64,000 nt of DNA, taken from IMG/VR virus record IMGVR_UViG_3300045988_122521; one strand, written 5' to 3'. Numbering within the stretch: position 1 is the first letter of the stretch; every line of letters begins with the position of its first letter. The stretch comes from a virus. This document shows positions 1 through 64,000 of this stretch, piece after piece. The notes under the pieces are model-generated. The model was given only the letters and a program-made list of their open reading frames with translations, had not been told where the DNA came from and did no database searches. The position numbers and the translations under genes were made by a program.

Positions 1-92
1 TCCGCGCAGTGGCTCACGATCTCCGCCTTCTTCATCAGGGGGATGTACGTTCTTGCGCCCGCAAAAACGTCATTCCAGTTGGTGTTCTCCAT
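1..92 (-). CDS. Hypothetical phage protein, N-terminus only (runs off window)
   Basis: ATG at 92 with a GAGAGGAGTGG RBS. Reads MENTNWNDVFAGARTYIPLMKKAEIVSHC.. and starts 22 nt after the previous stop. Confidence 0.3.
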   Translation of the reverse strand, partial: MENTNWNDVFAGARTYIPLMKKAEIVSHCA

Positions 93-114
93 TGTTTCCA
101 CTCCTCTCAGACTC

Positions 115-303
115 TCAATGGATGTTTTCTTCCCGCTTCGCCCGCAGCCCGCAGGTACGCCACTGGGACGCATTTTCGTTGCGGCAGCTGTCCGGGCAAT
201 AATATTGGTAGCAGCAAAAATCCGTCTCCCCGCTCTGTGCGCGGCATCTCAGGGAGACTTCTCCCCGCTTTCGATAGGCATTTTCACAGGTAGGCTTGCT
301 CAT
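115..303 (-). CDS. Small Cys-rich hypothetical protein
   Basis: 62-aa ORF whose ATG abuts the stop of the upstream gene (303/304 junction). Multiple Cys; no family recognised. Confidence 0.35.
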   Translation of the reverse strand: MSKPTCENAYRKRGEVSLRCRAQSGETDFCCYQYYCPDSCRNENASQWRTCGLRAKREENIH

Positions 304-1623
304 TTACCAACCCTCCAGCGCGATGACTGCGCGCACGCTCTCCTCTCCGCAGCGGGCCGTCACCACCAGCGGTTCCACGCTGCCGCCCCAGCAGGAGATC
401 CGCGCCGTATTCCCGTCTTCTTCCGCAGTGTAGGCACTCGGATCTGCACCGCCGTATGTCCACAGCACCGTGTTCTCTGTCTCGCTGCCGCTTTCGACGT
501 ATACCGCCGTCAGCGTAGTTTTCCCATATGCCTCCAGCCGCACCGCAGGCTCCGTCTGCCAGTGGAGCCCTCCGGTGCTCTCCGCCACCGTCACCTCATA
601 GGTGCCGCAGTGCTCCTCGTTCTGCGCCAGCACCGCCGTGATCGTGCAGCTCCCGCTGCCCACCGCCGTCACATTCCCTACGGGGTCTACACGGCAAACG
701 CGCTCGTCGCTGCTGTACCACAGGTAGCGCACGGGGTGTTCCGCATCGCCGTCTGCCTCCGCGCCGTTCCGCAGGGATGCCGCCGTGAACTTCACCTTTT
801 CTCCGATGCTCATGGCCGCCCTGCCGCCTATCCGTATTTCCCAGCTGAAGGGGTACGCATTGGCCACGCGGAGCACCAGGTCATCCTTTTCTCTGTCCGG
901 CTCCGTCATCCGCGCCGTGAACCGCAGCAGGCGGCAGCTCTCGTCGTCTCCCGTGAATTCCTGCGCCACATCGCTGTATCCCGTGATCTGGTAGGCCATC
1001 CGTCCCATGATCATCCGGCTGTTGACATCCAGGTTTTCCGTCTCGCTGTTGCGCTGGATGATGATGTTGAAGTACCCCTGCATCACCAGCACCGTCTCCT
1101 GAAAGTCGTTGGCGTTGGCGTTCAGCTTCACATTTTCCACCACCATCGGTTCTTTCAGCAGGTTGCCATACCAGTCCAGATGGTTCCATGTGGCGTTGCA
1201 GCGCCGCATGATGCCCCCACCCACTGCGGAGGAGATGTTGGCGGGGTTCGTCACCAGCCATGTGCTCCCCATGGTCTCTACCTTGGCGCCCTCCGGTACA
1301 TACTCGATGCGCCGGTCCACCATCAGGAACTCCTTATAATTATCAATGGGCCGGTCTATGGCGTTGCCCTTTTTCCTGGCGTCCGCCAGACGTATCAGCT
1401 GTCGGCTCCACTCGCAGAAATTGGCGGGGTCGCTGTCCAGCCCCTGCACCCTGCACTCCACGTAGTCCGCGGCATATTTCCCATATGCCTGCACGAACCG
1501 CGCCGTCGGGTCTCCAAAGTAGGGGTTCCTTTTGTCGTTGTACTGTTCCGGCCTGTTGCTGGGTGCCTGCGGCCTTTCCGCCATCGCGGCGATATTCCCC
1601 AGTCCGGTTTTCATATCCGCCAT
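304..1623 (-). CDS. Phage structural protein with C-terminal Ig-like (Big_2-type) domain
   Basis: 439-aa ORF in the late operon. The C-terminal region carries the Big_2-like signature VCRVDPVGNVTAVGSGSCTITAV. A structural role is inferred from position only. Confidence 0.55.
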   Translation of the reverse strand: MADMKTGLGNIAAMAERPQAPSNRPEQYNDKRNPYFGDPTARFVQAYGKYAADYVECRVQGLDSDPANFCEWSRQLIRLADARKKGNAIDRPIDNYKEFLMVDRRIEYVPEGAKVETMGSTWLVTNPANISSAVGGGIMRRCNATWNHLDWYGNLLKEPMVVENVKLNANANDFQETVLVMQGYFNIIIQRNSETENLDVNSRMIMGRMAYQITGYSDVAQEFTGDDESCRLLRFTARMTEPDREKDDLVLRVANAYPFSWEIRIGGRAAMSIGEKVKFTAASLRNGAEADGDAEHPVRYLWYSSDERVCRVDPVGNVTAVGSGSCTITAVLAQNEEHCGTYEVTVAESTGGLHWQTEPAVRLEAYGKTTLTAVYVESGSETENTVLWTYGGADPSAYTAEEDGNTARISCWGGSVEPLVVTARCGEESVRAVIALEGW

Positions 1624-1642
1624 GGCCTCTCACCTCCGCGTC

Positions 1643-2365
1643 TCACAGAAACCGGTATCGTCCGTATCCGCTGCGCCCCCTCTGCACCGTGTTCAGGTAC
1701 GTGCAATCCTGCTCGTACTTGTGGAGCTCGTCCATCAGTCTCGCGCGGTTCTTTTCCTGCTTTGCGGCACCCTCTCTCATGTAGGTGCCCTCGTTCACCG
1801 TGTCAAAGCTGGCGTCCTTTATCTTCATCTGATCGTTGAGCCAGTTGCGGAAGAACCGCTCGTCCCATACGCTTGCCACGCACAGCCCAAGTATCCGCTT
1901 CTGCTCCATTGTCAGCTCGTGACCAAATTCACCGTCTGTGTAAAAGTCCAGCGTGTAGTTTTTTCCCGCCATGTCCTGCATAGGGAACGTCACCACGCCT
2001 GTTTCGGCGTTGTAGCTCGCCCCGGTGTACGGCACCGCCGTCATGCCGCCCGTCACATCCTGCTCCACAATGGCGCAGGAAAACAGCTCGTAGCCCACCA
2101 TTCCGGTGTCCACTTCCGTTTCTCCCACCAGGCTGTTTTCATCGCTGGTCCAGTAGCAGTCTCCATACGCAGGCTGTACCAGCCCCTCCGCCAGATAGGC
2201 CCGCATCTGCACCGGCTGGGAGAACAGAGGGATTGCGTTCTTCACATACAGGCTCATCCGCCGCAGAAACGCAGCCGGATTGTTGGCCGCCTCCTCCTGA
2301 AGCCGCACGTCGTCGATGATCACCATGGCGTGATCCGATATGATCTCGCTCCACTTCGTCCCCAT
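1643..2365 (-). CDS. Hypothetical late (virion-associated?) protein
   Basis: 240-aa ORF, tightly packed in the late operon. No motif recognised. Confidence 0.5.
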   Translation of the reverse strand: MGTKWSEIISDHAMVIIDDVRLQEEAANNPAAFLRRMSLYVKNAIPLFSQPVQMRAYLAEGLVQPAYGDCYWTSDENSLVGETEVDTGMVGYELFSCAIVEQDVTGGMTAVPYTGASYNAETGVVTFPMQDMAGKNYTLDFYTDGEFGHELTMEQKRILGLCVASVWDERFFRNWLNDQMKIKDASFDTVNEGTYMREGAAKQEKNRARLMDELHKYEQDCTYLNTVQRGRSGYGRYRFL

Positions 2366-2377
2366 GTTCTCCCCTCC

Positions 2378-2842
2378 TTATGCCGGAATATAGATCGTTA
2401 TCAGTTCTCCCGCCGTGCCGTCCGTCAGTGCCACGCCGTCCGCGCCGGTCGAATTTCCGCCCAGCCCCTCCACCAGCGGTGCGTTGCTGGGGTATGTGCT
2501 CCCCGACGGATACAGTGTCGCCGAAGGGAATAGCCCTTTCGTGATTTTTACAAAGTCTCCCACCTGTACCACGGAGCCGGGAGCCACCCGGTAGGTCGCC
2601 TCCCAGTCTCCGTTCCCGTACAGGTACAGGGCGTAGCCTTCACCCTCCGCCAGTGGGAAGCGCATCTGCCCGATGTTCGGGTAGGTGGAGTTGTTTATTT
2701 TCAACCCCGCTTTCCACTTTTCCAGCGCTCCGGGCGCACCATTGACTTGCATGAACCGTGCCGTGCCTTCCTCGGCCAGCGGCACCTGCACGACGGAGAC
2801 GCCCGTATAGGTCACGCCGTTGATCTTTACATCTCTCGCCAT
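2378..2842 (-). CDS. Hypothetical late protein
   Basis: 154-aa ORF, tightly packed in the late operon. Confidence 0.5.
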   Translation of the reverse strand: MARDVKINGVTYTGVSVVQVPLAEEGTARFMQVNGAPGALEKWKAGLKINNSTYPNIGQMRFPLAEGEGYALYLYGNGDWEATYRVAPGSVVQVGDFVKITKGLFPSATLYPSGSTYPSNAPLVEGLGGNSTGADGVALTDGTAGELITIYIPA

Positions 2843-2860
2843 GCGTTTCGTTCCTCTCCG

Positions 2861-3046
2861 TCAGGCTATCGTCATCACGCTGCCCGCCACACTGATCTGC
2901 GGCGTTGTCATCGTTCCTACGATGGGTGCCCCTCTTTTGTCGTGGGCGGTAGCGCCTTTCGCCAGTGTGTTGGCCGTCACGCTGTCCTTTGACAGGTCCA
3001 GCTTCACCGCGCCGTCCACCACGACCTTGTTTACGTTTTTCGCCAT
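2861..3046 (-). CDS. Small fibre-like paralog
   Basis: 61 aa. Shares VKLDLSKDSVTANTLAKGATAHDKRGAPIVGT with KIDLTTDSVVPAKLLKGITAHDKTGATITGT of the next gene. Confidence 0.45.
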   Translation of the reverse strand: MAKNVNKVVVDGAVKLDLSKDSVTANTLAKGATAHDKRGAPIVGTMTTPQISVAGSVMTIA

Positions 3047-3074
3047 CGCCCTTTTACCTCGTTTTCTCCGCTTC

Positions 3075-3662
3075 TCAGGCGCCGATGGTCAGCGTCACGC
3101 CGCCGGCCTCGTTGTCCGTCTCGCTCACGGGGATAGCGTTCACCGTCACGCTGGACAGGCAGTTGAACTCCTCGTCGGGCAGGATCTCCTGGCTGGCAAA
3201 GGTGGGGGTCACAGTCTTGGCCTGTGCCTTCATGTCCTCGCTGCCGGACATGGTGCCCTCCACGCCCAGGATAGTCACGCCCTCGCGGATGTTGGTGGCG
3301 ATGAGCTTGGCCTGCTCCGCCTCGGCGATCTGCACGGTGCCGCTTCCGTCGTGGAAGCCCAGGGGCACGGTATACACCTGCGCCTTGGTGGTGATGTTGC
3401 CCGCCACAGCGCCGTTGTTGGGCATCGTACCGGTGACCTCCGCGCCCTTCACGAATGCGGTCTTGCCCAGCAGGATCTCCGCAGCGGACGCGGTAGCGCC
3501 GGAGGTATCCGCATCAAAGGTACACGTACCCGTGATGGTCGCACCCGTCTTGTCGTGGGCGGTAATGCCCTTGAGCAGTTTGGCAGGCACCACGCTGTCG
3601 GTGGTCAGATCGATTTTTACCTGTCCGCCAATAATTACTTTGTTGATGAACTGATTAGCCAT
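3075..3662 (-). CDS. Fibre/spike-like structural protein (putative)
   Basis: Start MANQFINK with AGGAG 11 nt upstream. Has repeated G-x-T/A-x4-G-x4-GT motifs. Its C-terminal AGGVTLTIG is shared with 3655..3951. Confidence 0.5.
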   Translation of the reverse strand: MANQFINKVIIGGQVKIDLTTDSVVPAKLLKGITAHDKTGATITGTCTFDADTSGATASAAEILLGKTAFVKGAEVTGTMPNNGAVAGNITTKAQVYTVPLGFHDGSGTVQIAEAEQAKLIATNIREGVTILGVEGTMSGSEDMKAQAKTVTPTFASQEILPDEEFNCLSSVTVNAIPVSETDNEAGGVTLTIGA

Positions 3663-3951
3663 ACTCCACATCTCCTATTGTCAAAGTTTTTCCGCCGGCG
3701 GCATTACTGACTTCGTACTGCGGTATCTTCTTTACCGTCACGTCGTCTCTCATGCGTTTGGCTTTTGTATGCAGCACAACAGGCTCGTCCACCTGTGGTG
3801 TTACCTCGTATTCCCCCTCGTAGTCGGGCACGATCTCTCCGCCGGTCTGTATCACGACATCCCTGATTTCGATCTCCACAACGGGCGTTCCCACTGGGGT
3901 CTTGGCGGTGTCGGCTTTTTCTCTCCCTGCCGCAAACTGCTGCAGCGCCAT
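3655..3951 (-). CDS. Hypothetical late protein (shares C-terminal AGGKTLTIG motif with neighbour)
   Basis: 98-aa ORF. Stop overlaps the next start. Confidence 0.45.
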   Translation of the reverse strand: MALQQFAAGREKADTAKTPVGTPVVEIEIRDVVIQTGGEIVPDYEGEYEVTPQVDEPVVLHTKAKRMRDDVTVKKIPQYEVSNAAGGKTLTIGDVEYG

Positions 3952-4260
3952 TCACATCACCCCTTTGGATCTGCTGGCGGAGACGTATATGGTCTTTCCC
4001 TTCGCCCCCACGACGCTCTCGTCGTTGAACTTGATCCGCGCCTGTACCGGCGGCGTTCTTCCTGCCTTGAAGGTGAACGTCTGCTCCTGCGTCAGCGGAA
4101 ACAGCCACTGCCCGTTTTCCTCGTCGTAGCGCACCGCGCCTGGATACGTTCTGGTCAGGTTCCCTATGGTGATCTCCAGCGTCAGCACCATCTCCGGCGT
4201 GATCAGCAGTTCTCCCTGCCGCAGCACGACGGGGATTGAGTAGGCATCCCCCTGCATCAT
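3952..4260 (-). CDS. Hypothetical late protein
   Basis: Start MMQGDAYS, preceded by a GGAAGGAGGG RBS. 102 aa. Confidence 0.45.
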   Translation of the reverse strand: MMQGDAYSIPVVLRQGELLITPEMVLTLEITIGNLTRTYPGAVRYDEENGQWLFPLTQEQTFTFKAGRTPPVQARIKFNDESVVGAKGKTIYVSASRSKGVM

Positions 4261-4312
4261 GGCCGTTCCCTCCTTCCCGCATGTCTCCAAAGTGGTCGCG
4301 ATCTCGACCGCT

Positions 4313-5152
4313 TTACTTGGTGTCCTTCTCGTTCATATCCTCGATGATGGCGATAAAGTCGCCCTTTTCGTGTCCCTGGCGCTTGCTCATGGCGTTCAGT
4401 TTCACCGTGCGGTCGCGGGTCACGCAGGTGCTCCCCTTCCGATAGGCATCGGCGTACATCTGCGCCACCATCATCTTGTGCCCCTCGCACAGCGCAGGGT
4501 AGATGTCCAGCAGCGCATCACCAAGCTCCACCATCTTGGCGAAAGCTCTCTTGTCCAGCACCTCGCCGTCCTTATAGTCCACCCCCAGCGCCTCGCGCTC
4601 CTCTCCGGTCAGCCCGCTGACCACCATCAGCCAGCGCTGCGCCATATAGCGGCGATTCGCCTCCGTCAGGATGCGGCTCAGATCGGGCTTCGGCACATAG
4701 AAACTGCCGGTCTTTCCCACGATGTTCCCGTACATTCCGCCGTCGCCGAACTGCACCACATTGTCATCCGCCACAGGCGCCATCCACAGGAAATGCACCT
4801 GCTCGGCGCTGGTGCTGACCTGCACGATCTGAGGCACCGCCTGCTGCGGGAGGTTCCGCAGCGCTGCTTCCACGGCGGCAGCCGCCGCCTTTTCGCTGGC
4901 TTCCTTCACGATCTGCTCCACCTGCTCGGCGGTATACATGACAGGACTCTCCGGTGCAGGCAGCACGGCCTCTTTCTCCACCTGCACATCTTCGCCCTTC
5001 AGATCCGGTCTCAGTTCCGTCAGCGGCGTTTCACTGCCGTCCGATCCCACTGCGGTCACGTTCTCCGCCGGCACCGTGAGCAATTCCTCCTCGCCGGTCT
5101 CCGCCGCGATCTGGGAGGCCAGCTGGCTCCCGTTTCTCTTCTGTCTGCCCAT
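4313..5152 (-). CDS. Hypothetical late protein
   Basis: Start MGRQKRNG with a GAGAGGAG RBS; the longer ORF-track start lies in the tRNA spacer. 279 aa. Confidence 0.5.
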   Translation of the reverse strand: MGRQKRNGSQLASQIAAETGEEELLTVPAENVTAVGSDGSETPLTELRPDLKGEDVQVEKEAVLPAPESPVMYTAEQVEQIVKEASEKAAAAAVEAALRNLPQQAVPQIVQVSTSAEQVHFLWMAPVADDNVVQFGDGGMYGNIVGKTGSFYVPKPDLSRILTEANRRYMAQRWLMVVSGLTGEEREALGVDYKDGEVLDKRAFAKMVELGDALLDIYPALCEGHKMMVAQMYADAYRKGSTCVTRDRTVKLNAMSKRQGHEKGDFIAIIEDMNEKDTK

Positions 5153-5282
5153 GTTTTCGCTCCTCTCAGATTTTTCATGGCTTGACTGCTTAGCTGTTTC
5201 TCCGCAGCACGTCAAGGCTCCCGCCGCTGCCCCGTTTACACGTCGGCGTGCTGCATACCCGCGGCTTCGCCGCACATCCTTG

Positions 5283-5358
5283 TGGCGGAAACGGCAGGAC
5301 TCGAACCTGCGGCCCTCTGATTAACAATCAGATGCTCCTCCAACTGAGCTACGCTTCC
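5283..5358 (-). tRNA. tRNA-Asn: tRNA-Asn (anticodon GTT), CCA encoded
   Basis: Hand fold: acceptor GGAAGCG/CGTTTCC, D arm GCTC-AGTTGGAG-GAGC, anticodon arm TCTGA-TTGTTAA-TCAGA, T arm GCAGG-TTCGAGT-CCTGC. 76 nt. Confidence 0.85.
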
Positions 5359-5531
5359 GTAGGGGGCTTTCGCCCCCGTATAAAGTCCCTTTCGGGCGAA
5401 AACGATCCACCGTTTTCATCTGAATGTCTCCCCTGGGTCACATTGTGGAGAGGTGCGGGGAGTTCTGTTTTATGGGCGCACTTTCCGGTCAGCTGCTGTG
5501 GTTCTCGACCTCGGCAGCGTCTCTCCGCTTT

Positions 5532-5606
5532 TGGCACAGACTCAGGGATTCGAACCCCATCCTGCGGTTTTGGAGACCGCCGTTCTCCCGATCAAACTCA
5601 GTCCGC
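5532..5606 (-). tRNA. tRNA-Trp: tRNA-Trp (anticodon CCA), CCA encoded
   Basis: Hand fold: anticodon arm GCGGT-CTCCAAA-ACCGC, T loop TTCGAAT. The acceptor has two G-U pairs. 75 nt. Confidence 0.7.
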
Positions 5607-5648
5607 ATACGGGGAGGGGCTTTCTGCCCCATCCCCCTCCTCGCTTTG

Positions 5649-6866
5649 TCAGATCGTCACGTGTGCGATCTTGGAGGCAAACGTAGCCACGCTGTCCAGC
5701 GCGATGGTCAGATTCAGTCCGATCTCAAAGTCGCCGGTGCGGGTGGGGTCCATCTCAATAGAGATGGGCGTGCCGCTGGTGTAGCCGATGGTCAGGGGCT
5801 TTCTGCCGTTGCCCGCCAGCATCCAGATGTCGTTCTCGCTGAGCATGGTCTCCACGGTGGTGTTCTGAGTGCCGGGGATGATAACGTCCCGCATGGGCAT
5901 CAGGCGCACCGCCATGAACTCGCCCAGGTAGCCGGCCTTGGTGTAGTCGGCACCCAGCAGCGTGGCGATAGCGGCGTCCATGTTCACGTTGGTGGAGCCG
6001 GTCACGGTGTTGGGCAGTACCTTGCTCAGGGCCACGGTGCCGCCGGTAGCAAACACGTCGGAGATGGTGGTGTTGTTCAGCGCGGCGATCTTGTTGGCGC
6101 CCTTCACCCAGTTCTGGTTGTTGAAGGTGAAGTTCAGGTTGGTGGGGATCAGGCTGGTGTCCTCCGTGGCGGTGGTCATGGCCTCGTTCCACATACCCAT
6201 GGTCTTGGCGTACATACCCGCCACCATGTTGGCGAAGAAAACGCCGAAGTCCATGTTGGTGCCCACCAGCTGCATCCACTTGGCGGTGATCCAGCAGCTC
6301 TTGGGGGTGGGGTTCAGCGTGTAATCGCGGGAATAGAAGCGATTACGCGGCACGCTGCGGCTGGCGCCCCAGCTGGAGTCCTGGAAAACGGGGATGTCGT
6401 TGCTGCCGATGCTCACGGCGTAGGTCTGGCCCAGCTCGATCTCCACGGTCTCGGCGAAGTCGCTCAGCGCCTCGGAGTACACGGCGGGCAGAATGGGGAT
6501 GATGACCTCCTGCCAGATGCCCTGCAGCACGGCGTAGAAGCGGGCGTTGCCGTAATACTCGCCGCCGTTGCGCTTGAACTCTTCCCAGCTCTCGGGTGCC
6601 TTCTTGCCGGTGCTGGCGCAGGCCAGCTTGGCGGCATACAGCAGGCTCTCCCGCTGGAACTGCTCGTTCAGCTGCTTGTAGCCCCGGTCGTTCATGGTGC
6701 GCTGCACGGTGGTGTTCTGCCCCTTGGCGCTCAGAACGGCCATCTTGCCCTTCAGGGCGTGTTCATAAAACAGCACGCGGCCCTTGGCCACGATGTCCTC
6801 GCGCTGGTCGTTTCCGTTGATGGCGAAAACCTCATTGGAAACGCTGTTCAGGTTCAGCTTTGCCAT
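5649..6866 (-). CDS. Major capsid protein (putative)
   Basis: 405-aa ORF with high third-position GC, in the canonical portal-scaffold-capsid position. No diagnostic motif could be verified by eye. Confidence 0.6.
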   Translation of the reverse strand: MAKLNLNSVSNEVFAINGNDQREDIVAKGRVLFYEHALKGKMAVLSAKGQNTTVQRTMNDRGYKQLNEQFQRESLLYAAKLACASTGKKAPESWEEFKRNGGEYYGNARFYAVLQGIWQEVIIPILPAVYSEALSDFAETVEIELGQTYAVSIGSNDIPVFQDSSWGASRSVPRNRFYSRDYTLNPTPKSCWITAKWMQLVGTNMDFGVFFANMVAGMYAKTMGMWNEAMTTATEDTSLIPTNLNFTFNNQNWVKGANKIAALNNTTISDVFATGGTVALSKVLPNTVTGSTNVNMDAAIATLLGADYTKAGYLGEFMAVRLMPMRDVIIPGTQNTTVETMLSENDIWMLAGNGRKPLTIGYTSGTPISIEMDPTRTGDFEIGLNLTIALDSVATFASKIAHVTI

Positions 6867-6889
6867 TTCTTACTCACTCTCCTCTCTTG

Positions 6890-7483
6890 TCACGCGGTCA
6901 CGGTGCTGACCTTGCAGGCCCACACGTCGTAGTACACGAAGCTCTGCCCGGCGCCCTCGGTGAAGTTGCCGGTGCCCTTCAGCTTGAAGTAAATGGCGCC
7001 GGTAGCAGTGGGGGCGGCAGCGGCGGGAACCAGCAGGCCGTTGGCGATGGTGAAGACGGTGTTCTCGCCGATGGCGGTGCTCAGGTTGCCCTCGCCGAAG
7101 CGGTAGGCGTGCTTGCCGTCAAACACGATCTCGGTAAAGGTGCCGTCCCGGCCGGCGGGGATGCCCAGCCCCAGCGTGGCGGTGCCCACGGCGTAGTTGT
7201 TGCCGTTGCGTCCGTTCAGCGTGGGCCACTCGTAGGTGTTGCAGGCGTACACGCCGGTGTCGGCGTTGGCGGCAGCACCCGCAGCGGTCATATAAAAGGC
7301 GTTCTCGTTCTTGATGCCCTTGAAGCCCGCGCAGGGAAGTTGCTCGCCGCGCACCACCAGCAGGCCCGCGGAGCAGTCCGCATCCGCCTCGGACACCTGA
7401 TAGCGTCCCGTGATGTTGCACAGTTCGTTGAACTCGTTGTTGGTGATCCGCGGCTCAAACGCGGTTTTCTCAATGTATGCCAT
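6890..7483 (-). CDS. Hypothetical head-module protein (decoration/accessory?)
   Basis: 197-aa ORF between the scaffold-like and capsid genes. Confidence 0.45.
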   Translation of the reverse strand: MAYIEKTAFEPRITNNEFNELCNITGRYQVSEADADCSAGLLVVRGEQLPCAGFKGIKNENAFYMTAAGAAANADTGVYACNTYEWPTLNGRNGNNYAVGTATLGLGIPAGRDGTFTEIVFDGKHAYRFGEGNLSTAIGENTVFTIANGLLVPAAAAPTATGAIYFKLKGTGNFTEGAGQSFVYYDVWACKVSTVTA

Positions 7484-7506
7484 GTTTGTTCACTCTCCTT
7501 TTCGTT

Positions 7507-8901
7507 TTACTTGCCGGCGTCGATGCCCCACTTGTTCAGCAGAGCGTCCACACCCTCGCTTCCCTCGCCGCTGTTGCCGGCGATGCGCTGCCAGGCGTAG
7601 GTGGTCTTGCGCTTCTGTGCGCTGCGCTTGTCGCTCTCCATCACGGCCTCGCCGCACACGGCCAGCACCGCCTCGCGCACCAGCTTCTCGCCCAGCCACG
7701 CACCGTCCTTGTCGCAGCTGTTGGCGTACAGTCCGGCCTCGATGTTCTCGTTCACCGCCTTGATGGCGTCCTCCGCCACCTTTTCCTCCCGGTTGGCGTT
7801 GAAGGCATCCAGCGTAGCCTTGGCGGAAGCCTTGCAGGCGCTCAGCCGGCGCTTGCTCTCCGCCTCCTGCATGGCGCTGATCTGCTCGTTGGCTGCTTCC
7901 AACTTGGCGTTCAGGCTCTTTACATCGCCGTCGGTCTCCTTCACGGAGGCCACGGTGTAGTCCACCACGTCCGCCACATCGGCGTTCAGCTCCACCTCGC
8001 CCACGCTCAGCACGATGTGCGCCGCGCAGGGCATGATCTTGCTGGCGATCACCTCGCCGTTGTCGTCAGCGTTAAAGGTGTAGCCGAAAAGATTGCCGGA
8101 AGCGTCCAGCAGCGCCACGTTCAGCCCGTCCTTGCTCATGGAGAGCACCTTGTGGTTGGGAAACTTGGTCTGCATCTGCTCCATCGCTCTCTTGTTCATG
8201 TTGCTTTTCACTCCTTTTTTTGTGTTTTTGTCGGGTTCGTTGCCGTCGCTGCCCTCTGCGGCTGTGTGCAGCGACGCGGCCCGCAGCTTCAATTCCTTAA
8301 ATTCCTCCTGCATGGCCGCCAGCTTTGCGATGCTCGCCCCCGGTATCGCCGGGTTTACTCTGTCTCCCAGAATGGTCACGCCTATGCCCGACCATTTGGT
8401 AAACACGTCCACATCGCCCTCTTTGTGGCTCTCCGACACCATTGTCTCGGCGGAAACATCCATCGTGCCCTGTTCCACGATCTTCCGCGTCAGCTCCGGG
8501 GCGTAAAAAGCAAATAGCCGACCCTTCGCTCTGAGCCATGTATGACCGCCCCTCTCCACAAGGGTAAAGTCCTTTTCGTCGTCGGACAGCGTTCCCACGA
8601 TGCGCTCCGCCGTCCCCTCCATGAAGGATTGGTACTCCTCCCCGGTCTTTGGATCCCGGCGCTTGCTCATGTTGTGTCCGTCCCCCACCTGCTGCCCCAC
8701 ATAGGCGATCAGAATGGGCTGCCCGATGAAGGTCTTGTAGTAGTCCCGCAGGTTGCGGTAGTCCCACTTGTTCCGGTTCTCGCCTTCGCGCATGACCCAC
8801 AGCTCCACGCCGAACTCATACTCGTTCAGCTTCTGCATCACCTGTAGGGTGCCGCTGGCGCTCACATTCTTGGGCAGTGCCTTGGTTTTCAGCGAGCTCA
8901 T
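7507..8901 (-). CDS. Scaffolding / prohead-maturation protein (putative)
   Basis: 464 aa. Globular N-half followed by a long Ala/Glu/Lys-rich coiled-coil-like C-half. Lies downstream of the portal. Confidence 0.45.
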   Translation of the reverse strand: MSSLKTKALPKNVSASGTLQVMQKLNEYEFGVELWVMREGENRNKWDYRNLRDYYKTFIGQPILIAYVGQQVGDGHNMSKRRDPKTGEEYQSFMEGTAERIVGTLSDDEKDFTLVERGGHTWLRAKGRLFAFYAPELTRKIVEQGTMDVSAETMVSESHKEGDVDVFTKWSGIGVTILGDRVNPAIPGASIAKLAAMQEEFKELKLRAASLHTAAEGSDGNEPDKNTKKGVKSNMNKRAMEQMQTKFPNHKVLSMSKDGLNVALLDASGNLFGYTFNADDNGEVIASKIMPCAAHIVLSVGEVELNADVADVVDYTVASVKETDGDVKSLNAKLEAANEQISAMQEAESKRRLSACKASAKATLDAFNANREEKVAEDAIKAVNENIEAGLYANSCDKDGAWLGEKLVREAVLAVCGEAVMESDKRSAQKRKTTYAWQRIAGNSGEGSEGVDALLNKWGIDAGK

Positions 8902-9434
8902 TCGTCCTCACCGCCTTCAAACAGTTCTCTGCACCAACTGTCAAAGGTGGCGCGGCTCATTTCACCGTTGTCCCACATGGTCCAGGCGTCCAGCAGCTTC
9001 CGCCGGTCGTCGGTGTTTGCGATCTGTAGTTCCTCCGCCTTCAGCGACAGGGCGTTGAACTCCCCATCCGCCGTGGCGCGGATAAATCCGCCCAGTGCCT
9101 CGTTGACACCGTCCACAATGGCCACGCACACCTCGAATACCCGGTCCAGGTCGTTGTCAAAGTCCTCGTCCAGCTCCGGCGTACCTGGGTACATCAGCCG
9201 CAAATGGTAGTCGTGGGGTATCTCCGCGAACTCGTCTATCCGCTCCGGCTGCTTATGCTCCAGTTTATGGATCGCATCCGACAGAAACGGCATACCCATG
9301 TCGCACAGCACCCGGTCCTTGATGTCCGCGAACCACTTTTCCGCGTTGCCGTATGCCTCCATCACTCGGCGCATCGGCTCCCGCATAGGCGCGAACCGCG
9401 GGTTATCCCAGCTGGCGTATTCCTGTGCTCTCAT
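8898..9434 (-). CDS. Hypothetical head-module protein
   Basis: 178-aa acidic ORF. Its stop overlaps the next start by 4 nt. Confidence 0.5.
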   Translation of the reverse strand: MRAQEYASWDNPRFAPMREPMRRVMEAYGNAEKWFADIKDRVLCDMGMPFLSDAIHKLEHKQPERIDEFAEIPHDYHLRLMYPGTPELDEDFDNDLDRVFEVCVAIVDGVNEALGGFIRATADGEFNALSLKAEELQIANTDDRRKLLDAWTMWDNGEMSRATFDSWCRELFEGGEDE

Positions 9435-9655
9435 GTCCTCACTCCCTCTCTCCGCAAAATGAAAATGGAGCCGCAGCCGGTGTTCTCCACCGGTGCAGCC
9501 CCCTTCGGCTTTTCTCGCAGTCCCTTTACCGCGATTATTCTCTTTTCCACGGCCATCGTGCCTACCTCATTACCCCGCGCATCAGCGCAAGCCTTCGGTC
9601 GCGGCAGCCGCGTTTTCTGTTTTCGTTCCCCACTGTCGCAGGGGCTCTCGCCGCC

Positions 9656-9832
9656 CTATCGCTCCATCGGCACCTGCATAGCCGTGCCTTTCTTTTTCTT
9701 CACCGTGTGTACGGTGTGTGCCTTTATGGCAAGCCCGTCCGCCGTCCGGCGTATCTCCACGTCGTTGCCGCGGGCCAGCTCCCGGTTGATCTCGTGCAGG
9801 TCGTCCGCTGTCAGTATCGCCGTCATGCTCAT
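9656..9832 (-). CDS. Small hypothetical protein
   Basis: Start MSMTAILTADDL just after the portal stop. 58 aa. Confidence 0.4.
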   Translation of the reverse strand: MSMTAILTADDLHEINRELARGNDVEIRRTADGLAIKAHTVHTVKKKKGTAMQVPMER

Positions 9833-9836
9833 TCTC

Positions 9837-11639
9837 TCAGTCTCCCGCGTCCTCTGACGCTTCCTGCCCCTCGGTCCCCGGCGTCCCTTCCGATACCGGT
9901 CTGCCCCCGGGGTTAATTGCCCTTTTGGCTTCTGGGGTCTGGCCGCCACTTCCGTTTCCGCCGTTTTTCGCTTCCGTAAACGTGGAACTGAGAGGTTTCC
10001 TCAAATCCATAATGCCGGATTCCAGCATCGCGCGGCTTATGGACATATCATCCAGCAGGGACATATTGTTCATAGCCAGATATTTTAGCGTTGCCGGCAG
10101 TATGCCCAGCGTCATATCTTTTCTCAGGCTTTCTCTCAAATCATTGTCCGTGGCAATGTCCCCGAAACACTCAAATCGCCAGGAATATTTCAGGTTCAGC
10201 CCATCCATGATGCCCTGCATCATCCGCTCGTAGCAGCGGTATATCTGCTCGGCAAACTTGCTCTCTATCTGCAAGCTGATGTTCGCCACGCCCGCCCGCG
10301 GTTCGTCGCTGGTGGGGATCAGTGCGCTCAGCCCCGCCTTCGCCATGGTGTAGCCGTACCCTGCGGAGCTTATCTTCGTGGCGCTGGGCGCCTCTGCCAG
10401 CTGGTGCAGTTCCATGTTCCGCAGGGGCGCCGCATACCAGCCAATGCCGCTGGTGTTGTTTTCCGCCAGTTCGTCGTAAAACCGCGTGCGGAAAAGCTCC
10501 CAGCCGGCGTTGCTCAGCTTGTAGCTATCCGACTGCTGCCGGTTGGCATCATCTGCATACTCTATCTCCCCTGTCAGCAGAGAGATCAGCGGGTTCTGCA
10601 CCAGCTCCAGCTGTATCTGCTCGTACTGGGCGATCTGGATAAACGACAGGAAAAGTCCCGTCAGTGGAGATACCACCGCCGTCTGCGCATCGTCTATCTC
10701 AAAGGGGTATACCGCGTCCACCGGCAGCGTCACCCAGTAGCACCATTTCCCGTTCTGATAGTACACGTCCGGGTCTCCCGGCAGCACGCCGCCGTCCTGC
10801 TCCGCTGCTGTTTTCAGCTCGGTAAAGCGGTTCATATTGATGGTGTTCTTCGCCGCGTATACATACCGGGTTCCCGCGCCCTTGGGCGGTCTCGCCGCCA
10901 CCTGGGTGAATATGCCCCAGTAGGGCTTAAACAGGTCCCCGAACTGCGCCGGCTCACAGCCCGGCTTCAGGAAGTACATCATGTTAAAGGCCACGGTGTA
11001 CTTCGACACGCTGTTGAACCCCACGATCTTCACCCAGTCGCTGGGCAGCTGCTGCATAAAGGCGTAGTTCACCTTGTTGTGGGGCTTGTCCACGCTCACG
11101 CGGGGATAGTAGAATACCTTGCCCTCCTGCACCGCCTGCCCCGCCAGCTTGTGGGCCGTGGTCTTTACGTCCAGCTTGCGCCGCAGCTTCTCCAGCAGCT
11201 TCCACTCCCGCCAGAAATCGTCGTTCTTCGCCGTGTCCTTGTCGGTGAACTCCGGGGCGATGTAGCTGTGATACGTCAGCAGATCCTGGTACATCTTCCG
11301 GGTGTGGAAAAGCGGATAGGCCGTAAATTCCAGCCCGTGCTCCACCTGCCGCAGCCCCTGCTCATTGCCCAGCGGGGCGGTCAGCATCTCTGCCACCGTA
11401 TTCTTGGTAAAGTCCTCCGGCAGCGAGGAGATGGCCTGCACCCTTCGGTTCTGTATATAGGGGTTCACCCGTGCCGACTGGCTCATGCTCACCCGGCTGA
11501 AGGCGCTGGCCAGCGCCCCTGCCGGCATATTGCCGTACTGCTCCGCCAGCGCGTTGAACCGCTTGAATATCTCCGGGTAGGTGCCGCAGGCTACGCTCTG
11601 CAATTCACTTGTCAGGTTCCTCCGCTTCTCCTGCTCCAT
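9837..11639 (-). CDS. Portal protein (putative)
   Basis: 600-aa ORF immediately downstream of the large terminase. Size and position are typical of a portal. Confidence 0.65.
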   Translation of the reverse strand: MEQEKRRNLTSELQSVACGTYPEIFKRFNALAEQYGNMPAGALASAFSRVSMSQSARVNPYIQNRRVQAISSLPEDFTKNTVAEMLTAPLGNEQGLRQVEHGLEFTAYPLFHTRKMYQDLLTYHSYIAPEFTDKDTAKNDDFWREWKLLEKLRRKLDVKTTAHKLAGQAVQEGKVFYYPRVSVDKPHNKVNYAFMQQLPSDWVKIVGFNSVSKYTVAFNMMYFLKPGCEPAQFGDLFKPYWGIFTQVAARPPKGAGTRYVYAAKNTINMNRFTELKTAAEQDGGVLPGDPDVYYQNGKWCYWVTLPVDAVYPFEIDDAQTAVVSPLTGLFLSFIQIAQYEQIQLELVQNPLISLLTGEIEYADDANRQQSDSYKLSNAGWELFRTRFYDELAENNTSGIGWYAAPLRNMELHQLAEAPSATKISSAGYGYTMAKAGLSALIPTSDEPRAGVANISLQIESKFAEQIYRCYERMMQGIMDGLNLKYSWRFECFGDIATDNDLRESLRKDMTLGILPATLKYLAMNNMSLLDDMSISRAMLESGIMDLRKPLSSTFTEAKNGGNGSGGQTPEAKRAINPGGRPVSEGTPGTEGQEASEDAGD

Positions 11640-11976
11640 GCGCCGCCTCCTCGTCTATGCGGGAGCGCTCTTTTTCCAGCTCCCTCTCCCACGCGTCCAG
11701 CAGCTCGTTCAGCCGCTTCTGCGTGTCAGCCATGTTCTTTTTCACCCCGCCCGCCAGCACCGCCGCGATGCAGTCCGCCAGCCACAGCCGGTCTCGCTCC
11801 GTCAGGCGCTTCAGATCAGCGCCTTTGATCTCCACCGTCTGCATTTTCTTCGGTGCCGCAGTGCGGTACAGCAGCACATACCCCGCCGTTATCCGCACAA
11901 AGCGCTCCTTTTCCGCCAGCGCCACCGTTTCGCCTGTCACCCGCGCCGCGTACAGTCTGTACTTCCTTGCCGCCAT
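11605..11976 (-). CDS. Hypothetical protein between terL and portal
   Basis: 123-aa ORF. Overlaps the portal start by 35 nt. Confidence 0.4.
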   Translation of the reverse strand: MAARKYRLYAARVTGETVALAEKERFVRITAGYVLLYRTAAPKKMQTVEIKGADLKRLTERDRLWLADCIAAVLAGGVKKNMADTQKRLNELLDAWERELEKERSRIDEEAAHGAGEAEEPDK

Positions 11977-11977
11977 T

Positions 11978-13834
11978 TCAGCATATCCTCCCGCCGCGCC
12001 GCGCCGTCACCGTGCGGCCTCCCGCGCCGGCTGCCGCCGCTCTGTGCGGTGCCGCGGCACGGTTTTTGTATTTTGCCAGCTCCGCGTCCCAGTCGCTCTT
12101 GTGCCGCACCGCCTGCGCCAGTTCCTCTCGCTCCAGTATCTGCGCCACCCGCAGCGCATATTTCAGCGCCGACCATATATCGCGCTGTATGTGCTTGGAA
12201 ATGCGTTCTTCCTTCTGCGTCGTGCCGCTGGCCACCTTTTTCAGGTTCTGTATCTGCCCCACCAGCTCCCGGGTCTTTATGTAGGGGTCGGCCAGCATGG
12301 CATCCATGCTGTCGTCCTTGATCCGGTGGTACTTCTTGTAGTTCTCCACGCCCTCGTTCACGTTAGAGCACAGCAGCTCCACGTTCCGGTTCTCGAATTG
12401 CAGTTCCGCGTACCGCACCATCTCCGCGTCCGGATCCGTCACGCCAGCGCCGCCCGCCTTGATGGGGTACAGGCACGGCACGGCGTTCTCCTGTTCCAGT
12501 TCCGTGAATCTTGCGTGGTTCCTTACGCACAGCGGCGCAAGGCCGTCTCCCAGGTCCATCATCAGGTTCTCCACCACGCTGGTGCCGTACTGCCATGCGT
12601 CTATGGCCAGGTACGTGGGTGCTCCGCCCTCATAGCAGAAGCGGCTCCACACGTCCTTGATCCGCTGTGCCTGCATCATGCTCTTTACAGGAGGGTTCCA
12701 CACGTCCACATACACCGCCTGCTTCAGGTAGCGGTCCCGCTTCAGCCAGTCCGTCTGCCGTGTGCATTTCAGTACCACGCAGGCGCATTTCGCGTTTTTC
12801 TTGTCGTCGGCGTAGGATACGTCATACCCCACGATGTAGATCACGTCCTCCGGCTTCAGTTTGTTGCCTATGTCGTAGGCGCAGTGCCGGTTCTCCGCGA
12901 TCATCAGTTTGCGGCACTCCGCCAGCACCTCGTCCCGCACGATGGGGTTGCTGTCCGCCCCGGTGTAGCGGCTTTCCATCTCGCGCATCCATCGCTCCGG
13001 CGTCAGTTTCGTCCGCAGCTTCTGCGCCCACGAATAGGGCCGCATCTGCTGCAGTACCACACACTCCCACGATATGTCATAGGCATAGGCGCTCTCGCCC
13101 GCCAGCATGGCTTTCATATTCTCGCACCGCGTTTCGTAAGCGTGGTTCTGCTTCCGCCCCGCGCTGGTAATGGCGTGATCCTTGTAGGGGATATAGTTGG
13201 GGTCCGGCTTACCGTTTACATTGTGCGTCAGTCGCACAGCCGGCAGCACCACCGTCGTGTATTCCGCGAAGTCGAACGCCGGATTTTCTTCCTGTGCGTA
13301 CTCCTCCGCCGTCACGTCGTGAATGTTGTCACCGCGCATGGCGGATATGTAAAAGGCACTCCCGCAGTCTGTCTCTATCTTAAAGTCGTCCTTGCTCTCC
13401 GCCGTCACCCGCCACTGTCTGGACAGTGCCGGGTAGTCGTGTTCTATCTGGCGGAAGGTCTTGCTGCCTATGGTCGCCATTTGTTTGTATGCCGGGCCAT
13501 AGTAGGCACTCTGCGTCCCTGGCCATACCAGCCCGTTCAGTTCTGCATACTTGAACTTCGTGCTGGTCTTTGTCACGCCTCGCGTTCCGGTAAAGGAAAC
13601 AGAAGCCTTGCGGGCGTATACCCGCACCATCACCCGCTGCAGCAGTTCCTCGTTGGCAAAGTCCGCCGTCGGGCTCCTGAATACGTCCAGCGCCTTATCC
13701 GGGTAGAATCGGCACACCCATACCAAAAATGCCCAAAAGGCGTCCTCATAGTTTTCGTAGCTACGCTCCTGCGTGGGCTTTTTTGTCACCCAGCCCAGTC
13801 CGGCCACATACGCTTTACCCGTTCGCCTCGCCAT
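11978..13834 (-). CDS. terL: Terminase large subunit (putative)
   Basis: 618 aa, Walker-A-like FTGTRGVTKTS, directly upstream of the portal-size gene. Confidence 0.7.
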   Translation of the reverse strand: MARRTGKAYVAGLGWVTKKPTQERSYENYEDAFWAFLVWVCRFYPDKALDVFRSPTADFANEELLQRVMVRVYARKASVSFTGTRGVTKTSTKFKYAELNGLVWPGTQSAYYGPAYKQMATIGSKTFRQIEHDYPALSRQWRVTAESKDDFKIETDCGSAFYISAMRGDNIHDVTAEEYAQEENPAFDFAEYTTVVLPAVRLTHNVNGKPDPNYIPYKDHAITSAGRKQNHAYETRCENMKAMLAGESAYAYDISWECVVLQQMRPYSWAQKLRTKLTPERWMREMESRYTGADSNPIVRDEVLAECRKLMIAENRHCAYDIGNKLKPEDVIYIVGYDVSYADDKKNAKCACVVLKCTRQTDWLKRDRYLKQAVYVDVWNPPVKSMMQAQRIKDVWSRFCYEGGAPTYLAIDAWQYGTSVVENLMMDLGDGLAPLCVRNHARFTELEQENAVPCLYPIKAGGAGVTDPDAEMVRYAELQFENRNVELLCSNVNEGVENYKKYHRIKDDSMDAMLADPYIKTRELVGQIQNLKKVASGTTQKEERISKHIQRDIWSALKYALRVAQILEREELAQAVRHKSDWDAELAKYKNRAAAPHRAAAAGAGGRTVTARRGGRIC

Positions 13835-14834
13835 CGGTGTTCACATCCTCTGCGTTTGCTTTGGGCTTACCCGGCTTTTTCTTCTTTTTCACCGGGCGCA
13901 TCCGCACCAGCCCCAGCTTTTCGTAGGCTTCTTTCTCCGCCTCGTTTGGTTTCTCTGCAAACTCGCCCAGATTGTCCTCCAGCCGCATCTCGTCCGGCAG
14001 TTCTGTCAGCTCCGGCAGTCCGTCGTTCTGCCGCATCCGGTTTTCGTTTATCAGTATCATCTGGTCGGCAGCATCCCGCGTGTAGGGATATTTGCACGGC
14101 CGTCCGAAGAATATACGGAATGCCTCGTCCGGTTCGCAGGGCTTCCCGTTTTTCAGCAGTCCCGCCCGCTCCAGCGCCACCACCATGTTGTCCAGCCGCA
14201 GGTCCTCCACCGGCTTCGTGTCCTTCTTTCGCAGGTTTTCCGATGCCAGGTTCTCCTGTATCATGCTGGATAGCTTCTTGGCCTTGTCAATGGCGCCCAT
14301 CTCCGCGGCGTCGTTCATCTGCTTTGTCCACTTCGCCACGTTCCGCAGGATCAGCTGCTGCTTGGCGCTCACCGCCTGCTCCCCGCCAAAGTCGGCACAC
14401 AGCGCGTTATAGATGCGGTCAAACTCGTTGTAGTCCTCGCTGGTGTAGGGCATTTTCCCCGTTCCCTCGCCCCAGTCGGCGGCCTGCCGCTTGGTGCCCT
14501 GCCTGCCGTCCCGTGCGCTCTTCTCCGCGCTCACCGCCTTGGTGAAGTTGCCGTTCTCCAGCCCCTCTCCGAATATCTTGGTGATGTCCGTCAGCCCATC
14601 GAGAAAGCCCAGTTCTCCGCCTCCCGGCGTCCGGTCCAGTTTCTTTTTCGCCAGCTTATCGCAATAGGCCATCCACTTGTTTTTGCTCCCGCTCGCCGGC
14701 AGCGCGTTCATGTCGAAGGGCTTGTTGAAGCGTATGCAGGCATAAAAATAAGCCAAACTCTCCCCCACCGCGTCTGCCAGCTGGTTGTAATACGCCTGCT
14801 GCTTTTCCGCGCTCACCGGTTCCAGTTCAGCCAT
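13815..14834 (-). CDS. Terminase small subunit / packaging accessory protein (position-based)
   Basis: 339-aa ORF, first gene of the late operon, overlapping the terL start. Lys-rich C-terminus. Confidence 0.4.
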   Translation of the reverse strand: MAELEPVSAEKQQAYYNQLADAVGESLAYFYACIRFNKPFDMNALPASGSKNKWMAYCDKLAKKKLDRTPGGGELGFLDGLTDITKIFGEGLENGNFTKAVSAEKSARDGRQGTKRQAADWGEGTGKMPYTSEDYNEFDRIYNALCADFGGEQAVSAKQQLILRNVAKWTKQMNDAAEMGAIDKAKKLSSMIQENLASENLRKKDTKPVEDLRLDNMVVALERAGLLKNGKPCEPDEAFRIFFGRPCKYPYTRDAADQMILINENRMRQNDGLPELTELPDEMRLEDNLGEFAEKPNEAEKEAYEKLGLVRMRPVKKKKKPGKPKANAEDVNTDGEANG

Positions 14835-14855
14835 GCCGCACTCCTCTCTTTTAGG

Positions 14856-14899
14856 TAAAAAAAATGGTACTTGCAGAGTCTTCCACTCTTACAAGTACC
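14856..14899 (-). terminator. Rho-independent terminator immediately upstream of the late operon
   Basis: Minus-strand hairpin GGTACTTG..CAAGTACC (34 nt, near-perfect) followed by a T9 run. It ends about 20 nt before the terS-like start. Confidence 0.6.
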
Positions 14900-14932
14900 A
14901 TTGTCGCAGTTTTCCAGAATGGTGAGGGACTT

Positions 14933-15163
14933 TTAAGTCCCTTTCTTATTTTTTTCTTCCCGGCCCAAAAGATAGTCCACAGTCACGCCGAAATAGTCCG
15001 ACAGTGCCTCCAACGAGGAGGACTTTGGTTCCATCTCTCCTTCCTCATACCGTCGTATCATGTGCTGGCTCAGTCCGCACAGCTCCGCCAGCACCCGGCG
15101 CTTGAGATGCTTTCTCTCCCGCAGCATCCGCAGCCGCCTGCAAAACACCTCATTGACAGCCAT
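14933..15163 (-). CDS. XRE-family HTH DNA-binding protein
   Basis: Start MAVNEVFCRRLRMLRE. Typical HTH_3 pattern ..LAELCGLSQHMIRRYEEGE..P....L..L.DYFGVTVDYLLG. ATGA overlap with the upstream gene. Confidence 0.7.
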   Translation of the reverse strand: MAVNEVFCRRLRMLRERKHLKRRVLAELCGLSQHMIRRYEEGEMEPKSSSLEALSDYFGVTVDYLLGREEKNKKGT

Positions 15164-15441
15164 CAGCCGCCCTCCCGTTCCGGTTCGCGCTTCATGGCTT
15201 CCAGCAGCTGCTGTGCTTCCATGTCGGAGATCACGAGTCCCTTGGCCCGCCGCGCCACGATGCTGGCAAGGCGATCCTCCCGCGCCCGCTTTCTGCTCTT
15301 GTAAAACGCGCACTTTCCGCACTCCGCACATACCAGCGTGTTCAGCCCCGCGCACTCTCCCTTTTCCGACACATACAGGTCGCAAGTGACCTTGGGCTTG
15401 TACGGCCTTGCGCCCACCACCATTTTCTTCCCGCTGTTCAT
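15163..15441 (-). CDS. Small Cys-containing hypothetical protein
   Basis: Start MNSGKKMVVG with a GGAGG RBS and an ATGA overlap with the upstream membrane-protein stop. Has CAECGKC. Confidence 0.45.
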   Translation of the reverse strand: MNSGKKMVVGARPYKPKVTCDLYVSEKGECAGLNTLVCAECGKCAFYKSRKRAREDRLASIVARRAKGLVISDMEAQQLLEAMKREPEREGG

Positions 15442-15825
15442 TTCTTCCGCCTTTCCTCCTGCCACGCTTCCCATGCTACCCATCCGGAGATCACCGCCGT
15501 GTACAGGATCACGCTGCAGCATACGCAGCCGATGGCCGTTTCGTATACCCTGCCGTACACCAACAGCACCGCCGCCAGCAGCCCCAGCACCACGGTCAGC
15601 AGGCCGAATGCCGCTATGTATCGTTCCATCATTACCCGTCTCCTCCTTGTCCAAGTCCTCCGCCACCACGGCGTATTTTTTGATCTTTCCGTGCCATGCC
15701 TTGCTGACGATAGAGTGGAATATCCGTGCATTGGCACAGCCCAGCGTGGCCGCGCACTGCACGGCGTTGCCGAAAGCCAGCACCTCATCCGTCCGGGCGT
15801 CATACACGGTGTAGTACATCCTCAT
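15163..15825 (-). CDS. Open frame starting MRMYYTVYDARTDEV..; only the first ~65 aa look protein-like (see finding)
   Basis: GGAGGG RBS before the ATG at 15825. There is no in-frame stop until 15163, so the frame runs through the membrane-protein gene and into the next gene. Confidence 0.25.
   Translation of the reverse strand: MRMYYTVYDARTDEVLAFGNAVQCAATLGCANARIFHSIVSKAWHGKIKKYAVVAEDLDKEETGNDGTIHSGIRPADRGAGAAGGGAVGVRQGIRNGHRLRMLQRDPVHGGDLRMGSMGSVAGGKAEEMNSGKKMVVGARPYKPKVTCDLYVSEKGECAGLNTLVCAECGKCAFYKSRKRAREDRLASIVARRAKGLVISDMEAQQLLEAMKREPEREGG
15438..15632 (-). CDS. Small membrane protein (2 predicted TM helices)
   Basis: Start MMERYIAAFGLLTVVLGLLAAVLLV with an AGGAGG RBS. Hydrophobic, unlike the overlapping frame. 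Confidence 0.5.
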   Translation of the reverse strand: MMERYIAAFGLLTVVLGLLAAVLLVYGRVYETAIGCVCCSVILYTAVISGWVAWEAWQEERRKK

Positions 15826-16136
15826 GTCTTGGCTTCCCTCCGTTCGCCGTAGGAGCAGAAGTCCTCCGGTTTGCGGCTCTGCCATGCCTCTGGATGTACG
15901 TTTCCGTCCGAGTAGATTTTCAGGCAGACACCCATGTCGTAGTGCTTGCAGTCCTTACACCGCACTACCAGAGCAACATCGGCGGGCTTGAAACAATCTA
16001 CCTCATCGAGCATATCGTCAACCCAACAGGCACGACACCAGCATCCGTTGTGGTCTTTTCCCTCCGCCTTGCACGGCTTGCAATAATGCTCCTCTACGCT
16101 TTTCTTAAACGCTTCCCTGTCAATGTATTCGGACAT
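15822..16136 (-). CDS. Cys-rich hypothetical protein
   Basis: Start MSEYIDREAF. 104 aa with several CxxC pairs. Confidence 0.5.
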   Translation of the reverse strand: MSEYIDREAFKKSVEEHYCKPCKAEGKDHNGCWCRACWVDDMLDEVDCFKPADVALVVRCKDCKHYDMGVCLKIYSDGNVHPEAWQSRKPEDFCSYGERREAKT

Positions 16137-16138
16137 TG

Positions 16139-16693
16139 TCAGCACTCCTCCACATAGCACCAGCTTTGGGGTGGGCGACCGATAACCCGGCCATCACAAT
16201 CCATTTTGGTATAGTTGTAATAAGGGCAGGCACAGCAATCGGCATCGACTCTACATAGCGTCTTGAACTCACTCAGTTCCCTCGGCGTGTCATAGGCCAC
16301 CAGGTCGGAGATATGCCACCCATAGCCTTTTGCCGTGCGCAGATACTCGTGCATTTCTCTAAGGGTAAGACACGATTGCCGAGCCACATTGTTTGTCGTT
16401 GGCTGGTCGCCGCCCTCGACATAGTAGCTTCCGCCAGCGGATTTCGTTTCCAGCCCGTAGATTCGGTCACAGGTGAACTCCCCGATGACCTTTCCGCCGC
16501 CGTAAAATTGCGGCTTTGGGTACTCCGTCTCAATAAAGTCTTCATGCGGGTACTTCGCCTGCGTGCAGTAGATATAGCACTTGAACGGCGGTGCCATCCG
16601 CGGCCTCGTCTTGCGTACCTCGATGGTTTTCTCCCCGTTGGCGATCTTCTCGCACCACTTCGGGCGGATGCTGATCAGTACAGCTTTGCTCAT
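16139..16693 (-). CDS. ASCH-domain protein
   Basis: MSKAVLISIRPKWCEKIANGEKTIEVRKTRP is an ASCH-like N-terminus. Paralog of 38358..38945; both end RPPQSWCYVEE. Confidence 0.65.
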   Translation of the reverse strand: MSKAVLISIRPKWCEKIANGEKTIEVRKTRPRMAPPFKCYIYCTQAKYPHEDFIETEYPKPQFYGGGKVIGEFTCDRIYGLETKSAGGSYYVEGGDQPTTNNVARQSCLTLREMHEYLRTAKGYGWHISDLVAYDTPRELSEFKTLCRVDADCCACPYYNYTKMDCDGRVIGRPPQSWCYVEEC

Positions 16694-16917
16694 TTCTCCC
16701 CCTCCTGCTTCAATATCCCCATGTCTACACACAGATCGATCAGTTTGTCATCGTTCAGGTCTATGGCTCGCTGCGCGATGTCGCGCAAATACCCTGACAA
16801 CAGTTCGAGACCAACTGCAATTCCGAATGCGTTTGCCTTGACCGTCCTGCTTCTACTTTCGCTCAAGGTCCTGTCAATGGTCGAAAGCAGGTTGTTATAA
16901 TCCATCTTTATTCTCAT
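16690..16917 (-). CDS. Hypothetical protein
   Basis: 75-aa ORF with a 4-nt overlap with the next gene. Confidence 0.45.
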   Translation of the reverse strand: MRIKMDYNNLLSTIDRTLSESRSRTVKANAFGIAVGLELLSGYLRDIAQRAIDLNDDKLIDLCVDMGILKQEGEK

Positions 16918-16932
16918 GCAGTTATCCCTCCA

Positions 16933-17091
16933 TCAGCTCATATTACGCACTGTCAGCGCAGTATACAGCAGGCACGCGCCCAGCCACTGCAAGCTGGTAG
17001 CCCAGTCTCCTTTGCCGATAATGTTCACCACGAAACTTCCCAGGGCTCCGGCCACCATCAGCAGCGGGAAAACAATTTTCAAAATTTCCAT
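16933..17091 (-). CDS. Small membrane protein
   Basis: 52 aa, MEILKIVFPLLMVAGALGSFVVNIIG... Below the ORF-track size cut-off; found by hand translation. Confidence 0.4.
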   Translation of the reverse strand: MEILKIVFPLLMVAGALGSFVVNIIGKGDWATSLQWLGACLLYTALTVRNMS

Positions 17092-17309
17092 CACTCCACA
17101 TCCACATACGCCAATCTCAAAATATCGTCTACTAAACTGTCACAGCTGTCGCAGATGTAATCACCAGAATCATCGTAAAACTGATATGCTGTGCATGGTA
17201 CAGCTTTAATCCCGGTGTATAACTCCAAACGTCTGATAAATTCGCCGTAATCGGATTCTTCAAGCGTTCTAAGCTCTTGAAACTGCTGTCTTGTGATGCT
17301 GTTCATCAC
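17091..17309 (-). CDS. Hypothetical protein
   Basis: 72-aa acidic ORF, packed in the operon. Confidence 0.45.
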   Translation of the reverse strand: MMNSITRQQFQELRTLEESDYGEFIRRLELYTGIKAVPCTAYQFYDDSGDYICDSCDSLVDDILRLAYVDVE

Positions 17310-17641
17310 TCCACCTCCTGACCCCAGAATTCTTTACGACAGTCAGCGCACAGCCGTTTTGTACAGTTACCGTATCTGTTCCGGCAATCAGTGGAAATGC
17401 GCTTTGGGCATAGCACCAAACACCCGCTGCTGTCAATTTCCCCCTCCGGATACTGCTTCAGAAATACGCTCTGCCGCGTTTTGCGCGGGTGCAGTGCAGA
17501 CCATTCCTCGACAGTGGCAACCTCGAGTTCCGGATTGTCATCTTCTGTGCAGCCCTGCCCGGTAGCGTAAACCGGGCAGGCAACACAAGGCCGTTCGGCG
17601 CACATTCTCTTGCGCTCTTGCAGAAACCTTACAGCGTCCAT
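17306..17641 (-). CDS. Cys-rich hypothetical protein
   Basis: 111 aa with many Cys (CAERPCVACPVY.., CLVLCPK, CADCRKE). Confidence 0.5.
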   Translation of the reverse strand: MDAVRFLQERKRMCAERPCVACPVYATGQGCTEDDNPELEVATVEEWSALHPRKTRQSVFLKQYPEGEIDSSGCLVLCPKRISTDCRNRYGNCTKRLCADCRKEFWGQEVE

Positions 17642-17884
17642 TTACTTCTCCCTCCATTTGCACTCGTCACAGGCGCCCTCGTGTGCTTGTTTGTACTTCC
17701 CGCAGTATTGACATAGCTCGTTGACAAGGGCCTTGCGGTCTGCCGCCAGCTTCTCGTTTGCGGCCATCAAACTACTATTGGTACCATCCAACTGCGAAAT
17801 GCAGTTACAAGCAGCTTCTAACTCGTCACGCAGGTCAATTAGTCTTTTTCTCAGCTTCGCAGTGTACTTAGTCACCAGATCCAT
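17642..17884 (-). CDS. Hypothetical coiled-coil protein
   Basis: 80-aa ORF. Confidence 0.45.
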   Translation of the reverse strand: MDLVTKYTAKLRKRLIDLRDELEAACNCISQLDGTNSSLMAANEKLAADRKALVNELCQYCGKYKQAHEGACDECKWREK

Positions 17885-18329
17885 CGTCCTCCTCCTTTTC
17901 CCACCGAATTTTCATTTGTGCCGGGTATAGGTCAACCTCCGGTCTGCGCTTACCCGTCCACCGCAAACCGCCAGCCTGTCCCACGCATTTCCAGCCGCTG
18001 GCTTTCAGACTCACACCGCTTTCGCTGTCCAGTATGTAGGTCACAAGCCGCTTATAGCCCATCGCCCTCGCCGCCCGCCAAGCGGCGGCGTACAGCATGG
18101 AACAGGCGTTGCGGGTTCCGTCTGTGCAGAGGCGGTTTACTTCCAGCGTCCACCCGTCGTCTAAATGCCGCGCCACAGGTCTGCCCACAATAGCCACGCC
18201 CACGATTTCCTTTCCGTCCGTGCAGCCGATGGAAAACTTGTGTCCCACCACCGGTTTATGGTGTCGGTGGTGCTGCTCCACAAAGGCGTTCGCCTCCTTG
18301 AGCGTCATCGGGCATACTTCAAGGCTCAT
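17868..18329 (-). CDS. GNAT-fold protein, possibly Mom-like DNA-modification enzyme
   Basis: 153 aa. The pattern LKEANAFVEQHHRHHKPVVGHKFSIG..GVAIVGRPVARHLDDGWTLEVNRLCT..NACSMLY resembles phage acyltransferase-fold (Mom/XF1762-like) families. Assignment is from memory. Confidence 0.4.
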   Translation of the reverse strand: MSLEVCPMTLKEANAFVEQHHRHHKPVVGHKFSIGCTDGKEIVGVAIVGRPVARHLDDGWTLEVNRLCTDGTRNACSMLYAAAWRAARAMGYKRLVTYILDSESGVSLKASGWKCVGQAGGLRWTGKRRPEVDLYPAQMKIRWEKEEDDGSGD

Positions 18330-18598
18330 TTCTGCTCCTTCACCGCCACGGCCTTGGCAAACTGCGCCAGTCCATCACTCATGTCCGCGATCTGCGCATC
18401 CCGCCGCAGTACGGTGTCCCGCAGTCCGGCGTTGGCTTTCATCAGTGCCTCGATGTGCCGCTGCTGGTTCTCGATCAGGTCGGCGGCGGCATCCAACACT
18501 CGTTCTTGGCAACGCTGCCTATCATTGTGGATTGTGCAGCCATGACACTCTCCCTCGGCACAGCACCGCAGCGCGGTCACAATCTCATCTCTTGTCAT
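18326..18598 (-). CDS. Hypothetical protein, paralog of 19078..19374
   Basis: Shares MTRDEIVTALRCCA, AADLIENQQRHIEAL, LRDTVLRRDAQI and GLAQFAKAVAV with its paralog. Confidence 0.5.
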   Translation of the reverse strand: MTRDEIVTALRCCAEGECHGCTIHNDRQRCQERVLDAAADLIENQQRHIEALMKANAGLRDTVLRRDAQIADMSDGLAQFAKAVAVKEQK

Positions 18599-18599
18599 G

Positions 18600-19097
18600 T
18601 CATTCCTCCATAAGTTTCATAAAACATCCCCAAAATGTCTGTGACTTCTTTCCGCTATGATGCCCAAAAAGCGGGCGTTCTCCGATTGCTGCCCACACAT
18701 CTGCTGCTGGTATCTGAGTTTCAGCCCACTTGAAAATCAATACGCCGTCAGGCTTCAATACGCGCATACATTCTTGAAATCCGTCATGCAGCATTTCGCG
18801 CCAGTTCTCGCCGAGCTGTCCGTACTTCTTCCGCATCCACGCATTTTCTCCAACGCGGCGCAAATGCGGTGGGTCAAAAACAACAAGAGAAAATGTGTTG
18901 TCCGAAAACGGCAGATCCGTAAAATCGCACTGTATGTCTGGATGGATGATGCACTTGCGCTCAGAATCGTGGTAGGTGCTTGACCAGACCGCGGAACATT
19001 CCTCGTCGCGGATATCGCAGTAGACTACCGCCGGATGCTGCTTGTCAAACCAGATAGTCCTGCTTCCACACGTCACGTCAAGTATCTTCTTTTCCAT
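18600..19097 (-). CDS. SAM-dependent (DNA?) methyltransferase, small
   Basis: Start MEKKILDVTCGSR with a GGAGG RBS. Has a DPPH motif (VVFDPPHL) and a glycine-poor motif I LDVTCGS. Confidence 0.55.
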   Translation of the reverse strand: MEKKILDVTCGSRTIWFDKQHPAVVYCDIRDEECSAVWSSTYHDSERKCIIHPDIQCDFTDLPFSDNTFSLVVFDPPHLRRVGENAWMRKKYGQLGENWREMLHDGFQECMRVLKPDGVLIFKWAETQIPAADVWAAIGERPLFGHHSGKKSQTFWGCFMKLMEE

Positions 19098-19374
19098 TCT
19101 GCTCCTCCCCCACCGCCACGGCCTTGGCAAACTGCGCCAGTCCCTCGCTCATCTCCTCGATCTGCGCATCCCGCCGCAGTACGGTATCCCGCAGGGCGGC
19201 GTTAGCCTGCAACAGTGCCTCGATGTGTCGCTGCTGGTTCTCGATCAGGTCAGCGGCAGCGGACTTTAGCGGTGGCAGACATACTTCCACCCTGTACATC
19301 GGACACTTGAGGCAGTCGTCGCATTTTTCGGTCGCACAGCACCGCAGCGCGGTCACGATCTCGTCCCTTGTCAT
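19078..19374 (-). CDS. Hypothetical protein, paralog of 18326..18598
   Basis: 98 aa. See the paralog entry. Confidence 0.5.
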   Translation of the reverse strand: MTRDEIVTALRCCATEKCDDCLKCPMYRVEVCLPPLKSAAADLIENQQRHIEALLQANAALRDTVLRRDAQIEEMSEGLAQFAKAVAVGEEQNGKEDT

Positions 19375-19375
19375 G

Positions 19376-21316
19376 TCATTCCTCCTCCGGAAAATGTTTC
19401 TTCGTCACGGCGATGGGAAACGGCTCGATCTCGCTTGCCCACAGCGCCGTGCCTTTTCCATGTATGCGCTCCCAGATCAGCGGGAAACCTGCGATGCCGT
19501 CGAACAAGCTCCCCAGCGTCGCGCCCTCCGGCAGATACCGCGCCATACGCCGCAGCATCCAGTCCCAGAAGGGCAGGGCGATGGAGTTACCCAGTGCCTT
19601 GTACCGTGGGCTGTCCGCACTTCCTTTCGCTTTTATTTCGCGCCCGCGTTTATCTGTTTTAACCCAATCTCCGATGTCCGTCCATCCGTCCGGGAAACCC
19701 TGCAGCCGTTCGCATTCCATCGGTGTCAGGCGGCGCACGACCATGTGTGTGATAGCAAGGTCTGTGCTGTCCTTAAAGTCCCGTTGCTTGCAACTGCTTG
19801 CAACCTCGGCGGCGCGGTAATCTCCAAACCCATTCATCTGGTATGTCAGCGGCACTTGGTTTCCGCCCGTGCCCATCCTCGCCTGCAAACTGGGGGCCTG
19901 CTCCCCACACTCGCGGATGACGTCACAGGCGTGTGTCATGTCCAGCGCCACCACTGCGGGCTTATTCCCGCCGCACTCGGCGTTCAGTGTAGGAGACAGT
20001 TCCTCTTGATAGCCGATGCTCCGCGCCTGTTCACTATTGCCCAGCTTAAAACCGGCGGCGATGAAGGTCTGCTGTTTCATTCCCGGCTGTGCGCCCAGCG
20101 CACCAGCTACATCATGGAGGTCGCGCACCTCGTCCCGCTGATTTGTGGCAAAGGCCATCACCGCTGGGGTTTGGTTCGTCCCACTGGGCGCCGCCGCCAG
20201 CACGGGCGACACTTCCTCACCGTACCCGATGCCGCCCGCCTGTGCGCCCTGTCCGGCCTTAAACCCGGCGCACAGTACGCTGTCCCGCGCCATGCCGCCG
20301 TTTCCGCTGCCATCGTGGTTGCGGCTTTCACCGCCGCCCTGCCATCTTGTAGCCTTGTCGTTGATGGGGATAGCCACCACCGGCTGATTGTTCCCGCTCA
20401 TGCCCGCCGCTGCGGTCAGTGTGGGCGCGCGGTCGTCTGTCCGCAGTTCCGCGCCGCCCTGCTGTGTGGCCATGCAAAAAATTGCTGGGTTATTTACCCC
20501 TCCGCCAATGCCACCTTGCAATGTAGGAGCTTCGCCGCTTGTGCCAAAAATACGCTTACTTTGGCAATCCCACGGAGTTATACAGCTTTGGAAAATTGTC
20601 TGATCGTTTCCCGTACCCAGCGTTCCGCTTTTCTCCGTCTGCACTAACGCGCCTTTTCCTCCTCCGTCACACCCCCCCCTGATGCGGACTGCATAAGAAG
20701 CACCTGCTTCAGCAGCTTCGGCAAATCCTTCCCCCGCCTCTCCGCTCTCCGCAATATCCCCTGACACACTTTTGCGCTCAAATTGTATTTGGGCAGCGGA
20801 TTCTCCTCCAAAATCTGCGACAACCGAGATTCTTCGGCGACGCTGTGGGGTCCCCAGACGGATAACATTTCCTGTACGGCTGTCTCGGATGGTTTTTCCC
20901 CAGTCCTTAGCGTCGTGAGTTCTCCAAGCGATAGACCACCCATCACCGTCGATGGCGCCTGCCTTTGTCCATTTCCACTTTTCCGGCAGTCCAGATAGAG
21001 AAAATCCTGGTTCTGCGATACGCGCAATTTCCTCCAGCACGGCGTGGAAGTCCCGTCCTCCGTTGCTGCTGTATGCGCCCGTGACGTTTTCCCACACAAG
21101 ATACCGAGGTCTGACCATGTTACCTGTCCGTCCATTTCGTTTGTCCTCCGCTCTCATTTCTTTCACGATGCGCACCTGCTCCATAAACAGGCCGCTTCGC
21201 GCTCCCGCCAAACCGGCTCGTTTCCCGGCGATGGAAAGGTCCTGACAGGGACTTCCGCCCGTTACCACCCACACCGGGTTGATCTCCGCGCCGTTGATAT
21301 TAGTAATATCTCCCAA
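19376..21316 (-). CDS. DNA (cytosine-5)-methyltransferase, multi-TRD and circularly permuted (motif order IV-VI-VIII-TRDs-IX-X-I-II)
   Basis: Motifs, N- to C-terminal: GGSPCQDLS (IV), YLVWENV (VI), TPQRRRR (VIII). Then five TRD-like xPTL/xPSL repeats, RRLTPMECERLQGFPDGWT, GNSIALP (X), LFDGIAGF (I) and WASEIEPF (II) at the C-terminus. Confidence 0.8.
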   Translation of the reverse strand: MGDITNINGAEINPVWVVTGGSPCQDLSIAGKRAGLAGARSGLFMEQVRIVKEMRAEDKRNGRTGNMVRPRYLVWENVTGAYSSNGGRDFHAVLEEIARIAEPGFSLSGLPEKWKWTKAGAIDGDGWSIAWRTHDAKDWGKTIRDSRTGNVIRLGTPQRRRRISVVADFGGESAAQIQFERKSVSGDIAESGEAGEGFAEAAEAGASYAVRIRGGCDGGGKGALVQTEKSGTLGTGNDQTIFQSCITPWDCQSKRIFGTSGEAPTLQGGIGGGVNNPAIFCMATQQGGAELRTDDRAPTLTAAAGMSGNNQPVVAIPINDKATRWQGGGESRNHDGSGNGGMARDSVLCAGFKAGQGAQAGGIGYGEEVSPVLAAAPSGTNQTPAVMAFATNQRDEVRDLHDVAGALGAQPGMKQQTFIAAGFKLGNSEQARSIGYQEELSPTLNAECGGNKPAVVALDMTHACDVIRECGEQAPSLQARMGTGGNQVPLTYQMNGFGDYRAAEVASSCKQRDFKDSTDLAITHMVVRRLTPMECERLQGFPDGWTDIGDWVKTDKRGREIKAKGSADSPRYKALGNSIALPFWDWMLRRMARYLPEGATLGSLFDGIAGFPLIWERIHGKGTALWASEIEPFPIAVTKKHFPEEE

Positions 21317-21338
21317 GTGCTTTATGGCGCGTCATCTC

Positions 21339-21614
21339 CTAATCTCCAAACACCACGCCGCACTCGTCCTTCAGCACGTCCTTGATGTGCTTGCGCTTGA
21401 TGCGGCCTTCGTTGATCTCCTGCGTGATCTTTTCCAGGCACTCGTACAGATACGCGATACTCTGCGTGTCGCGGCTGTCCGGCGTCTCCTCCTGGACGTG
21501 CCAGCCGCACTTGTCGATCAGCGCCATCGCCACCATGTCCATGCACTCCTGCGTGCCTCTGCGCTTGCCGTCCATAAAGATACGGTCGTCCCGGCTCAAA
21601 TGCTGCTTGCCCAT
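21339..21614 (-). CDS. Hypothetical protein
   Basis: Start MGKQHLSRDD, overlapping the upstream stop (TGATG). 91 aa. Confidence 0.45.
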   Translation of the reverse strand: MGKQHLSRDDRIFMDGKRRGTQECMDMVAMALIDKCGWHVQEETPDSRDTQSIAYLYECLEKITQEINEGRIKRKHIKDVLKDECGVVFGD

Positions 21615-21892
21615 CAGCCCGCCTCCCCGTCGCACCGGCGCAGGCGCAGGCTCTCTGCCAGATCACCTTTTTTGTCGTATCTCTCGCGCAGGCAGTTGCT
21701 GCACTCCGGCTTCGTACATGTCAGGCACTTCTCGATGTCCGCCATATTTTCGCCTCTGGGCAGCTGCGCCGCATCTGGGGCAAACCGCCCCCCTCTGCGA
21801 AGGTTCCCCTCCATCCTATCCGCCGAAAACCACGGCAGCACGCTTCCCTGTGCCATGCGGAGCATCCGCGGCAGTGCTGTGCTTCCTGTCAT
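21614..21892 (-). CDS. Hypothetical Cys-containing protein
   Basis: 92-aa ORF with CLTCTKPECSNC. Confidence 0.4.
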   Translation of the reverse strand: MTGSTALPRMLRMAQGSVLPWFSADRMEGNLRRGGRFAPDAAQLPRGENMADIEKCLTCTKPECSNCLRERYDKKGDLAESLRLRRCDGEAG

Positions 21893-21897
21893 GTTCC

Positions 21898-22368
21898 TTA
21901 AACCTCCCTCACGCTGATGCCATGGATATACAGCATCAGTTTTCTTTTCATCACGAATACCCTGTATGTGGCGCTGGCGGTGTCACGAAAGCCCTTGGAG
22001 TCCTCCACCACCGTCTCGCCGTCTTTCTGGTACACAAAATCAGCTACATAGTTGATTGGCTGCTCCCTCGTACCGTCCGGATGCACCTGCTTTGGGATCA
22101 GTGGATACTGTACCTGTCTCCGCAGCCCCGATATTTCGCCTGCCCTCTGCATCAGCCACAGATCCATGTACCGCCGAGCTTCCCGCCGGCTGTCGAAGTG
22201 CATCTGCGTGCCATCCGGCATGGTCATATCCACAGGTTTGGCGTGAAGTTTGTTGCCTTTCTTGGGACTTTGGTTCTCCTGCGGCGTCTGCTGTGCCTGC
22301 ATTTTCTGCAATATCTGTGCCTGTGCTTTCTGGCTGAAGCGGCCTATGTCCTCCATTGTCAGTCCCAT
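21898..22368 (-). CDS. DUF1064-like protein
   Basis: The pattern FDSRREARRY..L....GEI..L..Q..Y.L........YVADFVY....ETVVEDSKG is typical of DUF1064 phage proteins. Confidence 0.6.
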   Translation of the reverse strand: MGLTMEDIGRFSQKAQAQILQKMQAQQTPQENQSPKKGNKLHAKPVDMTMPDGTQMHFDSRREARRYMDLWLMQRAGEISGLRRQVQYPLIPKQVHPDGTREQPINYVADFVYQKDGETVVEDSKGFRDTASATYRVFVMKRKLMLYIHGISVREV

Positions 22369-22377
22369 ACTCTCCGG

Positions 22378-23730
22378 TCACTCCTCGACGGTGCTCGTAT
22401 CCAGACGCTTTCTTCTGGGACGCCGATGGAACCGGTCCACCGGTTCCTCATCTTCCGTTCTCTTGCTCACCTCCATGAATGTCATCTTTGACCCGTCGAA
22501 ATAGAGGTTCACATCTCCGGTGCGTCCACGCCGATTCTTCGCCACGGTGCATCCTACCTGCGTATCATCTCCTGGGTCTGTTTTCCAGAGGAAGATGACC
22601 TTCACTGCGTTCTGCTCCAGCTCTCCGCTGTCTCGCAGAGAGGACAGCTTGGGCTTGTCCGTCTCGTTTACCGTGCGGGACAACTGCGCCGCCGCCACAA
22701 TGGGTATCTCCATCTCCGATGCCAGCAGTTTCAGTTCTCTGCTGATGCCGCCCAGTTCCAGATTTCGGTTTTCGGCCCGCTTGTCTTTTTCACCGATCAT
22801 CAAGCCCAGATAGTCCACCACGATCATTTTCAGATCCTCGATGCCCAGCGCCAGCTCTCGGATACGGCTCACCGTCACGTCCGGCCCATCGTAAAAATAG
22901 ATTGGCAGTTTCGATTCCACGCTGGCGGTATAGGCGATGTTCATCCACAACTCCTCGTCCGTCTCCGGAACGCCGTCAATGAGCTGATCCATGGTCACAC
23001 CCGCTGTCCGCTTGGCCAACAGGCGCTCTCCCACCTCTCCAGCCAGCATCTCCGCCGTGATGTGTAGCACAGTCTTCCCTTTTCGTGCAGCAGCCTCCGC
23101 CATCTCCATGCACATGGCACTCTTGCCGCACCCCGGCCGCGCTCCCACGAGGATCAACTGTCCAGGCCACAAGCCTTTCAGGGTCGCATCCAGCAGCGGG
23201 AACCCCGTGTCGATACGTCCCTCCTTTTTGCCGGAGATGCTGTCCATGGCCTCGCTCATGGCATCCGCCATGGTTTTCAGCCGTCCGCCCCGCCGCGCTT
23301 TCATCTTCTGGTGGCAGATAGCCGCCACAGCCGCCTGCGGATCTTCTTCGTTCTGGAGCGCTTCCGTTACACGCTCACAAAACCGTTCGTTTTCAGCCGC
23401 TTTATGTATCAGCTGTGCGTGGAGCTCTGCGTTGGCGGTGGTCACGGTGATCTCACTGCACTGCCGCAGGAACTGCAGCGGCTCTGCGACCATATCCTTG
23501 ATGGCCTCCACGCCGGATGCGATGTCAAAATGCCGTCCTGCCCGCGTGTCCTGCAAGCAGCGGTCAAACACAGCCCCGCATACCGACAGGCTGAAATCGT
23601 CCTTCTCCACCAGCTCGGCCAACTTCCGCACCAGCTCCGGTTTCTGCAAGAGGACACCCACCAGCAGATATTCCATCTCCGCGGTGTCCCTGTGGCGGAG
23701 CATCGGCGCAGGCATTATCTCGTTTGCCAT
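22378..23730 (-). CDS. dnaB: Replicative DNA helicase DnaB
   Basis: 450 aa. Walker A GARPGCGKSAMCME, plus IVVDYLGLM and SRELKLLASEMEIPIVAAAQLSR. Confidence 0.9.
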   Translation of the reverse strand: MANEIMPAPMLRHRDTAEMEYLLVGVLLQKPELVRKLAELVEKDDFSLSVCGAVFDRCLQDTRAGRHFDIASGVEAIKDMVAEPLQFLRQCSEITVTTANAELHAQLIHKAAENERFCERVTEALQNEEDPQAAVAAICHQKMKARRGGRLKTMADAMSEAMDSISGKKEGRIDTGFPLLDATLKGLWPGQLILVGARPGCGKSAMCMEMAEAAARKGKTVLHITAEMLAGEVGERLLAKRTAGVTMDQLIDGVPETDEELWMNIAYTASVESKLPIYFYDGPDVTVSRIRELALGIEDLKMIVVDYLGLMIGEKDKRAENRNLELGGISRELKLLASEMEIPIVAAAQLSRTVNETDKPKLSSLRDSGELEQNAVKVIFLWKTDPGDDTQVGCTVAKNRRGRTGDVNLYFDGSKMTFMEVSKRTEDEEPVDRFHRRPRRKRLDTSTVEE

Positions 23731-23737
23731 GATCGTC

Positions 23738-24832
23738 TCACTCCTCCTTCACCGGCCCCTGCTCTTTTACCATGTCGGCGAATATCTCGTTGAAGTACCG
23801 TTTCAGGTCAAAGGTGCTCTGCACTTTCTTCCCCCACCACGGGCTGTTCAGTGCGAAATAGAGTACGTTGTCCACCGTATCCCACGCCACACCGTTCTGC
23901 TCGTGAAGTTCGTCCAGCGCCGCGGCCTGCCTTTGCATCTCTGCTTCGGTGGGATTTGCCCTGCCTGGGTTATCTCGGGCCTTTTCCTTGGCGAGGTACT
24001 GTGCGATCTGGTATGCTTCGCTGGTGTGGTCAATGGTGGGATTCCCGTCCACAGGTGTGAATTCCTGTGTGTAGTTCCCCTCAAGGGTTTTCTGGAAGTT
24101 GTCAGGGCTGGTGATGAGCCAGTCGAAGCTGGCCACGAAGCCGCGCTTGTTCTTCCCCTTCAGGAACGGACTGTTCTTCACGTTCTCAATAGCTTTCAGC
24201 ACACCGTCCACGCCATTTTCCCGGATGCGTGCTTTCAGCGCCCGTCCCCGTTTGGTCTCCGCCGTGACCTTCATCACTTGGGTCAGGCCGGTCTCATTCC
24301 ACGCCGTCACGATGCGTCGGACATCGCCTGTCCGACACACAGGCTCTTTAGAGCCTGTATATATTTCTGACTCTATCTCTGACTCTATCTCTTTCTCTCC
24401 GTAACCGATTTCGCACGGTGTTGTAACAACGTTACGCTCTGGCTGGGGCAAAGCATTGTTTTTCCGCGCCCGATAGTCGCGCATCCGCTGAGCCGCGGCC
24501 CCTTCACTGCCCACATTTTTCACGGCGTAAGGAAGAAAAACCTCCGTCAAATCGTCAGATGCTTCCGCCAACCCGCAAGAAATAAGATAGCGCAGTGTGA
24601 CTTCCACATTGGCGGGATCTTCGTCCATGTCCAAAGCCAACTCGTCGGCAAACTTTTCTTCCAACCCAGACCACTTTAGGATGCCGTCGTGCTTCATCGC
24701 CATGAGCTGCATTTTCAAGTAGATGATGACGTATGTATCTCCTCCGGCTATCTTCCGCAGTTTCTTGATGCGTTTTGAGGTAAAGAAGTCGTCGTACAGT
24801 TTCAGCCAGAAATACCGTTTTTCTTCTGCCAT
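23738..24832 (-). CDS. Phage replisome organizer / DnaD-like replication protein
   Basis: The N-terminus EKRYFWLKLYDDFFTSKRIKKLRKIAGGDTYVIIYLKMQL matches the replisome-organizer N-domain pattern. Directly upstream of dnaB. Confidence 0.7.
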   Translation of the reverse strand: MAEEKRYFWLKLYDDFFTSKRIKKLRKIAGGDTYVIIYLKMQLMAMKHDGILKWSGLEEKFADELALDMDEDPANVEVTLRYLISCGLAEASDDLTEVFLPYAVKNVGSEGAAAQRMRDYRARKNNALPQPERNVVTTPCEIGYGEKEIESEIESEIYTGSKEPVCRTGDVRRIVTAWNETGLTQVMKVTAETKRGRALKARIRENGVDGVLKAIENVKNSPFLKGKNKRGFVASFDWLITSPDNFQKTLEGNYTQEFTPVDGNPTIDHTSEAYQIAQYLAKEKARDNPGRANPTEAEMQRQAAALDELHEQNGVAWDTVDNVLYFALNSPWWGKKVQSTFDLKRYFNEIFADMVKEQGPVKEE

Positions 24833-24845
24833 AAAGATCACTCCC

Positions 24846-25406
24846 TCAAATGCTCAGTTCGTAGTCATCGTCTCCGCCGTCCTGATCCCACGGCAGCAAC
24901 TCCTCCTCGTCGATTTCCTGCGGCTCCGCCGTGCGCTGAGATACGGCGTTCTGCGTCACACCGGAGACTCCTGCCGGAGATTCTCCCGCGCACAGTTTTT
25001 CCAGTTTTGGCAGCAAGTCGGCCAGTCTCAAAAACACCTCTACCGGCACCTGCAGCAGTGTTTCCAAGGCCCCCAGAGGTATCACATGGTCCGCGCGGAG
25101 TTCGCTCCACACTTTCTCCTCGCCGTCTCTGGTGGTATACGGTCTCTGCCGCCAAGTACCTACCACACATACCGCGTCTCCTTTTTCCAGGCACGCGCTG
25201 AGTTTTGCTGCGGCATTTTCTCCCACGGCACATACGTTCATGAACTGCTTGCTGTCGTAGCCCATGCCGTATTCCACCTTCGGAGTGCCCTTCTTGGGGA
25301 TCTCGCCTATGCGAGGGTCCCGACTGACGGAACCAGTACAGATCATGTATTGGCTCCCGTCAGCCTTGCCCTCTCCATCCAAGCGCTTACGGACAAAGAG
25401 CGGCAT
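24846..25406 (-). CDS. SSB-like OB-fold protein (putative)
   Basis: 186 aa between recT and the replisome organizer. Acidic C-terminal tail DQDGGDDDYELSI, reminiscent of SSB tips. Confidence 0.4.
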   Translation of the reverse strand: MPLFVRKRLDGEGKADGSQYMICTGSVSRDPRIGEIPKKGTPKVEYGMGYDSKQFMNVCAVGENAAAKLSACLEKGDAVCVVGTWRQRPYTTRDGEEKVWSELRADHVIPLGALETLLQVPVEVFLRLADLLPKLEKLCAGESPAGVSGVTQNAVSQRTAEPQEIDEEELLPWDQDGGDDDYELSI

Positions 25407-26422
25407 TACTGCTCACCCTCCCCGAAGAATCCGGCGGAGTAGTCTCTGGCTTCTGCAGCGCTCTGTGCGCGTCTGCGGGCGGGGGGCGTGTCGTTGCTCC
25501 CCTTCGGCTCTGCGGTGCTCTCAGCAGACGCTGTGGGGGCGCCGGAAGACGTTCCCTGTTCTTCGGTGCGGTCCTCATCCTCCACCACGTGGCCGGTGGT
25601 GGGAATAACCGGCTCGGTCTCCATCCCGTCTCCCGCGGCGATCACAGCGTCATCGCCGTCCTCACTGAAGTAACTGCGTACCTCGTTGCTCAGGGGTGCG
25701 TATCCGCTGTTGAGAAGCTGGCGGAGCATGGTCTTACGGCACATCTTGTCCTGCCCGCCGTTCACGTCGTACCACGGCGTACCGTTCAGCAGCTTGCTCT
25801 GCTCCTTGGCGTCCAACTCGCCGTTGATAAGTGCTTTGTACTTGTCCAGTTTGAAGGCCGGAGAATACCTGTCCGCGTGACGGAGCAGCTTGTCCATGCT
25901 CCAATACTCGTATCGGAATGTGCCGTCCTTCAGTTCGAAGTAGGCGTAATAGCCGATGACCTTGTGGGTCTCACGCTCCTCGTCCGTCTCGTACTTGGCC
26001 AGGTTGATGACCGGCTTACCCGTGCGGCGGGAACGCCCTTCCAGTTCGCCCTCGCGTACCTCCACGCAGTCGATGTCCGCGTAGTAGCCCGTGGACATCG
26101 CCAACTGTATGTATCCCTTATAGGCCAACAGATACGCGGCCATGCTGCCGTAGGGCACGATGTAGTAGCCGTGGCCGTAGATCAGACCCATGCCCTCGCC
26201 CCGCAGGCCCGCGGCAATGATGCTGCCTGGGTCACAGGCTTTCAGGGCTTCGCTGGCGCTCACAGCACCAATCAAAGTGCTGGTGAACCGTGCCGCCATT
26301 TTGTCGTTCTTCAGCGCCCGCGAGATCATCTGCTGCGTGTTGGGGGCCGTGATGGCCATGCTGAAAGTGGGCTTCTTGGCCTGCGCCATCTGCGCAAAGC
26401 CCGCCTGATTCTGTGTTTTCAT
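25406..26422 (-). CDS. recT: RecT-family single-strand annealing protein
   Basis: 338 aa with a RecT-like core (..ALKACDPGSIIAAGLRGEGMGL..YIVPYG..). Clustered with a YqaJ-type exonuclease. Confidence 0.75.
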   Translation of the reverse strand: MKTQNQAGFAQMAQAKKPTFSMAITAPNTQQMISRALKNDKMAARFTSTLIGAVSASEALKACDPGSIIAAGLRGEGMGLIYGHGYYIVPYGSMAAYLLAYKGYIQLAMSTGYYADIDCVEVREGELEGRSRRTGKPVINLAKYETDEERETHKVIGYYAYFELKDGTFRYEYWSMDKLLRHADRYSPAFKLDKYKALINGELDAKEQSKLLNGTPWYDVNGGQDKMCRKTMLRQLLNSGYAPLSNEVRSYFSEDGDDAVIAAGDGMETEPVIPTTGHVVEDEDRTEEQGTSSGAPTASAESTAEPKGSNDTPPARRRAQSAAEARDYSAGFFGEGEQ

Positions 26423-26437
26423 GCTCCTTCTCCTCCC

Positions 26438-27388
26438 TTACTCCTGCGGCACCGGCATAAACCGGATACCGTTCTTCTGCATATAGGCTTTCAGCCCGTC
26501 CAGCTGCCGCGCCGTTCCGAATACGCGGAAGTCCACCTTGTACTCGGGGACATTCGCGGCAGCGGGCATTTCGCAGCCATCCTCGTCCACAAGATCGTTG
26601 CCCTGCTGCGCCTGCTGGGGCTCCACCGTTCCTACGATTCCGACCACCTCGTACTCGTCCAACTCGCCGATGCACTCCGGCTTCAGCGGCGCTTTCTGCT
26701 GCTGCGCCGCCGCGTACTTCGCCGCAGCCTCTGCCTCCTTGCGCCTGCGCTCCTTCTCGGCGGCTTTCATGCGGCTCAGTGTTTCGTTTTTCACCAGCAC
26801 CGCGCTGATGTTCCGGGTGCGGGTGTACTCCTCCAGCAGTGTGGTCTCAAAATCGCTGTGCAGCGCCCGGATGGCACTCAGGTCTGCGCGGCACTTATCA
26901 ATGACCGCGCAGATGTCTGCCTGTGCCGTGCCCTCGGCGTAGGTGGCGTTCAGCCACTTGGGGTTGAAGCAGTCGTCAAAAGTCAGCCACTCCGCCATGT
27001 CGCCCACCACCTGGGCGAAGTATGCGGCCAGTCGGCTCTTTTTCTCCTGCTTCACCGCCTCCTCCATCGCTTTGATCTGCACGTCCAGCGCGTTGGCGGT
27101 TTCCTCGCACAGAGCGGTCAGCTCCTTGCACTTGGACTCGAAGCTGCTGTATGCCTCCAGTGCCGCCGCCTTTGCCATCTTGCGGCTCTCGTCGATGCGG
27201 GCGCTGACTTTGCGTACCGCCGCGCGATACTGCTTGGCCTGTGACATGCTCTCTGCTGTCACGGCCATCGTCCGCAGGGGTTCCAGGTTCTCCGTCAGCC
27301 ACGCTTTCGTCTCGTCGAAATTGGCTTCGATCTGGAACTGCCGCAGGGGGGCCAGGTCTGTGGTGATACGAAATTCCGCCGCGCTCAT
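26438..27388 (-). CDS. DUF1351-like phage protein
   Basis: Start MSAAEFRITTDLAPL. Coiled-coil protein in the position typical of DUF1351, next to recT. Confidence 0.5.
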   Translation of the reverse strand: MSAAEFRITTDLAPLRQFQIEANFDETKAWLTENLEPLRTMAVTAESMSQAKQYRAAVRKVSARIDESRKMAKAAALEAYSSFESKCKELTALCEETANALDVQIKAMEEAVKQEKKSRLAAYFAQVVGDMAEWLTFDDCFNPKWLNATYAEGTAQADICAVIDKCRADLSAIRALHSDFETTLLEEYTRTRNISAVLVKNETLSRMKAAEKERRRKEAEAAAKYAAAQQQKAPLKPECIGELDEYEVVGIVGTVEPQQAQQGNDLVDEDGCEMPAAANVPEYKVDFRVFGTARQLDGLKAYMQKNGIRFMPVPQE

Positions 27389-27621
27389 GCTGTCACCTCC
27401 GCGTCGTACTGGGTAATGTACTTCACCCTGTCCGCCCACCTAACGTCAATGACGCTCTCCGGCAGGTCCACTTCGGTAATGATGGCCTTCTTCGGGTCTC
27501 CCTCGCCGCCAGGTGCCAGAACCTTGTCTCCCGCTTTCAAAGGGAGGTCAGTGCGGAACGTGTAGGATCTTCCACCATAGCCGTTCATCTGCGGCTTGTA
27601 GTACATCGCCTTGACGATCAT
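27385..27621 (-). CDS. Hypothetical protein
   Basis: 78-aa ORF with 4-nt overlaps on both sides. Confidence 0.45.
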   Translation of the reverse strand: MIVKAMYYKPQMNGYGGRSYTFRTDLPLKAGDKVLAPGGEGDPKKAIITEVDLPESVIDVRWADRVKYITQYDAEVTA

Positions 27622-27968
27622 GCCTGCACCTCCTCCGCACCGCAGTGCGCCTTGATACTGCTGGACATCTCTTCGGTCTCGCCCTCCACATCTACAAGGG
27701 AGTCTCCCATAACCCCCATCTTGACGAGTGTATAGGCCATTCGCACAGCCGCGTCATCGGTGCAGTTCTTCTTGACGGCGCGGTCTACGCCGTCAAGGCA
27801 CTGCGCAAGCATGACAATGCTCAGGTTCTCGCCTCTCGTTGTAGCTTGAAACTCCAAGCCGTCATCCTTTTTACGCCCATAAGCCATCATGGCGAAATCC
27901 AGGTTATCCTGCTCACACAGCACCTCGCCGGTCTCTGCGTTAGTCATCGTCATTTTCAGTTTCATCAT
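27618..27968 (-). CDS. Hypothetical protein
   Basis: 116-aa ORF. Confidence 0.45.
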   Translation of the reverse strand: MMKLKMTMTNAETGEVLCEQDNLDFAMMAYGRKKDDGLEFQATTRGENLSIVMLAQCLDGVDRAVKKNCTDDAAVRMAYTLVKMGVMGDSLVDVEGETEEMSSSIKAHCGAEEVQA

Positions 27969-28324
27969 TTGTCCTCCTTCTTGGACACGCTCTTGCCGCT
28001 CTTGCGGGAAGCAGGCTTCTTCTTATCAGCAGGTTCCTTCACCGCCTGCGCCGCGGCCCATGCCGCGTCATCCTCGTCCATCTTCTGGCGGATACGTCCA
28101 TCCGCGTCGGTGATATGCTTCACCGAGCTTTCCGCCAGGCGAACCAGCAGCCCCGCCGTGCCAATAGGCACGTTCTCCGCCACATAGGCGGTGGCGGTCC
28201 CGTCGTACTTGTCCTCCTCTCCCTCCTTGGGCATCACCACTGCGCAGATCACGCCGCAGGCGTTCCGCACGAATACGCGTTCCTCGCCGCTGTCCATGTC
28301 CAGCACGGTCACTCGAAATGCCAT
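27965..28324 (-). CDS. Hypothetical protein
   Basis: Start MAFRVTVLDMDSGE. Lys-rich tail. Confidence 0.45.
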   Translation of the reverse strand: MAFRVTVLDMDSGEERVFVRNACGVICAVVMPKEGEEDKYDGTATAYVAENVPIGTAGLLVRLAESSVKHITDADGRIRQKMDEDDAAWAAAQAVKEPADKKKPASRKSGKSVSKKEDK

Positions 28325-28343
28325 GTCTGTCTCCTTTCGTTTT

Positions 28344-29072
28344 TCAAAGTCGTAATATTGCCGCAGGGGGAACCCCTGTAAGCACATTGTTCTGGTAGAA
28401 GCCCGTCTCCTGCTCCAGCAGCCATGCCATATTCGACGCCTGCTCCGTCCCCTCGAAGTGATAGGTGCGTATGCTCAGGTCGCCGTCCATGTTCTCCAGA
28501 CTTGCCATCAGGTCTACGAACTCGTACCCAGTCGCCAGCATTTGGTGGAGTATCTGGCAAAAATAGTTGCTGGGAATCTGCCCATCCCACTTCGCCCACC
28601 CTGCCTTGCCATTGGGTGAGCTGGTTTTTATCTCCAAAACACCTTTCCGCCCGTGCTCGTCGGTGATCTCGCCGTCCAGTGTGGCGAATATGTAAGGCCG
28701 CTCCGCCTGATACAGAATGTCGTAGGGGAAGTAATCCACCGTGCAGTTGGGGTGCATGGCGGCGTACAGGCTGCGCAATGCCGGTTCCATCCGCACACCT
28801 CGGCTCACCGCCGCGCTGCCGCTCAGGTCCCTTGCTTTCTCTGCGCCCACTTTCAGCCGCCACAGTTCCAGTTTCGACATCCACGGGGACATCCCCACCA
28901 CCGCGGCAGCTTCACTGGCGCCGATGCCCTGCATCCGTCCTTCCAGCCATTCCTCCCTGGTCTCAAAGTGCAGTCGCTCCGTTTCCTCCATCTCCTTCCT
29001 GCAAACAAAAAGAGCGCCGCCAAACAGTTCGGAATTTCCGAACCACTCGACGACGCTCCGCCCTTCTGCCAA
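28344..29072 (-). CDS. YqaJ-type (lambda-exonuclease-like) recombination exonuclease
   Basis: REEWLEGRMQGIGASEAAAVVGMSPWMSKLELW is a YqaJ N-terminal pattern. Start uncertain: TTG at 29072, or ATG at 28991. Confidence 0.7.
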   Translation of the reverse strand: MAEGRSVVEWFGNSELFGGALFVCRKEMEETERLHFETREEWLEGRMQGIGASEAAAVVGMSPWMSKLELWRLKVGAEKARDLSGSAAVSRGVRMEPALRSLYAAMHPNCTVDYFPYDILYQAERPYIFATLDGEITDEHGRKGVLEIKTSSPNGKAGWAKWDGQIPSNYFCQILHQMLATGYEFVDLMASLENMDGDLSIRTYHFEGTEQASNMAWLLEQETGFYQNNVLTGVPPAAILRL

Positions 29073-29092
29073 ACTGACTTATGGCAGGTACG

Positions 29093-29227
29093 CTATTTGG
29101 TTTTTACCTCTGCCCTGCTAACCTTAACGATTTTCACGCCATCCTTTAGGGGTATCAGTTCAATGCGAAAGTTCTTCGCCAGTGCCGCATTGATCGCCGC
29201 GACCTGCTCCGCTGTTATTCCTGCCAT
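29093..29227 (-). CDS. Small hypothetical protein
   Basis: Start MAGITAEQVAAINAAL. 44 aa. Confidence 0.35.
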   Translation of the reverse strand: MAGITAEQVAAINAALAKNFRIELIPLKDGVKIVKVSRAEVKTK

Positions 29228-29243
29228 CTTTTCTTCCTTTCCC

Positions 29244-29432
29244 TCACTCAAAAAGCCCCAGGGCTTTACAGCTTGTCCACACGCCCACAAGGGCGAATCC
29301 CGCGAGAAGCAGCAGCCATAACGAGCCGCCGTTCTCCACTTCTCCGATGACGCCCCACGCCAGAAATGCGCTCACGCCCAGCAGAATCTTCCACTTCCGG
29401 CCGCGCCGGCGCTCATTCCGCGTCCTGCTCAT
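29244..29432 (-). CDS. Small membrane protein
   Basis: 62 aa. Basic N-terminus followed by two hydrophobic segments. Confidence 0.4.
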   Translation of the reverse strand: MSRTRNERRRGRKWKILLGVSAFLAWGVIGEVENGGSLWLLLLAGFALVGVWTSCKALGLFE

Positions 29433-29583
29433 CCTCAGCCTCCTCCATGTAATCCTCTCCGCACACGGGGCAAAGATATTCTCTGCGTGTTTCCCAGCCG
29501 TTTTCCCCGTCCAGGTTCTCTTTCGTCACGCAGACCACCGGCGTGTCAAATTTCACGCCGCAGATCAAACACCGCCAGCTCAT
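29413..29583 (-). CDS. Small zinc-ribbon protein
   Basis: MSWRCLICG....CPVCG, with an acidic tail. ATGA overlap with the upstream stop. Confidence 0.45.
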   Translation of the reverse strand: MSWRCLICGVKFDTPVVCVTKENLDGENGWETRREYLCPVCGEDYMEEAEDEQDAE

Positions 29584-29825
29584 AGCGTTATGGCGGCGCG
29601 AAGGTCTTCGATGGGGATGTGCAGTTTGCGGCAAGCCTTTTGCAGCTCGCCCAGCGTGAAGTCCAGTGGGGATTTCCTACGACGAAGCAGCGTGTGCGGC
29701 TTCATGCCCAGTGCCTCGGCCAGCTCCTGCTTCTGAACGCCCTCCCGTTCCAGTGCGCCGTACAGCAGCGTCACGATCTTGTCCTCCGTGGGATTCTTTG
29801 TGTCCAAATACGTCACTCTCGGCAT
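29580..29825 (-). CDS. Small putative DNA-binding protein
   Basis: Start MPRVTYLDTKNP. HTH-like QKQELAEALGMKPHTLLRR. Confidence 0.45.
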   Translation of the reverse strand: MPRVTYLDTKNPTEDKIVTLLYGALEREGVQKQELAEALGMKPHTLLRRRKSPLDFTLGELQKACRKLHIPIEDLRAAITL

Positions 29826-30613
29826 ACCTGCACCCTCCTGTCCATGACCGCCTCGATGCCACGGGCGGTCAAAATTTCGTGGATCATGAGCCGCCCCTTT
29901 TGCGTCCACTGCGTCTGCATGATGGTGTCGGGTCGTCCATCAGAGCGGATGATCTGGATGGTCTTGGACTTGGTATAGCCCCTGCCCATGTGCTTGGCGT
30001 ACAAAAGCCACTGACCATTCACATTCCGCTGGATACCGCCGTCGTGGAGTATCTTGTTGAGTTTCTGCGCCGTCAGGCCGTAATCCGCCGCGATTTGCGA
30101 GGTAGCCATTGTTCCCTTACTCTCCAAGATGGTGTCCACATACTGCCGGATGGGTTCAAAGTCAGCGATAACCTGTGCCTGCTGCTGGTTCTCCACAAGG
30201 AGCCGCAGTTTTGCTTCTTCCGCATCCGCCAAGGCGCGGAGGGCGGCGGGGTAATCCTTGGGCAGCGCATAGCCGCCGGTCTTGCGGATAGATGGCAGGA
30301 CTTCCTTTGTTACCCAGTCCGTGAATTTCTCCGCCGTGGGAAGTTTGGAGCTAAACACGAGGCGGTACAAGTCGCTCTCCGGGATGAAAGACATTTCCGA
30401 CTTTTGTTCTGTTGTTACACCATGTTGGTTTGTGGTCAAGGAGACCCCGTCGCGTTTCACGACACCCCTACAATGGCGGGAAATGGCATCGCGGGGGTTG
30501 CTGTATCCCAGTGCCCGCGCCGTGTCAGTGGCGCAGAAAAGGATAATACCGTTTTCCTCGATGGTGCGAATGCTGCCGAACTCCGGGTTATTGAATACCT
30601 GCATCTCGTTCAT
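29813..30613 (-). CDS. Antirepressor (Bro-N + KilA-C-like)
   Basis: MQVFNNPEFGSIRTIEENG..FCATDTARALGYSNPRDAI is a Bro-N pattern. The C-half resembles phage antirepressor KilAC. Confidence 0.75.
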   Translation of the reverse strand: MNEMQVFNNPEFGSIRTIEENGIILFCATDTARALGYSNPRDAISRHCRGVVKRDGVSLTTNQHGVTTEQKSEMSFIPESDLYRLVFSSKLPTAEKFTDWVTKEVLPSIRKTGGYALPKDYPAALRALADAEEAKLRLLVENQQQAQVIADFEPIRQYVDTILESKGTMATSQIAADYGLTAQKLNKILHDGGIQRNVNGQWLLYAKHMGRGYTKSKTIQIIRSDGRPDTIMQTQWTQKGRLMIHEILTARGIEAVMDRRVQVCRE

Positions 30614-30813
30614 TTCGTAAGCCCTCCCCTGAGAAGTTCGTCTATCGTGCAGCCGTACATATCCGAAATCTTCAGTAACGTATCTGCCGAAGGCTTATAC
30701 AAGTCACATTCCCAACTGGATACGGTTACGCGACTTACTCCAAGTTTTGCCGCAGCCTCTTCTTGAGAAAGGCCCGCCTTAATGCGCGCCAGTTTGAAAC
30801 CATTTACTTTCAA
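30610..30813 (-). CDS. Cro-like XRE-family HTH regulator
   Basis: 67 aa, LSQEEAAAKLGVSRVTVSSWE. Divergent from the CI-like gene. Confidence 0.75.
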   Translation of the reverse strand: MKVNGFKLARIKAGLSQEEAAAKLGVSRVTVSSWECDLYKPSADTLLKISDMYGCTIDELLRGGLTK

Positions 30814-31068
30814 TTCTTCACTCTCCTAACCTTTTTCACTTCGCGCAACAAAGCTTTGCTTAGCGCGGCTTGACAATTTGCTAAGAATGTGATTTAATAC
30901 AGTTTGTCTGGAACCATATTTAACGCAATCTTTGCATCACTGCATCCGCTTCGTATGCGCCTTGCTTTTCACTTCGCATACTTAGTATATCACTTCGTAT
31001 TGCTAAGTCAAGGGGTTTGGGAGAGGTTGCGTCCGTTTCTATATTTTGCACAAAAAAGGAGCCAATTT
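30814..31068. promoter_or_regulatory. Lysogeny-switch intergenic region with repeated operator-like motifs
   Basis: CACTTCG(C/T) occurs 3x (30837, 30970, 30991). TTGCT(A/T)AG occurs 3x (30856, 30878, 31000). Plus-strand promoter TTGACA(30870)-17 nt-TTTAAT(30893). Confidence 0.5.
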
Positions 31069-31416
31069 ATGGACATTACGACAATGCTCTACCGCATAGA
31101 CTGCCTTGTAAAAGCCAAGGGGTGGACGAAGGAGGAATTTTACGCGATGGTGCCTATTTCTTCCTCCGCCGTTGCCCAGTGGAAAAGCAAAGGCCGTGTG
31201 CCAAAAGACGTCAATATCTTGCGTATGGCCGAGATTTTGGAGGTTGACCCTGATTATTTGCGCTGTAAAGACCTTAAGGAAAGCACAAAGCCCGCAGATC
31301 TTTCGACCAACGAGCTTCATGCCGCACTTATGAATGTCCTTATAGGGCTTTCCACCAGCGAAGTAGCAGACGTTATTTCTTATGCTGCAAAGCTAAGAGC
31401 ATCTCATAAAGACTAA
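31069..31416 (+). CDS. CI-like XRE-family repressor (putative)
   Basis: Start MDITTMLYRID with an AAGGAG RBS. HTH ..SAVAQWKSKGRVP.. Divergent from cro-like. Confidence 0.65.
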   Translation: MDITTMLYRIDCLVKAKGWTKEEFYAMVPISSSAVAQWKSKGRVPKDVNILRMAEILEVDPDYLRCKDLKESTKPADLSTNELHAALMNVLIGLSTSEVADVISYAAKLRASHKD

Positions 31417-31646
31417 TCATATCTTCTCTTGTCATTCCGTCCAACAATTTCCTTGCTTCCTGTTCGTTCATTTCTCTACCCCCCTCGTATGTCGTTTTGT
31501 GGCGTCTGCTTGGTTCAATCGTACTCTATGTGCGCCACGGTGTCTACGTTCATTTTGGGGAATCGCTCCCCGATTTGGGTAATTGTCCCCCAAATATGGG
31601 CTTTTATGGATGAAATAGTATCCGTTACCGAAGAAAGGGGAAAATC

Positions 31647-32258
31647 ATGTCAGAAATTCAGGAACTTGCACAGCATATTCAGGACTTCCCTGCCCTTGTC
31701 CATAAAGCCAGAATGGATAAGGGCATCACCAACGAGGAACTGGCCGAACTGTCCGGCATCAGCTATTCCGCCGTCTGCAAAATGCAGTCCGGTGAGCGCG
31801 ATCCAAAACTGTACGATGCTGTCGCGGTGATGAAAGCCGTCGGCATATCCGCCGACCAAGTGTTTGACATCCAGCCTCCCGCATCAGCTCCGTCCGCCAT
31901 GCAGGAACGCATCCACGAGCTGGAGTTGGATAACGCCGTCAGCTCCGGCGACGTGGTGCGCCTGAAGCAGGTCAACGGACTTTGCACCCAGCGCTTGGAT
32001 GCCGTTATCCGCCAGCGCGATCATTACAAACGCTGGTCTGTGTTTTCTTCAATTTTTTCCGCGATCCTATCCCTGTTCTTAATTGTTTATCTTCTTTTCG
32101 ACTTCCGCAATCCCCATGCCGGTTTCATCCTCCGAGACGGACCTTCAGCGTTTGCGTGGCTTGTCATCCTCCTTGTGTCTATTTCTATCGGCGTGTGCAG
32201 CATTGTCGGATACTGCGTGCTGCGCGATACTGCAAAGAAGACCTCACTCCGAAAATAG
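31647..32258 (+). CDS. Membrane-anchored HTH protein (lysogeny-module accessory)
   Basis: N-terminal HTH (ITNEELAELSGISYSAVCKMQSGER) plus two C-terminal hydrophobic helices. Confidence 0.55.
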   Translation: MSEIQELAQHIQDFPALVHKARMDKGITNEELAELSGISYSAVCKMQSGERDPKLYDAVAVMKAVGISADQVFDIQPPASAPSAMQERIHELELDNAVSSGDVVRLKQVNGLCTQRLDAVIRQRDHYKRWSVFSSIFSAILSLFLIVYLLFDFRNPHAGFILRDGPSAFAWLVILLVSISIGVCSIVGYCVLRDTAKKTSLRK

Positions 32259-32358
32259 AACGGCAGTTCTACCGCGTTCTACATTATATTCCACAAGTTC
32301 ATTGGATTCGATGAACAATTTTCACAAGTTTCTTGTTAATTTTTGCCAAAAAAAGAGA

Positions 32359-32383
32359 AAGCCGCCCAATCGGACGGCTTTTC
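32359..32383 (+). terminator. Rho-independent terminator
   Basis: AAGCCG-loop-CGGCTT followed by TTTT. Confidence 0.5.
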
Positions 32384-32466
32384 CATATAAGCTCTATTCC
32401 CGCCAACACCATCACGAGTCTTAAAGAAAGGAGCCTACAACAGTAGGGTAACACAAAAATATCAAA

Positions 32467-33621
32467 ATGTCAACGAAGTGCAAGTCCTGTAAGCGCGAAG
32501 TCCCCGACAACGCTACGTTCTGCCCCTGGTGCGGTCAGAAGCAGGTGCGGGAGCGCAAAAAGGACGGTATTATCAAAGTCCCGGAGCCCAAACAGCTTCC
32601 TTCCGGCAACTGGCATATCTATCTCGCCGCCGAAAAGCGATCTGTCACCGAAACGACAAAAGACCGATGTATTGCAAAAGCAAAAGCCGTCCGCGCAGGT
32701 TTTGTGGAGCAGCAAAAGAAACTGCCGGCCTTAACATGGTCTAAGGCCATAGATCAATATATTGCCGACCGTTCCGAGTCTCTTTCCCCTGAAACTATAC
32801 GAGGATACCGAATCATTCAGCGAAATCGCTTTCAGGACATTATGCAAAAGCCTATAAGCACACCAGTCAACTGGCAAGCGGAAATCAATGCCGCACTTTC
32901 CGTTCTGGCCGATAAGTCCGTAAAAAACGCATGGGGACTTATGACTACCGTTATGCAAGCAAACGAAATGACGGTTCCCCGCGTCCTGTTCCCTGTGCCG
33001 GAAAAGCGCGAGCGCCAGTTTCTTGACCCCCAACAGATCATTGCGTTTTGCGATGCGGCAAAAGGTGATTCCTGTGAGATTCCCATGCTGCTGGGGCTTC
33101 ACGGCTTGCGAATGTCTGAAATTAAGGCGCTGCGTTTCCCAGAGAGTTTTGACATCAAGAACGGCAATGTTCTTATTTCCGGCGCTGTCGTACGCGACGA
33201 GCACAACAAAGAGGTTTTCAAAAGGCGCAACAAAACAAAGCAGTCCACCAGAATAATTCCAATCATGATCCCGCGCCTTAGAGAGTTGCTTGAGCTGCAA
33301 AGGGAAAGCGGCTACATTGTACGACAAATGCCCAGTACCATTAACCGGCACATACACATTATCGCTGAAAAAGCGGGACTGCCCAGCATCACAGAGCATT
33401 GCTTGCGCCACTCCTTTGCATCCCTTGGCTACCACTTGCGCCTTTCGGAAATCGAAGTCATGAGCATGGGGGGATGGTCGGACAGTTCTACCGTCCATAA
33501 CATTTACCTGCACCTCGCCCAGCGGGACCGTCTGAAAGCGGAAAACAAGATGGCGAAATTCTACCGTACCGCAGAGAAACTTCCCGCCGCCCACGGCACA
33601 AACCAAGAGCAAAAGAGATGA
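32467..33621 (+). CDS. int: Tyrosine integrase with N-terminal zinc ribbon
   Basis: CKSCK..CPWCG zinc ribbon. Catalytic contexts LRMSE (R), HCLRHSF (HxxR), GGWSD, NIYLH (Y). Confidence 0.85.
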   Translation: MSTKCKSCKREVPDNATFCPWCGQKQVRERKKDGIIKVPEPKQLPSGNWHIYLAAEKRSVTETTKDRCIAKAKAVRAGFVEQQKKLPALTWSKAIDQYIADRSESLSPETIRGYRIIQRNRFQDIMQKPISTPVNWQAEINAALSVLADKSVKNAWGLMTTVMQANEMTVPRVLFPVPEKRERQFLDPQQIIAFCDAAKGDSCEIPMLLGLHGLRMSEIKALRFPESFDIKNGNVLISGAVVRDEHNKEVFKRRNKTKQSTRIIPIMIPRLRELLELQRESGYIVRQMPSTINRHIHIIAEKAGLPSITEHCLRHSFASLGYHLRLSEIEVMSMGGWSDSSTVHNIYLHLAQRDRLKAENKMAKFYRTAEKLPAAHGTNQEQKR

Positions 33622-33687
33622 TTTTCGATATGAATTTCAATACGCCAAAAACAAACCCTGTATTCATGCGGTTTTTAAGCCGTTTTT

Positions 33688-33716
33688 CAGGGGTTCAAGT
33701 CCCCCCACTCCGACCA
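33688..33716 (+). other. tRNA 3'-end fragment (att core candidate)
   Basis: T arm GGGGTTCAAGTCCCC plus acceptor strand CACTCCG-A-CCA. No complementary CGGAGTG 5' half within about 100 nt upstream. Confidence 0.6.
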
Positions 33717-33729
33717 TAAAAAGGAGATG

Positions 33730-33757
33730 CCCGCAACCGTTGTGGTTGCGGGTTTTT
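33730..33757 (+). terminator. Rho-independent terminator after the tRNA fragment
   Basis: CCCGCAACC-GTTG-TGGTTGCGGG followed by TTTTT. Confidence 0.65.
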
Positions 33758-33880
33758 CTTGTATTCATGCGGGTTTTCAGGGTTTTGCAAAAAACCATCT
33801 TTTGCCGAAGCAGTCTAAAAAACGCCGCTCATATTCAAAAAATAATCAGTAATTTTCGATATGAATTTCGATATGAAAAA

Positions 33881-33910
33881 CCAGCCCCGTTGTCGGAGCT
33901 GGTTTTCTTT
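33881..33910. terminator. Bidirectional hairpin terminator
   Basis: CCAGC..GCTGG stem flanked by an A-run and a T-run. Lies at the 3' end of the minus-strand 3D-domain gene. Confidence 0.45.
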
Positions 33911-34568
33911 ATCTCTGTTCATCACACCACCACACAGTTTCGTGCCGCACACCCGCCGTCTGCGCCTCCTCGTGGGTCATTAAGATGTCAACATGGTTTC
34001 CCCTCACGCCCACGTCCAGGGCTATGTATGTCTTGTCTCCGATGATGACTGTGCTGCCGGTCGGTATCACGTCCGGGTCGGTCGCCACGCAGGAGCCGGG
34101 ATATACCCACTGGCCGCTGGCGGTCAACACCCGGCCTAACTCGTCCTGGTTCATGTGTGCGTACTTCTCAACGCAGTCTGCACAATAGCCGGTAATAATG
34201 CAGTCCTCCAGCACGTTGCTTTTGGCCTTTATCGCCTCCCGTATACGCTCGGCCTCATCCGGGGATTCTTCTGCTATATCGTCCGCGTCGCTGTCTGCGA
34301 TGGCAGCCGCTCCCCATTCTAAGCGCAGGACGGTGTTCGTGGCTTCTACCGGCGCTTTGTCCTCTGCATTGGCTCTCCACGGAGCGATCAGCGCGAAGAT
34401 CAGGAAAACCAGCAGTACAGCCTCCAGCAGCAGGTGCTTGTGTTCCCGACGCACAACGCGGCGATACTCCGACCGCATAACAACAAACGGTCCGGGGCAT
34501 AGGCCGAGAGCGGCGGCGCGTGTGATGTTGTCGCTCATAGCGTTATAGATGATTTGTTCCCGTTTCAT
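33909..34568 (-). CDS. 3D-domain cell-wall-binding/lytic protein, membrane anchored
   Basis: C-terminal 3D-domain pattern VATDPDVIPTGSTVII......DVG..G.HVDI. One N-terminal TM helix. Start MKREQIIY with a GAGGAG RBS. Confidence 0.65.
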   Translation of the reverse strand: MKREQIIYNAMSDNITRAAALGLCPGPFVVMRSEYRRVVRREHKHLLLEAVLLVFLIFALIAPWRANAEDKAPVEATNTVLRLEWGAAAIADSDADDIAEESPDEAERIREAIKAKSNVLEDCIITGYCADCVEKYAHMNQDELGRVLTASGQWVYPGSCVATDPDVIPTGSTVIIGDKTYIALDVGVRGNHVDILMTHEEAQTAGVRHETVWWCDEQR

Positions 34569-34701
34569 TTGTCTTATCCTTCTCCTCATACAGCGGACAC
34601 CCGCAGTTCACAAAATCAGCGCAATACGGGCTATCCCCGTTGCAGCACGCCCACGTCCATTCCTCGTGCCATTTGCAGCCGACACAGCATTTGCTTTTCA
34701 T
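34543..34701 (-). CDS. Small Cys-rich protein
   Basis: 52 aa, MKSKCCVGCKWHEEWTWACCNGDSPYCADFVNCGCPLY.., found by hand translation. ATGA overlap with the upstream stop. Confidence 0.35.
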   Translation of the reverse strand: MKSKCCVGCKWHEEWTWACCNGDSPYCADFVNCGCPLYEEKDKTNETGTNHL

Positions 34702-34901
34702 GTCCTCACCTTCTTACTCAGTCTGTTCCAGCTTGCCGTAGCGGCGCTCTGGCTCCACCCTGACAGAGTGAAACCGCAGCTCGCGCAGCGCACATAATAC
34801 CTTTCCGGCACATGAATACCGATTTTGCGCTCCCCGCTGTCTCTTCCGCAGTGGGGGCAAACCTCCAGTTTCCCTCGCGGCTGTCTGTTGTACTGGTTCA
34901 T
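34698..34901 (-). CDS. Lar-family restriction-alleviation-like zinc-ribbon protein
   Basis: The pattern LEVCPHCG....VRCASCGF......SAATASWNR matches the Lar family. GGAGG RBS. Confidence 0.5.
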   Translation of the reverse strand: MNQYNRQPRGKLEVCPHCGRDSGERKIGIHVPERYYVRCASCGFTLSGWSQSAATASWNRLSKKVRT

Positions 34902-35281
34902 GTCCTGTCCTCCGTTTGCCCGCAAACAGGCAAGACCTCAAGTTTCCCCGTTTTCGGGTTATAATACGTTTTACACTGACTCTTGAGGATACGGATACAC
35001 CAAGCATACGGCTTATCATCGTCAACGACGCCGATGGGAAAGCCATCGTAATAAAAATAGTTTTGATCGATCGCCAAGCGCGCTTTGTTTCTCTGCTCCC
35101 AAACAGGATTCTGCACACTGCTTCTTGCATTGCGCGGAGGATTCCCCTCCAAAGGCTTGTTCGGCTGATACCCCTGATACCCCTGCCGTCCATGCCCATT
35201 GTTTTTGAAAACGAGGCCGATAAATGCGGCGAACCCGCCGATCAGAACGAGGCCGACGAGGACGCCCAAAACAGTTTCCAT
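34898..35281 (-). CDS. Membrane-anchored hypothetical protein
   Basis: N-terminal TM helix METVLGVLVGLVLIGGFAAFIGLVF. 127 aa. Confidence 0.5.
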   Translation of the reverse strand: METVLGVLVGLVLIGGFAAFIGLVFKNNGHGRQGYQGYQPNKPLEGNPPRNARSSVQNPVWEQRNKARLAIDQNYFYYDGFPIGVVDDDKPYAWCIRILKSQCKTYYNPKTGKLEVLPVCGQTEDRT

Positions 35282-35334
35282 TATGTTTTCCTCCTCACAT
35301 ATGTGTGTTTTTGTCTACACCGATATAGTCGCTT

Positions 35335-36015
35335 TCACCACATCCTGACCTGCGCCGTATGCTCCGCAAACCGCTGCTCCTGCAGCCGGAAATATGTCGG
35401 CTCGATCTCGCACCCGACAAACTCAAAGCCAAGATCGTAGGCCGCTATTCTGCTGCTTCCGCTGCCGAGGTGCGTATCCAATATGCGCCAACCTTCTTTG
35501 GCGTACTTCTGCATCAGCCACTCGTACAACGCCACGGGCTTTTGCGTGGGATGGATGCGCTTTTCATTCAGCGCCTTATTCCCCTGCTGGGTCGTGCCTT
35601 CGGTGATGCTTTTCCCTTGGAACATACCGTTCCACATATACCGAAAGATGCGCACGCTGTCGTGACAGTTTGTGGCCGCCAACTCACAATCTGAAAAAGA
35701 ACTGTTTTCGTTGCACTTGTCCCAGACGATACGACCGGGCGGGAAAACGACATCAAAGTAATTGCAGCCCCATACGATATATTTTTTCGCCACGCGCACC
35801 AACTCGGAAAAGTAGTCGATGCCCGGCACATCCCACTTCGGGGATATGGGATAGTCCCGGTGTACGCCGATGGGGCTGACCTTGCAGCCGTAATACCCTC
35901 TGCGTTCCGGGCCGGTGAAATACGGCGGGTCTACAATGGCAAGGTCAAACGCCTTATCCGGTAGCGCCCGCATATACTCCATGCAGTCCACGTTCAATGC
36001 GATCTGCGCGCTCAT
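35335..36015 (-). CDS. DNA methyltransferase, N4/N6 (beta-class, DPPY)
   Basis: LAIVDPPYF, then HPTQKPVALYEWLMQKY and ILDTHLGSGSSRIAA. ATGA-coupled start. Confidence 0.85.
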   Translation of the reverse strand: MSAQIALNVDCMEYMRALPDKAFDLAIVDPPYFTGPERRGYYGCKVSPIGVHRDYPISPKWDVPGIDYFSELVRVAKKYIVWGCNYFDVVFPPGRIVWDKCNENSSFSDCELAATNCHDSVRIFRYMWNGMFQGKSITEGTTQQGNKALNEKRIHPTQKPVALYEWLMQKYAKEGWRILDTHLGSGSSRIAAYDLGFEFVGCEIEPTYFRLQEQRFAEHTAQVRMW

Positions 36016-36263
36016 TCCATGTACTCCCTCCACTTCTTATCCAGCCCCTTCGCCCGTAGTGTCCTGCCATTCATGGTGTACTGGCGCATCCGAAGCATAA
36101 AACTTTCCTCGTGGCAGCGGTCGCAGTAACCGTGCGTGGCTATGTCCTTCATGCGGTTCCTCTGCTGCTCGTGCGTCAGGTACACGATGTACTCCGCTTC
36201 CATCTCCTTGATGCACTTGGGGCACAGCTTGGCGGTGCGGACCGTCCAGATGGCCTTATCCAT
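36012..36263 (-). CDS. Zinc-ribbon hypothetical protein
   Basis: Start MDKAIWTVRTAKLCPKC...CDRC. 83 aa. Confidence 0.45.
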   Translation of the reverse strand: MDKAIWTVRTAKLCPKCIKEMEAEYIVYLTHEQQRNRMKDIATHGYCDRCHEESFMLRMRQYTMNGRTLRAKGLDKKWREYME

Positions 36264-36624
36264 TGGGGAGTTCTTTCCTTTCACGCATTCTTTTCTCAAC
36301 GGAAGCTACAGCGTGGAGGATGTCGTAAGTGTCAACCCGTGAAAGAGGGTCAACGGTAATGACGTCCTTCCCGATGTATCTCGCATAGTCGTACTCCAAT
36401 TTTGCCCCCTTGCTCACCTGCCATCCGAGCTGGAAAAGAACCACATCGGCGCTCTCCAGCATGGCGAAGCAAATACGCATATAGTCGGCCGGCTTCATAC
36501 CCTCCGGCAGCTCCGCCGGATTTAGGACGGTGTGCCCCGCCTCCTGCAGCATGGCCGCCGTAGCCTTGAACTGTGCCTTATAATGCGGATTGCCTGTGAT
36601 ACGTCCTGCTATATAGATTTTCAT
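36256..36624 (-). CDS. DUF4406 / nucleoside 2-deoxyribosyltransferase-like protein
   Basis: MKIYIAGRITGNPHYKAQF...L...GH.VLNPA......YM..C...L..ADVV..L.GW..S.GA..E matches the DUF4406 pattern. Confidence 0.6.
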   Translation of the reverse strand: MKIYIAGRITGNPHYKAQFKATAAMLQEAGHTVLNPAELPEGMKPADYMRICFAMLESADVVLFQLGWQVSKGAKLEYDYARYIGKDVITVDPLSRVDTYDILHAVASVEKRMRERKELPNG

Positions 36625-36635
36625 TTCTCCATTTC

Positions 36636-37196
36636 CTACTCCAGTTTGTCCAGAGCCTTTCCGATGAGTTTCCAGCGGTCAACGCCAATGTCCCGCGCCT
36701 CCAGCAGGCCACGCCGCACCACGTCAGGGGCCACCTTGCCGCCGGTAGCGTCGGACACTCTCTGTGCCCAGCCAAGTTTCGTTCTTTGCTGGTAGGCTTG
36801 TAGCCGTATAAAAACCTCCCGCTTGATCTCCGCCATCGCGCCCTTGGGCTTAAACGGCGTGGCGGGTTCGGTCGGCTGCGGTGCTGGGTCTGGATGGGAT
36901 TCGTTGCCATCACGCTGTCCGCTTTCCTCCTGTACCTGCACAAACGCGCCAATGGGGCGAATATCGTCCTTGTTGAGTATTTTTATCGCTGGTACGCCCT
37001 CCGGTACGACCGTATAGATGGCGTCCTCATTCTCCACGCCCAGCGCAGGAAACTCCTCGACGGCGTAGGACGTGATGACATCCTCCGGCAGCACCAGCAC
37101 GCCCCGCACCAGCCCCTCTATGATATAGTTGGTTACGCCCTGCACTATCTGCATACCGCCCTTCACGCGGACAATCAGCACCTTTCGTTCCGTCAT
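36636..37196 (-). CDS. Hypothetical protein
   Basis: 186-aa ORF. Confidence 0.5.
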   Translation of the reverse strand: MTERKVLIVRVKGGMQIVQGVTNYIIEGLVRGVLVLPEDVITSYAVEEFPALGVENEDAIYTVVPEGVPAIKILNKDDIRPIGAFVQVQEESGQRDGNESHPDPAPQPTEPATPFKPKGAMAEIKREVFIRLQAYQQRTKLGWAQRVSDATGGKVAPDVVRRGLLEARDIGVDRWKLIGKALDKLE

Positions 37197-37834
37197 TTCT
37201 GTTTTTCCTTTCGCAGTTCATTTACAGCGTCTACCAGTTCGTTGATCTTATCCTGCATGACTTGCGTGTCTGGCGCGTATCTCATAGTCCCGTTTTCGGA
37301 CTTACGCACGCTCCCGCAGTGAAGAATCTCCTTGGGCTTCTGCACTACTGCTTTCTCATTCTCCCACCGTCCGATGCGCTTATAGCCATTGAAGCCGTTT
37401 TCCGCCTCGTACTTGGTGATGCAGTCCTCCTCGAACCCACGCTCCCGGCATTTCTCACACCGGCAGATGCTCTTGATGTACCCCACCCGGCCATCCACGG
37501 TCTCCACAAAATCTCCCTCGCGCAGGTACTCCGGCATCATCAACAGTTTCGTGGAGCTCAGCTTGTCGAGATCATCCTTTTCCGCATATCCGCAATCCCT
37601 GAGCATCCCCCTGATAAGTGCAAAGTCGTACTTGCCAATGCGAGTAAAATTCTGCGGCAGATCCTCTATATTGCCACTCCAGCCCGTCTGCGTCCCATCG
37701 TCCCACTTGAAAATGAAGCTGTGAAGCCGCCCTGGCCTCTGGTAAGAAAACACATATCCGGTAAGCGTTTTAGATGATGTGCCATCGGCATGTTCCAACC
37801 TCACATAATCTCCCACATGAAAAGTGTATATCAT
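37193..37834 (-). CDS. Hypothetical protein
   Basis: 213-aa ORF. Confidence 0.5.
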   Translation of the reverse strand: MIYTFHVGDYVRLEHADGTSSKTLTGYVFSYQRPGRLHSFIFKWDDGTQTGWSGNIEDLPQNFTRIGKYDFALIRGMLRDCGYAEKDDLDKLSSTKLLMMPEYLREGDFVETVDGRVGYIKSICRCEKCRERGFEEDCITKYEAENGFNGYKRIGRWENEKAVVQKPKEILHCGSVRKSENGTMRYAPDTQVMQDKINELVDAVNELRKEKQK

Positions 37835-38358
37835 TTCTGCTCGACCTCCTTCAGCGCTTTCTCCGCCTCCTCGCGGGTGAGGAATACGGTCTTACCGATT
37901 TCTCCGGCGTTTATACCTGACAGCGATTGCCAAACAAACCCTTCTACAATGTCCCACTCGATAAACAAGCCGAACAATTCCACGCGGATGGCTCTAACTT
38001 TATACACACTGATCGTTTTTCGACCCGTTACTTCGTAAAGCCTATCGCCCACCTTGCAAGGCGGCACCACAATCCTGCCGTCTTTGTCAGCTTCTTGATA
38101 TTTTTTGAGTTCCATGAGTGCGCTGTGCAATTTTGCCATTTCCAGGCCGCTAAAGTGCTCCTCTTGCATTGACTTGATTTCCCCGGGCGTCAGCCCCGTG
38201 TCCTCGTAGGCGGCAAGGCGATCCTTGAGGCGATTGCGGCAGTACAGCGCGGTGCAGTCAGCCATCGGCTTACCATGCTTACCCGTCCAATCCGCTTTGC
38301 ACTTCTGGCAGTCCATCATTGCCTGTCCATCGGTGTCGCGCTTCGTCAGTCGTTCCAT
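37831..38358 (-). CDS. Hypothetical protein
   Basis: Start MERLTKRDTDGQ. 175 aa. Confidence 0.5.
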   Translation of the reverse strand: MERLTKRDTDGQAMMDCQKCKADWTGKHGKPMADCTALYCRNRLKDRLAAYEDTGLTPGEIKSMQEEHFSGLEMAKLHSALMELKKYQEADKDGRIVVPPCKVGDRLYEVTGRKTISVYKVRAIRVELFGLFIEWDIVEGFVWQSLSGINAGEIGKTVFLTREEAEKALKEVEQK

Positions 38359-38945
38359 CACTCCACCTCCTCTACATAGCACCAGCTCTGGGGCGGGCGT
38401 TCAAGCGTTCTCCCACACTCAACAAGATTGATACTCCCGTCAGGGTTGTAGTCATATTTTTGATATGAGCAAGCAATCATGCGCGATTGACACGATTTAT
38501 CATCATTTTTATACATGCACACAGGAGAAAACTCGCTCAGTTTCTTCAGCGGATCGTAGATTTTCAGGTTGGAGATATGCCATCCGTAGCCAGCCTTCGC
38601 TTGCAGATACTCGTGCATATCTTTGAGGGTAAGGCACGACTGCCGCGCCACATCGTTTGTTGTCGGCTGACCCTCACCCTTGACAGAGTAGCTGCCGCCG
38701 GGTGAGCGCGTTTCCAGCTCATAAATGCGGTCGCAGATAAACTCGCCAATGATCGTTCCGCCAACCTCCATCTGTACCCATTTATCATTGATGATATGGG
38801 GAACAGTTCCTTTTGTCCGGTAAATGTAGCACTTAAACGGCGTTTCCAGCTTCGGACGGGTCTTTCGCACCTCAATGCTCTTTTCGCCCCTACAAATCTT
38901 CTCGCACCACTTCGGGCGGATGCTTATCATAACGGCCTTGCTCAT
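38358..38945 (-). CDS. ASCH-domain protein (paralog of 16139..16693)
   Basis: MSKAVMISIRPKWCEKICRGEKSIEVRKTRP ... RPPQSWCYVEE. Confidence 0.65.
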   Translation of the reverse strand: MSKAVMISIRPKWCEKICRGEKSIEVRKTRPKLETPFKCYIYRTKGTVPHIINDKWVQMEVGGTIIGEFICDRIYELETRSPGGSYSVKGEGQPTTNDVARQSCLTLKDMHEYLQAKAGYGWHISNLKIYDPLKKLSEFSPVCMYKNDDKSCQSRMIACSYQKYDYNPDGSINLVECGRTLERPPQSWCYVEEVE

Positions 38946-39448
38946 GCCTTTTTCTCCTTCCACGGTGTATCCACGCACTCCGGCTTCTTGCAGCGCATCT
39001 CGATTGCCCACAGCAGATTCCATGCCGCCGCCAGCAGGTGATCCTCGTCCTCCTGCCCGTCCAGATACTTCGCCGCGTGTCGCATGGCGCTGTCCATCAG
39101 GCTGCTGGTGGGGATGCCTTTATCGACATTATGCGTCCCATACTTGAGTGCCCCTGCCTCGCAGTGCCTGCTTACCTCGATGATCGCCGCCCACGGGAGA
39201 AGATCCATGCGGCCTTTCCCGCTGTGCATATCCCTCTGCGCCCCGGTGCTGAAGGTGGTACGCTCCCCGCTGTCCTTGATACCGCCCACCACGCCCGCTT
39301 TTGGCTTTTCGGCAGACTTTTCAAGAATCTCACGGATTGGAGACCCTGCTGCCTCAATTTCCTTGTAGCAGTCCGGGCAGTAGCAGTAAATATTTGAGCC
39401 GGATACTGCCGCATCAAAGTCCTTTCCGCATTTTCCGCATACGTTCAT
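38942..39448 (-). CDS. dNTP diphosphohydrolase-like (dATP/dGTP pyrophosphohydrolase N-domain-like) protein
   Basis: The pattern KDSGERT.F.TGA.RD...GKGRMDLLPW.A...VSRH.E.GA.KYG..N..KGI......DSA.RH......G.DEDHL.AAAWN recalls DUF5664-type domains. Assignment is from memory. Confidence 0.45.
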   Translation of the reverse strand: MNVCGKCGKDFDAAVSGSNIYCYCPDCYKEIEAAGSPIREILEKSAEKPKAGVVGGIKDSGERTTFSTGAQRDMHSGKGRMDLLPWAAIIEVSRHCEAGALKYGTHNVDKGIPTSSLMDSAMRHAAKYLDGQEDEDHLLAAAWNLLWAIEMRCKKPECVDTPWKEKKA

Positions 39449-40017
39449 GTTTCTATCTCTCCTTTCGGTCGTTCCAACGGTCTGTACACCGTCTGCGTTC
39501 CCTTAATGTGCGGTATGTGCCACACACACCACATCACATCCATCAATGGGCTTCCGCCGTGGTCGTCCTTGAAAAAGAAGTCCGGTCTCCATGTCAGGGG
39601 CAGAATGTAACTGGGCGGGAACTCATCAAACAAAGATAAGCGGCGTTTCGCGTGCCAGAACTGTGACTTCACCAGAAACGCAAATGGCTTGCCCAGCTCC
39701 GCTGCCCTGCGGATAAACGCCTCCGCCAGCGAGAAAGGCGGGTTCGTGATAATCCAATCAGCCGCGTCAATGCTGGACTTCAAGAAGTCCGTCCCATCCA
39801 GAATGTCCGTTGTATAAACGGTCTCAAAGTACGTCTGAAGCACACCGGCCATATCCCCCTCACCTGCCGCCGGTTCCCAGATCACCGTGTTCTCCGGCAG
39901 ACGAAGGAAATCAAGCAGTGCCACCGTCACCTCCGGCGGCGTCGGGTAAAAATCCGACTCCCTTCTGCCAATCGCGCTGTTGCCGCCCGCTATGCGGCTC
40001 GCCTGTAAACTATCCAT
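39445..40017 (-). CDS. N6-adenine DNA methyltransferase (NPPF)
   Basis: Start MDSLQASRIAG. FYPTPPEV, WEPAAGEGDMA (motif I), ITNPPFS (motif IV). Confidence 0.7.
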   Translation of the reverse strand: MDSLQASRIAGGNSAIGRRESDFYPTPPEVTVALLDFLRLPENTVIWEPAAGEGDMAGVLQTYFETVYTTDILDGTDFLKSSIDAADWIITNPPFSLAEAFIRRAAELGKPFAFLVKSQFWHAKRRLSLFDEFPPSYILPLTWRPDFFFKDDHGGSPLMDVMWCVWHIPHIKGTQTVYRPLERPKGEIET

Positions 40018-40019
40018 TG

Positions 40020-41093
40020 TCAATACCTCACTCCGATGTAGTCCAGCACCCGCGCATATCCCAGGCCGTCTTTCGTGGGCTTCCACAGACCGTCCGTGTC
40101 GAATGCGCCGCCGCCGATGCAGAATTGGTAGTGCTTCGGGTGCGTTTCTTTCATGCGCTGAAATCGGTTGATCCCCTTTTCCAGATGCGAACCGAAACCG
40201 CAGAACATACAGCCCGTTCTTTGGCAGCCAGTGCAATGCAGCTGGCAGTCCACCAGCGTCGCGTCGTAGTCGTTCTCGCCGTCGCTGGCCACGATGTCGC
40301 CGTACACGCTGGCGTAGGGGAGTTGACGCTCCACGATAAATTGCAGCACATCCTGCTCCGTCCAGAAACTCATGGGCTTAGATAAGGGACGCCTTCCCTC
40401 AAAAGCGTTGCAGCCGGTTTCGCGCCATTTTTGCATACGCAGAAGACTTTCCTCCGCCATTGTTGCCGTCGTGGGCTTGACATCCGCTCGGTGCTCATAG
40501 CTCTTTGCCGGGGACTTTTTCATAATTCCACAGCACTTGTCTGATATGAGAAATGGAGCCGAAAGCAAATACGCCCACTTTTCACAGTTGTACATACTCT
40601 TTTCCCCATCGGCGCGTAAGACTTCCCCACGCAATAGCTTCATACTTCGGCTATCTGGTGAACGCCGCGCGGTTTCTATCCGGTGCGCTACGTCTTTACC
40701 GATGATGCTGTACCCGTACTTCGTCACCACCTGCCGAATGTTCATCTTCGGACGTAGACGGTGGAGGTTGACGGTCACGCGGGGGAACTCCCTCCGCAGC
40801 CAGTCGGCGTACTCATTGACGAACTTCTGTATCTCCGGGTACTCCAACCCAGTGTTCACAAACACCAGATTCAGCTCCCACGGCGGCGTCCTGAAGCTCG
40901 ACAGGTACCGCGCCGCCAGATACGCCAGCACCGTGCTGTCCTTGCCGCCGGAGAAACTGACATAGCACTGCCCGCCCCATGCGGTGTACCACTCGTTCAG
41001 CTTTTCATAGGTCAGCACTTCTTTGTCCTGCACGTCCAGTGCCATCAGTTTCTTCGCTGCCTCTTGCGTCAAGGGTCGGTTGGTTAATCCCAT
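40020..41093 (-). CDS. PAPS-reductase-family (PP-loop ATP pyrophosphatase) protein with C-terminal Cys cluster
   Basis: PP-loop SFSGGKDS. C-terminal CQLHCTGCQRTGCMFCGFG. 357 aa. Confidence 0.75.
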   Translation of the reverse strand: MGLTNRPLTQEAAKKLMALDVQDKEVLTYEKLNEWYTAWGGQCYVSFSGGKDSTVLAYLAARYLSSFRTPPWELNLVFVNTGLEYPEIQKFVNEYADWLRREFPRVTVNLHRLRPKMNIRQVVTKYGYSIIGKDVAHRIETARRSPDSRSMKLLRGEVLRADGEKSMYNCEKWAYLLSAPFLISDKCCGIMKKSPAKSYEHRADVKPTTATMAEESLLRMQKWRETGCNAFEGRRPLSKPMSFWTEQDVLQFIVERQLPYASVYGDIVASDGENDYDATLVDCQLHCTGCQRTGCMFCGFGSHLEKGINRFQRMKETHPKHYQFCIGGGAFDTDGLWKPTKDGLGYARVLDYIGVRY

Positions 41094-41103
41094 CTCTATC
41101 CTC

Positions 41104-41385
41104 CTATAAACTGAACCACAGGTAATCCCGCAGTTTTTTCTTAGCTCTCTGCACGCTTCGACTTATCGTGGACTTATTTACCCCGAACCGCTCCGCCAGC
41201 TGCTCCATCGTCAGGCGCTCCGAATAGTACGCCAATAAGTACATCCGCTGTTTCTCCGGCAACTTGGACAGCGCTGCCGGCAGTTTTCTTTTCAGCCGAA
41301 GAAGCCTTTCCGCATTGTCCTCTGCCATCTCGTCCCGAAACCTTTGTGCGCCCAGCAGGTTTTCGAGGACAGTTTCTCTCGGCAT
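41104..41385 (-). CDS. Sigma-70 region-4-like HTH protein (C-terminal part of a split sigma-like gene?)
   Basis: LPEKQRMYLLAYYSERLTMEQLAERFGVNKSTISRSVQRAKKKL. The ATG at 41385 lies inside the upstream ORF. Confidence 0.55.
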   Translation of the reverse strand: MPRETVLENLLGAQRFRDEMAEDNAERLLRLKRKLPAALSKLPEKQRMYLLAYYSERLTMEQLAERFGVNKSTISRSVQRAKKKLRDYLWFSL

Positions 41386-41593
41386 AGTCGGCTCTGAACT
41401 CCTCATCGAGCCAATACCCCCTCTCGTAATATGACCGGCAGGCTTTCTCCGCACGCCGCAGATCGCGATATACCTCGCGCATCTTATTTTCTATGTACGG
41501 AGATGGTGGCTCTGCAGCTCGTAGCCGTTGTATCTGTACCTGTACCCTTTCGGCACTCTCTGCGTACTGCTCTGCGATTTCGATCAGAAGCAC
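41174..41593 (-). CDS. ORF with protein-like first ~70 aa, then runs out of frame across the region-4 gene
   Basis: GTG start with a GGAGGAGGTGG RBS. MLLIEIAEQYAESAERVQVQIQRLRAAEPP...YWLDEEFRADYAE is followed by an Arg/Gly/Ala-rich tail. Confidence 0.35.
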   Translation of the reverse strand: MLLIEIAEQYAESAERVQVQIQRLRAAEPPSPYIENKMREVYRDLRRAEKACRSYYERGYWLDEEFRADYAERNCPRKPAGRTKVSGRDGRGQCGKASSAEKKTAGSAVQVAGETADVLIGVLFGAPDDGAAGGAVRGK

Positions 41594-41650
41594 TTAGCGC
41601 CACCTCCTCCAACTTGCCGGTAACTTGCTCTCTCCCTTTACGGCGTGATG

Positions 41651-41698
41651 ATAATAGCACACCGTGTAAACACACATTTCACCGCTTTTTTGAAAAAA
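41651..41698 (-). promoter_or_regulatory. Composite promoter-like motif, copy 4
   Basis: Minus strand reads TTTTTTCAAAAAAGCGGTGAAATGTGTGTTTACACGGTGTGCTATTAT. About 60 nt upstream of the GTG at 41593. Confidence 0.45.
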
Positions 41699-42136
41699 TA
41701 ATGCAGGGTATCACCCCTGCTTCGCCTACATATGGCCCGTCCCACAGCCACGCGCCACAAAGGTCGTTTCCCTCCCTCACATACATGGCGCTATGCGCCC
41801 GCCGAAATTTTATTTTTTTGCCCCGCCCTTTTGGCGGGTTCCTTTTTTCGCTCCGGTTTCAAAACCACCCCCACCTCCTAACTTGCCTGTAAATTGCCGT
41901 AGCAGCGTCCATTGTTCTTATTACTGCATAAAAACCGCGAGAAGTGACGTGTAAGGGAACATTCGTGGGGGGAGGAGAGTTAAGCGCCGCGGGCGCTTTC
42001 CGCCGCCCCTCCGGATTGTAAACCACCCCCCCCCACCGGTGCCGCGCGGCAGTGGCTACGGGCGGCGATGGCCGTCGCAGGGTTGCCCGTCCTGCATTTT
42101 TGCGCCATTTTTGCAAGAATATTGCATCACGCCGCC

Positions 42137-42177
42137 GGTTTCCGTGCGCATTATTGTATATAATGCAAACGGAAACC
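42137..42177. repeat. 41-nt inverted repeat around an AT-rich centre
   Basis: GGTTTCCGT-gc-GCATTAT-tgtat-ATAATGC-aa-ACGGAAACC. Contains a TATAAT-like hexamer. Confidence 0.6.
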
Positions 42178-42821
42178 ACTTTTCCTTGCAAGTTTTCTTG
42201 CGTTCCGGGTTTTAGAGGCGTTCCGTCCGTTCTCATAGCAGGGGTTCGCCGCCCTCGGCGGTGTGGCGGTCGGTGTCTGGCGGATGGTCAAGGCGTGGCC
42301 CTGCTCCCGCTCCGCCTGCCGCCTGTCTCTGCGCCGGTGGCTGTTGGCCCCGAACATTGGCCGCGGGGTGACTCCTCTCCCCTCCTCCCTCCGCCGCTCT
42401 TTTTCGGTGGAGATGGTCGCCCGCTGGTGGTGGCTGCTCTGCTCTGGTGCTCTCCTTCTCCGGCTGTCCTGTTGGGGGCTTTGGCTCTCGGTTCTTCTCT
42501 GCTGGGGGTGGTTATATACGGTAGTATATTTAAGTGTTTTCAACCGCGCCCGCAATTAACGCGCGCGCACGCGTGAGGGGCTGCCGCTGCTCTTTCCCGC
42601 TCCTTTGCCCTCTGCGGGGCCGCTGGCGGCGTTTTAGCCTGGGGTCTGGTGTCGGGGCATTCCTTCGACGCTTGGAAAGCGTGGCGGGGCGTTTCTGCCC
42701 GTTTTCTATATTTCCGGCGGCATTGTCAAAAATCCGCACGGGCATAAAATTAGCGCCGCTGGGGCGGTTTTGGTTCCGTCCTGGCGGTGCTGGTTTGGGC
42801 TCTTCGGTTGTCTGTTTTGGG

Positions 42822-43097
42822 TCAGGCGGTGACGATCTCGGCGGGGCTGGGGCTGCCGTGGAAGTCTCCGGCCCACGCCTGATATATTGCGCCGTGTTCC
42901 CCTACTGCCGTTACCCATCCGCGCACGGTGGCGGCCATACGGCACGGGACGCGGGGCCAGCGGCGGCCCACGTCAAGCCAGATTTGCAGGCCGTCCGCTG
43001 CTGCGGCTCTGATCTCCGCGGCGGTGTATAGCTGTGCTTTACCCTCTGGGGCGATGTTGTACAGGGTTCCCGGGCTGGTGGTGTTGTTGGTCGTCAT
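42822..43097 (-). CDS. Hypothetical protein
   Basis: 91-aa ORF. Confidence 0.4.
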   Translation of the reverse strand: MTTNNTTSPGTLYNIAPEGKAQLYTAAEIRAAAADGLQIWLDVGRRWPRVPCRMAATVRGWVTAVGEHGAIYQAWAGDFHGSPSPAEIVTA

Positions 43098-43140
43098 GGT
43101 GTCTTGTCTCCTTCCTGCGCCTTGCTGGGCGCGTCCGTGG

Positions 43141-43401
43141 TTAGTCCTCTATGATCTCGCAGCAGATGCCGCCGTCCAGGCTCTGGCATACGATGCCCGC
43201 GCCGTATCGCCTTAAAAAGTCGTTCAGCTCGTCCCGGTCAAGGTACCTTTCCCCTTGGTCGTCCTCGGTGTACCAGTGTTCCACGGCGGCGAAAACGTGG
43301 ATTTCCTCCGGGTAGTATAGGCCGATGTATTCGGCCAGCTCTTCCAGGTTGCGGAACTCCAAAAAGCGCCCCGCCTCCTGTTTCTGCTCGGTCCTGCTCA
43401 T
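43141..43401 (-). CDS. Hypothetical acidic protein
   Basis: 86-aa ORF with a 4-nt overlap with the upstream gene. Confidence 0.5.
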   Translation of the reverse strand: MSRTEQKQEAGRFLEFRNLEELAEYIGLYYPEEIHVFAAVEHWYTEDDQGERYLDRDELNDFLRRYGAGIVCQSLDGGICCEIIED

Positions 43402-44006
43402 GCTTCCGCCTCCTCTCCCTGCTGGGCGTGGTAGCGCTCCCGCATAGCCCGCAGCCGCTTAGATACGGCTTGATGACTCATCATCAGGGCCGCGCCGATC
43501 TCCTCGACGGTGTAGCCCTTGGCGGTCATGGTCAATATAACGCGGTCGGACTGGTCGCGGGCGACGCTCTCCACGCTCTCGCGGATGATGGCGGCGCTTT
43601 CGGGGCTGGGGGCCACGGCGTCACACGCCGCGCCGCCCTCCGTGTCGATCTGCCAGCGCTCCGCGCCGTCGTCGTCTACGGTGGCGGAGATGGCGCGGGC
43701 GTGTCTCTGCTCCGCTCTGCTGATGCTGTGCGCGGCCTGGGCCGCTGCGCGGTACAGGATTACAGACAGCGGCGCGGGGTCCTCCTGCGTCTCGTTGCGC
43801 GTCAGGGCGGCGGGGATCCGCGTCCAGGCATCGGCGGCGACGGTCTGCGCGTCGTCCTCCGTCTCAATCCATGCCGCGCCCGTCTGGTTGCGGGCCTCCG
43901 CGCGGCGGCGGACGGTCCAGGCCATCGCCACCAGCGCGTCAAACTGCCGCTCTCCGGTCATCTGCGCCCATTCGGCGCGGGCGGTCTTGGTGTTAATCTT
44001 AGTCAT
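43398..44006 (-). CDS. Sigma-factor-like / region-4 HTH regulator
   Basis: C-terminal DRVILTMTAKGYTVEEIGAALMMSHQAVSKRLRAMRE. 202 aa. Confidence 0.55.
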   Translation of the reverse strand: MTKINTKTARAEWAQMTGERQFDALVAMAWTVRRRAEARNQTGAAWIETEDDAQTVAADAWTRIPAALTRNETQEDPAPLSVILYRAAAQAAHSISRAEQRHARAISATVDDDGAERWQIDTEGGAACDAVAPSPESAAIIRESVESVARDQSDRVILTMTAKGYTVEEIGAALMMSHQAVSKRLRAMRERYHAQQGEEAEA

Positions 44007-44472
44007 GGTTTGTTTCCTCCTTGATTTTTTGCCTCATTCCGGTTATACTCAAGGCGGCGGGGGTAAGGCTCCCCGCTCACCTTTTGGTGTGGGTCTGCGG
44101 TGTGCTTTGGTCGGCGATCCGCAGGCCCTTTTTTATTCGGCCTTAGCGGCCCTAATCATTCGGGCAGCTTCTTCCGGTGTGGTCGCGGTGGTTTCCACCA
44201 GCCGCGCCAGCGTTTCCAGAAACGCGTTAAACTCGGCGTTCGTCATCCCGTCGGGCATTTCCTCACTTCCTTTCAAAAGAGGCTCGCGGTTTTTTCCTCT
44301 GCCTTACATTTAATATTATAAACTGTGTGGTTTATTTTTTCAATTGTATAGTTTAACAAAATATTTATCTTTTATTTGTGTGGCTTGACAAAAGCAATAA
44401 AATAGTTTATTTTGGTTGCAAAATGACGGCCCGCCGGTAGACTATACAGCGAGGCCGCAGGAGGTGAAAGAA

Positions 44473-44733
44473 ATGCAGACATCAAAACTTATCCGGCGCG
44501 TGCTTCTTGAACAAGACTTTAACGCCGCCCAGTTGGCGGCAAAAATCGGAACAAGCCCGCAGAACTTGGGGCAAAAGCTCCGGCGTGATAGCTGGAGCGT
44601 TTCGGATCTGGCCGACATTGCCGCCGCCCTGGGCTGCGGCTTCTCCGTGTCCTTCCACCTGCCGGACGGTCAGACGTTGAGCGCAGAGCAGCCCGCCCCC
44701 ACCAGCGACACCGGCACCACCCCCAACACCTGA
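44473..44733 (+). CDS. XRE-family HTH protein
   Basis: Start MQTSKLIRRVL with an AGGAGG RBS. FNAAQLAAKIGTSPQNLGQKLRR. Confidence 0.65.
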   Translation: MQTSKLIRRVLLEQDFNAAQLAAKIGTSPQNLGQKLRRDSWSVSDLADIAAALGCGFSVSFHLPDGQTLSAEQPAPTSDTGTTPNT

Positions 44734-44768
44734 ACAGCGCCCCGCGCTTTTTGCGGGGAAACAAGAAC

Positions 44769-44802
44769 AGCGCCCCCAGAAATTTTCTGGGAGCGCTTTT
44801 TT
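44769..44802 (+). terminator. Rho-independent terminator
   Basis: AGCGCCCCCAGAAA/TTTCTGGGAGCGCT followed by T6. Confidence 0.6.
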
Positions 44803-44834
44803 CATGCCCTGAACAGGGCGGAAAGGAGAACACC

Positions 44835-45269
44835 ATGCAGAATCTTTTGAAATTTGAGGACATCCGCACCGGCGGCGCGTATATCGCCGTTACCACCTCC
44901 GGCGACCTGTTCGCCGCCAGCTACAGCGAGGATCATAAAAATATGTTCTTCGCCATCCCGTCAACGTATCAGATCGCAGGGTATCGCCCCGCCGACCTGG
45001 ACGAGGGCGACCGCGTGCGCGTCCACCTGTACGACAACAGCGGGCGGGAGATCGTGACGCGCCATTTCGGCGACGTGTTCACCGTCCGGCGGGAATCCGG
45101 GCGGCTGGGCATCGACTGGAACACCGAGCGCAGCCCCTACACCAGCCGCGGCGAGGTGTTCGCCCCGCTTTCCACCTTTGCACCCTCCGTCATCTTCGAG
45201 CAGATCGGCACGGGGTATAAATTCTATTGGGACAACATCACGAACAGCATCAAGCGAAAGGAGCGCTAA
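44835..45269 (+). CDS. Hypothetical protein
   Basis: Start MQNLLKFEDIRTGG with an AAAGGAG RBS. 144 aa. Confidence 0.55.
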   Translation: MQNLLKFEDIRTGGAYIAVTTSGDLFAASYSEDHKNMFFAIPSTYQIAGYRPADLDEGDRVRVHLYDNSGREIVTRHFGDVFTVRRESGRLGIDWNTERSPYTSRGEVFAPLSTFAPSVIFEQIGTGYKFYWDNITNSIKRKER

Positions 45270-45273
45270 AAAA

Positions 45274-45375
45274 ATGACTCTAATTTCATACATCGTCACC
45301 GCCACCGGCGCCGCCACTCTGGCGGCGTTTTTTGTTCGCCTGCTGGATCGCATCGACCGCCCCGGCAAGCGCTGA
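45274..45375 (+). CDS. Small hydrophobic peptide
   Basis: 33 aa, MTLISYIVTATGAATLAAFFVRLLDRIDRPGKR. Starts 5 nt after the previous stop. Confidence 0.3.
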   Translation: MTLISYIVTATGAATLAAFFVRLLDRIDRPGKR

Positions 45376-45432
45376 ACAGCCGCTCCGCCGCCTCTGGGGA
45401 GTTGGGCGCACCAGCTCCACCCCAGCGAGAAA

Positions 45433-45472
45433 AGTAAATTTTGCCGCCCGTGTTTACACGGCGGCGCATACT
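45433..45472 (+). promoter_or_regulatory. Composite promoter-like motif, copy 1 (weaker upstream half)
   Basis: GTGTTTACACGG at 45450-45461, then CGGCG-CATACT. About 25 nt before the 45493 start. Confidence 0.4.
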
Positions 45473-45492
45473 GAAAACAGGAGGAACACCAC

Positions 45493-46779
45493 ATGAACAC
45501 CATCAAAACCGAGTCCATCCGTTTCTATTGGAACGGGATCAAGATCAACGGCGGAAAACTGACCCGCTGCGGGTACTACACCAGCGACACCGAGACCAGC
45601 GCCAGCGTTACCATCTTCGCCCGCGATTGCGGCCGCCTGCCCCGCGACCTGTTCGCCGTTAAAAATGATACAGACCTTTACACCGACTATTTCGACAGCG
45701 ACCGCGCCACCCTAACCCCCGAACACCCGCTCTACAAGTACGCCCGCGCCGCCGCCCTGAAGTCCGCCATGCGCGGCGAGCCGGAGTATATAGCCCATCT
45801 GGAACAGGCGGAACAGGACGCCAAGACCCCCGGCCGCTACCATTGGCGCAGCGCGGACGCCATCCGCGCCGAGATCGACCAGCGGCAGGCGCAATTTGAC
45901 CGCAACGCCGCCGAGCTGGCCACGCTGCCCAAGGGACACCCCACCGCCGCCGACGTGGAAGCCGTCCACGAGATGAACACCGCCGCCGAGTCGGCGCGGC
46001 TGGCGCGTGAACACGCCGAACAGCTGGAACGCCGGGAAAAGGCCATCCGCACCCGCAACGAGAACCGCGCTTTCATCGAACAGACTGCCGCCGCACACCC
46101 CATCAAGGACGGCGCCCCGGTCGTCACCGTAGAATGGAGCGAAAACGGCGCTTTTGATGATGGTATGAAATTCTCCGTCGCCGCCGCCGAGATCATTTTC
46201 AAGACGCTGGACGAAAAAATTTCCGCCGGTCAGGAACGCGGCTATGACAAAACCAGCTTTTCCATTGCGTATACCGACGCCGACGGCGAGCCGAGCACCT
46301 ATGAAGGGCGCTATGATCTGGGTGACAACGACGGCGGGCTCATCGCCCACATTCGCAGCTTTGGCGCGTTCCTGCGCGACAAGGGCAATTTTGGCAGCGG
46401 CAAGCCCACCGACGAGGAAAAGGAGACCGGCGCGGCCATCGTTGCCGTGGCTGACCTGCTGGAACAGTACACCGAGGGCGGGCGCGTGGTCTCCGTCATG
46501 CCCGCGCCATGGCTGGAAGAATGCCAGCGCCGCAAGGCTGAACAGGCACAGCAGGAGCAGGAACAGGCCCGCCAGGACTTCGCCGACATTCTGGAATCGG
46601 TGCAAATGCTGACGGATGAACAGATTGAACGTGCTGTTTTCGCCATCAGCCCCACCGACGCGAAAAAGCTGGACGTGGCCCGCTTCTTCCTGCAGGAGCT
46701 CAGCCGCCGCGACGAGGCAAACGCCCTGGCGGTGTTCCGTCGCTGGAAGCGCGGCGAAAATCCCGAACAGCCCGACTAA
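45493..46779 (+). CDS. Large hypothetical protein of the type seen in Firmicutes mobile-element accessory regions
   Basis: 428 aa. No catalytic motif recognised. Confidence 0.55.
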   Translation: MNTIKTESIRFYWNGIKINGGKLTRCGYYTSDTETSASVTIFARDCGRLPRDLFAVKNDTDLYTDYFDSDRATLTPEHPLYKYARAAALKSAMRGEPEYIAHLEQAEQDAKTPGRYHWRSADAIRAEIDQRQAQFDRNAAELATLPKGHPTAADVEAVHEMNTAAESARLAREHAEQLERREKAIRTRNENRAFIEQTAAAHPIKDGAPVVTVEWSENGAFDDGMKFSVAAAEIIFKTLDEKISAGQERGYDKTSFSIAYTDADGEPSTYEGRYDLGDNDGGLIAHIRSFGAFLRDKGNFGSGKPTDEEKETGAAIVAVADLLEQYTEGGRVVSVMPAPWLEECQRRKAEQAQQEQEQARQDFADILESVQMLTDEQIERAVFAISPTDAKKLDVARFFLQELSRRDEANALAVFRRWKRGENPEQPD

Positions 46780-46842
46780 AAAATCCACATCCCCACCACG
46801 AACAGCCCGCCCCGGAGGTCACGAGGGCAGAAAGGAAACAAA

Positions 46843-47193
46843 ATGAACGACCGCACCGCCGCCACCGCCGCCCGCTTTGGCATTACGGAACAGTGCGCCG
46901 CGCTGGAGCGCGACCTGCTGGACATTCCCTGCGCCGTCGAGGTGGAATTTGACCTTGATGGATTCTATGACCACCTGCAGCAGGTGATCCTGCTGGTGAA
47001 ATTCGACATTCCCGCCGCGAACAGGGACTATTTCCGCGACCTTGCCACCCTGCGTCAAGGCGTGATCGACACCGCCGCCGCGCACGGCCTGACTCGCACC
47101 CCAGACACCATCGAGAACTACGGCGAGCACCTGTATTTCGTTTTCCACCACGGCAGCACATGGGACCACCCCATGACCGAACAGCCCGACTAA
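46843..47193 (+). CDS. Hypothetical protein
   Basis: 116 aa. Ends EQPD with the same 16 nt as the previous gene. Confidence 0.5.
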   Translation: MNDRTAATAARFGITEQCAALERDLLDIPCAVEVEFDLDGFYDHLQQVILLVKFDIPAANRDYFRDLATLRQGVIDTAAAHGLTRTPDTIENYGEHLYFVFHHGSTWDHPMTEQPD

Positions 47194-47218
47194 ACCACTA
47201 CAGCAAGGAGGAAACCGC

Positions 47219-47593
47219 ATGAACACCGAACGCAAAAACTGGATTTGCACCGATCCCGACTGTGCCCAATACCGCCGCCAGGCGCCGGAACACGGCCACA
47301 ACGTCTTTGAGCTGGCACAGGTAAACCAATACGGCGCCGGCCTGTTCCGCGTCGCCCACGGTTTTGTCTATCTCGACAACGACTTAGACGGGCGCGAGCG
47401 CGACTCGCTGTGCGAGCTGTACGACTGGGACACAGAGATCATCAACAGCCCCGACTTCAACGCGATTTTGGCCGAGACAGTTTTCGAGACATCCGCCCCA
47501 GAGTACGACACCGACGCAGAATTTCCCACCTATACGAACGCCGCCCAGGCATTAGGCCGACTCATAGGTGTTGACGTTTCCGCCATCATCTGA
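47219..47593 (+). CDS. Hypothetical protein
   Basis: 124 aa. Confidence 0.5.
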   Translation: MNTERKNWICTDPDCAQYRRQAPEHGHNVFELAQVNQYGAGLFRVAHGFVYLDNDLDGRERDSLCELYDWDTEIINSPDFNAILAETVFETSAPEYDTDAEFPTYTNAAQALGRLIGVDVSAII

Positions 47594-47614
47594 ACAACGA
47601 AAGGAGAAATCACC

Positions 47615-48445
47615 ATGTCCACCATCAAGTATCCCATCCCGGAGGCGTCCGCCGCCCGCGCCCACTGCGCCGCCATCGCTGCCAATGCCGCCGTTTTGAA
47701 AGACGTTATCACCGGCGACCCCACCAGCGACACCGCTACCAACGCCATTTCCGCCATCCGCCACAGCCTGGACGAGCTGGAAGCCTACGCCGAACAGCGC
47801 CGTCAGGAAAACAGCGAACAGCGCGACGATACCCCCTATAAGCACGTCTATTTCCGCCTGAACTCCGGTTATGTATGGGGCAAGGGAATGGACCAGGACA
47901 AGACCGAGAATTTCTATAGCGACATTTTGACCCTGTTCGCCGCCGAAGGCTGGACGATCACCCAGCCGTACCGGAACGGCAACGGCGCCGCCGTCGCCAA
48001 TGGGAACAGCTCCCTTTATATCCACCCCCAGGCGGTCAGCGGCTACGTCACCGAGGATTTGATCCCCGCCGTTTCCGCCGCGCTGGAACACGGCTGCACC
48101 TTCCAGCACTACGCCACCGACATCTACGATACCGCCTATAACTGGACGGCCCGGCAGTACCGGGACTATCTGCACAGCAAGCGCGGCGACATCAACGCCG
48201 CCCTGCTGGAAGCCTTCAAAACGCCCCGGCGCAACCTCTATAAATTCGACTACAACGCCCTGCCCGTGGTCATCAGCAAATTCCACGTCCAGCGCCTGGA
48301 CGGGCAGAACGGCCATTGCACCGGCGACATCACCGAGCAGGTCATCCGCGAAATGTTCACCGCCCTTGTGAACACCGGCAGGATCGACAAGGGCGAGACC
48401 AAACACGGCCCCGCCTACCGCACCGCCCCCAAGCGGCGCACATGA
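47615..48445 (+). CDS. Hypothetical protein
   Basis: 276 aa. Confidence 0.55.
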   Translation: MSTIKYPIPEASAARAHCAAIAANAAVLKDVITGDPTSDTATNAISAIRHSLDELEAYAEQRRQENSEQRDDTPYKHVYFRLNSGYVWGKGMDQDKTENFYSDILTLFAAEGWTITQPYRNGNGAAVANGNSSLYIHPQAVSGYVTEDLIPAVSAALEHGCTFQHYATDIYDTAYNWTARQYRDYLHSKRGDINAALLEAFKTPRRNLYKFDYNALPVVISKFHVQRLDGQNGHCTGDITEQVIREMFTALVNTGRIDKGETKHGPAYRTAPKRRT

Positions 48446-48466
48446 ACAGAAAGGAGGAACCACGCC

Positions 48467-48688
48467 ATGCCCACACGACCCGCCATCCGCACCGATACCA
48501 CCGAACAGGAGCGCCAGCACCTTCTGGCCGTCGCCGCCGCCCTGCGCACCGCCGCGCCGTATCTGAGCCGTGAACAGCGCCAGCACCTCCGCCAGACGGC
48601 GGATCGCTGCATCGAACACCACCGCCGCACGGCCCACACCGCCGAGCTGGCCGCGCTCATCGCCCAGCGCGACGCCCTCACCGCCTGA
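48467..48688 (+). CDS. Hypothetical protein
   Basis: 73 aa. Confidence 0.45.
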   Translation: MPTRPAIRTDTTEQERQHLLAVAAALRTAAPYLSREQRQHLRQTADRCIEHHRRTAHTAELAALIAQRDALTA

Positions 48689-48724
48689 ACACCAAACCAA
48701 AAATCTACAAGGAGGCCACCGCCC

Positions 48725-50626
48725 ATGTTTACCTACGCCACCAAGAAAAACCGTTACGGTGATGAACACATCGCCGTATTTGCCAACGGCTCCCAGATTG
48801 CCGAGATCAAGCCAAGCTCCTACTATGGCAAAAATGAGTACATCGTCAGCGCCACCATCGGCGACGACGACCGCGGCGACTGCCTGGGCCGCACCTCCAC
48901 CATCGCCGGGGCGAAAAAGAAGGTACGCGCCTGGTACAGCGAACACAGCGACGCCGTGGCCGCTGCCGCAGCGAACAGCCGCGCCGCCGATCTCCGCCGC
49001 CTGCCCTCCTTCGACAACAGCGGCTTTTACCCCACCCCATCCAAACTGGCGGGGAAAATGCTCGCCTGCGTGTCCTGGGAAGGCGTCTATGCCATCCTGG
49101 AGCCCTCTGCCGGAAAAGGCGACCTGGCCGACGCCGTAGATCGCCACATCCGCGCCCGCCGGAATAAGATCAGCAGCCGTATTTATATCGACGCCGACGA
49201 GCCGTATCTGGACTGCATCGAGCGCGACAGCGACCTTGCTGCCCTCCTGCGCGGCAAGGGGCGGCACGTGGTCCACGACGATTTTCTCACCTTCCGCAGT
49301 TGCAAGCAGTACGACCTCTGCATCATGAATCCGCCCTTCGACAACGGCGACGAACACCTTTTACACGCCCTGTCCATCATGGAGCGCGGCGGCCAGATCG
49401 TCTGCCTGCTGAACGCGGAAACCATACGCAATCCCTACACCAACCGCCGCAAAATTCTCTTGCATCAGCTGCGCGAACACAGTGCCCGCATTGAATTCAT
49501 TGAAAACGCCTTCCGCCATGCCCAGCGCCCCACCGACGTGGAGATCGCGCTGGTCTATGTGAACATACCAAAAAAAGAAGTCCCCAGCGACATCCTGTCC
49601 TCCCTCCGCCGCGCCATCGAAAAGAGCACCCCAAACAGTGAACAGGCCACCGGCCTCGCCTCCGCCGACTGGCTTCAGAACATGATCGACGGCTACAACT
49701 TCGAGGCCGCCCTGGGCGAAAAACTCATCAACGAGTTCGCCGCCCTCTGTCCCTACATGGACCCAGGCAACCAGCACGGCGAGCCCCTGTTGTCCCTCAA
49801 AGTGGGCGACAGGAACACCGGCAACAACGCAACTCTGCTGAACGCCTACCTATGCGGCCTGCGCGCCAAATATTGGGGAAACCTCCTCCAGCGTCCCGAA
49901 CTCACCAGCAAAATGACCTCCGCCATGCAGCAGGACTACAACGGCAAGGTCAATTCCCTTTCCGAGTACGACTTTTCCCGCTACAACATCGAAACCGTCA
50001 TGCGGGAGATCGCCCACCAGCTTTCCCGCGGCGTCGAGGATTCCATTCTTGAGCTGTTCGAGACATTCTCCGCCAAGCATTCCTGGTACCCGGAGTGCGC
50101 CAACAACATCCATTACTATAACGGCTGGGCGACGAACAAGGCCCACAAGGTGGGTATGAAGGTCATCATCCCCTCCAACGGCTGCCACGCCTCCTATGGC
50201 GGCGGTCTGGACGCTTGGCGGGTAAGCAGCCTCATATCCGATTTGGAGCGGGCAATGAACTATCTGGACAGAGGCGAAACCTCGTTCCACACGCCCATAG
50301 ACCACGCCGTCCGCATCGCCAACGAAGCCTACACCAACAAGGCAGATTTCACCTATTTTACCTGCACCTTCTACAAAAAGGGCACCTGCCACATCAAGTT
50401 TAAGCCGGAGGCGTCCCGCATCATCGACCGTCTGAACATCTTTGCCGGTCAGAAAAAGAACTGGCTGCCGCCCACCTACGGCAAAAAGCACTACGCCGAC
50501 ATGACCGCCGAAGAACAGGCCGTCATTGATGACTTCCAGGGTGCCGAGTCTTACGAAAAGACCATCGCCGACCCCTCCATGCTCATCACCTCCGGCAGCG
50601 CCCTCATGGCGCTGCCCGGAATGTGA
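48725..50626 (+). CDS. N6-adenine DNA methyltransferase with large C-terminal extension (orphan)
   Basis: FYPTPSKLAGKML, ILEPSAGKGDLA (motif I), CIMNPPFDNG (motif IV). About 380-aa C-terminal domain. No cognate endonuclease nearby. Confidence 0.7.
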   Translation: MFTYATKKNRYGDEHIAVFANGSQIAEIKPSSYYGKNEYIVSATIGDDDRGDCLGRTSTIAGAKKKVRAWYSEHSDAVAAAAANSRAADLRRLPSFDNSGFYPTPSKLAGKMLACVSWEGVYAILEPSAGKGDLADAVDRHIRARRNKISSRIYIDADEPYLDCIERDSDLAALLRGKGRHVVHDDFLTFRSCKQYDLCIMNPPFDNGDEHLLHALSIMERGGQIVCLLNAETIRNPYTNRRKILLHQLREHSARIEFIENAFRHAQRPTDVEIALVYVNIPKKEVPSDILSSLRRAIEKSTPNSEQATGLASADWLQNMIDGYNFEAALGEKLINEFAALCPYMDPGNQHGEPLLSLKVGDRNTGNNATLLNAYLCGLRAKYWGNLLQRPELTSKMTSAMQQDYNGKVNSLSEYDFSRYNIETVMREIAHQLSRGVEDSILELFETFSAKHSWYPECANNIHYYNGWATNKAHKVGMKVIIPSNGCHASYGGGLDAWRVSSLISDLERAMNYLDRGETSFHTPIDHAVRIANEAYTNKADFTYFTCTFYKKGTCHIKFKPEASRIIDRLNIFAGQKKNWLPPTYGKKHYADMTAEEQAVIDDFQGAESYEKTIADPSMLITSGSALMALPGM

Positions 50627-50656
50627 GCGAACACCACACGAAAGGAGCACCACACC

Positions 50657-51412
50657 ATGACCCCCGAAAAGCTTTTGGAAAACCTCTACGCCATCGCCTA
50701 TTCCCTCCCGGAACAGGAACGCCGCTTTTTCTGCGCGCTGGAACCTGCCATCGACCCATGCGGCGGTGACACGATCAACGCCGGCCACCAACTGGCGCTC
50801 CTGGTCCGCGCCATCCGCACCGATATGGCCCAGCAATACCGGAGAGACGATCAGCGCCGCACCCGTGATGCCGCCCTTCGCCGTATCGGCAGGGCATCCG
50901 CATCAAAGCAAGGCAAAATCCGTCCCCACTTCGCAGGCGCGTTTCTGGACGAGCAAGGCCGCCAGTGCGTCACAGACGGCTTCCTGCTCATCCGTCTGAA
51001 CACACCATCCAACGTGCTGGAATGGGCGCCCACGCCCAACGATCCCCACGTATACGATCACATCCCCGAACTCCTGAACAGCGCCGCGGCCACTGTCACG
51101 CTGACGCTCCCCACGGCGGCAGAAGTCCGCGCTAAGATCGCCAGCGACAAGGCGAAATTCAAAGCCTCCTCCCGTCCCAGGTACGAAAGCGTCTCCACCT
51201 GCTTTAACTGGGGAGACGGCCTGCCCATGGTCAATTCCATCTACCTGCTGGATATTCTGGAGGCGCTCCCTGGATGCACCGCCTCATGCCGCCCCGATGA
51301 GCTGTCCTGCGTCTATTTCCACAGTCCGGACGGTGACGCCATCATCATGCCCGTCCGCAAGTACATAACCCGCAGCGAAGAGGATTCCGACGAACAGGAG
51401 GAACAGGAATGA
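50657..51412 (+). CDS. Hypothetical protein (weak beta-clamp-domain-like motifs)
   Basis: 251 aa. CVTDGFLLIRL and the C-terminal AIIMPVRK recall sliding-clamp motifs, but this is speculative. Confidence 0.5.
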   Translation: MTPEKLLENLYAIAYSLPEQERRFFCALEPAIDPCGGDTINAGHQLALLVRAIRTDMAQQYRRDDQRRTRDAALRRIGRASASKQGKIRPHFAGAFLDEQGRQCVTDGFLLIRLNTPSNVLEWAPTPNDPHVYDHIPELLNSAAATVTLTLPTAAEVRAKIASDKAKFKASSRPRYESVSTCFNWGDGLPMVNSIYLLDILEALPGCTASCRPDELSCVYFHSPDGDAIIMPVRKYITRSEEDSDEQEEQE

Positions 51413-51600
51413 AAAACAAACTGTGCCCCTACAAGAAGACCTGCCGCGACATCTGCTACGGCGAAAATCCCTGTGCCTTTGCCAAAGCATTTGACGGCCT
51501 CGCCCGCAAGATCGACCTCAAGACTGTCTGCATAGAATCACTACGCGCCGAAAACGCCGCGCTGAAGGCGCGGCTGGAACAGGAGGAACACAACGTATGA
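51409..51600 (+). CDS. Small Cys-rich/coiled-coil protein (paralog of next gene)
   Basis: 63 aa, ..FDGLARKIDLKTVCIESLRAENAALKARLEQ. Confidence 0.5.
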   Translation: MKNKLCPYKKTCRDICYGENPCAFAKAFDGLARKIDLKTVCIESLRAENAALKARLEQEEHNV

Positions 51601-51884
51601 GCCACATCTGCAAAATGACCGGACTGGAGGCCGCACTGCCCTGTGCCGCCCCTCAGTGCCCCGCCTACGGCGATTGTGCCGCCGCCTATGAAAAATCCCA
51701 GCAGGGCTTCCAACTGGAACAGCGCCCCAAAACAAACCTTGAACACTTCCGCGAGATGACAGCCGAACAGCTGGCGGCGTGGATCATGTGCCCCTACTCC
51801 ATCGACCCCGACCTCTGCATCGGCAAGGACTGTATCAAGTGCTGCGCCGACTTCCTAAACGCGCCCTATGACGGTCTTGCTTGA
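51597..51884 (+). CDS. Cys-rich protein truncated by an in-frame TGA relative to its paralog
   Basis: Ends ..APYDGLA-TGA. The next 29 codons (to 51974) read KIDLKTSCTESLRAENAELKAKLKQSGVI, homologous to the paralog's C-terminus. Confidence 0.5.
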   Translation: MSHICKMTGLEAALPCAAPQCPAYGDCAAAYEKSQQGFQLEQRPKTNLEHFREMTAEQLAAWIMCPYSIDPDLCIGKDCIKCCADFLNAPYDGLA

Positions 51885-52060
51885 AAAATCGACTTGAAGA
51901 CATCCTGCACAGAATCCCTGCGTGCAGAAAATGCAGAGCTAAAGGCGAAGTTGAAGCAATCCGGCGTTATCTGACGCCCGCCGCTGAAAACTCCCCGTTG
52001 CACCCCCGGCAAAACCGTGATAAAATTAAGCAAAAGTAAATTTTCAAGGAGGAACAGAAC

Positions 52061-52381
52061 ATGGAGATCAACACCCACGGCAGAAAAATCAACTTGGAAA
52101 CATTGGCCAACGCCTCCGACTCCACCAAGGGACTCGGCTCCCGCACGGGGGAGTATGTGGAGATTTTTTACGACAAATCCACCGGCGATGTATGGGGAAA
52201 GTATCACTGGGATCGTGAAGAATGGACAGTCTATCACGATGAGGACGTTACAAAGGTCGGACTCGCCACCCGCTACAAGACCCAGCAGCAGATCGCGGAC
52301 ATGATCGACAACACCCTGACGGAGGACGAACAGACCGAGCGCGAAAACGCCGAGTATTTGAGAGGAGATTCTTGCACATGA
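52061..52381 (+). CDS. Hypothetical protein
   Basis: 106 aa. Confidence 0.5.
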   Translation: MEINTHGRKINLETLANASDSTKGLGSRTGEYVEIFYDKSTGDVWGKYHWDREEWTVYHDEDVTKVGLATRYKTQQQIADMIDNTLTEDEQTERENAEYLRGDSCT

Positions 52382-52914
52382 ACACGCAGGAGCTGATCCA
52401 GCGATACAAAATCGCCCTGAAAATTGACGAACACGGCCAGCCCACCGGGAATCTGGTTGTGTACCGCGCCGACAAAGCGGCTCTTGCCGCCATCAAAGCC
52501 GCAAAGCCGGAGATCGTCGCCGCCCTGCTGGCGCAGCGCGAAGCAGGGCTCCGCGCCGAACAGGAACGGCTGGCAAAAATCGACGCCATTCCCGGACTGC
52601 GGGAGATCGAAGCCGCCCGCATCGATCTGGTAAATTGGAAATTGGAATTTGACGCCAGCTTCGACGGCGAGAACGGCGGCGGTGTGGGCGTCCGCCCCAA
52701 GCCGAAGTATGACATGGACGCCATGTATGCCCAGTACCCTCGCGCCAAGGCATTTTTGGAAGCCCAAAACTTTGCCGAATCTGACAACGACGCAAAAGCT
52801 ACCGCCGGGAGAAAAGCACTGGAGGCCATCATCAACGGCGAAAACTACGAACAGGCCATCCACACCATGAACAGCGAGTGGGCGGCTTACTGCGAATCCC
52901 ACCTCTGGGATTGA
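52378..52914 (+). CDS. Hypothetical protein
   Basis: Start MNTQELIQRYK, with an ATGA overlap with the upstream stop. 178 aa. Confidence 0.5.
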   Translation: MNTQELIQRYKIALKIDEHGQPTGNLVVYRADKAALAAIKAAKPEIVAALLAQREAGLRAEQERLAKIDAIPGLREIEAARIDLVNWKLEFDASFDGENGGGVGVRPKPKYDMDAMYAQYPRAKAFLEAQNFAESDNDAKATAGRKALEAIINGENYEQAIHTMNSEWAAYCESHLWD

Positions 52915-53063
52915 CCCGAACCGCCGCCCACCTATCGACACGCGCGCCCCGCGCCCACGATCGACAAATAAGACCACCTGCCGGACGTGGGCGCGTTTTC
53001 CCTTTTTTTGTGCGAACAGCGCACATCGAAAATCCCGCAAAAAATGGAAAGGAGAGCAAAAAA

Positions 53064-53615
53064 ATGGCCCTCATCACCTGCCCGGAGTGTCACGGTCAGG
53101 TCAGCGACAAGGCCGCCGTTTGTCCGCATTGCGGATATTCAATCGGTGAACAGCCTCCCCGGCAAACCGAAGGCAAAGCAGAACAGGCAGACAATGCCGA
53201 ACATCAGTTTTGCATCGACCGCATACACGCCGGCAAGGTCTACATCAGCTGTAAATGCGGCTGCACCATCGAAAAGCCGTTTTCCTTTATCTCTCGGAAC
53301 AGCCAGGAAAGCTACACGCTGAACCAAACGTTGGTTTGCCCTCAATGTCATGCGGAGGCTTTGGCCAGAACGGATCTATCAAACGTCCCATCTAAGCGCA
53401 TAACCACGCCGCCTCCCCGTTACGGAAACGCCGATTCTGGCGTATGCCCGTTTTGCGGAAAACCCAACATCCAAACTGTCAAAAAAGGCTTCGGTATCGG
53501 CAAGGCTGCCGTTGGCGGTCTGCTACTTGGTCCTGTCGGTCTGTTGGGCGGCGCAATCGGTGCAAACAACATCCAGTTTGTTTGCCTCTCCTGCGGCCGA
53601 AAATGGAGTAAATAG
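53064..53615 (+). CDS. Multi-zinc-ribbon protein with C-terminal glycine-zipper membrane segment
   Basis: CPECHG..CPHCG, CPQCH, CPFCG, CLSCG, plus GIGKAAVGGLLLGPVGLLGGAIG. Confidence 0.55.
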   Translation: MALITCPECHGQVSDKAAVCPHCGYSIGEQPPRQTEGKAEQADNAEHQFCIDRIHAGKVYISCKCGCTIEKPFSFISRNSQESYTLNQTLVCPQCHAEALARTDLSNVPSKRITTPPPRYGNADSGVCPFCGKPNIQTVKKGFGIGKAAVGGLLLGPVGLLGGAIGANNIQFVCLSCGRKWSK

Positions 53616-53617
53616 CA

Positions 53618-53647
53618 AAACCCCGCGCGGCATCAGCCGCGCGGGGT
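53618..53647. terminator. Bidirectional terminator between convergent genes
   Basis: AACCCCGCGCGGC-atca-GCCGCGCGGGGTT. Confidence 0.6.
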
Positions 53648-53902
53648 TCATTTCTGCTGCACTATCTCATAGCAAGTGGGATCGTCTGACTTCCCATACA
53701 GTCCGCAAATGTCCCGGTTCTTACATTCACCGCATCTCCATCTGCGCTCTGTTCGTATCGCCGCAGCCACAAAGCAATCACAATGGTTGCCACGACGGTT
53801 ATACGTACAATACGAATTCCTGGCGCACATCTTACATGTCTGTTGCCCCCGATTTGCCGGATTCGCGCGGTTTCTGAACCCGAACGAGAATGGCCTGTAC
53901 AT
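53648..53902 (-). CDS. Small Cys-rich protein
   Basis: 84 aa with a GGGTGGAG RBS and several CxxC pairs. Confidence 0.4.
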   Translation of the reverse strand: MYRPFSFGFRNRANPANRGQQTCKMCARNSYCTYNRRGNHCDCFVAAAIRTERRWRCGECKNRDICGLYGKSDDPTCYEIVQQK

Positions 53903-53941
53903 CAAAACTCCACCCTTTCATTAAATTCTTGAAAATCTCTC

Positions 53942-53982
53942 TTGACATTTATGTCCGCACAATATATAATTGTTGTGCGGAC
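53942..53982 (+). promoter_or_regulatory. Sigma-70-type promoter with overlapping palindromic operator
   Basis: TTGACA(53942)-17 nt-TATAAT(53965). Perfect 10-bp inverted repeat GTCCGCACAA(53953)/TTGTGCGGAC(53973) spans the -10. Confidence 0.65.
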
Positions 53983-54001
53983 AACAAAAGGAGGTGCGTA
54001 T

Positions 54002-54166
54002 ATGTCCCCGAAGGCTGGGCGTCCGTTCTCCGATAACCCTAAAGCGGAAAGGCTCTATATCCGAGTGACCGCTGAAGAAAAAAAGCGTATCATGGACTTC
54101 TGCGATGAACACAAGGTTTCCGCTCTCGACCTGATACGCAAGGGAATGGACACTATAAAAAAATAG
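54002..54166 (+). CDS. Ribbon-helix-helix (CopG/MobC-like) protein
   Basis: MSPKAGRPFSDNPKAERLYIRVTAEEKKRIMDFC..KVSALDLIRKG. Probably autoregulates through the upstream palindrome. Confidence 0.5.
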   Translation: MSPKAGRPFSDNPKAERLYIRVTAEEKKRIMDFCDEHKVSALDLIRKGMDTIKK

Positions 54167-54254
54167 AACAATCGGTCAGCAGTTTGGCGACGGCCCCGAT
54201 TGTTCTATTCGCCAAAGCCGCATGGGCTTCGTCTAAATCTCATTATAGACGCCG

Positions 54255-54292
54255 CCCCTGCGAAAGTCAACAGCTTTCCGCAGGGGATTTTT
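54255..54292 (+). terminator. Rho-independent terminator
   Basis: CCCCTGCG..CGCAGGGG followed by ATTTTT. Confidence 0.55.
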
Positions 54293-54300
54293 GCGCCCAT

Positions 54301-54343
54301 TTTCAAAAATCCGCCTGTGGGTGTTTACACGGTGACGTATGAT
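54301..54343 (+). promoter_or_regulatory. Composite promoter-like motif, copy 2
   Basis: TTTCAAAAATCCGCCTGTGGGTGTTTACACGGTGACGTATGAT. About 40 nt before the rha-like start. Confidence 0.45.
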
Positions 54344-54381
54344 CCTCATACACAAAAAACTCATACAGGAGGATAAATTCA

Positions 54382-55176
54382 ATGAATGACCTATTGACCA
54401 TCAGCAACGGCCAGCCCACCGCCAGCAGCCGCGACATTGCGGGGCACTTCGGCAAGGGGCACAACCACGTCTTGCGCGACATTGACGCGCTGAAAGGAGA
54501 TGTGTCCAATTTTGGACAGATGTTCTTCGACACAGAAATCCCCGACAGCTACGGCAGGCCACAGCGAGCCTACCTTATGAACCGCGACGGCTTCACGCTC
54601 CTTGCCATGGGTTTCACTGGCAAGGAGGCGTTGGCGTGGAAGATGAAGTACATCAACGCCTTTAATGCCATGGAGCAGGAATTGCGCTCCCAGCAGCAGG
54701 GCTTGACCGAAGCGGATTTCTCCGCCCTGTCCTACGAGGCCCGCGCCATCATCAAGATGGAGCTTCAGCAGAAACAGCAGGCGAAACAGATCGCCGAACT
54801 GACCACCCAGCAGCAGGAGACGCGCACGATGGTGAACCAGACACTTTCTGCCATTACCCGCCCCTCTACTTCTGACGCAGAGGATTGGAAAGAGGACATC
54901 AACCACACCATCCGTCAGATGTGCGAGGAATACGGTCTCAACTACCACACCACCATCGGCGAGATGTACGCCGAATTGGAAAAGCTGGGCAGTGTCAACC
55001 TCAGCGTCCGGCAGAAAAATCTGCAAGCGCGTATGCGCCGCGGCGGTGCCACCGTGGCCGAGTGCCGCCGTATAAGCAAACTCCACGTCATCTCACAGGA
55101 AAAGAAACTGCGCTGGTTCTACGAAGGTATCGTCCGAGCCTACCGCGCCCAGCTTGCCGCCTCCCGTATGCACTGA
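54382..55176 (+). CDS. Rha-family phage regulatory protein
   Basis: The N-terminal TASSRDIAGHFGKGHNHVLRDIDAL matches the Phage_pRha pattern. Confidence 0.75.
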   Translation: MNDLLTISNGQPTASSRDIAGHFGKGHNHVLRDIDALKGDVSNFGQMFFDTEIPDSYGRPQRAYLMNRDGFTLLAMGFTGKEALAWKMKYINAFNAMEQELRSQQQGLTEADFSALSYEARAIIKMELQQKQQAKQIAELTTQQQETRTMVNQTLSAITRPSTSDAEDWKEDINHTIRQMCEEYGLNYHTTIGEMYAELEKLGSVNLSVRQKNLQARMRRGGATVAECRRISKLHVISQEKKLRWFYEGIVRAYRAQLAASRMH

Positions 55177-55303
55177 ACTCTTTGTGTCCGCTTTTCGGAC
55201 GGCTGCAACCAAACCGACGAAATTCGTCGCGCCGCCGCCTGATTACACCCTGTATACCCCCATTCACCCCATACACCATTTATACAACAGGAGGAAATTT
55301 ATC

Positions 55304-55522
55304 ATGACAGTTCTTGAAGCGTGCGCCATGCTGGAGCTTGGCGACGGCATCAAACCCAACATCGAACTTACCTTCGGCTCCAGTGGAGTTCCCTTTAACC
55401 CCAAAAACAGCCTTGAGATGATGGCCTACGGCGACTTCCTCATCGAAACCTGCCACGTCTGGGAGGGCGGCGTCAACCTCGTCCTCAAGCAGCAGTTCTG
55501 CAAGAAGAACTGGAACGCATAA
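55304..55522 (+). CDS. Hypothetical protein
   Basis: Start MTVLEACAMLELGDG with an AGGAGG RBS. 72 aa. Confidence 0.45.
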   Translation: MTVLEACAMLELGDGIKPNIELTFGSSGVPFNPKNSLEMMAYGDFLIETCHVWEGGVNLVLKQQFCKKNWNA

Positions 55523-55534
55523 GGGGGGGGCAGC

Positions 55535-55699
55535 ATGATTCCAGCAACCATCCAGATCGGTGATCCCGTCACCCAGTACATCGAAGCCACCAACCGCAAG
55601 GCCACCGGCAAGGTGATCTACATTCATCCTCTGCGCCGCTACTACATGGCGGAATTTTCCTTCCGTTTCGGCAAGTTCCGCGAGTGCTTTATGCTCTGA
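55535..55699 (+). CDS. Small hypothetical protein
   Basis: 54 aa, MIPATIQIGDPVTQYIEATNRKATGKVIYIHPLRRYYMAEFSF... Found by hand translation. Confidence 0.35.
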   Translation: MIPATIQIGDPVTQYIEATNRKATGKVIYIHPLRRYYMAEFSFRFGKFRECFML

Positions 55700-55704
55700 A
55701 AAAT

Positions 55705-55750
55705 TTTTCAAAAAAATCCCCCGAAAGGTGTTTACACGGTATGGTATCAT
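55705..55750 (+). promoter_or_regulatory. Composite promoter-like motif, copy 3 (heads the RNA island)
   Basis: TTTTTCAAAAAAATCCCCCGAAAGGTGTTTACACGGTATGGTATCAT. Confidence 0.45.
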
Positions 55751-55889
55751 CCTTTTGCCAAAGGGAGACAGGCTCTTTGACTCTCCTTCGAGTGTAAGAT
55801 AAGCTCCGACCCGTAAGCAGGAGCTGCGCCGGTCAACGTGGCGGTAGCCGCGCCCAGCGTCCCCAGTGCGATTCTGGCAGGGGCCATCC

Positions 55890-55962
55890 GCAGATGTAGC
55901 TCAGTCGGTAGAGCACCGCGCCAGGAGGTATGTCGTTGGTTCGAGTCCAACCGTCTGCACCA
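55890..55962 (+). ncRNA. tRNA-like element 1 (canonical acceptor, D and T arms, CCA; aberrant 15-nt core)
   Basis: GCAGATG-TA-GCTC-AGTCGGTA-GAGC-AC[CGCGCCAGGAGGTAT]GTC-GTTGG-TTCGAGT-CCAAC-CGTCTGC-A-CCA. No 5-bp/7-nt anticodon arm is possible. Confidence 0.5.
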
Positions 55963-56123
55963 ATTCTACGTGGACACCGCGCAAGCGGGATAGCCGTATG
56001 GGCGATGCGAAGTCCTGAAGTAAGCCCCTCAAGCCTCGATGTTGTAATTGCGCCTGTGATCTGCTGGCAAAAGCGAGGCACGGAAAAGATCTGGCGGCTC
56101 GGAAAGACGAGCACCCCCCTCAT

Positions 56124-56205
56124 GCAGACGTAGCTCAGTCGGTAGAGCACGCAGCGTTCCCGGCGCTGATTCCCGTCGTTGGTTCAAGTCCAACCGTCTG
56201 CACCA
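56124..56205 (+). ncRNA. tRNA-like element 2 (same scaffold as element 1; 24-nt core)
   Basis: The core GCAGCGTTCCCGGCGCTGATTCCC contains stem CAGCG/CGCTG with loop TTCCCGG (CCC in the anticodon position). It is out of canonical register: 2 extra nt on the 5' side and a 9-nt 3' segment. Confidence 0.5.
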
Positions 56206-56530
56206 TAGGCGTGACCTCTTGCCTCGCAGCCGCACGGAGCGTAAGCCTGCGAAAGTGGTCTTTCCTGTGCGCTGTACGAAAGCGGCAGGACGAAGAAATT
56301 TATGTATTGGCTGGCACCGGCTTTGTAAAGATGAACGGATGCGACCGACGTACCGGCGCAGGGCTGAAAAGTTCCGTGGTTGGTTCGGGTGCCGGCGTGT
56401 GCGGCGAAAATCCGAGGCGAAACCTGTAGATGTGGAAGCGGCGTGGTGGCGGCCGTCTTTGGACAAGGCCGCCGTGTAGGTCAGTAGCCATCCGCACCGG
56501 CACCCCGCCAACTGTGTCCCCGCAAAATAC
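56206..56530 (+). ncRNA. Candidate structured RNA spacer (GNRA-rich)
   Basis: No credible ORF. Many short helices capped by GAAA/GTAA loops (56251, 56278, 56406, 56419). Perfect hairpin GGCGGCC..GGCCGCC. Confidence 0.3.
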
Positions 56531-56607
56531 GCAGCGTTAGTGTTTAACGGTCAGCACATCGGTCTTCCAAACCGAGAGTGGCGGTTCGAATCCGCTACGC
56601 TGCTCCA
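56531..56607 (+). tRNA. tRNA-Gly: tRNA-Gly (anticodon TCC), CCA encoded
   Basis: Acceptor GCAGCGT/ACGCTGC, anticodon arm TCGGT-CTTCCAA-ACCGA, T arm GGCGG-TTCGAAT-CCGCT, discriminator T. Confidence 0.85.
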
Positions 56608-56778
56608 TGCCCGCCTGGTGGGCGACTTCCCCCATCAGGAATGAAACCTCCGCATCTGGCAGCGGTGTCGCCGGGTGGAATCAGCCGGTAGCAAGATTCG
56701 GGCGTGACAGCGAACGAAGGAACGCCCCATCGGCAGCCGCACCGGAGAGCTATGCGGCAAATCTAAAGAAAGGGACGG

Positions 56779-56787
56779 TGCTATAAT
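56779..56787 (+). promoter_or_regulatory. Extended -10 promoter (TGcTATAAT)
   Basis: TG at 56779-56780 and TATAAT at 56782-56787. No good -35. Confidence 0.4.
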
Positions 56788-56792
56788 CGTGT

Positions 56793-57028
56793 TTTTTATC
56801 AATTACCTGTTCTGGGTATCCGGCGCGGTGCCGTTCCTTGCGATCCCCGCCTGCGCCCCCGCCGCAGGCGCCCGCGAAATCCCTGTGCGTGTGCGCCGAC
56901 GCACGAAGATCAGGCGGACGGGCAGATGGTTCACAGCCGGATTCACTTAGTGTCCACACTCAGCGGGGTATACAAAGTCGAAACGAAAAACGGAGAGGCA
57001 GCGCCCTCTGCGCCCCCTCTCCGTTTTA
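56793..57028 (+). ncRNA. Candidate ~235-nt non-coding transcript ending in a strong terminator
   Basis: Bounded by the extended -10 promoter and the hairpin ACGGAGAGG..CCTCTCCGT+TTTT (56990-57028). Only low-complexity ORFs cross it. Confidence 0.3.
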
Positions 57029-57031
57029 TAC

Positions 57032-57162
57032 GCGGAAGCGCCGTCAGGGGCAAACGACATTTTTTCTACCGCATACAAATCGCACACATGACCTCCCTCA
57101 TCCTTTCTGTTCGTTCGTTGGTGTTGTCGTTTCTGCGGGTTCGAATCCCGCCTTCCGCTCCA
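57032..57162 (+). ncRNA. tRNA-like element 3: tRNA-Gly-type acceptor/T arm enclosing a ~90-nt insert
   Basis: 5' GCGGAAG pairs with 3' CTTCCGC-T-CCA. T arm GCGGG-TTCGAAT-CCCGC. An 8-bp helix AAACGACA/TGTCGTTT closes the insert. Confidence 0.45.
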
Positions 57163-57305
57163 CGGTCCATCATGGACCTCCTTGAAAAGCTGTGGCCGTA
57201 AGAAACAGCTCTGGGTGTTGTTCCCCCAGCTCCTGCTGGAATGCAGGCAGGCCATTTCACCCCCATCTGGGCGGCGAGGTTTGGACCGACCCGCCGCCCA
57301 CCTCT

Positions 57306-57381
57306 GGGATGTTAGCTCAGCAGGCAGAGCAGACGGCTCATAACCGTCCGGTCACGGGTTCGATCCCCCTACATCCCACCA
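57306..57381 (+). tRNA. tRNA-Met: tRNA-Met or tRNA-Ile2 (anticodon CAT), CCA encoded
   Basis: Acceptor GGGATGT/ACATCCC, anticodon arm GACGG-CTCATAA-CCGTC. One mismatch in the T stem. Confidence 0.8.
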
Positions 57382-57446
57382 GCCGCAAGGCGAAAAAACA
57401 AAGTCAGCGAAATCCCCATTTTTTTACAGAAAGGAGGACCTATATC

Positions 57447-57719
57447 ATGACCAAGAGCGAATTCATCGCCGCTGTGGCGGCGGGCGCCAACGTTTCCAAG
57501 GCAGAAGCCGACCGCGTGATCGCCGCCGCCGCCAACACCCTCACCGGTGCCATGTGCAGCGGCGACAACGTGAGTATCCCCGGCTTCGGCATCTTCACCA
57601 GCAGGATGCGCGACGCGCACCCCGGCAAAAATCCCGCTACCGGCGAGACCATCACCATCCCCGCTAAGCGCGTGGCGGTGTTCAAGCCCGCTAAGCAGCT
57701 GAAAGACGCTCTGAACTAA
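57447..57719 (+). CDS. hup: HU-family DNA-binding protein
   Basis: 90 aa, MTKSEFIAAVA...GFGIFTSRMRDAHPGKNPATGETITIPAKRVAVFKPAKQLKDAL. AAAGGAGG RBS. Confidence 0.9.
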   Translation: MTKSEFIAAVAAGANVSKAEADRVIAAAANTLTGAMCSGDNVSIPGFGIFTSRMRDAHPGKNPATGETITIPAKRVAVFKPAKQLKDALN

Positions 57720-57749
57720 TGCGCGCTTGCGCAGAATATCCCCCATCAT

Positions 57750-57783
57750 GAGCCGGACGGCCAAGCGCCCTCCGGCTCGTTTT
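57750..57783 (+). terminator. Rho-independent terminator after hup
   Basis: GAGCCGGA..TCCGGCTC followed by GTTTT. Confidence 0.6.
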
Positions 57784-57847
57784 GGAAGCGAAATTTACGT
57801 TTCGTTTTGTATATAAGTCAGCAAATAACCAAACACATTCAGCCAAA

Positions 57848-57869
57848 TTTTCGCAAGTGTTTGCGAAAA
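57848..57869. promoter_or_regulatory. Palindromic operator-like site upstream of the cysteine desulfurase gene
   Basis: TTTTCGCAA-gtgt-TTGCGAAAA in an AT-rich promoter region. Confidence 0.4.
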
Positions 57870-57926
57870 TATCCCAACAACCTAAGACACCACTTATGAA
57901 ACTTCTTATAAAAAAGGAGAATCCCC

Positions 57927-59000
57927 ATGATCTACTTCGACAACGCCGCCACCACACCGCCCGTTCCCGGCGCATTTGGTGCCGCCACACAGTGCGCCAT
58001 CTTCGGCAACCCTTCCAGCGCCCACGCCGTTGGGCGCGAGGCTAAGGCCGAACTGGAATCTTGCCGTGCCATCATCGCCGACAAACTGAACTGCGAACCG
58101 GACGAGGTGTATTTCACCTCCGGTGCCACCGAAGCTTGCAACTGGATGGTCAGATGCCTCCGGCTGGAGACCGACGCCATCAACTACAACGACACCGTTC
58201 ACCACGCCGTTAGCGAGGCTGCCCGGTCATACCTCGTGCCCATCGCTACCCACGGCAAGCCCTCCGCCATCCTATCCCTCGTCAACAACGAAACCGGCCA
58301 GATAAGCAATGTGGACGCTTTCTGCCGCAAGAATCGCCCCCACCGCATCGCCCTTGACGCCACCGCCGCCGTAGGACACATCCCCGTGGACTTCAAGGCG
58401 CTGGGTGCGGACTACATGGCGTTCGGAGGCCACAAGTTCGGATCCCTCAAGGGCATCGGTGCACTCATCGTCCGCCGCGGCTGTCCCATCGCCCCCATGA
58501 TCTTCGGCGGCGCACAGGAGCGCGGTATGCGCGGCGGCACGGTCTCCGTCCCCCTTGTCAGCTCTATGGCCGCCGCCCTCACCTGGCGCTCCCTCCACAT
58601 GGCAGAAAACGAGAAAGCTATCCGCGCCGTCGCTCAGGAGCTTATCATTTCCCTTGGTTGCCACCATGTGGATTTCGACATCAATCTGCCCGGCGGCAAA
58701 AGCAGCAAGGATTGCGCTCCCCACATCCTCTCCATCCGCTTCCCCGGCGTCTACGGCGCGTCCCTCGCCGCCGCCCTCAGCGTAAACGGCATCATGGTGT
58801 CTACCGGCTCCGCCTGTTCCTCCGGCGACAACGCCGCCTCCGCCAACCTCATGGCCAGCGGCCTTACCGAGCAGGAGGCACTGGAGACCATCCGCTTCTC
58901 CTTCGACTGGTACAACACAACCGCCGAGGCCGCCGAAGCCGCCCGCACCATCTCCAGGCTTCTCCCTTCGCTCCGCCGCGGCAAAAGCGGCAAAAATTGA
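57927..59000 (+). CDS. Cysteine desulfurase (NifS/IscS-like, class V aminotransferase), short form
   Basis: 357 aa. PLP lysine context GGHKFGSLKG. Active-site loop STGSACSSG. Confidence 0.8.
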   Translation: MIYFDNAATTPPVPGAFGAATQCAIFGNPSSAHAVGREAKAELESCRAIIADKLNCEPDEVYFTSGATEACNWMVRCLRLETDAINYNDTVHHAVSEAARSYLVPIATHGKPSAILSLVNNETGQISNVDAFCRKNRPHRIALDATAAVGHIPVDFKALGADYMAFGGHKFGSLKGIGALIVRRGCPIAPMIFGGAQERGMRGGTVSVPLVSSMAAALTWRSLHMAENEKAIRAVAQELIISLGCHHVDFDINLPGGKSSKDCAPHILSIRFPGVYGASLAAALSVNGIMVSTGSACSSGDNAASANLMASGLTEQEALETIRFSFDWYNTTAEAAEAARTISRLLPSLRRGKSGKN

Positions 59001-59082
59001 AAAAAATTCCCCGCGCCGGTTGCAAAATTGCCCCCTGTCGGTAGACTATACTATGATAAATCTTTAGAAGGAGGACATCCAC

Positions 59083-59361
59083 ATGTCTATGAATTCCGCA
59101 AAGCTGAAGCAGTACCTCTCCCTCAAGGACACCGCCGCCCTGGCCAAGGGCTTCGCCGCCTCCGTTTCCGCCGCCGATCCTCAGAGCGACAGCGATCACG
59201 CCTCCGTGGCGCTGGAACTGCCCCACCCCGCCGCGCTGGACGGTACGGCGAAATCGGTATTTGCCGCGCTGTGTTCCTTCGCGGACAGCATCTACATGGC
59301 CGCCGGCGAAACCACCATCCGCTTCACCTTCGCAGTGGAGAATATGCAAAAGGAGGAATAA
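59083..59361 (+). CDS. Hypothetical protein
   Basis: 92 aa with an AAGGAGG RBS. Confidence 0.45.
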   Translation: MSMNSAKLKQYLSLKDTAALAKGFAASVSAADPQSDSDHASVALELPHPAALDGTAKSVFAALCSFADSIYMAAGETTIRFTFAVENMQKEE

Positions 59362-59365
59362 CGCC

Positions 59366-59539
59366 ATGCTCGTCACCAACGTCGTCAAACGCGAATATCC
59401 CCTCACCGTCCGCCGCAAGCGGGACGGCGAGGTGTTTACCATGCTCATCGAAGCCGAGTCCGAAGCCGCCGCCCGTCTCCTCCTCCCCGACACCGTGGAA
59501 CTGGTGGAGACGCCCAAGCGCGGCAAGGAGGGGGTCTGA
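59366..59539 (+). CDS. Small hypothetical protein
   Basis: Start MLVTNVVKREYPL. 57 aa. Confidence 0.4.
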   Translation: MLVTNVVKREYPLTVRRKRDGEVFTMLIEAESEAAARLLLPDTVELVETPKRGKEGV

Positions 59540-59542
59540 TAT

Positions 59543-60574
59543 ATGCCCCGCACATCTGCCGCCGAGCGCAGACTCTGCGCCGCCACCGACGCATACCTCA
59601 AAAACTGCGCCGCCACCGACTTTTCCCCCCGCACCCTCAAAAACTACACCTACACGCTGGAGGACTTCATGAATTTCTTCATCGAGTCCAAGGAGAATTA
59701 CGCCGACCCCAACTACGCTACCATCCTTCTGTGGCGAAACTCCCTCATTGAGCGGCAGTGCTCTCCTTCCACCGTCCGGCAGTATCTCATCCGCCTCCAC
59801 GCCTTTTTCGAGTTCGCCTGCGACCCTCAATGCGGCGGCTGGTATCAGACGAACCCTGTCTCCAAGCGCCTGCTGCCCAACACGCGGCGGGAGGAACTGC
59901 GTCCCTATGACCCGCTCCTCACCGACCAACAGGTCATGAAGCTATGGCGAAATGACCGTCCTCCGCGTGCCAAGGCCGCCACTTACCCCCGCAACTACGC
60001 CATCGTCATCCTTCTCCTCACCACGGAACTGCGCAACGCGGAGCTGCTGCACCTCACCCCCGCCGACCTCTACTGGGACGATGGCGAGATTTTCGTAGAA
60101 TACGGCAAGGGCAACAAGTTCCGCCGTGTGGACTTCCCCGACATTGCCCAGTCTGCCGTCCGCATCTACCTTGCCAGCGGCATCCGCCCCCGCGGCCTGC
60201 CGGATACCGCGCCCCTGTTCGGCACTACCAGCGAAAAGGGCGTTTTCGGTGCCAGAAATCGGGACTGTGGATGGTCCGCCGGTTCTCCCACATGGCTTTC
60301 CGCGCTGGTGGAGCGCCACGTCAAGGCCGTCACCGGCGTCCCCAATATCCGCACCCACGACCTGCGCCACGTCGGCGCACGTCTCGACCTCAATGGCGGT
60401 ATGGCGCAGGAGGAACTGCAGGCAAAACTGGGTCACGCCTCCCCCGCCATCACCCAGGTCTATTCCGGAAAGCTCATGGGCAAAGCGGGTAAGCGCTCCG
60501 CCATTCTGGTACTGGAAGCCCGAGAACGGCAGGCGGAGATCAACGAAGGCCTCTTATCCGCCTCTTCACAATAA
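59543..60574 (+). CDS. Tyrosine recombinase, XerC/D-like
   Basis: 343 aa. Catalytic contexts ELRNAEL (R), THDLRH (HxxR), LGHAS (H), QVYSG (Y). Confidence 0.85.
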   Translation: MPRTSAAERRLCAATDAYLKNCAATDFSPRTLKNYTYTLEDFMNFFIESKENYADPNYATILLWRNSLIERQCSPSTVRQYLIRLHAFFEFACDPQCGGWYQTNPVSKRLLPNTRREELRPYDPLLTDQQVMKLWRNDRPPRAKAATYPRNYAIVILLLTTELRNAELLHLTPADLYWDDGEIFVEYGKGNKFRRVDFPDIAQSAVRIYLASGIRPRGLPDTAPLFGTTSEKGVFGARNRDCGWSAGSPTWLSALVERHVKAVTGVPNIRTHDLRHVGARLDLNGGMAQEELQAKLGHASPAITQVYSGKLMGKAGKRSAILVLEARERQAEINEGLLSASSQ

Positions 60575-60575
60575 G

Positions 60576-60612
60576 AAAGGACACTCCTTGCGAAAAGGGG
60601 TGTCCTTTCTTT
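60576..60612 (+). terminator. Rho-independent terminator
   Basis: AAAGGACAC..GTGTCCTTT followed by CTTT. Confidence 0.55.
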
Positions 60613-60634
60613 GTATTTCTCCCAATTGCAAAAG

Positions 60635-60663
60635 TTGACACGCATCGAGTTCTGCGCTACAAT
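60635..60663 (+). promoter_or_regulatory. Sigma-70-type promoter
   Basis: TTGACA-17 nt-TACAAT. Confidence 0.6.
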
Positions 60664-60694
60664 GCACACACCAAATAAAGGGGGGTATTCTGAT

Positions 60695-60910
60695 ATGAGC
60701 GATCAGGAAAATGTGTATTGTACCTGCGGCGGCTCCCGTTCTGTCACCACGGGATTTGAGGACGATTTCGGCTATTGGTATGTTTGTACCAGATGCGGGA
60801 AACGGCTGGATGGGGAGCATCACTACTACAACCATTACGACGGAGAAGATCACGAAGTATTCTGGACGGCAGACGGCGGCATCGAGACCGACGACTCCGA
60901 TAATGACTAA
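60695..60910 (+). CDS. Small zinc-ribbon-like acidic protein
   Basis: MSDQENVYCTCGG...CTRCGK. 71 aa. Confidence 0.45.
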   Translation: MSDQENVYCTCGGSRSVTTGFEDDFGYWYVCTRCGKRLDGEHHYYNHYDGEDHEVFWTADGGIETDDSDND

Positions 60911-60926
60911 CACAAGAAAGAAGAAG

Positions 60927-60960
60927 GAGAGCGCCGAGGTAAATCGGCGCTCTCTTTTTT
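60927..60960. terminator. Terminator shared by convergent genes
   Basis: GGAGAGCGCCGA..TCGGCGCTCTC followed by T6. Overlaps the amidase stop. Confidence 0.55.
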
Positions 60961-61651
60961 ACACCCCAAGAAGTTTTCCCCAAGTCCCCTTACCGGCAAT
61001 ACCGTCGGCACCCAGCGAATATTTGGTCTGGAACTTCTTCAGCGCCGATTCGGTGCCGGATCCGAAATCACCGTCCGTACCGGCCGCGCCGCAGCTAAAG
61101 CCGTAGGCGATGAGCGCCGCCTGCAGCGTCTTCACGTCCGACCCCTTCATGCCCTTGGAGAGCATCCGCACCTGCATGTCCAGCTTCGTGGTCTGCACAT
61201 CAGGCGCTGGGTCCGCCGTGCCGTAGGCGATGGCGTCGAAGGGGAAATATGTACCAGGACACCCCGTGGCGTTGACGTCGCTGTGTTTCTGCACCTTGCT
61301 GATGCCGTACTTCTGCTTGAGGTATGCCACCAGCTCCGCGCCGGCCTGCCGCTGGACAGCGCCCATCTGTTCCTTGTCGAAGCTGCCCTCGAAGCACACG
61401 CCGATGCTGTCGTAGTTGTTGTTGCCGGCGTGTGCACCCATCACGTTCTCCGGTCTGCCGCGGTAGATGGAACCGTCCTTCCGCACGAGGAAGTGGTACC
61501 CGATGCCCGCCCATCCGTTGGCTACATGCCAGCTGTGGATCTGCTGGGCCGTGCAGGTTTTGGCGGCGGCGTGATGCAGGATGATGCGGGTCGTGGACTG
61601 ACGCTTGACCAGCGTTCCGTTCCACTTATAAGTAGGCTCAATGAATCTCAC
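60959..61651 (-). CDS. N-acetylmuramoyl-L-alanine amidase endolysin with PG_binding_1 domain
   Basis: Amidase_2/PGRP-type N-half (ILHHAA..GYHFLV..H..D...GCPG). C-terminal TLQAALIAYGF..DGDFGSGTESALKKFQ. Confidence 0.85.
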   Translation of the reverse strand: MRFIEPTYKWNGTLVKRQSTTRIILHHAAAKTCTAQQIHSWHVANGWAGIGYHFLVRKDGSIYRGRPENVMGAHAGNNNYDSIGVCFEGSFDKEQMGAVQRQAGAELVAYLKQKYGISKVQKHSDVNATGCPGTYFPFDAIAYGTADPAPDVQTTKLDMQVRMLSKGMKGSDVKTLQAALIAYGFSCGAAGTDGDFGSGTESALKKFQTKYSLGADGIAGKGTWGKLLGV

Positions 61652-61883
61652 TGTTGTCCACCATCCCTTCCGTCTCCACCTGTACGCCCTTGTTGTACTG
61701 CGCCGTACTGATGCCCAGCAGAGCGCCCAGCAGCGCCGTCACAGCAGAGATGGTCATCGCCACCTGCTCCGCGTATGGCCAGCCCCAGACAGGCGCCAGC
61801 GCCACATAGAACGCGCTCAGCGCCGGCAGCGCGATCATGACTACCCACTTGAGGACATCGTACACCTTACTGTTCAGTTTCAT
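61638..61883 (-). CDS. Holin (phiLC3-like pattern)
   Basis: 81 aa, KVYDVLKWVVMIALPALSAFYVALAPVWGWPY..ISAVTALLGALLGIS. Directly upstream of the endolysin. Confidence 0.65.
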   Translation of the reverse strand: MKLNSKVYDVLKWVVMIALPALSAFYVALAPVWGWPYAEQVAMTISAVTALLGALLGISTAQYNKGVQVETEGMVDNSEIH

Positions 61884-61922
61884 ATCGACCTTTCCTTTCC
61901 GGCTCTATGAGCCTGTCCATTT

Positions 61923-62054
61923 TCACACGGCCATTTCCGTGCCCGTGATCTCCTGATACTCCTCTTTCGTCAGGATGCCTTTCCTGACGGCGTTTTCCAC
62001 CATCGCCGCCGACCAAAGCCCCTGCTCATACCACCGCTTGATTTTTTCAGCCAT
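61923..62054 (-). CDS. XkdX-family small phage protein
   Basis: 43 aa, MAEKIKRWYEQGLWSAAMVENAVRKGILTKEEYQEITG.. Found by hand translation; GGAGG RBS. Confidence 0.55.
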   Translation of the reverse strand: MAEKIKRWYEQGLWSAAMVENAVRKGILTKEEYQEITGTEMAV

Positions 62055-62055
62055 A

Positions 62056-62412
62056 TCACACCTCCATCAGCGTGTCCGTCATCATAGCCGTGTACGTTAC
62101 CTGCGCTTCGATGCGGTCCAGCTGACTGGGCGCAGCGGCAGGGAGACCGGCACGATCCGCCTCCACTTCCTCCTCCGTCCGCAGCACACACGCGCCATTC
62201 TCCCATTTCCAACGGGGAATACCGTCATCCGTATAGAGTGCATCAAAATACAGGCTCTGGCAGAGGTCGAATTTTTCACCAGCCCCCTCGTCGATGCACA
62301 CCCACTGTTCCACGTCCTTGATGTTCCCCATGGTGTATCCGCCCTCGCACTGAAGGATGCGCCCCTCCTCATCCGTGCGGACGTACACCTTGGATGTCAT
62401 ATTGATCGGCAT
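62056..62412 (-). CDS. Tail-fibre-associated protein (XkdW-position)
   Basis: Start MPINMTSKVYVRTDEEG. C-terminal LDRIEAQVTYTAMMTDTL. Confidence 0.4.
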   Translation of the reverse strand: MPINMTSKVYVRTDEEGRILQCEGGYTMGNIKDVEQWVCIDEGAGEKFDLCQSLYFDALYTDDGIPRWKWENGACVLRTEEEVEADRAGLPAAAPSQLDRIEAQVTYTAMMTDTLMEV

Positions 62413-62428
62413 CTTCACCTCTCCTTTT

Positions 62429-63394
62429 TCACAGCTCCGCGCTGAGCATGATCTGCGCGCCATTGAGCGCGTAGAGATTGTATGTCTCCCCAGCCGTCAT
62501 CCCCGTCGTGATAAACACCAGACTTCGGATAACGGTGCTCTTGTTGTCCGTCATGCTCCATCCTCCGATAGCCATCGTCACATCGACAGATGCTTCAGCG
62601 GTTTTTCCCACCTTCAGCAGTGCATAATCGTTCACGGATACCGTAGGCACCGCACGCATTGCCACCGGCAGCTGGAAAGTTACCCACAGATTCGTCGCCG
62701 CGTTGGCGAACCCCATCGCAATAGGGTTGTTGGTGGTTTCAGATGCCGACTGCATCACTTGCAGATACCGTTTGCAAATATTGGACTGCTCCGCAAAATC
62801 GGGGATCTCGTTCAGTATCCAATTCCCGTCCTCGTCCTGATGGGCCAACGTAGACACCCCGCCGATTTCCAGTTTTACCGCCTTCAGGTCGATGCGCCCG
62901 CCATCCGGAACACCGAATCCCACAGCTCCGATGTCCTTGGTGCTCACTTTCAGGACATTCAGCGTATTAGCCTTCAGCGTCATTCCGATATTAGGGTCCG
63001 TCCCGTCCGCCGTCATGATATAGGCGCTGCACGAACCAAACACTGCCCCTGTCAGCACCGACAGCGTGGCCACTTCCGTCACCGGCCACTCCAGCTTCTG
63101 CTGGTAGTACACGCGGACACCGGTACTGGATTCCTCCAGCTTCAACACTCCGTCACCTACCGTGGCGTAGCACTGCGCCGACCGCGCCTGCCACCGGTCC
63201 ACGGTAAAGCCCGCACCTCTGTATACCGTCTTTCCGCGCTGATTTACCGGATTTCCGAAGTACCAGTTGTGCAGCAAATTACGGTTGCAGATATTGTTGG
63301 ATACGTACTCCAGGTTATCGCTGATCTCCTGCATCGCCTCCGCCGTGATGGCCGGAGGTGCGTCATTGTTCCACGTAGGTGCCGTGTATGCCAT
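62429..63394 (-). CDS. Tail fibre / receptor-binding protein (putative)
   Basis: 321 aa. N-terminal PTWNNDAPPAITAEAMQEISDNLEY and NLLHNWYFGNPVNQRG are typical of Firmicutes prophage fibre proteins (from memory). Position supports the call. Confidence 0.45.
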   Translation of the reverse strand: MAYTAPTWNNDAPPAITAEAMQEISDNLEYVSNNICNRNLLHNWYFGNPVNQRGKTVYRGAGFTVDRWQARSAQCYATVGDGVLKLEESSTGVRVYYQQKLEWPVTEVATLSVLTGAVFGSCSAYIMTADGTDPNIGMTLKANTLNVLKVSTKDIGAVGFGVPDGGRIDLKAVKLEIGGVSTLAHQDEDGNWILNEIPDFAEQSNICKRYLQVMQSASETTNNPIAMGFANAATNLWVTFQLPVAMRAVPTVSVNDYALLKVGKTAEASVDVTMAIGGWSMTDNKSTVIRSLVFITTGMTAGETYNLYALNGAQIMLSAEL

Positions 63395-63421
63395 TTCATC
63401 GTCTCCTTTCTCGTTTCCGCG

Positions 63422-64000
63422 TCACAGCGGCCACAGCGTATCGCCCTGCCGGATCAGTATCTGTGCCCCATCGGCATCGCCGACCTCAGCCCACGGTACG
63501 GAACATATGAGCGCCTGCTGCCGCGTGGCATCCTGTGTTTTGCTGGTGATCTCGCCGTTGATAAACACCTTTATCACCTCTCCCTTCCGGTTCTTCAAAA
63601 ACAGTGTATTTTGTGTGAGCCCCAGCGCAAACAGAGCGTTTCGCTTCTCCAGCGTGTCCTGGTATTCGCCCTCGCCGCTGACCTCCCCGAGATACCCGCT
63701 GAGCGTGCCATTCTGGTAGAGCTGCGGCGACATCTGCACCGTGGGATACCGCGTAAAATTTTCCAGCAGCGACGGGCGGTTTCCGCTGTTCACCGTTCCG
63801 CTCTCTACGTTCAGAGAAAATCGGAACAACTCCTCCACGCGGAAAACGCCGCTCTCCTCTCGGCAGGAGAGGAGCGTCCAGTCCCACAGGCACACCTTCA
63901 CCGGTTCTCCGATCAGCGCATCCGTTGCAAAGGACGTAGCATCTACGCCGAAAACATAGTAGATATAGGTCCCCTGTGATGCCGCCGCACAGTCCAGCAC
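63422..64000 (-). CDS. Tail/baseplate protein, C-terminal part (N-terminus beyond the window)
   Basis: The open frame reaches the window edge. Lies upstream of the fibre gene. Confidence 0.35.
   Translation of the reverse strand: MLDCAAASQGTYIYYVFGVDATSFATDALIGEPVKVCLWDWTLLSCREESGVFRVEELFRFSLNVESGTVNSGNRPSLLENFTRYPTVQMSPQLYQNGTLSGYLGEVSGEGEYQDTLEKRNALFALGLTQNTLFLKNRKGEVIKVFINGEITSKTQDATRQQALICSVPWAEVGDADGAQILIRQGDTLWPL

Follow-up and report, generated by a model that had tools for sequence, protein, structure and literature searches.

The RNA island and its setting

The window, a stretch of 64,000 nucleotides from IMG/VR record IMGVR_UViG_3300045988_122521, belongs to a temperate phage of Oscillospiraceae-type gut bacteria and carries portal, DnaB, RecT, Rha and integrase genes. 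On its plus strand, positions 55751-57381 form a non-coding RNA island of ~1.7 kb without a credible gene. The island holds tRNA-Gly(UCC), tRNA-Met(CAU) and three tRNA-shaped elements (e1, e2 and e4), with conserved spacers between them. A sequence-only reading of this DNA had seen no credible ORF here, and indeed neither Pfam nor PHROG gives a significant match to any of the six longest ORFs across it; the sole match within the island is to a PHROG at E = 0.055. The same reading had placed a promoter-like motif at 55705-55750, which a consensus scan did not recover; that scan found no promoter upstream of the island. Downstream lies the gene for an HU protein (57447-57719; Pfam PF00216, 1.2e-28). 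The island is laid out as follows:

55751..55889, +: leader, with a GUAA-capped hairpin at 55803-55824 (read from the sequence)
55863-55877, +: T-arm-like hairpin of the leader, CCAG-UGCGAUU-CUGG (read from the sequence)
55890..55962, +: e1, 73 nt, with the scaffold GCAGAYG...CRTCTGC-A-CCA (Rfam tRNA model, 50.7 bits; fold)
55963..56123, +: spacer S1, directly after the CCA of e1 (conserved in ~13 loci)
56097-56112, +: terminal hairpin of S1, GCUCG-GAAAGA-CGAGC
56113-56123, +: C-rich leader ACCCCCCUCAU of S1, in front of e2
56124..56205, +: e2, 82 nt, with an e1-type scaffold and an A73-CCA end (ARAGORN tRNA-Gly(CCC); Rfam, 52.3 bits; fold z = -3.1)
56206..56518 (end approximate), +: S2, a structured RNA of ~310 nt (covariation; conservation; no Rfam match)
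56531..56607, +: canonical tRNA-Gly(UCC) (ARAGORN; Rfam, 43.5 bits; fold z = -3.3)
56608..56729, +: spacer S3, directly after the CCA of tRNA-Gly (conserved in ~30 loci)
56614-56639, +: covarying hairpin of S3
56730..57031, +: inserted segment, present in the window and L228 only and absent from L001 and L055
56779-56787, +: extended -10-like TGCTATAAT in the inserted segment
57032..57162, +: e4, 131 nt (fold; ARAGORN only with -i -ps85)
57163..57305, +: spacer S4 (conserved in ~13 loci, including L001, which is without e4)
57164-57178, +: hairpin of S4
57174-57183, +: GGACCUCCUU in S4
57189-57209, +: GUAA-loop hairpin of S4
57306..57381, +: canonical tRNA-Met(CAU), with which the RNA genes of the island end (ARAGORN; Rfam, 58.6 bits)
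57430-57449, +: ribosome-binding site and start codon of hup, downstream of tRNA-Met(CAU)

Both canonical tRNAs of the sequence-only reading were called by ARAGORN and by the Rfam tRNA model, and tRNA-Gly(UCC) starts 12 nt past the tail of S2. The spacers measure 161, 325, 424 and 143 nt; the range of 140-330 nt given earlier thus describes three of them but not the 424-nt one. Their helices had also been described as rich in GNRA-type caps, and the count bears this out: the island has 8 GNRA-capped hairpins against 2.9 ± 1.7 in dinucleotide shuffles, with at least 8 reached by 4 of 300 shuffles.

tRNA-like elements under selection

Element e1 folds as a cloverleaf whose acceptor, D and T arms are all intact and whose ACCA end is encoded; in place of the anticodon arm it has a 19-nt core with CAGGAGGUAUG. 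The Rfam tRNA model matches it over 55890-55959 (50.7 bits) but cannot align the anticodon arm, where it finds 12 nt instead of the expected 15, and the centroid structure from minimum-energy folding is without this arm. By default, ARAGORN does not call e1; the relaxed mode proposed by the sequence-only reading calls it at -ps90 (and e4 at -i -ps85). As a complete tRNA (RF00005), e1 was rejected for want of a 5-bp anticodon stem and 7-nt loop. Its core recurs in ~15 scaffold variants and differs between the window and the near-identical phage L228. In four relatives (L001, L012, L048 and L055), the e1 slot is occupied by a genuine tRNA-Thr(CGU), followed by the same S1.

Element e2 is also a cloverleaf in which these three arms are intact and the ACCA end is encoded. 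Its anticodon-like hairpin, CAGCG-UUCCCGG-CGCUG, presents a canonical-looking 7-nt loop (UUCCCGG), and its oddities are a D arm followed by two additional bases and a variable region of 9 nt. ARAGORN reads it as tRNA-Gly(CCC) and the Rfam model scores it at 52.3 bits, but it has A73 and A3:U70. The identity set by which bacterial GlyRS recognizes tRNA-Gly is U73 and G3:C70, and e2 has neither despite its CCC loop. The earlier description of three aberrant elements with non-canonical cores needs correcting for e2 in that both detectors accept it as a tRNA.

Element e4 was rejected as an ordinary tRNA (RF00005) because neither the covariance model (no plus-strand match at E <= 10) nor default ARAGORN matches it; the relaxed call is a tRNA with a 58-nt ‘intron’. 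Its 7-bp acceptor stem, GCGGAAG/CTTCCGC, is followed by U73-CCA and has G1:C72, C2:G71 and G3:C70, as in Firmicute tRNA-Gly. A T arm and a mini D hairpin of 3 bp are accompanied by an 8-bp helix (57052-57059 with 57125-57132) that closes a C/U-rich loop of ~65 nt carrying ACCUCCCUCAUCCUUUCU (57091-57108). The third element was thus rightly recognized as tRNA-like from its acceptor, T arm and CCA, with its end now corrected to 57162. Homologues of e4 occur only in L055 and L228; the L055 copy (80% identity) preserves the helix via a C-G to U.G change and lacks the CCA.

Across related loci, 40 distinct scaffold sequences carry GCAGAYG/CRTCTGC-A-CCA. Their T stems come in four complementary versions (GTTGG/CCAAC, GCAGG/CCTGC, GCTGG/CCAGC and GTGGG/CCCAC) and their D stems are GCTC/GAGC or CCTC/GAGG, while the cores between them comprise at least 14 unrelated versions of 9-37 nt. 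Selection thus acts on the ‘top half’ of the tRNA only, namely the acceptor, T and D arms, with the anticodon region swapped. Because the arms are kept by compensatory changes and the anticodon region is exchanged, e1 and e2 are selected modules rather than decaying pseudogenes. In both e1 and e2 the core itself is conserved among several phages, which hints at a role beyond that of a passive handle.

S2, a family of structured phage RNAs

Directly after e2 lies S2, whose plus-strand elements are:

56225-56251, +: 5′ hairpin with a GUAA-containing loop
56263-56290, +: hairpin
56292-56308, +: A/U-rich linker
56309-56322, +: hairpin
56335-56377, +: invariant three-way junction ACGGAUGCG...GCGCAGGGCUGAAAAGUUCCGU with a GAAA-capped mini-hairpin
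56378-56404 paired with 56492-56512, +: long-range helix
56414-56419, +: conserved GAGGCG
56440-56446, +: conserved GGCGUGG
56448-56473, +: hairpin
56474-56480, +: GUGUAGG
56513-56516, +: 3′ tail UGUG

An exact 20-mer from the S2 core occurs in at least 120 IMG/VR contigs and also in Oscillospiraceae genomes, the gut bacteria that host S2. From the IMG/VR matches listed, 96 distinct copies in 30 clusters were compared. The 43-nt core is invariant. Around it, the helices exist in at least nine sequence versions, each of which pairs only with its own partner. Among 22 diverse members, compensatory changes were found in 22 of the 25 predicted pairs of the 3′ domain. There, 89.8% of cells are paired, compared to 65.2% in shuffled alignments (reached by 0 of 500) and 32-47% with slid partners; the covariation score is 0.705, compared to 0.27 shuffled and 0.10-0.16 slid. 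The long-range helix reaches -27.5 kcal/mol with its own partner and -11.5 kcal/mol with the partners of other subtypes, and the 5′ hairpin covaries too. The check for covariation across homologous loci suggested by the sequence-only reading thus gave a strong signal in the S2 helices, and both the shuffled and the slid controls failed to reproduce it.

A search of Rfam 15 with S2 alone (326 nt, laxest filters) and with a 1.9-kb region returned only tRNA as a meaningful match at E <= 10. Judged by its conservation and covariation, S2 is a member of a large and widespread family of gut-phage RNAs that is absent from Rfam 15. The GNRA loops of S2, together with its invariant junction, point to an RNA with a compact tertiary fold, able to bind either itself or a partner.

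A fusion at the CCA end

Among the matches listed, S2 starts immediately after a CCA in 87 of the 96 distinct copies, the CCA being more often that of an aberrant tRNA-like element than that of a genuine tRNA. In 79 of these 87, also among the matches listed, a 7-bp acceptor-like stem closes the upstream element. At least six kinds of CCA-ending element precede S2. The exceptions are nine of the 96 copies without a clean CCA and a few upstream elements without an acceptor-like stem. For 100 loci among the matches listed, ARAGORN found a tRNA upstream of S2 in 43 and nothing in 57, and a tRNA sits just downstream in 27.

The combination of S2 with an upstream element comes and goes as a unit. 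Phage L228 is 99.5% identical to the window in the right flank and 93% in the left, and exactly 56124-56530 is missing from it, that is, e2 plus S2 (407 nt). The edges of this cassette show GCAG microhomology, since e2 and tRNA-Gly both begin with GCAG. Cassettes of this type occur in unrelated gene contexts (for example, in L002 and the window), and the copies freely combine different S2 5′ domains, 3′ domains and upstream handles. S2 always has the same orientation as its flanking genes. In many phages it is directly upstream of small terminase, large terminase and portal genes, and in the window's lineage it is upstream of hup. The downstream genes vary by lineage (terS; HU plus an aminotransferase; a ParB-like methyltransferase), and S2 is often separated from the next gene by at least one tRNA and additional spacers.

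The terminal hairpin of S1 covaries with a second copy in L055 (GCCGG-GAAAGA-CCGGC). In S3, the hairpin formed by CCUGGUGG/CCAUCAGG in the window is CCUGAUGG/CCGUCAGG in L001, and an S3-type 5′ start (TGCCCGCC...) also follows other CCA-ending elements. The S4 hairpin GCUGU...ACAGC becomes GCUGC...GCAGC in L001. Conservation of the leader is confined to the closest relatives, L008 and L228. The inserted segment (56730..57031) has no match in the phage database, and a terminator scan found at its end a hairpin with a T-run (56992-57031) that is terminator-like on both strands and stronger on the minus strand.

Comparison with known RNAs

GOLLD and ROOL are large structured RNAs of phages and prophages that typically lie in or beside tRNA islands. 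ROOL spans ~580 nt (~581 nt, with six multistem junctions) and GOLLD more than 800 nt (PMC5737381, PMC12286853); tRNAs can sit in the linker of GOLLD, which is found downstream of tRNA-Met (PMC12286853, PMC5737381). S2 shares this context, being located in a phage genome between a tRNA-like element and tRNA-Gly, and it shares the GNRA-rich ornate fold. However, it has no sequence or structure match to either and is about half the size of ROOL. Run against the whole 64-kb window, the 1.9-kb region and S2 alone (326 nt), the GOLLD model (RF01998) gave no match, be it at its gathering score or at E <= 10, and the ROOL model (RF03087) gave none at E <= 10 in the 1.9-kb region or S2 alone. Moreover, S2 is fused with single-nucleotide precision to a CCA end, a rule undescribed for GOLLD and ROOL, and its hosts are Oscillospiraceae gut bacteria. 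The membership in these families that the sequence-only reading had considered was therefore abandoned, with S2 at ~310 nt and no Rfam match, but its broader idea of a structured phage RNA tied to tRNAs holds in the form of a covarying family fused to tRNA or tRNA-like 3′ ends. By context, S2 belongs with these large RNAs of phage tRNA islands.

Other systems also join tRNA-like sequences to functional RNAs. In plant mitochondria, t-elements are non-canonical cloverleaves within long transcripts that direct the RNase P and RNase Z cuts by which the ends of neighbouring RNAs are made (PMC1920247). The folds of e1, e2 and e4 share this anatomy, with a conserved acceptor stem and T arm in a non-canonical cloverleaf, and their position relative to their neighbours also recalls tRNA punctuation. 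Plant t-elements flank organelle mRNAs, whereas e1, e2 and e4 flank structured phage ncRNAs, encode CCA and would be cleaved by analogy. In the TMERs of MHV68, a non-decoding viral tRNA-like element is upstream of pre-miRNA hairpins that are released by a tRNase Z cut (PMC6667617). As in these, the tRNA-like element here is immediately upstream of an ncRNA; MALAT1-mascRNA is a further system of the kind. However, the TMERs are eukaryotic, their vtRNA also supplies the Pol III promoter, and their payload is a hairpin of ~60 nt rather than the 310-nt, multi-helix S2.

The genes for phage T4 RNAC and RNAD lie in the tRNA gene cluster of T4, and the two RNAs are co-processed with its tRNAs. These stable small RNAs (species 1 and 2) have no assigned function (PMC9697503). 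They differ from the island in having no sequence relation to it, a much smaller size and no known CCA junction rule. tmRNA and YrlA also join a tRNA-like domain to another RNA domain with a function, but there the tRNA-like part is built by, or enclosed in, one and the same molecule, whereas here it is complete, separate and upstream of S2. No tmRNA was found by default ARAGORN or in Rfam, and this identity was rejected; four permuted-tmRNA candidates from ARAGORN -m -ps80 were treated as noise. YrlA (RF02553) was likewise rejected, at 15.5 bits compared to a gathering score of 69 (E = 8.7) over the leader and 5′ half of e1. The bacterial and archaeal RNase P RNA models gave no match at E <= 10 in the 1.9-kb region or S2 alone, and the resemblance by eye of GAAAAGUUCCG and CCGGCUUA to CR-I and CR-V was discarded as unsupported and in the wrong order.

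Proposed mechanism and alternatives

On balance, we consider it probable that the island is a co-transcribed array in which tRNA-like handles, via RNase P and 3′-end processing, release stable structured RNAs. The array would consist of units in which a tRNA or tRNA-shaped element is followed by a structured RNA. Elements e1, e2 and e4 keep only those features of a tRNA that are recognized during its processing, namely the acceptor stem, T arm, D arm or elbow, and an ACCA or UCCA end. RNase P would cleave at the 5′ ends of the handles and a 3′-end maturation pathway would cut or trim at their CCA ends, so that one long primary transcript would yield tRNAs, tRNA-like fragments and spacer RNAs whose ends are defined. 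S2, with its invariant three-way-junction core and covarying peripheral helices, would be the main payload; with its upstream handle, it moves between phages as a ~400-nt cassette. We infer co-transcription, cleavage by RNase P and at the 3′ ends, stability of the products and a trans-acting role for S2. Punctuation of this kind, by modules that RNase P and RNase Z would recognize to free the spacer RNAs, was the alternative offered by the sequence-only reading and appears to fit the anatomy best, because the junction sits exactly at the CCA, genuine tRNAs and aberrant elements interchange in one slot, selection is limited to the acceptor, T and D arms, and a tRNA frequently sits directly downstream.

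Several observations count against the array: the terminator-like hairpin at 56992-57031 inside the island, the lack of a promoter upstream, the conserved cores of e1 and e2, the copies of S2 without a clean CCA, the upstream elements without an acceptor-like stem, and the mere two homologues of e4, one without CCA. In Firmicutes, an encoded CCA inhibits RNase Z, so a cut between the CCA and S2 would need another endonuclease plus trimming; the tight fold of S2 is of no obvious help to such an alternative 3′ cut. A bolder extension, which we regard as a long shot, is that S2 is a new class of tRNA-handling RNA, whose ACGGAUGCG...GCGCAGGGCUGAAAAGUUCCGU core recognizes or acts on the fused tRNA-shaped element. 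It might cleave itself after the CCA, as a cis-acting ribozyme that matures the 3′ end, or dock the tRNA elbow or CCA end in a multimer with tRNA-like cargo. The multimer variant is modelled on the proposed GOLLD cages with linked tRNAs.

The tRNA-like elements could instead be the functional products, either as mimics or decoys (baits for host anticodon nucleases or for other defences that target tRNAs) or as substrates of synthetases or transferases that read the acceptor stem, with S2 merely co-transcribed. The acceptor stem and ACCA end are invariant beyond mere pairing in the 40 scaffold variants despite the many anticodon-region versions, the otherwise near-identical window and L228 differ in the e1 core, and the e1 and e2 cores are each shared by several phages, with a canonical-looking loop in e2. 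Hypervariable anticodon regions would, under such a reading, reflect an arms race. Yet the cores are tied to no known nuclease or synthetase, e2 is without the textbook GlyRS identity set, and neither the start of S2 at the CCA in most of the copies listed nor the mutual substitution of unrelated CCA-ending elements and genuine tRNAs is explained; we hold this reading to be rather unlikely. It is unlikely, too, that S2 acts in cis as the leader of a downstream operon (a processive antiterminator, a riboswitch-like sensor or an mRNA stabilizer) instead of as a released RNA. Its constant co-orientation and its position ahead of the terminase and portal genes or hup would suit a leader, but those genes change between lineages, tRNAs and spacers often intervene, and a leader has no need of a strict CCA fusion. 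To our knowledge, moreover, a 310-nt RNA with an invariant junction is far larger than the known antiterminator RNAs.

Mobility raises the question of whether the tRNA-like element plus S2 is chiefly a selfish cassette, akin to a SINE or MITE, that spreads from one phage tRNA island to another by recombination at tRNA-like sequences and conserves its structure for its own propagation or stability rather than to serve the phage. Its presence or absence between phages with ~99.5% identical right flanks, the GCAG microhomology, the unrelated contexts and the free reshuffling of its parts are all in keeping with this. The cassette has no linked transposase, reverse transcriptase or homing endonuclease, however, and the invariant 43-nt core and rich covariation argue for a selected RNA function. 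As the chief explanation we find it quite unlikely, and it is compatible with the processing array rather than a true alternative to it. An ordinary phage tRNA array with decaying pseudogenes, which the sequence-only reading had named as the outcome that would undo its proposal, can draw on the genuine tRNAs, the resemblance of the scaffold to tRNA-Thr-type D and acceptor arms (with a real tRNA-Thr in the e1 slot of relatives) and the lost CCA of e4 in L055; spacer conservation would then reflect close kinship. Decay hits everywhere, yet here stems are kept by compensation and only the anticodon region turns over, S2 helices pair only with their own partners, slid and shuffled controls fail, and S2 is found in unrelated genomic contexts. 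The compensatory changes in both tRNA-like stems and spacer helices contradict such decay, and we give it hardly any credence. Equally remote is the prospect of S2, or of the island in its entirety, being a diverged GOLLD or ROOL RNA. The setting is the same, in phage tRNA islands with tRNAs sometimes embedded (PMC12286853, PMC5737381), but even the laxest filters gave no RF01998 or RF03087 match at E <= 10 over the 326 nt, the sizes disagree, and, since close relatives differ in the modules they carry, the island is no single rigid RNA.

Outlook

Few large, intricately folded RNAs of bacteria and phages that lack an assigned function are known to us, and two of them, GOLLD and ROOL, are tied to phage tRNA islands. 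S2 adds a third, unrelated family with such a link, and one that is common in phages of human-gut Oscillospiraceae. It also sharpens the link to a rule: the RNA begins one nucleotide past a CCA, and of the tRNA upstream no more than the acceptor, T and D arms may be left. This rule offers a testable way into the coupling of ornate phage RNAs to tRNAs, for which processing, stabilization and cargo are candidate roles. As the locus also shows, many ‘tRNA-like’ sequences in phages are selected, non-decoding modules. Such modules escape tRNA finders or are given a wrong label (tRNA-Gly(CCC), Trp, Cys or Met), with consequences for how the tRNA repertoires of phages are annotated. More speculatively, the ~400-nt cassette of handle plus RNA might serve as a natural design for producing defined RNAs in Firmicutes.

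Coding context and anatomy of the island

The window is a phage or prophage genome with genes for a portal protein, a DnaB-like helicase, RecT, DNA methyltransferases and a PAPS reductase. From the stop codon that ends a 54-aa ORF (55699) to the start codon of hup (57447) there is no credible gene, and the six longest ORFs of the island, the non-coding stretch at 55751-57381 on the plus strand, had no significant match in Pfam or PHROG.

Features of the island and its flanking genes
54382-55176, Rha-type antirepressor
55890-55962 (+), e1, tRNA-like element; the Rfam tRNA model matches 55890-55959, with the anticodon arm not alignable
56124-56205 (+), e2, tRNA-like element, called an 82-nt 'tRNA-Gly(CCC)' by ARAGORN
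56206 to about 56518 (+), S2, structured RNA 3′ of e2
56531-56607 (+), tRNA-Gly(UCC), by ARAGORN
57032-57162 (+), e4, tRNA-like element
57306-57381 (+), tRNA-Met(CAU), by ARAGORN
57447-57719, HU (hup)
57927-59000, class V aminotransferase, cysteine-desulfurase-like (Pfam PF00266 at 1.4e-42)
59543-60574, tyrosine integrase

The sequence-only reading had described an island without credible genes that holds canonical tRNA-Gly and tRNA-Met and three tRNA-like elements, and ORF searches, ARAGORN, Rfam, folds and a count of GNRA caps show this observation to be correct. Its spacers of 140-330 nt need amending, as one measures 424 nt. Of the three elements it called aberrant, e2 is accepted as a tRNA by both detectors; the aberrance of the anticodon regions stands in the folds, where e1 and e2 form cloverleaves whose acceptor, D and T arms are intact and whose ACCA end is encoded. 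In the fold of e4, the acceptor and T arm are of tRNA-Gly type, the D arm is a mini hairpin, and a C/U-rich loop of ∼65 nt is closed by an 8-bp helix. Relaxed ARAGORN, a check proposed with that reading, recovered e1, and e4 once introns were allowed. GNRA-capped hairpins are modestly enriched (8 versus 2.9 ± 1.7 in shuffles). A tmRNA or permuted tmRNA was rejected, as ARAGORN was negative by default and its relaxed-mode matches were noise.

A T-arm-like hairpin, CCAG-UGCGAUU-CUGG (55863-55877), lies in the leader 5′ of e1 and has a counterpart in the related locus L001 (CCAG-CGCAAUU-CUGG, 2852-2866), and ARAGORN at -ps90 places a dubious 'tRNA-Leu' over it at 55808-55886. The hairpin may be the remnant of a further, very degenerate tRNA-like element. 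Outside the island, two more canonical tRNAs, Asn-GUU and Trp-CCA, adjoin structural genes ∼50 kb away on the minus strand (5283-5358 and 5532-5606). Downstream of the island, about 23 related loci have this hup-aminotransferase pair as well. Cysteine desulfurases supply tRNA thiolation, and through this the aminotransferase may or may not be relevant to the island.

Some tracts of this region may be related to Shine-Dalgarno pairing. ACCUCC anti-Shine-Dalgarno-like motifs occur in the e4 loop (57091-57108) and at the start of the spacer S4 (57174-57183), and the e1 core (55918-55928) contains the opposite, a Shine-Dalgarno-like CAGGAGGUAUG. The hup ribosome-binding site AAGGAGGACC (57430-57439) is complementary to GGACCUCCUU at 9 of 10 positions.

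A non-decoding tRNA-like scaffold

The scaffold shared by e1 and e2 was found in 40 distinct sequences, every one of which contains GCAGAYG...CRTCTGC-A-CCA. The T stem occurs in four versions, each fully complementary, and there are two versions of the D stem. In place of the anticodon arm stands a segment of 9-37 nt, of which there are at least 14 unrelated versions. The stems are kept by compensation, so the scaffold is not a decaying pseudogene, and the anticodon arm is lost, so it is not a decoding tRNA. By this comparison, the tRNA-like scaffold is under selection, apparently not as a decoder.

The weakest of the three tRNA-like elements is e4, which may be a recent derivative of tRNA-Gly. 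It has only two homologues, a near-identical one in L228, a near-twin of the window, and one of 80% identity in L055, where the helix is kept through a C-G to U.G change and the end is ACAA, not UCCA. The ∼300 nt before e4 (56730-57031) are present only in the window and L228, and the insert at 56730-57175 had no match among GenBank phages. The 56730-57031 segment carries an extended -10-like TGCTATAAT at 56779-56787, a long hairpin enclosing an A/T-rich loop and, at 56992-57031, a hairpin and T-run that is terminator-like on both strands; it could be an independent small RNA gene of ∼235 nt inserted into the island. On the minus strand, mini-ORFs that follow GGAGG..ATG motifs (57066-57266) run antisense to e4 and S4, with a terminator-like site just downstream (57009-56994). 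They are probably not genes, since their reading frame is lost in L055.

The S2 RNA family

Sequence comparison places S2 in a large RNA family. In GenBank, the island was matched only by two unannotated human-gut phage scaffolds; one of these, L002, differs in gene context, yet keeps e2 and the ∼300 nt 3′ of it. An exact 20-mer of S2, GCGCAGGGCTGAAAAGTTCC (window 56356), matches at least 120 IMG/VR contigs, and the matches listed comprise 96 distinct copies, which fall into 30 clusters at 88% identity. GTDB, at one genome per GTDB species, was scanned with a gapped 19-base pattern that gave 105 matches, about 100 of them by chance in GC-rich genomes and six real. True copies were found only in Oscillospiraceae, Oscillibacter and Lawsonibacter assemblies and in loci L214 and L217; the real copies whose taxon was checked are of Oscillospirales type.

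The core, ACGGAUGCGA...GCGCAGGGCUGAAAAGUUCCGUG, is invariant across all copies. They also share a small GCUGG..CCGGC hairpin, an A/U-rich linker, the conserved motifs GAGGCG, GGnGUGG and GUGUAG in single-stranded stretches, and a 3′ UGUG. Between these anchors the helices vary in sequence and keep their pairing. The long-range helix closing the 3′ domain, for example, has -27.5 kcal/mol with its own partner versus -11.5 with partners from other subtypes. A full-length MAFFT alignment misplaced the 3′ domain, which was therefore aligned on its own. For 22 sequences, RNAalifold predicted 25 pairs, with compensatory changes in 22 of them. Paired cells amounted to 89.8%, versus 65.2% in column shuffles (0/500 reached the observed value) and 32-47% with slid partners, and the covariation score was 0.705 versus 0.27 and 0.10-0.16, respectively. 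The 5′ hairpin covaries too. The covariation for which the sequence-only reading proposed a test was thus found.

The Rfam search proposed with it gave no family other than tRNA: the 1.9-kb region yielded only tRNA matches and noise, at E ≤ 10 as at the gathering score, two relatives scanned at the gathering score gave nothing but tRNAs, and no Rfam 15 family matched S2 searched alone (326 nt, laxest filters, E ≤ 10). By eye, GAAAAGUUCCG and CCGGCUUA look like RNase P CR-I and CR-V, the P4 strands; the S2 core motifs concerned, at 56335-56377 (GAAAAGUUCCG) and 56309-56325 (CCGGCUU(U/A)), stand in reversed order. This likeness was dropped because of the reversed order and the lack of an Rfam covariance-model match. 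Likeness to group II domain V or the sarcin-ricin loop was likewise rejected, the matching bases lying in loops that vary between subtypes. No description of the S2 family was found in the full-text literature searched, which does not exclude one elsewhere.

The CCA junction and neighbouring elements

Among the matches listed, S2 starts immediately 3′ of CCA in 87 of 96 distinct copies. In 79 of these 87, a 7-mer located 60-120 nt upstream pairs with the 7 nt that precede the discriminator, giving an acceptor-like stem, and 62 of the 79 additionally have a T-loop motif. Of 100 loci, 43 have a tRNA called by ARAGORN upstream of S2 (Gly-UCC, a Trp-CCA-like element, Met, Ser and others); in the other 57 it made no call and the element is aberrant. 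At least six kinds of element occupy this position, including a 92-nt cloverleaf-like RNA and a 112-115-nt element with a long extra arm. A tRNA also follows downstream, within about 150 nt of the S2 3′ end, in 27 of 100 loci; in the window, 12 nt separate S2 from tRNA-Gly.

The conserved, CCA-ending 92-nt RNA (GCGGCAUAGG...AUGCCGUACCA; L004, L006, L018 and others) has an arm capped by GUAA and, in the manner of a T arm, a 4-bp/7-nt analogue without the T-loop sequence, and is missed by tRNA finders. The 112-115-nt CCA-ending tRNA-like element of L008, L037, L055 and L066 (GGAGAUG...CAUCUCCACCA) combines a canonical T arm with its very long extra arm and draws no ARAGORN call. A 77-nt element (L015, L016, L023, L039 and others) combines an anticodon loop of Trp(CCA) type with an odd D region and G as discriminator. 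Two covarying versions of its acceptor stem exist, GCGGGCA/UGUCCGU and AGGGGCG/CGUCCCU, and the element may be a functional non-canonical tRNA.

That e2 and S2 make up a cassette can be seen by its absence. From 56531 rightwards, the window and L228 share 99.5% identity, and to the left about 93%. In L228, S1 runs directly into tRNA-Gly, so L228 lacks exactly e2 and S2 (56124-56530, 407 nt). Its e1 has a different core from that of the window. S2 subdomains and the CCA-ending elements upstream are reshuffled between copies. Other spacers behave similarly: S1 lies 3′ of e1 in the window and 3′ of a genuine tRNA-Thr(CGU) in L001, L012, L048 and L055, and the S3-type start (TGCCCGCC...) also follows other CCA-ending elements. 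S1, S3 and S4 are conserved in 13-30 loci, with individual compensatory changes.

Gene neighbourhood gave no protein partner for S2, no family occurring in more than 30 of 128 loci. The genes downstream are often terS, terL and portal, otherwise HU and the aminotransferase. A second conserved structured element with nested hairpins, GACUAACGCC...GGUAGCAAAA, lies between S2 and the small-terminase gene in L002 (3375-3495) and many loci of its type.

Proposed tRNA punctuation and related systems

The best-supported reading of the island is tRNA punctuation, and its anatomy is of that kind: tRNA-shaped elements stand in alternation with RNAs that have their conserved boundaries at tRNA-like ends. 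The tRNA-shaped elements are pared to the features read by RNase P and the 3′-end machinery. Co-transcription of the island and its cleavage are inferred, as are the fate and function of S2. Several points weaken this reading. The promoter-like motif that the sequence-only reading placed at 55705-55750 is absent from a consensus scan, which found no promoter, and a terminator-like hairpin lies inside the island. In Firmicutes, RNase Z is reported to be blocked by an encoded CCA. Moreover, each of the two cores, that of e1 (with CAGGAGGUAUG) and that of e2, is conserved across several phages, so these cores may have a role of their own, the main rival to punctuation.

The T4 RNAs RNAC and RNAD are located in the phage tRNA cluster. 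They are older examples of stable phage RNAs of unknown function (PMC9697503). Precedents for tRNA-like punctuation include the t-elements of plant mitochondria (PMC1920247) and the vtRNA-pre-miRNA transcripts of MHV68, which are cut by tRNase Z (PMC6667617). GOLLD and ROOL (PMC12286853, PMC5737381) resemble S2 in context, but S2 is smaller and its precise CCA-junction rule is undescribed for them. Membership of that group, suggested by the sequence-only reading, fell for lack of an Rfam match; its interpretation was partly right, the punctuation that it offered as an alternative being the best-supported reading. By the Rfam and literature searches, S2 represents a distinct, new class of structured phage RNA linked to tRNAs, alongside selected tRNA-like modules that appear not to decode.

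What the first reader, a model, noticed from the sequence alone, without database searches (positions are those of the whole stretch)
55890..56205. Twin tRNA scaffolds with swapped cores
Elements 55890-55962 (73 nt) and 56124-56205 (82 nt) share a near-identical 27-nt 5' part (GCAGAYGTAGCTCAGTCGGTAGAGCAC). They also share a 31-nt 3' part (GTCGTTGGTTCRAGTCCAACCGTCTGCACCA).

The sequence where the anticodon arm should sit is unrelated between them: 15 nt (CGCGCCAGGAGGTAT) against 24 nt (GCAGCGTTCCCGGCGCTGATTCCC).

- Element 1 cannot form a 5-bp stem with a 7-nt loop.
- Element 2 forms CAGCG/CGCTG with loop TTCCCGG, but out of register.

Conserved ends with a replaced core look like selection on the scaffold rather than simple decay. 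Possible roles are decoys for anticodon nucleases, processing handles, or carriers of a functional insert.
Basis: seen in the sequence. Interest (0 to 1): 0.7.

Follow-up and report, generated by a model that had tools for sequence, protein, structure and literature searches.

The report
Anticodon-less tRNA look-alikes in gut phage
Two tRNA-shaped RNA genes in a human-gut phage keep every part of a tRNA except a usable anticodon arm; they belong to a large family, for which I found no specific description, that sits at the head of conserved non-coding RNAs and most likely serves as a processing and stability handle, not as a decoder.

Summary
Elements 55890-55962 and 56124-56205 share 27 nt at the 5' end and 31 nt at the 3' end, with one mismatch in each part. 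Their cores of 15 and 24 nt are unrelated.

Both are tRNA-shaped: a 7-bp acceptor stem, D and T arms with all the elbow nucleotides, and an encoded CCA. Neither has a canonical anticodon arm.

They are not recent wrecks. The same scaffold occurs in at least 120 viral and at least 120 metagenome contigs, mostly from human gut; both scans were capped. I found about 139 distinct sequences and at least 10 different cores. The T stem and both core hairpins show compensatory changes.

ARAGORN rejects 61 of 91 variants. It gives the rest more than 12 different "anticodons", all on one acceptor stem.

The elements punctuate a 1.7-kb non-coding array. Conserved structured RNAs (S1, S2) always begin directly after a tRNA or tRNA-like CCA. 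At one slot, canonical tRNA-Thr and the look-alikes are interchangeable. Leaders have U at -1 and are A/U-rich, as expected for RNase P substrates.

Best reading: non-decoding tRNA mimics kept as processing and stability handles. The core is exchangeable and polymorphic among close relatives. Decoy or specificity roles remain possible. Function is untested.

The parts
55700..55889 (+). Leader of the non-coding array (S0), between a 54-aa ORF that ends at 55699 and element 1
   Evidence: No plausible ORF. It is 98% identical in L014. No sigma-70-type promoter consensus was found.
55890..55962 (+). Element 1 (el1): a 73-nt tRNA look-alike. Acceptor GCAGAUG/CGUCUGC, A73, CCA, normal D and T arms. 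The anticodon arm is replaced by a short hairpin: A26-U, C-G, C-G, G.A, C-G, with the 5-nt loop GCCAG.
   Evidence: Rfam tRNA 50.7 bits with the arm skipped. ARAGORN does not call it. There are 47 unique variants, and the variation fits the hairpin model.
55963..56123 (+). S1: conserved spacer RNA that starts directly after the CCA of el1 and ends 2 nt before el2
   Evidence: Found in 31 loci. Its internal motif is preceded by a tRNA or tRNA-like CCA in 40 of 40 cases.
56124..56205 (+). Element 2 (el2): an 82-nt tRNA look-alike on the same scaffold. Hairpin CAGCG/CGCUG with loop UUCCCGG, 2 extra nt 5' of it, and a 9-nt variable region.
   Evidence: Rfam 52.3 bits. ARAGORN calls it 'Gly(ccc)'. 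The stem covaries to CAUCG/CGAUG in L218, and the loop is invariant.
56206..56530 (+). S2: a structured RNA of about 310 nt that always follows a tRNA or tRNA-like CCA plus one U
   Evidence: The first 165 nt are 92-100% identical in 77 contigs. RNAalifold predicts 81 pairs, 7 of them with compensatory changes. No Rfam match. Preceded by CCA in 80 of 80 cases.
56531..56607 (+). Canonical tRNA-Gly(UCC)
   Evidence: ARAGORN. Rfam 43.5 bits.
56608..57031 (+). S3: spacer RNA, partly conserved
   Evidence: S3a is found in 26 loci.
57032..57162 (+). TL3: a 131-nt tRNA look-alike. Acceptor GCGGAAG/CUUCCGC, U73, CCA, T arm, and an 8-bp 'anticodon' stem that encloses about 65 nt.
   Evidence: Custom acceptor/T-arm scan. 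RNAfold gives a cloverleaf-like fold. Relatives of 148 nt and 195 nt occur in other loci.
57306..57381 (+). Canonical tRNA-Met(CAU), the last unit of the array; followed by a ribosome-binding site and an HU-like gene (57447-57719)
   Evidence: ARAGORN. Rfam 58.6 bits. HU assignment.

Best explanation
el1 and el2 are non-decoding tRNA mimics, probably derived from a tRNA-Arg(CCG)-like gene. They are transcribed as part of a long non-coding tRNA-island transcript.

Each folds into the tRNA L-shape. Acceptor stem, T arm, D arm and all elbow contacts are intact. The host tRNA-processing machinery therefore treats them as pre-tRNAs:
- RNase P cuts at G+1. This frees the 3' end of the RNA upstream and leaves a base-paired, protected 5' end.
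- The CCA end marks the exact 5' boundary of the next structured RNA (S1, S2). That RNA is either released there or stays fused as a tRNA-capped RNA.

The anticodon arm is not needed for any of this. It survives only as a short inert hairpin that keeps the fold and keeps the RNA out of translation. It is free to be exchanged by recombination between family members through the shared scaffold.

**Shown:** the fold, family-wide conservation with covariation, absence of a usable anticodon arm, exact abutment to the conserved RNAs, interchangeability with a real tRNA, and leader features.

**Inferred:** transcription, RNase P cleavage, the fate of the CCA junction, and lack of aminoacylation.
For: - **tRNA shape.** Rfam scores are 50.7 and 52.3 bits. 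U8, A14, G15, G18, G19, A21, G46, C48, T54-T55-C56, A58 and G53-C61 can all be read directly.
- **Selection on that shape.** T-stem pair 50:64 is CG in 59 and UA in 28 sequences. Pair 51:63 is UA in 56, AU in 21 and GC in 5. D-loop changes are confined to the usual variable positions.
- **No decoding.** ARAGORN does not of 91 variants. The rest get more than 12 different anticodons on one acceptor stem and one discriminator. The arm is a 5-nt loop, or lacks U33, or is a long stem.
- **Punctuation.** S2 starts 1 nt after a CCA in 80 of 80 cases. S1 follows a CCA in 40 of 40 cases.
- **Interchangeable with a real tRNA.** The slot before S1 holds canonical tRNA-Thr(CGU) in 20 of 41 cases and look-alikes in the rest.
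- **RNase P-type leader.** Position -1 is U in 51 of 63 unique leaders and never a purine. Positions -2 to -4 read A/U/A in a 58% GC genome. A hairpin lies just upstream in 46 of 63.
- **Co-transcription is plausible.** All credible neighbouring genes are co-directional with the elements.
- **Core hairpins are maintained.** In el1 the C-G pair becomes A-U in L027, and there is a C-to-U wobble change. In el2 the G-C pair becomes U-A in L218.
- **Precedent.** Phage ROOL and GOLLD RNAs lie near tRNA islands, and tRNAs occur in the GOLLD linker (PMC12286853). Theta ribozymes abut phage tRNA 3' ends (PMC10879173).
Against: - No expression or end-mapping data were available, so no processing step is shown.
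- An encoded CCA followed by a stable structured RNA is not a classic RNase Z substrate (established knowledge). How, or whether, the junction is cut is therefore unknown.
- In the smaller phages S2 is not always followed by a tRNA. Only its 5' boundary is consistently tRNA-defined.
- A pure handle does not explain two things. The el2 loop UUCCCGG is invariant while its stem and flanks vary. The body is far more polymorphic than its 98-99% identical flanks.
- el1 in this window has C at -1, not U.
Confidence: 0.5

Rival explanations
1. Specificity cassette. The tRNA scaffold displays an exchangeable RNA core, or simply a free acceptor end, that acts in phage-host or phage-phage conflict. It could be a decoy for host factors or toxins that act on the tRNA acceptor end or elbow. 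It could also be an RNase P-processed regulatory RNA in the manner of P1 C4 or P4 CI. In this reading the hypervariable body reflects diversifying selection.
For: - The body is replaced while the flanks stay nearly identical. Window and MT835520 share a 99% identical S2 but have different bodies. Window and L014 differ only in a patch running from the D loop to the T loop.
- Three haplotypes occur among phages that share an identical integrase.
- At least 5 different bodies occur in one and the same flank context.
- The el2 loop is invariant.
- In the 40-kb phages the elements sit in a leader region after an XRE-type regulator and before early or packaging genes. This resembles the position of the P4 and P1 immunity RNAs (own knowledge).
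Against: - No complementary target was found. Duplex energies of both cores against +/-1.5 kb are no better than shuffled cores.
- Polymorphisms in S2 do not track body type.
- The el1 loop varies at 3 of its 5 positions, which argues against sequence-specific recognition.
- There is no Rfam C4 match or any other Rfam match.
- The commonest type has no anticodon mimic, so it cannot be a decoy for an anticodon nuclease.
Confidence: 0.2
2. Functionless relics. These are decayed copies of phage tRNA genes that persist by hitch-hiking in a recombination-prone tRNA island, and gene conversion keeps their ends alike.
For: - The scaffold looks like a former tRNA-Arg(CCG). L290 is nearly canonical and L048:224 is intermediate.
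- Annotation tools disagree or fail.
- Cores and T-arm versions reassort, and [el2+S2] is dispensable in close relatives.
Against: - The family is widespread: at least 120 viral and at least 120 metagenome contigs, about 139 distinct sequences.
- Every stem and every tertiary nucleotide is kept. The T stem and the core hairpins show compensatory changes.
- The leader is conserved, with U at -1.
- Abutment to S1 and S2 is invariant.
- Neutral decay would not spare the D-loop and T-loop contacts while erasing only the anticodon arm in at least 10 independent ways.
Confidence: 0.12
3. Real decoders with unusual geometry. For example, el2 is a tRNA reading GGG, and the 77-nt relatives read AUU or AUG.
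For: - el2 has a 5-bp stem and a 7-nt loop with U33, CCC and a purine at position 37. ARAGORN calls it Gly(ccc).
- Its loop is invariant.
Against: - The same acceptor stem and A73 accompany more than 12 different 'anticodons'.
- el2 lacks the bacterial GlyRS determinants U73 and G3:C70 (read from the sequence; the identity rules are established knowledge).
- el2 has two extra nucleotides at the D/anticodon hinge and a 9-nt variable region.
- el1 has a 5-nt loop.
- The 77-nt type lacks U33.
- GGG makes up only 14% of Gly codons, and a canonical tRNA-Gly(UCC) sits 325 nt downstream.
Confidence: 0.05

Closest known systems
tRNA punctuation and tRNA-like processing elements (mitochondrial tRNA punctuation; MALAT1 mascRNA; murine gammaherpesvirus-68 tRNA-miRNA TMERs)
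   Same: A tRNA-shaped module that is not used for decoding is placed at the boundary of another RNA, so that tRNA-processing enzymes define that RNA's ends. The acceptor/T-arm half is conserved and the anticodon arm is degenerate.
   Different: Those examples are eukaryotic or from eukaryotic viruses and rely on RNase P plus RNase Z. Here the setting is a bacteriophage tRNA island, CCA is encoded, and processing is untested. The comparison rests on my own knowledge.
Phage tRNA islands with large structured RNAs (ROOL, GOLLD) and the stable 'species 1/2' RNAs of the T4 tRNA cluster
   Same: Structured non-coding RNAs of unknown function are embedded among phage tRNA genes. tRNAs are sometimes covalently linked within GOLLD (PMC12286853).
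   Different: S1 and S2 match no Rfam family, including ROOL and GOLLD. The adjacent tRNAs here are mostly non-decoding look-alikes.
Theta (HDV-like) ribozymes next to gut-phage tRNAs
   Same: In gut Caudoviricetes, an RNA element starts exactly at a phage tRNA 3' end and is proposed to mature it (PMC10879173).
   Different: An HDV-like descriptor finds no more matches after these CCA ends than in shuffled sequence: 7 versus 11 of 179. Theta-associated tRNAs mostly lack an encoded CCA (4.5% have one), whereas these all encode it.
RNase P-processed phage regulatory RNAs (P1/P7 C4 antisense RNA, P4 CI RNA)
   Same: Small RNAs cut out of an operon leader by RNase P, with loops that determine specificity and differ between heteroimmune phages (own knowledge; both are listed as RNase P substrates in PMC5499578).
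   Different: There is no Rfam C4 match. No complementary target was found. Those RNAs are not full cloverleaves.
Engineered tRNA scaffolds (Ponchon-Dardel design)
   Same: The anticodon stem-loop is replaced by a foreign RNA while the rest of the tRNA gives processing and nuclease resistance. TL3 (57032-57162) and its 148-nt relatives have exactly this layout.
   Different: That scaffold is man-made. A natural equivalent in phages has not, to my knowledge, been described.
Non-decoding bacterial tRNA mimics (Bacillus cereus tRNA-Other, YrlA Y RNAs, tmRNA)
   Same: tRNA-like folds used for something other than decoding.
   Different: YrlA and tmRNA were not detected by Rfam or ARAGORN. There is no G3:U70. 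tRNA-Other keeps a normal-length anticodon arm (own knowledge).

Membership tests
Canonical decoding tRNA | 7-bp acceptor stem, D arm with G18G19, T arm with the T-Psi-C loop; passes the Rfam tRNA model | tested here: met
   Rfam 50.7 and 52.3 bits against a gathering score of 29. The nucleotides can be read.
Canonical decoding tRNA | 5-bp anticodon stem and 7-nt loop with U33 and a purine at 37, in register (one nt after the D stem, 4-5 nt or a long arm before the T stem) | tested here: not met
   In el1 the Rfam model skips the arm, and the best model is a 5-bp stem with a G.A pair and a 5-nt loop. In el2 the stem and loop are present, but with 2 extra nt 5' and a 9-nt variable region.
Canonical decoding tRNA | Acceptor and discriminator identity consistent with the anticodon | tested here: not met
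   One acceptor stem with A73 carries more than 12 different ARAGORN 'anticodons' or none. el2 'Gly' lacks U73 and G3:C70.
RNase P substrate / tRNA-like processing element | Acceptor plus T-arm coaxial stack of 12 bp with an intact elbow | tested here: met
RNase P substrate / tRNA-like processing element | Single-stranded leader with a pyrimidine (preferably U) at -1 | tested here: met
   U in 51 of 63 and C in 12 of 63 unique leaders; positions -2 to -4 are A/U-rich. In this window el1 has C at -1 and el2 has U.
RNase P substrate / tRNA-like processing element | Actual cleavage at G+1 and defined ends in vivo | not testable with these tools
   No RNA-seq or biochemistry is available.
tRNA pseudogene (recent decay) | Homologues with an intact arm, and lesions in these copies that are private and recent | tested here: not met
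   The el1 core is shared by 47 unique variants and the el2 core by about 14, both with compensatory changes. No canonical arm occurs on this scaffold within the phage family.
Theta/HDV-like ribozyme-tRNA pair | Nested double-pseudoknot HDV-like fold starting at the tRNA 3' end | tested here: not met
   Descriptor matches in 7 of 179 contexts against 11 of 179 shuffled. No Rfam HDV-type match.
P1 C4 / P4 CI type antisense immunity RNA | Loop complementary to a target in the same operon, co-varying with it | tested here: inconclusive
   No duplex is better than shuffled cores within +/-1.5 kb. No co-varying patch in S2. Short kissing contacts or distant targets cannot be excluded.
tmRNA / YrlA / ROOL / GOLLD | Match to the family model | tested here: not met
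   No match in 55600-57600 at E<=1 and none above gathering scores in the whole window. ARAGORN finds no tmRNA.

The most novel reading that the evidence does not exclude
The scaffold is a natural 'tRNA display' system. A constant tRNA body, recognised and stabilised by host tRNA enzymes, presents exchangeable RNA cores. These cores are under diversifying selection as anti-defence decoys or specificity determinants. The ultra-conserved S2 RNA that always starts one nucleotide after the CCA is a new cis-acting RNA, possibly a ribozyme, that matures or uses that tRNA end.
Probability: 0.15. Interest if true: 0.85.

Novelty: new variant of a known kind. Interest (0 to 1): 0.6.

Why it matters
If the reading is right, a large group of human-gut phages uses tRNA-shaped RNAs without anticodons as built-in processing and stability modules for a set of uncharacterised structured RNAs. 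That would be a bacterial-virus counterpart of tRNA punctuation and of the engineered tRNA scaffold.

It would also mean that many 'odd tRNAs' and 'tRNA pseudogenes' in phage annotation are a distinct functional class.

The locus supplies clean natural experiments: core swaps and module indels in near-identical genomes. It also supplies two new structured RNAs (S1, S2) whose ends are defined by tRNA mimics. This makes the long-standing question of why phage tRNA islands carry large non-coding RNAs directly testable.

Tried and rejected
- **Antisense pairing of the cores with nearby RNA.** RNAduplex against 55000-58000 gave el1 -29.8 kcal/mol (shuffled mean -27.9, sd 2.3) and el2 -33.0 kcal/mol (shuffled mean -35.8). 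There is no signal.
- **An SD-mimic idea for el1 (AGGAGGU).** I dropped it for three reasons. GAGGU is the 3' strand of a hairpin whose variation fits pairing. The ACCUCU motifs in the flanks remain when the core is of the el2 type. The 'ACCUCC' in TL3 is itself polymorphic.
- **Small ORFs across the array, such as 55930-56133 and 56211-56429.** These are rejected. S2 variants differ by 2-nt indels, and the reading frame from the el1 AUG is not conserved between the 72-nt and 73-nt types.
- **HDV-like/theta ribozyme after the CCA.** No enrichment over shuffled sequence.
- **Rfam matches for S1, S2 and S3.** None at E<=1.
- **Host or prophage origin of S2.** The 18-mer scan of 185,579 genomes gave only 6 chance hits with no further similarity.
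- **attP or tRNA-integration remnant.** Rejected because whole cloverleaves occur several times per genome, well inside the contigs.
- **T-box-like UGGN pairing with NCCA.** S2 is invariant although the upstream discriminator varies (A or G), and the UGGU lies inside a predicted helix.
- **Promoter scan.** No sigma-70 consensus in 55300-58000.
- **Host identity.** I could only infer a Gram-positive host from the lysis genes: Amidase_2 or CHAP with PG_binding_1, Holin_Dp1 and XkdX.

Full report
**1. The observation**

The sequence is as described. The repeat finder reports 55890-55916 versus 56124-56150 as 27 nt at 96% identity. It reports 55932-55962 versus 56175-56205 as 31 nt at 97% identity. 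Between the shared parts lie 15 nt (CGCGCCAGGAGGTAT) and 24 nt (GCAGCGTTCCCGGCGCTGATTCCC) with no similarity.

Both elements pass the Rfam tRNA model, at 50.7 and 52.3 bits against a gathering score of 29. In element 1 (el1) the model skips the anticodon arm altogether. In element 2 (el2) it needs two inserted bases before the arm and a 9-nt variable region. ARAGORN misses el1 and calls el2 'tRNA-Gly(ccc)' with the anticodon at position 36. RNAfold draws a cloverleaf for both, with only a weak 3-4 bp arm in el1.

Everything else a tRNA needs can be read directly from the sequence:
- U8, A14, G15, G18, G19, A21
- G46 and C48 in an AUGUC variable loop
- T54-T55-C56, A58, and the G53-C61 pair
- a 7-bp acceptor stem, A73, and an encoded CCA

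**2. The setting**

The elements lie on the + strand in a stretch from 55700 to about 57446 that has no credible ORF. Its order is:
- leader S0
- el1
- S1 (161 nt)
- el2
- S2 (325 nt)
- tRNA-Gly(UCC)
- S3
- TL3, a 131-nt tRNA look-alike (57032-57162) whose 'anticodon' stem encloses about 65 nt
- a short spacer
- tRNA-Met(CAU)
- a ribosome-binding site and an HU-like gene

A Rha-family regulator lies upstream. A NifS/DndA-like cysteine desulfurase and a tyrosine integrase lie downstream.

The window is 99.99% identical to a 75.6-kb human-gut contig (L188). That contig's lysis genes (Amidase_2 or CHAP with PG_binding_1, Holin_Dp1, XkdX) point to a temperate phage of a Gram-positive host. The only GenBank phage records with related DNA are two unannotated faecal contigs, MT835520 and MT835513.

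**3. A large family, not a pair**

Three scans recovered relatives:

| Query | Collection | Result |
|---|---|---|
| 3' end of the scaffold | IMG/VR | 27 contigs |
| 18-mer from the start of S2 | IMG/VR | 77 contigs |

Together these give 91 + 48 distinct sequences. On one acceptor stem I found at least ten different bodies:
- the el1 type, 72-74 nt, with 47 unique variants
- the el2 type, 82-83 nt
- a 73-nt type with CCAC-GUAGA-GUGG
- 74-75-nt types with CCCC-GAAAU-GGGG
- a 77-nt type with a 5-bp stem and 7-nt loop but A or C at position 33 (loops CAAAUAA, CCAAUAA, CACAUAA)
- types of 80, 81, 82, 86, 91 and 93 nt with longer arms

ARAGORN does not recognise 61 of the 91. It gives the rest Gly, Cys, Ile, Met, Phe, Arg, Trp, Leu, Ser, Thr or Ala 'anticodons', or 2-4-nt ones, all on the same acceptor stem and discriminator. 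Real decoders do not look like this.

A few unrelated environmental tRNAs (Lys, Val, Phe) share the acceptor stem by chance. One near-canonical tRNA-Arg(CCG) (L290) and an intermediate (L048:224) suggest that the scaffold descends from a tRNA-Arg(CCG)-like gene.

**4. Selection on the shape**

Across the 91 sequences, T-stem pair 50:64 is C-G in 59 and U-A in 28. Pair 51:63 is U-A in 56, A-U in 21 and G-C in 5. Between 90% and 100% of cells are paired.

Within the el1 type the D loop has 15 versions, which differ only at the positions that vary in real tRNAs. The T loop has 6 versions and the T stem three covarying versions. The stems never break.

The invariance of the acceptor stem is partly due to how the sequences were collected, because the search patterns fixed it. 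In the S2-anchored set, which did not fix it, the same acceptor stem still carries at least 5 different bodies with different D and T arms.

**5. The cores are hairpins, not debris**

The variation in el1 fits a short arm that begins one base early: A26-U, C-G, C-G, G.A, C-G, closing a 5-nt loop.
- Changes fall in the loop (3 of its 5 positions), at the G.A site (G to A), or preserve pairing (C to U opposite G).
- L027 converts the closing C-G pair to A-U.
- L164 and L048 have perfect 5-bp stems in the same register, with 9-10-nt loops.

The el2 stem CAGCG/CGCUG becomes CAUCG/CGAUG in L218. Its loop UUCCCGG never changes, although the bases on both sides of the hairpin do.

The arm is therefore kept as a hairpin but cannot present an anticodon in register.

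**6. Punctuation**

S2 begins one base after a CCA in 80 of 80 occurrences. The element in front varies: el1 type, el2 type, a Trp-like tRNA, a 112-115-nt class-II-like element, and others. An internal S1 motif is preceded by a tRNA or tRNA-like CCA in 40 of 40 cases. In front of S1, ARAGORN finds a canonical tRNA-Thr(CGU) in 20 of 41 cases and look-alikes in the rest. A real tRNA and an anticodon-less mimic can therefore fill the same slot.

S2 is itself a real structured RNA:
- Its first 165 nt are 92-100% identical in 77 contigs, while its 3' half falls to about 70%.
- RNAalifold predicts 81 pairs, 7 with compensatory changes, including a long-range helix.
- Variants differ by 2-nt indels, so it is not coding.
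- It matches nothing in Rfam.

The leaders in front of the look-alikes have U at -1 in 51 of 63 unique cases and C in the rest. Positions -2 to -4 read A, U, A in a 58% GC genome. A stable hairpin lies just upstream in 46 of 63. These are the features known to favour bacterial RNase P (established knowledge). All credible neighbouring genes point the same way as the elements.

**7. Exchangeable bodies**

Four comparisons show that bodies and modules are swapped:
- MT835520 shares a 99% identical S2 and an identical last 32 nt of S1 with the window. Yet its slot 2 holds a 91-nt body with different D, anticodon and T arms, and its slot 1 holds tRNA-Thr.
- L014 and other close relatives (94-98% identical over aligned DNA, same integrase protein) differ from the window at slot 1 only in a patch from the D loop to the T loop. 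There a 77-nt allele replaces el1.
- Those relatives also lack [el2+S2] exactly, from the first base of el2 to the base before tRNA-Gly. Three haplotypes coexist.
- MT835513, an otherwise unrelated phage, carries el2 plus the first part of S2 as a unit.

Cores and T-stem versions also reassort. For example, the el2 core occurs with GCUGG/CCAGC in L263. The shared scaffold ends evidently act as recombination handles. Whether selection favours the diversity cannot be decided from these data.

**8. What it most likely does**

The common requirement across all members and slots is a tRNA-shaped RNA with an acceptor end, not an anticodon. The simplest mechanism is that the host tRNA-processing machinery uses these elements to define and protect the ends of the neighbouring structured RNAs. 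RNase P would cut at G+1. The CCA junction would serve as the 5' boundary of S1 or S2, or as a tRNA cap fused to it. The inert hairpin would keep the mimic out of translation. I give this reading 0.5.

It does not explain the invariant el2 loop or the excess polymorphism of the body. I therefore keep a specificity or decoy model at 0.2. Neutral relics get 0.12 and true decoding 0.05.

**9. Known relatives and novelty**

Conceptually the nearest known things are:
- tRNA punctuation and tRNA-like processing modules (mascRNA, MHV-68 TMERs)
- phage tRNA islands that carry ROOL or GOLLD (PMC12286853)
- theta ribozymes that abut gut-phage tRNA 3' ends (PMC10879173)
- RNase P-processed phage RNAs (C4, CI)
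- the engineered tRNA scaffold

None of these families includes the present elements. Rfam, ARAGORN and an HDV-like descriptor all give negative results. A 2023 catalogue of candidate structured RNAs in IMG/VR mentions tRNA-like candidates that only sometimes overlap ARAGORN Arg or Cys calls. These may include this family, but I could not check the sequences (PMC10690425). I found no specific description of the family in the literature searches.

I rate it a new variant of a known kind, with moderate to high interest. No function has been shown.

Noticed in passing
window 56206-56530: S2 is a structured RNA of about 310 nt with no Rfam match. Its first 165 nt are 92-100% identical in 77 viral contigs, while its 3' half diverges to about 70%. 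A long-range helix shows covariation. It always starts one nucleotide after a tRNA or tRNA-like CCA.
   Followed up: partly
window 55963-56123: S1 is a conserved 161-nt spacer RNA found in 31 loci. It is always preceded directly by a tRNA-Thr(CGU) or a look-alike CCA, and it ends 2 nt before the next look-alike.
   Followed up: partly
window 57032-57162: TL3 is a 131-nt cloverleaf-like element with a tRNA-Gly-like acceptor (GCGGAAG/CUUCCGC, U73, CCA), a T arm, a mini D hairpin and an 8-bp stem enclosing a pyrimidine-rich loop of about 65 nt. Relatives of 148 nt and 195 nt occur in about 25 other loci. The layout matches the engineered tRNA scaffold.
   Followed up: partly
window 56124-56529 versus L014, L186, L187, L189, L190: The module [el2+S2] is a clean presence/absence polymorphism among close relatives. 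Its breakpoints lie at the 5' ends of two tRNA or tRNA-like genes that both begin with GCAG.
   Followed up: yes
L003:4065-4147 and relatives: A second scaffold shows the same phenomenon. This 83-nt element has a tRNA-Thr-like acceptor (GGUAUCG/CGAUACC) and a long G+C-rich arm instead of an anticodon arm. It occupies the slot that holds tRNA-Thr(CGU) in other phages.
   Followed up: no
L099, L126, L134, L145 and others (81-nt type): One body type has lost both the D-loop G18G19 (D loop AACCAAAA) and the T-Psi-C sequence (T loop UGCAAGC). The two partners of the elbow contact have disappeared together.
   Followed up: no
window 56531-56607: The tRNA-Gly(UCC) has A3:U70 instead of the usual G3:C70 and an enlarged D loop. 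Rfam aligns only model positions 3-68.
   Followed up: no
window 57447-60574: Directly after the array come an HU/IHF-like gene, a NifS/DndA/IscS-like cysteine desulfurase and a tyrosine integrase. The desulfurase accompanies the array in 17 loci. A link to tRNA thiolation or DNA phosphorothioation is possible but untested.
   Followed up: partly
window 5283-5606 (- strand): A second small tRNA cluster (tRNA-Asn GUU and tRNA-Trp CCA) lies at the other end of the window. In other phages a relative of this tRNA-Trp, with an aberrant D arm, is the element directly in front of S2.
   Followed up: no
L093:11172-11908, L002:2740-3496: In the 30-45-kb relatives the look-alike sits in a non-coding leader of about 740 nt. 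The leader lies between an XRE-type HTH gene and ParB-methylase or terminase genes. It has a conserved 3' end (GGUAAAGUCUGCUAUGUAA...GGCUGGUAGCAAAA) just before the first gene.
   Followed up: no
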